A DNA stretch of 12,595 bases, taken from Promethearchaeota archaeon. GTDB lineage: Archaea > Asgardarchaeota > Thorarchaeia > Thorarchaeales > Thorarchaeaceae. Shown here one piece after another: positions 1 through 12,595 of the stretch. Under the pieces are notes generated by a model. That model made no database searches and was not told the origin of the DNA. It worked only from the letters and a program-made list of their open reading frames with translations. The stretch is from the NCBI GenBank assembly GCA_027031765.1, contig JALVPN010000126.1, positions 1 to 12,595 on the forward strand. The letters run 5' to 3'. Within the stretch, counting starts at the first letter, position 1, and each line of letters opens with the position of its first letter. A program made the position numbers and the translations under genes.

Positions 1-303
1 GCCCTGACCCTGAGCCTGTCCAGTGTGCGCACTCTCCTGAAATACCAGTCAGTGGCCGGACCGGTGTTTCCAGTTGCGCCACCGACTTATGTCCATTGTC
101 ATGGTGTGTCCGGCCTGAGCGCACTGGTCAACTGCACGCAGAAAGGCGCCATCACACCATCTTTGCCCCACCGATAGAGTGGGACGGGCCGACCGGATGG
201 TCCACTGGGGCCGGGCGCTGCGAGTCCTCCACCTGCTCCACAAGTAGGGCCCCCGTGTCGACCAGTCTGACTGCGTGGCCCCTGTCCCGCCCGCTCTTGC
301 GGA

Positions 304-327
304 TACTTATCTGAGAAGCAATATCTA
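304..327 (+). promoter_or_regulatory. Possible archaeal TATA-like element(s) upstream of the first membrane-protein gene
   Basis: Only AT-rich patch near the gene (TACTTATC 304-311; AATATCTA 320-327 preceded by purine-rich GAGAAGC) in GC-rich flanks. Weak match to consensus. Confidence 0.3.
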
Positions 328-380
328 CTAGCGCTGCGCATGGGCCTAGACTAGGAGAACCGGACTGGTGGGCCTCTATC

Positions 381-1664
381 TTGGCTGTCTTGACTGAGCA
401 ACAGTGTGAGCTGACGACTGGAGAGCGGAACCTCGGGTACCTGCTCTCCTGCATGGGAGTGGTCGACGGTATCCAGGGCAACATGCCCGTCTGGGCTGCT
501 CTGCGTCTCACGACAAGGCGGGCTGCCGGGTTCGTGACAATAATGCTCGTACCACTCATCACGTACCACTATGTCTTTGTGAATTCATTCGGTGGACTCA
601 TCGTCACAGTTGGTGGTGGCATCCTGCTCGTGGTCTGCGCGGCCATAGTGACACGGGCAGTGTACGGTGTGTTCTGTCGGGTGTGTTCACACTTTGCATA
701 TGACGGCCCCGACTCGCCACTGGCCAGTCTCTATGTCCGTGCGGAGGACGCCCAGAAGTTCAGCAGACTGGCAATGCACAAGCTCTTCTACTGTCGCTTT
801 CATGACGTCGGCTCGCTGGTCTGTGGAGTCCTGGTCTATGCCCTGGTCACAGGCTCAAGCGTTGTGAGCCACTATATGGACACTGGTGACGTAGTCTTCT
901 CTCTCTTCGAGTGGGGTAACACATTTGTCTTCCCCTGGACCATTCCCGTCAAGGTCTGCAACTGGGTCCTATACGGTGCCGTAGTGGTCATCATCATATC
1001 CCTCCTCCGGACCATCCGCAGGTGTGTCGTCGTTGTGGATGCCTTCAACGAGGAACAGCACACACTGGTCCTGTTCCAGCTCGTTGAAGAGCTGAACGAG
1101 GTGCGCGTGCTGCGGGGCGCCAGGAACCTCACCGCAGAGGACGAGTTGAAGGAGTACCTGTTCAGGCGCAGTCACTTCACCGAGTTCTACGAGTTCGCGC
1201 GCGGCGTTGTCGACTCAATGATACGGATCACGGCAATCATCTTCGTTTCCGGTATCCTGATGAGTCTCGTAAATGTGGCAATAAGACTGACAGAGGGCTT
1301 TTCCCAGCTCCGGTTCTACATGGGCCTCGTCGTGGTGGGCTGCGGCCTCCTACTTGGTCTATACGTGTTCGTCCACCCGCAGCTCAGGATGCACGCGTTG
1401 ATGGAGGCATACAAGTCGTCAATGGTCAACCTCCTCCAGGATGTCTTCGAGCTCCAGATACACAGGTTCATGGTGTCGGAGAAGAGCATACGCCGTGAGG
1501 TAGCCACTGACATCAGGCTCCTCGACGAAATCCTTGAGTACAACAAGCAGCTACGCGTATGGCCCTACACACCGCAGCACCTGATACAGGTTGCGAGTCT
1601 CGCCACACTGGTCATGCAGTCCGGCCTGTTCGATGCGTTGCAGGCGGCGATGATAGGGGGATAG
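381..1664 (+). CDS. Uncharacterised polytopic membrane protein (~7 TM, N-in), 7TMIC/chemoreceptor-like candidate, copy A; start uncertain
   Basis: 427-aa ORF with GC3-rich codons. Hydrophobic segments: GFVTIMLVPLITYHYVFV, FGGLIVTVGGGILLVVCAAIV, VGSLVCGVLVYALVTGSSVV, WVLYGAVVVIIISLL, MIRITAIIFVSGILMSLVNVAI, FYMGLVVVGCGLLLGLYVFV and a weaker LIQVASLATLVMQ. C-terminal HPQLRMHALMEAYK...LRVWPY (W at 1560-1562). The frame is open from 315; TTG at 381 is the first start codon. CDS is secure, family is inference. Confidence 0.85.
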   Translation: MAVLTEQQCELTTGERNLGYLLSCMGVVDGIQGNMPVWAALRLTTRRAAGFVTIMLVPLITYHYVFVNSFGGLIVTVGGGILLVVCAAIVTRAVYGVFCRVCSHFAYDGPDSPLASLYVRAEDAQKFSRLAMHKLFYCRFHDVGSLVCGVLVYALVTGSSVVSHYMDTGDVVFSLFEWGNTFVFPWTIPVKVCNWVLYGAVVVIIISLLRTIRRCVVVVDAFNEEQHTLVLFQLVEELNEVRVLRGARNLTAEDELKEYLFRRSHFTEFYEFARGVVDSMIRITAIIFVSGILMSLVNVAIRLTEGFSQLRFYMGLVVVGCGLLLGLYVFVHPQLRMHALMEAYKSSMVNLLQDVFELQIHRFMVSEKSIRREVATDIRLLDEILEYNKQLRVWPYTPQHLIQVASLATLVMQSGLFDALQAAMIGG

Positions 1665-1667
1665 GAC

Positions 1668-1865
1668 ATGATGGACGTAATGAACGGCCCGTGTCATTGG
1701 GCGTGGCCCCCAGAGTCCTCCGAGCTGGGTCTTCCAACCCTGGCCGGGCCGTCTGCATGTGGCCCGCCCTCACGCAGATGTGTGTCCTGTGGTGCTGTAC
1801 TCCAGTCGTATCCGGAGGTGGTGGGCCCATTGACTAGACTCAACGTAGTGCTGAGAGGTGTATGA
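1668..1865 (+). CDS. Possible 65-aa small hypothetical protein bridging the two membrane-protein genes
   Basis: ATG 3 nt after the upstream stop; TGA ends 1 nt before the next ATG (1867). Pro/Gly/Cys-rich with no recognisable domain, so it may be spurious. Confidence 0.2.
   Translation: MMDVMNGPCHWAWPPESSELGLPTLAGPSACGPPSRRCVSCGAVLQSYPEVVGPLTRLNVVLRGV
1855..1860 (+). promoter_or_regulatory. Shine-Dalgarno-like GAGGTG
   Basis: GAGGTG 6 nt upstream of ATG 1867; favours 1867 over GTG 1858 as the start. Confidence 0.6.
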
Positions 1866-1866
1866 G

Positions 1867-3153
1867 ATGAGCGACTCTGACCAGCCGGACTGTGAGGCTG
1901 ACGTCCCCGGGTCACGTCTGGGCCATGTTGACCCGGTCTACTATGATGAGGACGGCCGTCTACGACTGAGGCAGGGACAGGAACATAGGGTGTCCCTGTT
2001 CATCCGTTGGGGCATAGGGTACGACTCCCTCGTCAGTGTAGTGATATTCTACGGCTTCATCGGATGGCAATGGCCCATATACCTGCTTGCGGGCTATGAG
2101 ATTCAACTGACCACTGTCATGGTTACGCTGCTACTTGTGGTCATAATCTCGCTGGCCACAGTCATCCTCCGCGAGTTCTATAGGGACCTTGCTGCCCTTC
2201 TGGACGTACAGGGTGCTGGGACGGGGAGGACGCGTGCTCAGATACGAGAGCTCTTTGTCAGTGACGGCCAGTACAGACAGTTCCGTCAGACCATCTACGA
2301 CGACATGTTCACCCGGAACTGGGCTGACCTGGTCGGTGTTGTCGTGGCCACAGTGGGACTCTCACTCCTGATCGGGGCCGACATGGTCTACTATCAACAG
2401 ACAGTAGGGGACTGGAGGGCTGTGCTGGTGTACGTGTTCAGGAACAAGCCCCCTGCACCGCCGCTGGCTGCCGCCATACGCTGGACCCAGCCGTTTGCAG
2501 TGTTCCTCCTCTATGTCTTCGTGATTTCATTCTGCCTGCGACTGACACTGATGACGTGGCACTTTCTCAGGCTGCGTACGGTCGCGGACAAGGTGTCAAT
2601 CAGTATTCCCATGCCATGTGTTGACAGCCACATGCGTGACTGTGCTACCTTGGGCTACATGCGCTTCCTGCGGACCGGGCGGGCTGTGTTCAGGGTCTTC
2701 CTGAGGGTTGCGACCCTGATGTTCCTGTGCGTATTCGTGGTGGCCTTCTGGGAGTTCTTCGTCATGACCTTCATGAACCCCAAGGACATCGTCATCGAGG
2801 TCGACCTCACCCTGATAGTCTTGGCCGCCATCGTCTGTGTTGTTGCCTGTACCCTGATTGTCGCCCCGCTACTGGGTTTCAAGGCGATTCTCTCTGACGC
2901 CAAGTGCCGCCTCGTCAACCGGATCAGGGACCTGTTTGAGAAGACGCAGGCAATCTACCTCCTGTACGACCTCCCACTGTCACAGACCCGCGACCTGCTG
3001 GACGAGACGCAGGTCTACCGTGCCGTCCTGCTCTACTCGGAGGGCCTGCCAGTGTGGCCTGTCGAAATACCAGACCTTGCACGTTTCGTCCTGATAGGTG
3101 TGGGCACTGCGTTGCTCTCGATATTCGGCCACCTGTTCCGGTTTGTCCAGTGA
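1867..3153 (+). CDS. Uncharacterised polytopic membrane protein (7 TM, N-in), 7TMIC/chemoreceptor-like candidate, copy B; paralog of 381-1664
   Basis: 428 aa from ATG 1867. Seven hydrophobic segments: LVSVVIFYGFIGWQWPIYLL, LTTVMVTLLLVVIISLATVIL, LVGVVVATVGLSLLIG, FAVFLLYVFVISFCLRLTLM, VATLMFLCVFVVAFWEFFVM, LTLIVLAAIVCVVACTLIVAP, FVLIGVGTALLSIF. C-terminal APLLGFKAILSDAK...LPVWPV (W at 3055-3057) parallels copy A. Confidence 0.88.
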   Translation: MSDSDQPDCEADVPGSRLGHVDPVYYDEDGRLRLRQGQEHRVSLFIRWGIGYDSLVSVVIFYGFIGWQWPIYLLAGYEIQLTTVMVTLLLVVIISLATVILREFYRDLAALLDVQGAGTGRTRAQIRELFVSDGQYRQFRQTIYDDMFTRNWADLVGVVVATVGLSLLIGADMVYYQQTVGDWRAVLVYVFRNKPPAPPLAAAIRWTQPFAVFLLYVFVISFCLRLTLMTWHFLRLRTVADKVSISIPMPCVDSHMRDCATLGYMRFLRTGRAVFRVFLRVATLMFLCVFVVAFWEFFVMTFMNPKDIVIEVDLTLIVLAAIVCVVACTLIVAPLLGFKAILSDAKCRLVNRIRDLFEKTQAIYLLYDLPLSQTRDLLDETQVYRAVLLYSEGLPVWPVEIPDLARFVLIGVGTALLSIFGHLFRFVQ

Positions 3154-3192
3154 GTGTTCCCATGCGGGGTGTCAGTGGTGTAGGGGTGGCGT

Positions 3193-3271
3193 ACTGGCGG
3201 CCCTGTGTGTCCTGTGTGTCGGCCACGCCTGTGGGATGTGCAGCCCCGCTCTGCACTGGCGGCCCTTTGTG
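3193..3271 (+). repeat. 17-bp direct repeat (16/17 identical), 62-bp period, just upstream of a promoter
   Basis: ACTGGCGGCCCTGTGTG at 3193-3209 and ACTGGCGGCCCTTTGTG at 3255-3271; a CCTGTGTGT tandem pair at 3202-3219 overlaps the first copy. Confidence 0.8.
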
Positions 3272-3275
3272 CTCT

Positions 3276-3291
3276 GGGAAACCCTTTTATG
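3276..3291 (+). promoter_or_regulatory. Archaeal BRE + TATA box for the surface-protein gene
   Basis: GGGAAACC followed by CTTTTATG, about 90 nt upstream of ATG 3378; fits the purine-rich BRE + TTTAWW pattern. Confidence 0.6.
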
Positions 3292-3377
3292 TTGTCCAAC
3301 TGTTCGGGGCCGCCAAAGCCACGGACTGGGTCTTCCCCCTCAGTCGGGTGTATGGTCCCATTAGAGAGTGAAGTGGA

Positions 3378-5288
3378 ATGAACAGTGCAAGGCGAGCTCT
3401 GGCGTTGATACTGGTCACACTCGTGCTGGCTGGAGCCATTGCCCCCATGGCACAGCCGACAGTGCCCACGAGCAGTACCCTCTGCGTGCACGGCCCCCCA
3501 AAGGTGTCCGAGACCACCCTTGTCGTCACCAATACGACCTTCAACTACCACCAGGAGTTCAACGACGATGACTTCAGGTTCGTCGTCAGGAACGGTTCGG
3601 AGCCGGTCAGCGGAGCACTGGTCACACTCTACAATGCGACCGGGGACGTGGCATACCAACACACAACGCAGAGTGACGGCTCATGGGCGTTCTACAACGT
3701 GAGACCGGGCGTCTACACTTGGAACGTGACCTGGGACGAGGCGCCAGAGGCGTTTGTCACTGGCACCCTTGTCTCTGATGGTCCCGAGGCCTTCGCAGAC
3801 GTCGAGCTCGGCAACTTGGACTGGGGAAACGATGATGACGACCTTAACGCGACAGTTGTTGACATCGTTGGTGCCGCAGCTTCCGGACTTAACTTCTCCA
3901 TCCACTTCCGAGACAACAATACCATCTGGGACCAGCAGATCATTGACGACGAGGGCCATGTCAGCTTTGTGGATGTCCCCGAGGGCAACTACACATGGAA
4001 GGTCACCGTGCTGTCACGCGTCGAGAACCCGTACAATGGGACTGTCATCGCATCCGGCAACTTCACGAGCGACGGCACCGAGGTCCTGGTACGTACGTGG
4101 CTGTCGTCCTTCCTCGCTGGCAGTCCCGAGTACTATGACTTCGAGGTCTACACATACTACGAGCAGAGCCTCTCGCCACTTGAGGGGGCGGTGGTGAACG
4201 CCACCTATGCGAATGGCACCGTAATCGGGACGGAGACCACGCCGGCCAATGGTTCGGTCACAATCGTGGACCTACCGGTGGCACCGGTCAACATCTCCAT
4301 CACATATCAGGGCCGCTACCTTGGTGCCGGTAACTACACCTTCAACCTCACGGCTCTCGCCTATGATGAACGGCTGCCCGTCGTTCACGGGCCCGGCAAC
4401 AAGGTCTTCCTGTACGGGTCCTCCAACATGCATCTGACATGGGAGCTCTATGACGAGTATCCCGAAAAGTTCGAGGTGTATATTGACGGCAGCCTTGAGT
4501 CCACAGTGGACTGGGTGAACCAGTCGTACACCTACACACTTGACTTCCCGCGTACAGGGCTCGGCAACTACACGGTCACACTCACGGCGTACGACCAGAA
4601 CCAGAACATGGCCACTGTCACTTCTTGGGTCTGGATACATGAGACCACGGCCCCAGTGGTCGAGGGGCCTGGACCTGTTGAGTTCTATTACACCGAGACC
4701 GGGTACATGCTCCAGTGGAACGTGTCAGACGACCACCTCAACATGTTCACTCTGACCCGCAATGGGACTGTTGTGCGGAGCGGCACTGTCGACCCCGACA
4801 ACCCGTCCATCATGACCTCACTTGATGGGCTGCCCATTGGTCTACACATCTACAGGCTGACAGTGAATGATACGAGTGGCAACACGGCATACGACGAGGT
4901 GCGTGTTACAGTAAAGCGTGACGACGTCGCCCCCGTCTTCGTGTACGAGCCCGGTACTGTCTACTACAACTACGGTGACGTCAACATTGTGCGCAACTGG
5001 ACAGTACGCGATGACTTCATGCTCTCGTACGAGATATTGGTCGATGGGGTGCTGGTGGAGAGTGGTAGCTGGGACTCCGAGACAATCGAGTTCGACTTTG
5101 CAGGGCTGGCAGAGGGGGTCCACTACGTCAACCTGACAGTGACGGATCTCGGTGGCAACAATGCCTCCTCCAGTGTCATGGTGGTCGTGGGAGCACCACT
5201 CTACGTCACCGCAGGGCTCTACATCGGCTCGCTCGTTGGGGCGGTGGTGGTCATTGCAGCCCTTGTCTGGTACGCACGGTACAGGTAG
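3378..5288 (+). CDS. Secreted, C-terminally membrane-anchored surface glycoprotein: 3 CarboxypepD_reg/CnaB-like beta domains + 3 Ig-like repeats
   Basis: Signal peptide MNSARRALALILVTLVLAGAIAPMA. Three ~90-aa units of the type V.GA.V.LYNATG...T...DG...F..V..G.Y.W.VT. Three 92-aa repeats starting at 4365, 4641 and 4917 (D/E..P....P....Y......W...D......I..NG/DG......W......GL..G.Y..TLT..D..GN). C-terminal TM LYIGSLVGAVVVIAALVWY followed by ARYR. 24 N-x-S/T sequons by hand count. Confidence 0.9.
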   Translation: MNSARRALALILVTLVLAGAIAPMAQPTVPTSSTLCVHGPPKVSETTLVVTNTTFNYHQEFNDDDFRFVVRNGSEPVSGALVTLYNATGDVAYQHTTQSDGSWAFYNVRPGVYTWNVTWDEAPEAFVTGTLVSDGPEAFADVELGNLDWGNDDDDLNATVVDIVGAAASGLNFSIHFRDNNTIWDQQIIDDEGHVSFVDVPEGNYTWKVTVLSRVENPYNGTVIASGNFTSDGTEVLVRTWLSSFLAGSPEYYDFEVYTYYEQSLSPLEGAVVNATYANGTVIGTETTPANGSVTIVDLPVAPVNISITYQGRYLGAGNYTFNLTALAYDERLPVVHGPGNKVFLYGSSNMHLTWELYDEYPEKFEVYIDGSLESTVDWVNQSYTYTLDFPRTGLGNYTVTLTAYDQNQNMATVTSWVWIHETTAPVVEGPGPVEFYYTETGYMLQWNVSDDHLNMFTLTRNGTVVRSGTVDPDNPSIMTSLDGLPIGLHIYRLTVNDTSGNTAYDEVRVTVKRDDVAPVFVYEPGTVYYNYGDVNIVRNWTVRDDFMLSYEILVDGVLVESGSWDSETIEFDFAGLAEGVHYVNLTVTDLGGNNASSSVMVVVGAPLYVTAGLYIGSLVGAVVVIAALVWYARYR

Positions 5289-5370
5289 TGTGTCACGTCC
5301 TGCCCACGACGCTGACGGTCCCCACCGGGGCGTCCTGTCCGCACCGGGCCGGGACACGACACCAGTGAGA

Positions 5371-5375
5371 GGAGG
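5371..5375 (+). promoter_or_regulatory. Shine-Dalgarno GGAGG of asnS
   Basis: GGAGG 5 nt upstream of ATG 5381 (alternative ATG 5387). Confidence 0.65.
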
Positions 5376-5380
5376 GACGT

Positions 5381-6691
5381 ATGCGGATGAGCAGTGACGG
5401 TTTCGTCCACGTCAGTGATGTGCTGCGTGGCTCGCTTGAGGGTGAGCGTGTTCGGCTCCGCGGATGGGTGCACAGGATACGCAAGCAGAAGAAGATGGTC
5501 TTCGTCCTGCTGCGTGACCCCTCGGGTGTCGTCCAGACTGTCATCAAGCGAGGTGTTGTGAGTGACGAGGAGTACTCGGCTGCCACGAAGATGCTGGTCG
5601 AGTCGCTTGTGGCACTTGAGGGCACTGTCAAGGCGGACGCCCGTGCAGTGGGCGGGTACGAGGTGCAGGTCGACCACCTGGATGTACTCCACTTTGCAGA
5701 GGAGTTCCCAATCACCGAGAACCAGAGCGTGGAGTTCCTGAACGACAACCGGCACCTCTGGATCCGTTCCCGCAAGATGACCAACGTGCTGAAGGTGCGC
5801 GACGAGGTCTTCCGGGCGGCCCGTGAATACCTGCGGCAGAACGGCTTCTACGAGACCACCTCTCCCATGTTCGTGTCTACGATGGGTGAAGAAGGGGCCG
5901 AGCTCTTTGAGGTCGACTACTTCGGCCGGAAGGTGTTCCTCACACAGACCGGTCAGATGCACCTCGAGCCACAGCTCTTCGCACTGGAGAGGGTGTTCAC
6001 ACTCGCACCGTCATTCCGTGGCGAGAAGTCCAGGACGCGCAAGCACCTGACGGAGTTCTGGCACCTTGAAGTGGAGGAGGCGTGGTGTGACCACGATGCC
6101 AACATAAGGCGGCAGGAGGAGCTCATCACCCACATGTGTCACTCCGTGGTCAAGAACCGTGCGGCCGAACTCGACGAGCTGGGGGTCGACCCCGAGCGGC
6201 TGCTGAGGATAGGGCCACCATTTGACCGTATGACCTACGAAGACGCCATTGAGGAGTGCCAGCGTAGGGGTCTTGACATCGAGTGGGGTCAGGACATCCG
6301 TACAGAGGCAGAGCACGTACTGACACAGGACAGGGACACGTTCCTCATAGTCGAGTTCTACCCCAAGGAGATCAAGAGCTTCTACATGAAGCACAACGAT
6401 GCTGACCCACGGACCTATAAGAACAACGACATGCTCGCCCCGCAGGGCTATGGGGAGGTAATCGGTGGCAGCCAGCGCGAGGATGACGCTCAGCGCCTGA
6501 TTGAGAACCTGCTGCGGATAGGTGACGACCCCGAGAAATACAGGTGGTACATCGACCTGCGACGGTACGGCAGTGTCGAACACTCTGGGTTCGGTGTTGG
6601 CGTCGACCGACTGATCACGTGGATGCTCGGCCTTGAGCACATCCGTGAGTGCGTGCCTTTCCCACGGACCGTCAGCCGCATCTACCCCTAG
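5381..6691 (+). CDS. asnS: Asparagine--tRNA ligase (class IIb)
   Basis: OB-fold N-terminus VRLRGWVHRIR...F..LRD.SG; motif 2 FRGEKSRTRKHLTEFWHLEVE; DMLAPQGYGEVIGGSQRE; motif 3 WYIDLRRYGSVEHSGFGVGVDRL; C-terminal FPRT..RIYP. The DLRRYG and HLTEFWHLE segments are AsnRS-type rather than AspRS-type and resemble Thermococcales AsnRS as I recall it. Confidence 0.95.
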   Translation: MRMSSDGFVHVSDVLRGSLEGERVRLRGWVHRIRKQKKMVFVLLRDPSGVVQTVIKRGVVSDEEYSAATKMLVESLVALEGTVKADARAVGGYEVQVDHLDVLHFAEEFPITENQSVEFLNDNRHLWIRSRKMTNVLKVRDEVFRAAREYLRQNGFYETTSPMFVSTMGEEGAELFEVDYFGRKVFLTQTGQMHLEPQLFALERVFTLAPSFRGEKSRTRKHLTEFWHLEVEEAWCDHDANIRRQEELITHMCHSVVKNRAAELDELGVDPERLLRIGPPFDRMTYEDAIEECQRRGLDIEWGQDIRTEAEHVLTQDRDTFLIVEFYPKEIKSFYMKHNDADPRTYKNNDMLAPQGYGEVIGGSQREDDAQRLIENLLRIGDDPEKYRWYIDLRRYGSVEHSGFGVGVDRLITWMLGLEHIRECVPFPRTVSRIYP

Positions 6692-6703
6692 CCTACCCCT
6701 AGC
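6682..6703. repeat. Perfect 11-bp tandem duplication CTACCCCTAGC x2 spanning both convergent stop codons
   Basis: Copies at 6682-6692 and 6693-6703; the asnS TAG (6689-6691) lies in copy 1 and the kinase's minus-strand TAG (6699-6701) in copy 2. Confidence 0.9.
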
Positions 6704-8117
6704 TGTTCTGTCGGATGACGTTCTTCGGACACGCATGTAGCGCCACACAGTCGTCATCAGGGGCTGCAGGTAGCCAGATGTCGACCCGTGTCCCCTCTAT
6801 ATGGTCGTCGGACGTACGGTTCTTGATGTCGATGCGGCCATGGTACTTCCTGACCAGTTTCATGACCAGCTGGAGTCCGACGCCGCCATAGCGGCGGTCA
6901 GGGCTGACAAGCGCACTCTTCACATACTCTGGTATACCGCTACCATTGTCCTCGATGGTGACGGTATACCCCCCGGCCTGTTCTCTCAGGGTGACCCACA
7001 CCCGCTTCGAGCCACTCGTGTTGTGGGTGAGAGCATTCTCAAGGACATTGTACAGCATGTATCGGAGGTGCTTGTCGGCGACCACTTCCGCCCTCCCAAC
7101 TCTGATGTCCATGTCTGTGATGACGTCTTGAGAGACCTCACTCACCATCTTCACGGCCTCCCTGATGCACTCCACGAGGTTCTGCCTGTACATTGGTGCG
7201 GTCATGAGGTCCCTTGTGGCCTGTGTCTTTGTTATTATTGACTCTGCACCCTCGACGGCCATCTCTATCATGCCCAGTGCGTAGGCCTCCTCTATCTTGT
7301 TGTCCGCATGTCTTATCAACTCGGTTGCAGAGACAACAGTCTGTAGCTTGTTGCGCAGGTCATGCCCGAGGATGTCGAGATAGAGGTACGCTATGTCGAG
7401 GAGCCCCTTCAACTCCTCTAGTTCCTGTATGCTCACCACCGGCTGGAGGAGGACGACTGCAAGTGCAGGCCGGCCACCGTACCTGACCCGCCGGACGTGC
7501 GCAGCCACCTGCACGTAGGACTCCGGCCCAGTCGCAATGCGCACCGCAGTGAACGCGGACTGCCCAAGCTTTGCTCCCGACCCGGACAGCTGCTGCTCAA
7601 GACGCTCGACATCCGCCGGGTGCAATAGGGGTGTTTCTGCGGCTCCAGCGTAGGCCTCCAGTGGGTTCAACTCCCTGATGAAACTGACGAGCGCCACATC
7701 CTCGAAGACGGATTTGCCGTCCTGTATGACCGACACCCCTAGGCACGTGCGTGACCTGTCGCCGCCACCCGGCCTGCTGCCGCAGAGTGCAAGCATCACG
7801 GGGTCAACAGTCAGCAGTAGCGATGGTCTGCCCTTGGAAACAACCGTGGTAAGCTGCATGCAGATACACAGCTCACCTGTCGTTACAAACAGACTGTCAG
7901 AAGCGTCGCTCTGCCCAAGGAGTCTCGTGATGCATGCCTGCAGGTCGGGCAGGTGGGTGCTGTCGAGCCCGAGTTCACCGAGTCCCCAGCCAGAGGTACG
8001 GTTGCCATCGAGACCGAACAGTTTGACGAACGCTGCATTGGCAGTGACAATGGTATCCTCTTCAAGAATGGCGGCTGGCTCCCATAGTGCATGTACGGCC
8101 TCACTGCTGAACTCCAT
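6699..8117 (-). CDS. Cytoplasmic sensor histidine kinase HK1 (two degenerate PAS domains + HisKA + HATPase_c)
   Basis: H-box LDILGHDLRNKLQ (His at 7362-7364), N-box NVLENALTHN, G1 IEDNGSGIP, G2 GGVGLQLV, end GTRVDIWLP. PAS-like DTIVTANAAFVKLFG and GVSVIQDGKSVF...LHPADVERL. No TM segment. ATG 8117 is chosen for the GAGGTG 9 nt upstream (472 aa); ATG 8144 and TTG 8177 are alternatives. Confidence 0.92.
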   Translation of the reverse strand: MEFSSEAVHALWEPAAILEEDTIVTANAAFVKLFGLDGNRTSGWGLGELGLDSTHLPDLQACITRLLGQSDASDSLFVTTGELCICMQLTTVVSKGRPSLLLTVDPVMLALCGSRPGGGDRSRTCLGVSVIQDGKSVFEDVALVSFIRELNPLEAYAGAAETPLLHPADVERLEQQLSGSGAKLGQSAFTAVRIATGPESYVQVAAHVRRVRYGGRPALAVVLLQPVVSIQELEELKGLLDIAYLYLDILGHDLRNKLQTVVSATELIRHADNKIEEAYALGMIEMAVEGAESIITKTQATRDLMTAPMYRQNLVECIREAVKMVSEVSQDVITDMDIRVGRAEVVADKHLRYMLYNVLENALTHNTSGSKRVWVTLREQAGGYTVTIEDNGSGIPEYVKSALVSPDRRYGGVGLQLVMKLVRKYHGRIDIKNRTSDDHIEGTRVDIWLPAAPDDDCVALHACPKNVIRQNS

Positions 8118-8427
8118 TAATGGAACCACCTCAGCCTGCTGCATATGATACTGTGTGCGTGGCTCACACCACTGCAATCACTGCTATCGCTGCCTGTGCA
8201 CTCCCAACAGCCTGTTCGTACGTGTGGGCAGAGGACGGGAAATGCATCCGGGGATGACGTGCCGAGTTTCGGCCCAGACAGTTGCGGCGTACAGCACTGT
8301 CCTTGTCCTGTACTCATGCCCTGCGGCATTATGAGAACCCAACATAGGCTATTATGTGTTTCTGAGGCGAGGTCTGTTGTGACCCCCATGATGATGCACG
8401 GAGTCGAAGCGTGGTGCCTGCTCAATG

Positions 8428-8442
8428 CAGTGACCGTCACTG
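8428..8442. repeat. Perfect 7-1-7 palindrome CAGTGAC-C-GTCACTG; candidate dimeric regulator site
   Basis: Read directly from the sequence; lies in the divergent intergenic region between HK1 and HK2. Function is inferred. Confidence 0.5.
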
Positions 8443-8527
8443 ACAGCGGCGTCCAAGGATGTCCGGCACAGTCATTGCACTGTCAGTATGTGCAGTCCTC
8501 AGTCTGGAGGCACACCTGCTGACACTG

Positions 8528-8565
8528 CGTCCACTCCGGCCTGACAGTACGTCCACTCTGGTCTG
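8528..8565 (+). repeat. 16-bp direct repeat (14/16 identical) with 22-bp period
   Basis: CGTCCACTCCGGCCTG at 8528-8543 and CGTCCACTCTGGTCTG at 8550-8565. Confidence 0.7.
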
Positions 8566-8575
8566 CTTGAGGGCG

Positions 8576-9103
8576 TCAATGCAGTAGGAGTCCCCCATGG
8601 TACAGCACGCACTGATCACCATGCCTCTGAGTGTCCTGCAGTGGCTGCACCAGTTGTTGGGGGCTCCGGTCTCTCGGTCGCGTATGCTGAAGTACGTTGA
8701 AACAGTGCTTCATTGGAGAACGAAAAAGTGTGGCGACAGTCACCCGCCTGCTGCCAGTGACCCGTGACCCGGTGCACACGCTGCTGCTCATCACATGACA
8801 CCGTGGTGTGAAGGCCGCGCCCAGTGGCCGCATGTGTCCCGAACGTGTAGCAATCACAGGGCGAGAACCGTGTGAGTCCCACCGCTGTCCCACTGCCTCC
8901 ACCACCGCCACCCCCCGCCAGAAGGCCGGCAGTTGCACGAGGTTGACGTTGAAGAAGCCACCAGTCCCAATCCAGTAGTATGCAGCACTGCTGGACATGT
9001 GCCCGTCGAACACATGTGCGAGCTCCACTGCCGACGAGGACGACCACGTGACGGTCGCGAGCTCCTTCCAAGTAGAACTTGCTTGGTGGCACAGCATGTG
9101 CAT
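8576..9103 (-). pseudogene. Possible decayed gene remnant or orphan ORF; protein-like core at about 8900-9075
   Basis: Core WKELATVTWSSSSAVELAHVFDGHMSSSAAYYWIGTGGFFNVNLVQLPAFW uses host-like codons (TAC TAC, TTC TTC AAC GTC AAC CTC), but the rest of the ORF looks random. An overlapping frame (KFYLEGARDRHVVVLVGSG) is also codon-like, which suggests frameshifts. No family recognised. Confidence 0.3.
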
Positions 9104-9576
9104 CTCTGGTGGTGCGGTTGGCTACCGTCCTGCGATGTCCCAACAAGGGTACCGTGCTTTGCCAGTGCAGGGGCCGCTCAACGACTCTTCCTCACGTCGG
9201 GAGGTGTCACGGCTCCAGATGTGGTCCTGCCGTGTCGACTAGCCTGCTGCAACCCGGTCTACTCCTCTGACCGGCCCCGTTGAAGCCCACTCATCCGCGT
9301 ACAGCCGTGAGGGTCGCAGTATAGGCCCACTGAACCGCACCGCAGTGACCGGTAGCAGGCCTCTCTCCAGTAGCGTCCTGCTGCTCATCCCGAGCGTCGC
9401 AGGGATATCCGGCGGTGGGACATGCGGTCACAGTCCGGTCACACTAGGGGTCACTCCCTGTCCTCCTGCCGTCATGACAGTGTGGTTGTCTGGCGCTACT
9501 AGGTGTGCCAGCTGCGTGGTCTGCACCCAGCCTGTTGTCACGAGGAGATGGCCGTGCCGTACTGCGTAGGACTCGA

Positions 9577-9602
9577 CTGTCCTGTGCTGTCCTGTGCTGT
9601 CC
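9577..9602 (+). repeat. Tandem 10-mer CTGTCCTGTG x2.6
   Basis: CTGTCCTGTG CTGTCCTGTG CTGTCC, about 110-135 nt upstream of HK2 ATG 9712. Confidence 0.85.
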
Positions 9603-9711
9603 AACAGCGCGGTCGCCACAGGATGCGTTTTGCTGCCGACTTGCTGATGCCGTGCCACAACGCCCATATAGTGGTGCCACGATTTCGTGTAGACCGTCCT
9701 ACCCGCATTCG

Positions 9712-10791
9712 ATGACTGGTGATGGCACATTGAGCCCGCCTGGGAGTAGCGACCTGCCCGAGAGCATCAGGAGCACAATGCACCTGATGATCTACCTGAA
9801 CAACGTGATCCGACTGTTCTCACGCATAGACAAGCCACTCCATGAGGTCCTGATGACGTTCGTACACATGGTACCCGAGGGCTGGCAGTACCCCGAGGTG
9901 ACCCGTGTGCGCCTCACCCTCGACATCGGGGTGTATCAGACTGCGAACTTTGAGGCCGGTCCGTGGACTCTCTCGCATCCCATCTACGTGGCTGACGAGG
10001 AGGTCGGCAAGATTGAGGTCTCCTATATTGAGGAGCGGCCCGAGGCTGACCATGGCCCCTTCCTGCACGGAGAGGTGATCCTCATCAAGACCCTGGCCAC
10101 TGAGCTCGGACACTTCCTTGAGAGGTGGGAGCTCCTGAGTCAGCGAGAGCAGCACCGGAGAGACCTCGAACTGTACACGAGCATCCTGCGACATGACCTT
10201 GCCAACGACCTGTCAGTGCTCATGACCAATACCGAGCTGATCGGGATGCTCGTACCGGAAGAGTTCACGGATGTCCACGAACGGGTCAGGTCAACACTTG
10301 CGGTCTGCGAGCGCGTGGCCGACCTCCTGAACCTGCTCAGTACTGCTCCGGCGGAGCCCGAAACCCTCCTCATGGGTGTCATTGAACGGGCCGTAGAACG
10401 TGCCCGGGCCGCATGGCCGGAGCTGAATATCCATGTCAAGGTCACACCCGGTGCCAAGTCCGCCCGCGTGCTGCCGTCCAGGCTACTCGGTACCGTTATT
10501 GACAACCTCCTGCGGAACGTGACACAGCACGTGGGTGAGTCAGCAGAGGTCACAATCTCTGTGGATGTGGAGGACGGCAAGATTGTGGCCCTCGTGTCTG
10601 ACAACGGGCCTGGCATTGACCCGGCCGTGAAGCCACACTTGTTCGAACGGGGCACTTCAACACAGGGAGGAGGCCTTGGACTATACCTGTGCAGACAGAT
10701 TGTCAGGGCTGTGGGCGGTGAGATTGTCCTTGTCGAGTCTGGCGGACATAGCGGTGCCACCTTCAGGATTGAGCTCCCTATCACGACATGA
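9712..10791 (+). CDS. Cytoplasmic sensor histidine kinase HK2 (GAF-like input + HisKA + HATPase_c)
   Basis: Input domain with VPEGWQYPEVTRVRL...G.IEVSY.EERP..DHGPFL..E..LI..LA..LG. H-box SILRHDLAND (His at 10192-10194), N-box DNLLRNVTQH, G1 SDNGPGI, F-box LFERG, G2 GGGLGLYLC, end GATFRIELP. Start ATG 9712 (359 aa) or 9778. The GTG 9505 extension looks non-coding. Confidence 0.92.
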   Translation: MTGDGTLSPPGSSDLPESIRSTMHLMIYLNNVIRLFSRIDKPLHEVLMTFVHMVPEGWQYPEVTRVRLTLDIGVYQTANFEAGPWTLSHPIYVADEEVGKIEVSYIEERPEADHGPFLHGEVILIKTLATELGHFLERWELLSQREQHRRDLELYTSILRHDLANDLSVLMTNTELIGMLVPEEFTDVHERVRSTLAVCERVADLLNLLSTAPAEPETLLMGVIERAVERARAAWPELNIHVKVTPGAKSARVLPSRLLGTVIDNLLRNVTQHVGESAEVTISVDVEDGKIVALVSDNGPGIDPAVKPHLFERGTSTQGGGLGLYLCRQIVRAVGGEIVLVESGGHSGATFRIELPITT

Positions 10792-11093
10792 CATGGTGGT
10801 AGTCCCTGCCGATACTGTCCGCGTGGCGGTGGCACTTCGGACACGACAGGACAGTCACCTGCCTGCCGGGTCACAGTGAACGGTGGACATTGCAACAGTC
10901 CACAGTACTGTCGTGCAGCGGCTAGGGCTGGTGCTGTCTTGGGCCTGTCGATTGCCCGTGTGGACCTACTTGTCACGCCTCCTCCCCCTGCCCGAACGAC
11001 GTGTCGGACTGACCACGTAGCGTAGGTGTCCTGTATCCGCCGGGCAGGTCCAGAGGCTGTGTGGTCAGCACCATACCCACTTGTAAGCGCCTA

Positions 11094-11108
11094 CGAAAAG
11101 GATAATTA
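11094..11108 (+). promoter_or_regulatory. Archaeal BRE + TATA-like box for HK3
   Basis: CGAAAAG followed by GATAATTA in GC-rich surroundings, about 100 nt upstream of ATG 11209. Confidence 0.55.
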
Positions 11109-11208
11109 CACAGCTGTATCCGGGACATGCTGTGTCTGACAACACAGTACACATGCAGCTCAATCCTCCTTACTGGAGTCCTGCTGCACAGTGGTCGGGA
11201 GTACCCAT

Positions 11209-12595
11209 ATGCAGGATGATTCCGACCTGCACACAGGTGGGCGTTCTCTGATGATAGATGGTACCTGTCATTTCCTCAATGCGGCTGACAGCCTTGTCCT
11301 CGCCTTGGACCGAAAGGGAAAGGTCACCTTTGCAAACAAGCGTCTCTGCGAACTGCTGTCGATTGACCCTGACAGCCTGCTAGGTGCTGACTGGTTCAGC
11401 GGTTTTGTAGCGCCGGACACGCGTGACCCACTGAGGAGTGTCTATACATCAATGATACGCCGCAAGGACACGGGCCTCCGTTTCTGTCAGTGTGGTGTGG
11501 TGACGGGAGGCGGCCAGATGACCAACATAGTGTGGCACCTGGTGAGACTGCGCAGGTCGTCGGGCAGTGTCGCAGGATGTCTGATGCTCGGCACGGAGAT
11601 GACGGCCCACCGGCAAGAGGCCACGATGTTCACATACGGCATTGACTTCTTCACCCACCTAGCGTCGGTCATTCCGGCTGGCATCCTCGTTGCCGACCTT
11701 GAGGGGCGCGTCCTGTTCGCCAATCAGATGATGGCAGACATCTTGGGTGTGGAAGTGACGAAGCTGCTCGGGCGCAGCTTCCTCGACTTCGTGGGCCCTG
11801 AAGAACGGGGGCTTGTGTGCAGCGAAACTGCACGGCCCATGCATGGGGGGACAACGACGTATGATATTCCACTCGTCACACCCTCGGGTCAGAGGCGCAC
11901 TGTACGACTGAGTGTCGGCCCTCTGTTCGAAGGGGAGTCCCCGGTCGCCACCGTCGCAACAGCCCTCGATGTGACCGAACAGAAAGAGGCAGAGGCACGA
12001 CTGGAACGCGAACGGGAGCTCTTCGCTGCCGTCCTTGAGTCGAGCCTCGACGCGGTCATCGCCACCGACCATGAGGGCCTCATTGTCCTGTGGAACCGTG
12101 CTGCAGAAGAGATGTTCGGCTACTCGCGTTCGGAGGTGCTGGGCCGTCCACTCATAGACGTCGTGATCCCACAATACGCCCGCGCGGCCTTTGTGAAAGA
12201 CATGCGGGTCCTCACGGAACGTGGCGCAGGGCCGTCGGCTTGGGCCCGCCGTGTTGGCCGGGCACAGAGGAAGGACGGCCGTGGTTTCATAGTGGAGGTC
12301 TCAGTCGCCCCATACAGGACTGGTGGGCGGTGGGGTGCAGCCTGCTCCGTGCGTGATGTAACGCAGCGTCGTAGGATGGAGATGCTTGAGCGTCAGCGTG
12401 TGGAAGAGCTTGAGATATACTCGTCAATCCTGAGGCACGACATGAAGAACGACATTGGTGTTGTGCTCGCGAACGCGGAGCTGCTTGAGATGCTCGTCGA
12501 GTCGGACGACCCTGACGTGAGGGCTGCAATCTCTTCGATAGTCGCAGTGTGTGAACGGATGACGCGTCTCCTCACGACGTTCACCCGTCCTGCCG
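11209..12595 (+). CDS. Multi-PAS sensor histidine kinase HK3 (3 PAS + HisKA), truncated by the window edge; not in the ORF track
   Basis: I translated 462 stop-free codons from ATG 11209 (alternative ATG 11251). PAS1 LVLALDRKGKVTFANKRLCELL...LGADWF; PAS2 GILVADLEGRVLFANQMMADILG...LGRSFLDFV...DVTEQKEAE; PAS3 DAVIATDHEGLIVLWNRAAEEMFGYSRSEVLG...RKDG...RDVTQRR; H-box SSILRHDMKND (His at 12436-12438). Confidence 0.95.
   Translation, partial: MQDDSDLHTGGRSLMIDGTCHFLNAADSLVLALDRKGKVTFANKRLCELLSIDPDSLLGADWFSGFVAPDTRDPLRSVYTSMIRRKDTGLRFCQCGVVTGGGQMTNIVWHLVRLRRSSGSVAGCLMLGTEMTAHRQEATMFTYGIDFFTHLASVIPAGILVADLEGRVLFANQMMADILGVEVTKLLGRSFLDFVGPEERGLVCSETARPMHGGTTTYDIPLVTPSGQRRTVRLSVGPLFEGESPVATVATALDVTEQKEAEARLERERELFAAVLESSLDAVIATDHEGLIVLWNRAAEEMFGYSRSEVLGRPLIDVVIPQYARAAFVKDMRVLTERGAGPSAWARRVGRAQRKDGRGFIVEVSVAPYRTGGRWGAACSVRDVTQRRRMEMLERQRVEELEIYSSILRHDMKNDIGVVLANAELLEMLVESDDPDVRAAISSIVAVCERMTRLLTTFTRPA

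Follow-up and report, generated by a model that had tools for sequence, protein, structure and literature searches.

A tandem pair of diverged Thorarchaeota paralogues with a predicted insect receptor-like 7TMIC fold

Genes A and B, which lie side by side in the genome of a Thorarchaeota archaeon, are old and well diverged paralogues whose family has no annotation. Judging from the predicted fold, this family probably belongs to the seven-transmembrane ion channel (7TMIC) superfamily, and the two genes likely stand for distinct receptor or channel specificities or for different types of subunit. The insect smell and taste receptors (Or and Gr) have long been regarded as an animal invention, and we know of no prokaryotic 7TMIC member that has been studied functionally. 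Since 2023 the insect receptors have been assigned to a superfamily that also includes archaeal and bacterial proteins (bioRxiv 10.1101/2023.08.30.555482); these proteins, Arch7TMIC and Bac7TMIC, were described by Himmel, Moi and Benton. On this reading A and B are further members of that class and, because archaeal 7TMICs were already published in 2023, the sequence finding is incremental: one more Asgard lineage joins the known class, together with information on gene order. The locus is a compact and tractable case, as it encodes two confidently modelled Thorarchaeota proteins of ~430 aa. It also offers a family signature, made up of PQxxxH...K on TM6 and of a T-W-P hinge that precedes the putative pore helix, and the canonical (A) and degenerate (B) paralogues provide a natural contrast.

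The window, a stretch of 12,595 nucleotides, contains the features listed in Table 1. An AsnRS scan assigned the host genome to the Thorarchaeota (Asgard), which bears out the probable Asgard host proposed by an earlier sequence-only reading of this DNA. In a search of sequencing runs the sole match was a hydrothermal-vent metagenome DNA run, which may be the source; no RNA runs carrying the sequence were listed. Gene B has an alternative GTG start at 1858 that would give a protein of 431 aa. When read, the sequence of the A-B spacer was without a recognisable signal, and tRNA and Rfam scans across the window were empty. A 5' ORF at 3-314 was considered as a third paralogue and rejected, as it looks like non-coding, P/R/S-rich read-through.

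Table 1. Features of the A-B locus, in positions of the window
Feature	Position	Strand	Description
Gene A	381..1664	+	TTG start, 427 aa; identical 427-aa protein in record; predicted 7-TM, Or/Gr-like (7TMIC) fold
Gene B	1867..3153	+	428 aa from ATG, the recorded form; paralogue of A with the same predicted fold
A-B intergenic spacer	1665..1866		~200 bp, GC-rich
A residues 117-136, cytoplasmic TM2-TM3 loop helix	729..788	+	conserved LF...(D/E)Y..F block
A residues 330-345, FVHPQLRMHALMEAYK	1368..1415	+	most conserved block of the family (F.PQ...H......K)
A residues 390-397, QLRVWPYT	1548..1571	+	non-helical TM7a/TM7b hinge; conserved T-W-P; DSSP break
A residues 398-425, last helix	1572..1655	+	helix 398-425 in the model; counterpart of TM7b

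The predicted structures carry the assignment, and it is by predicted fold alone that the family would be placed in the superfamily. Both proteins were modelled with a pLDDT of 85-87, and in an exhaustive structure search the sole full-length matches for both models were insect Gr, Or and Orco structures; GPCR, rhodopsin, AdipoR and permease folds were absent among the full-length matches. The structural alignments extend to the C-termini of Gr43a, Orco and MhOR5. These matches support the inverted 7TM Or/Gr (7TMIC) architecture that had been proposed from the sequence. The secondary structure of the models contains long TM4, TM5 and TM6 helices (residues 187-224, 264-303 and 309-365 in A; 202-245, 260-305 and 317-369 in B), lengths that agree with the long, cytoplasm-reaching TM4-TM6 by which 7TMICs are recognised, and the end-to-end structural alignments suggest that these extensions pack into an anchor bundle. 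A split TM7, with a cytoplasmic TM7a and a membrane TM7b, is a further mark of 7TMICs and is present in both models: DSSP gives helix 368-389, break 390-397 and helix 398-425 for A, and helix 374-395, break 396-403 and helix 404-430 for B, with a conserved T-W-P in the break. The sequence-only reading had TM6 run on into a soluble helix, followed by another helix, a W-P hinge and a final TM, and both models show this arrangement.

The membrane topology agrees with this architecture. Hydropathy and AlphaFold2 secondary structure indicate about seven TM helices in A and in B, the latter as seven long membrane-length helices of which the last is preceded by TM7a. Kyte-Doolittle scans detect six of the seven in each protein and all seven in most relatives; hydrophobicity is weak in TM7b of A and in TM1 of B. 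The family-mean number of K+R is 5.7 in the N-terminus, 8.8 in the TM2-3 loop, 8.7 in the TM4-5 loop and 10.2 in the TM6-7 loop (33.4 in sum) vs 0.6, 1.2 and 0.7 in the TM1-2, TM3-4 and TM5-6 loops and 0.2 in the C-tail (2.7 in sum). By the positive-inside rule, this strongly asymmetric distribution supports a predicted N-in/C-out orientation for the family, the orientation first read from the sequence. Mean outer loops are 11, 27 and 11 aa long (with a tail of 4 aa) and mean inner loops 54, 55 and 75 aa, and the extracellular loops are thus shorter than the intracellular ones, as in other 7TMICs. The loop pattern given by the sequence-only reading matches at every loop but TM3-4, which is moderate (~27-34 aa) and not long.

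Sequence comparison reaches much less far. BLASTP detects the paralogy of A and B only over the C-terminal ~97 residues (E 1e-5, 25% identity), and in the family alignments the two are collinear, motifs quoted by the sequence-only reading included. Together with the ORF coordinates, these results confirm an adjacent, co-oriented and collinear pair of low identity. When A and B served as queries, word-indexed homology searches returned self-matches only, and relatives were recovered only by six-frame genome searches and a profile. Searches of Pfam, NCBIfam and PDB sequences found nothing meaningful, the family profile matched no PDB chains, and none of 80 family members matched Pfam 7tm_6, 7tm_7, Trehalose_recp, DUF3537 or Phtf at E<=10. 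In the published superfamily, sequence links to recognised 7TMIC families appear only after iterated PSI-BLAST (bioRxiv 10.1101/2023.08.30.555482). Feature and fold searches of the ESM Atlas returned only unnamed clusters; Candidatus Heimdallarchaeota is the commonest labelled taxon of one (455 aa), and another carries a 20% 'RcgA' label. A related-locus search with an alignment of A and its orthologue in genome G063 gave no confirmed locus.

The family has its own pattern of conservation. The most conserved block lies in the long TM6 helix (309-365 in A) just past the hydrophobic segment 313-332, and in an alignment of 80 sequences (A numbering) F330 is conserved at 86%, P333 at 88%, Q334 at 85%, H338 at 69% and K345 at 89%. 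Gene A keeps this canonical TM6 motif whereas that of gene B is degenerate (APLLGFK), two of the most conserved TM6 residues of the family having been lost. Q334 is missing from both B and its G063 orthologue and is kept by A and most solitary homologues. In the TM2-TM3 loop helix, L117 is conserved at 78%, F118 at 94% and F127 at 54%. By mean information content the last helix of A is the most conserved element, and its counterpart TM7b is the pore-lining helix in insect receptors. The TM7 motif of insect Grs, TYhhhhhQF, is missing from the family: the last helix has no conserved T/Y or QF, and its only columns conserved at 45% or above are K403 and L404. The faint echo of TYxxxxxQF noticed in the last helix of A is therefore unsupported, as family-conserved residues are absent at those positions. 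At the hinge, T393 is conserved at 71%, W394 at 82% and P395 at 51%; the suggestion that a W-P hinge typifies the prokaryotic class holds for this family but is not confirmed as a prokaryotic 7TMIC hallmark from the text of the 2023 preprint, where the word 'motif' is absent.

Most prokaryotic 7TMIC members have a short TM4 and TM5 (bioRxiv 10.1101/2023.08.30.555482), whereas these are helices of 38-46 residues in A and B, and the TM4-5 loop contains additional helices. That preprint, the text of which contains neither 'Thor' nor 'Loki', describes neither the PQxxxH / T-W-P signature nor the conserved tandem arrays of two or three genes. Relative to insect Gr43a and BmGr9 (PDB 8jm9, 8x82, 8vc2, 8uvu), the A and B models have an rmsd of 5.6-6 A at 10-13% identity, with sequence homology undetectable. 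Sugar gating and tetramer formation are features of the insect Grs and at most putative for the archaeal proteins. The eukaryotic non-insect 7TMICs (plant DUF3537, PHTF and GRL/GrlHz) also fall within this superfamily, as defined by structure, and for them too a channel function is putative; the A/B family differs from DUF3537 and PHTF in its lack of Pfam matches to either and from PHTF in lacking the long PHTF-type IL1 insertion.

Each subunit is predicted to start in the cytoplasm and to cross the membrane with seven helices; the loops outside are short, whereas TM4-TM6 extend far into the cytoplasm as helices. At the T-W-P hinge the last helix is divided into TM7a, on the cytoplasmic side, and TM7b, which spans the membrane. 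If A and B work like the insect receptors of solved structure, four subunits would be held together by their cytoplasmic anchor bundle around a central cation pore lined by TM7b, and the pore would open when a small ligand binds within the TM bundle. A separate ligand-binding domain would not fit into the short outer loops of A and B. The ligand-gated channel function of A and B is proposed from this analogy. It is unlikely that the likeness of fold is convergent or architectural only and that the proteins serve another role, as a transporter, a structural membrane protein or a membrane sensor whose cytoplasmic helical bundle passes on the signal, rather than as an ion channel. The structural match is specific and runs collinearly over the whole length, and the unusual split TM7, inverted topology and loop pattern all coincide. 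The 2023 study argues on the same criteria that the prokaryotic proteins are homologous with Or/Gr (bioRxiv 10.1101/2023.08.30.555482).

The A/B family turned up across the genomes that were sampled within the phylum of the host. Tandem arrays occur in six genomes (G000, G063, G021, G108, G268 and G289); in G268 and G289 they consist of three genes each, which pair off one to one as orthologues and follow the same order. Array genes in relatives are mostly tightly packed, with a gap of 11 bp between the A and B orthologues in G063. Intact orthologues of both genes exist in another genus; the duplication that gave rise to A and B is older than the separation of two Thorarchaeota genera, the copies have stayed adjacent, and the pair would have been kept since before the host and its sister genus diverged. 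Decay is also seen: G005 has only a C-terminal A-like remnant with stop codons, and the B-like copy of G021 is frameshifted. Possible B-like remnants beside the G005 pseudogene are weak and non-collinear and were left uncounted. Across 39 loci there is no common neighbour family beyond generic ABC ATPases (5 loci), so the idea that nearby kinases and a surface protein form a sensory neighbourhood is without comparative support.

The age and adjacency of the pair raise the question of whether A and B form an obligate heteromeric channel resembling Or/Orco, with A as the canonical and B as the degenerate subunit. The 11-bp gap in G063 suggests co-transcription, and the ordered arrays elsewhere in Asgard, including the matching triples, and the loss of Q334 shared by B and its orthologue point the same way. 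However, ~30 of the 36 strong loci are solitary, and for at least 18 of them the flanking sequence reaches ~2 kb or more on either side without containing another copy, so the family generally needs no partner. The archaeal pair also has no strongly conserved co-receptor equivalent as in insect Or/Orco heteromers (PDB 6c70, 8z9a, 8v3c, 7lic), since both archaeal clades diverge equally fast: identity to the G063 orthologue is 28% for A and ~26% for B, vs 76% for AsnRS of the two genomes. Insect Or/Gr genes also lie in tandem arrays without co-assembly, which makes tandem position alone weak evidence. A prediction of the A+B complex (full length, with alignments) scored 0.25 against a mark of 0.32 and speaks neither for nor against binding. 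An obligate heteromer is improbable, and the Or/Orco-like idea of the sequence-only reading is unsupported as stated. It is similarly doubtful that the pair and the three-gene Asgard arrays encode heteromeric 7TMIC subunits, one with PQxxxH and one without; if they did, Or/Orco-type subunit specialisation would have existed in Asgard archaea before eukaryotes.

That one or both ORFs are non-functional, whether as pseudogenes in decay or as ORFs that arose by chance in GC-rich DNA, is essentially refuted: the protein-language atlas recognition scores of A and B (1972 and 1755) fall under the 2300 mark and relatives show decay, but both genes are full length and confidently folded in the models, align collinearly with hundreds of homologues and have orthologues that are intact in another genus.

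Genes A and B, two co-oriented neighbours, encode proteins whose subunit architecture and topology are predicted to resemble specifically those of insect odorant and gustatory receptor (Or/Gr) channels. AlphaFold2 models made with an 80-sequence family alignment are confident for both (pLDDT 87.2 and pTM 0.86 for A; 85.2 and 0.85 for B). A sequence-only reading had proposed an inverted seven-transmembrane (7-TM) arrangement with the N-terminus inside and the C-terminus outside, which is confirmed at the level of prediction, and an Or/Gr-like fold, which is supported. The modelled helices agree with that arrangement, as do the family means for Lys plus Arg, which are 5.7 at the N-terminus and 8.8, 8.7, and 10.2 in the TM2-3, TM4-5, and TM6-7 loops and near zero (0.6, 1.2, 0.7, and 0.2) in the alternate loops and C-terminal tail. 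Loops on the outside are short (11, 27, and 11 aa), whereas those on the inside reach 54, 55, and 75 aa. When A was searched against the PDB with Foldseek, ranks 1-17 were insect structures (Gr43a, BmGr9, AgamOR28, OR5-Orco, Orco, Gr64a, and AaegOR10), aligned at full length (~405 columns) with probabilities of 0.91-1.00, weak E-values (1.4e-3 to 4.5e-2), and low TM-scores (0.26-0.45). Thousands of such proteins (7TMICs) have been reported in archaea and bacteria, including Heimdallarchaeota members with eukaryote-like long TM4/TM5, and Or-like tetramers were modelled in 83/85 cases; that study contains no functional data and does not discuss gene arrangement (Himmel, Moi and Benton, bioRxiv 10.1101/2023.08.30.555482). 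A literature search turned up no subsequent publication that characterises a prokaryotic 7TMIC. The models place A and B in this already reported class, possibly in a new Thorarchaeota-containing subfamily.

Window genes, modelled helices (AlphaFold2, residues), and triplet arrays
Feature	Position	Strand	Description
Gene A	381-1664	+	ORF, 427 aa, TTG start
Gene B	1858/1867-3153	+	ORF, 431 or 428 aa by start
Predicted surface protein	3378-5288	+	636 aa; N-terminal hydrophobic signal-like segment, C-terminal TM anchor
Class-II Asn/Asp-type tRNA synthetase	5381-6691	+	tRNA-synt_2 and OB anticodon-binding domain; taxonomic marker
Histidine kinase	6699-8177	-	soluble
Histidine kinase	9505-10791	+	soluble
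Histidine kinase	11191-12594	+	soluble; extends past contig end
TM1	A 46-67; B 57-68 and 72-78		broken helix in B
TM2	A 70-105; B 80-114		
TM2-3 loop helix	A 121-136; B 136-152		
TM3	A 143-168; B 155-183		
TM4	A 187-224; B 202-245		
TM4-5 loop helices			A two; B none
TM5	A 264-303; B 260-305		
TM6	A 309-365; B 317-369		57 residues in A, 53 in B
TM7a	A 368-389; B 374-395		
TM7a/TM7b break	A 390-397; B 396-403		QLRVWPYT in A; GLPVWPVE in B
TM7b	A 398-425; B 404-430		
G268 triplet	L107 (G268:C39) 24-3866		three tightly packed family paralogues
G289 triplet	L109 (G289:C738) 1-3580		three tightly packed family paralogues

The family comprising A, B, and their homologues is real and has no annotation. 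Word-based homology searches with A and B returned self-matches only; homologues were recovered when 300 genomes from the host's phylum were searched in six frames. An exhaustive search of 1.84 billion representatives with a profile built from 8 sequences yielded 641 matches with E<=1e-3, of which 131 reached E<=1e-10 and 23 reached E<=1e-30; most were 380-430 aa long, and some had N-terminal extensions. No member of the 80-sequence alignment had a convincing Pfam match, even at E<=10, an NCBIfam search of the family gave no match, and every member bearing a database name is a "hypothetical protein". Entries identical to the 427-aa A and 428-aa B exist, both nameless. The alignment defines a signature (A numbering) of L-F at 117-118, ahead of the cytoplasmic helix, P185, F269, a TM6 block (F330-x-x-P333-Q334-x-x-x-H338...K345), and T393-W394-P395 immediately ahead of the last helix; conservation is strongest in TM5, TM6, and that last helix. 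Cytoplasmic N-terminal extensions of 100-200 residues occur in P0016 (G030, 568 aa), P0013 (G198, 505 aa), and P0020-P0022, one extended member carrying a zinc-ribbon-like CPYC...CINCG motif and acidic/K-rich repeats, which suggests regulatory or interaction modules added to the 7TMIC core. A second, remoter group of ~340-390 aa, found in many genomes of the phylum, aligned in a phylum-wide search with just the last third of the profile (about positions ~240-392), at E-values from 1e-7 to 1e-13, and may be another 7TMIC-like subfamily.

Channel function is plausible. By analogy with Or/Gr channels, subunits would tetramerise via the cytoplasmic TM4-6/TM7a bundle around a pore lined by TM7b, and ligand would bind inside the TM bundle, since the outer loops are too short to form a separate domain. 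The conserved P-Q...H...K segment of TM6, together with the T-W-P hinge, would transmit gating.

A and B are collinear in family alignments, and BLASTP recognises their paralogy only in the final ~97 residues, which are 25% identical (E 1e-5). The profile matched 98 of 400 genomes of the phylum, with strong full-length matches at ~36 loci, and hmmsearch on the +-6-kb flanks detected tandem arrays in six. These are the host genome, G000 (A then B), G063 (a B-like gene, split by the contig end, followed 11 bp later by an A-like gene), G021 and G108 (two copies each), and G268 and G289 (three each), the last two from another family of the phylum (f29). The upstream G021 copy (L020, G021:C43, 4922-6177, minus strand) lies in two frames of 323 and 113 aa, the result of a frameshift or of an assembly error, and in the genome search two G268 copies had an in-frame stop. 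In a maximum-likelihood tree A pairs with the A-like gene of G063 (100/99) and B with the B-like gene (100/97), and each copy of the G268 triplet groups with the copy at the corresponding position in G289. Thus these arrays are old and retained rather than recent duplications. Identity between G000 and G063 orthologues is 28% for A and about 26% for B, against 76% for AsnRS, values that mark the proteins as fast-evolving. In a Thorarchaeota relative (L023, G005:C57, about 4500-5100, minus strand) the only trace of an A-like gene is a C-terminal remnant (residues ~220-415) that occupies three frames and contains TGA stops; it is a decaying copy.

Most solitary homologues retain the TM6 PQxxxH motif, as do A and its orthologue; the corresponding position reads APLLGFK in B and VPASSFH in its orthologue, and additional copies in other arrays are similarly degenerate. 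Such asymmetry fits subunit specialisation, but it fits relaxed or changed selection on the duplicated genes just as well. An Or/Orco-like heteromer, suggested earlier from the adjacency of the two genes, is not borne out in that form. Orco is conserved, whereas neither the A clade nor the B clade is conserved to that degree, and the ~30 loci outside the six arrays are solitary, at least 18 of them flanked on each side by ~2 kb or more, so the analogy is weak. Heteromerisation of A and B is speculative and appears improbable. The locus is useful chiefly as a clean test case from the Asgard archaea, bringing together a defined set of motifs and a natural pair of one canonical and one degenerate copy.

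No neighbouring gene was found to be conserved with the family across the compared loci. The histidine kinases and the Ig-like surface protein encoded nearby, which show no conserved adjacency to family members elsewhere, are therefore unsupported as 7TMIC partners; the surface protein gene has no linkage to 7TMIC genes in other genomes. Its product contains several domains of the Ig-like, CarboxypepD_reg, SpaA, and PKD-like types (Pfam E-values as low as 2e-11) and very numerous N-x-S/T sequons, and it resembles a glycosylated cell-surface protein or adhesin of archaea. The three kinases contain HATPase_c, PAS, and weak HisKA domains, with no TM segments seen in them and no response regulator in the window. 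Positions 1-380 appear non-coding, and an open frame at 3-314, considered as a third copy, was rejected as P/R/S-rich read-through. The window is an entire contig of 12,595 bp and belongs to a 2.95-Mb MAG (95% complete). Its tRNA synthetase is 73-80% identical to orthologues of many Candidatus Thorarchaeota MAGs, and the only public sequencing run containing its DNA is a hydrothermal-vent metagenome. The host is therefore a member of the Thorarchaeota, which confirms and narrows the initial assignment to a probable Asgard archaeon.
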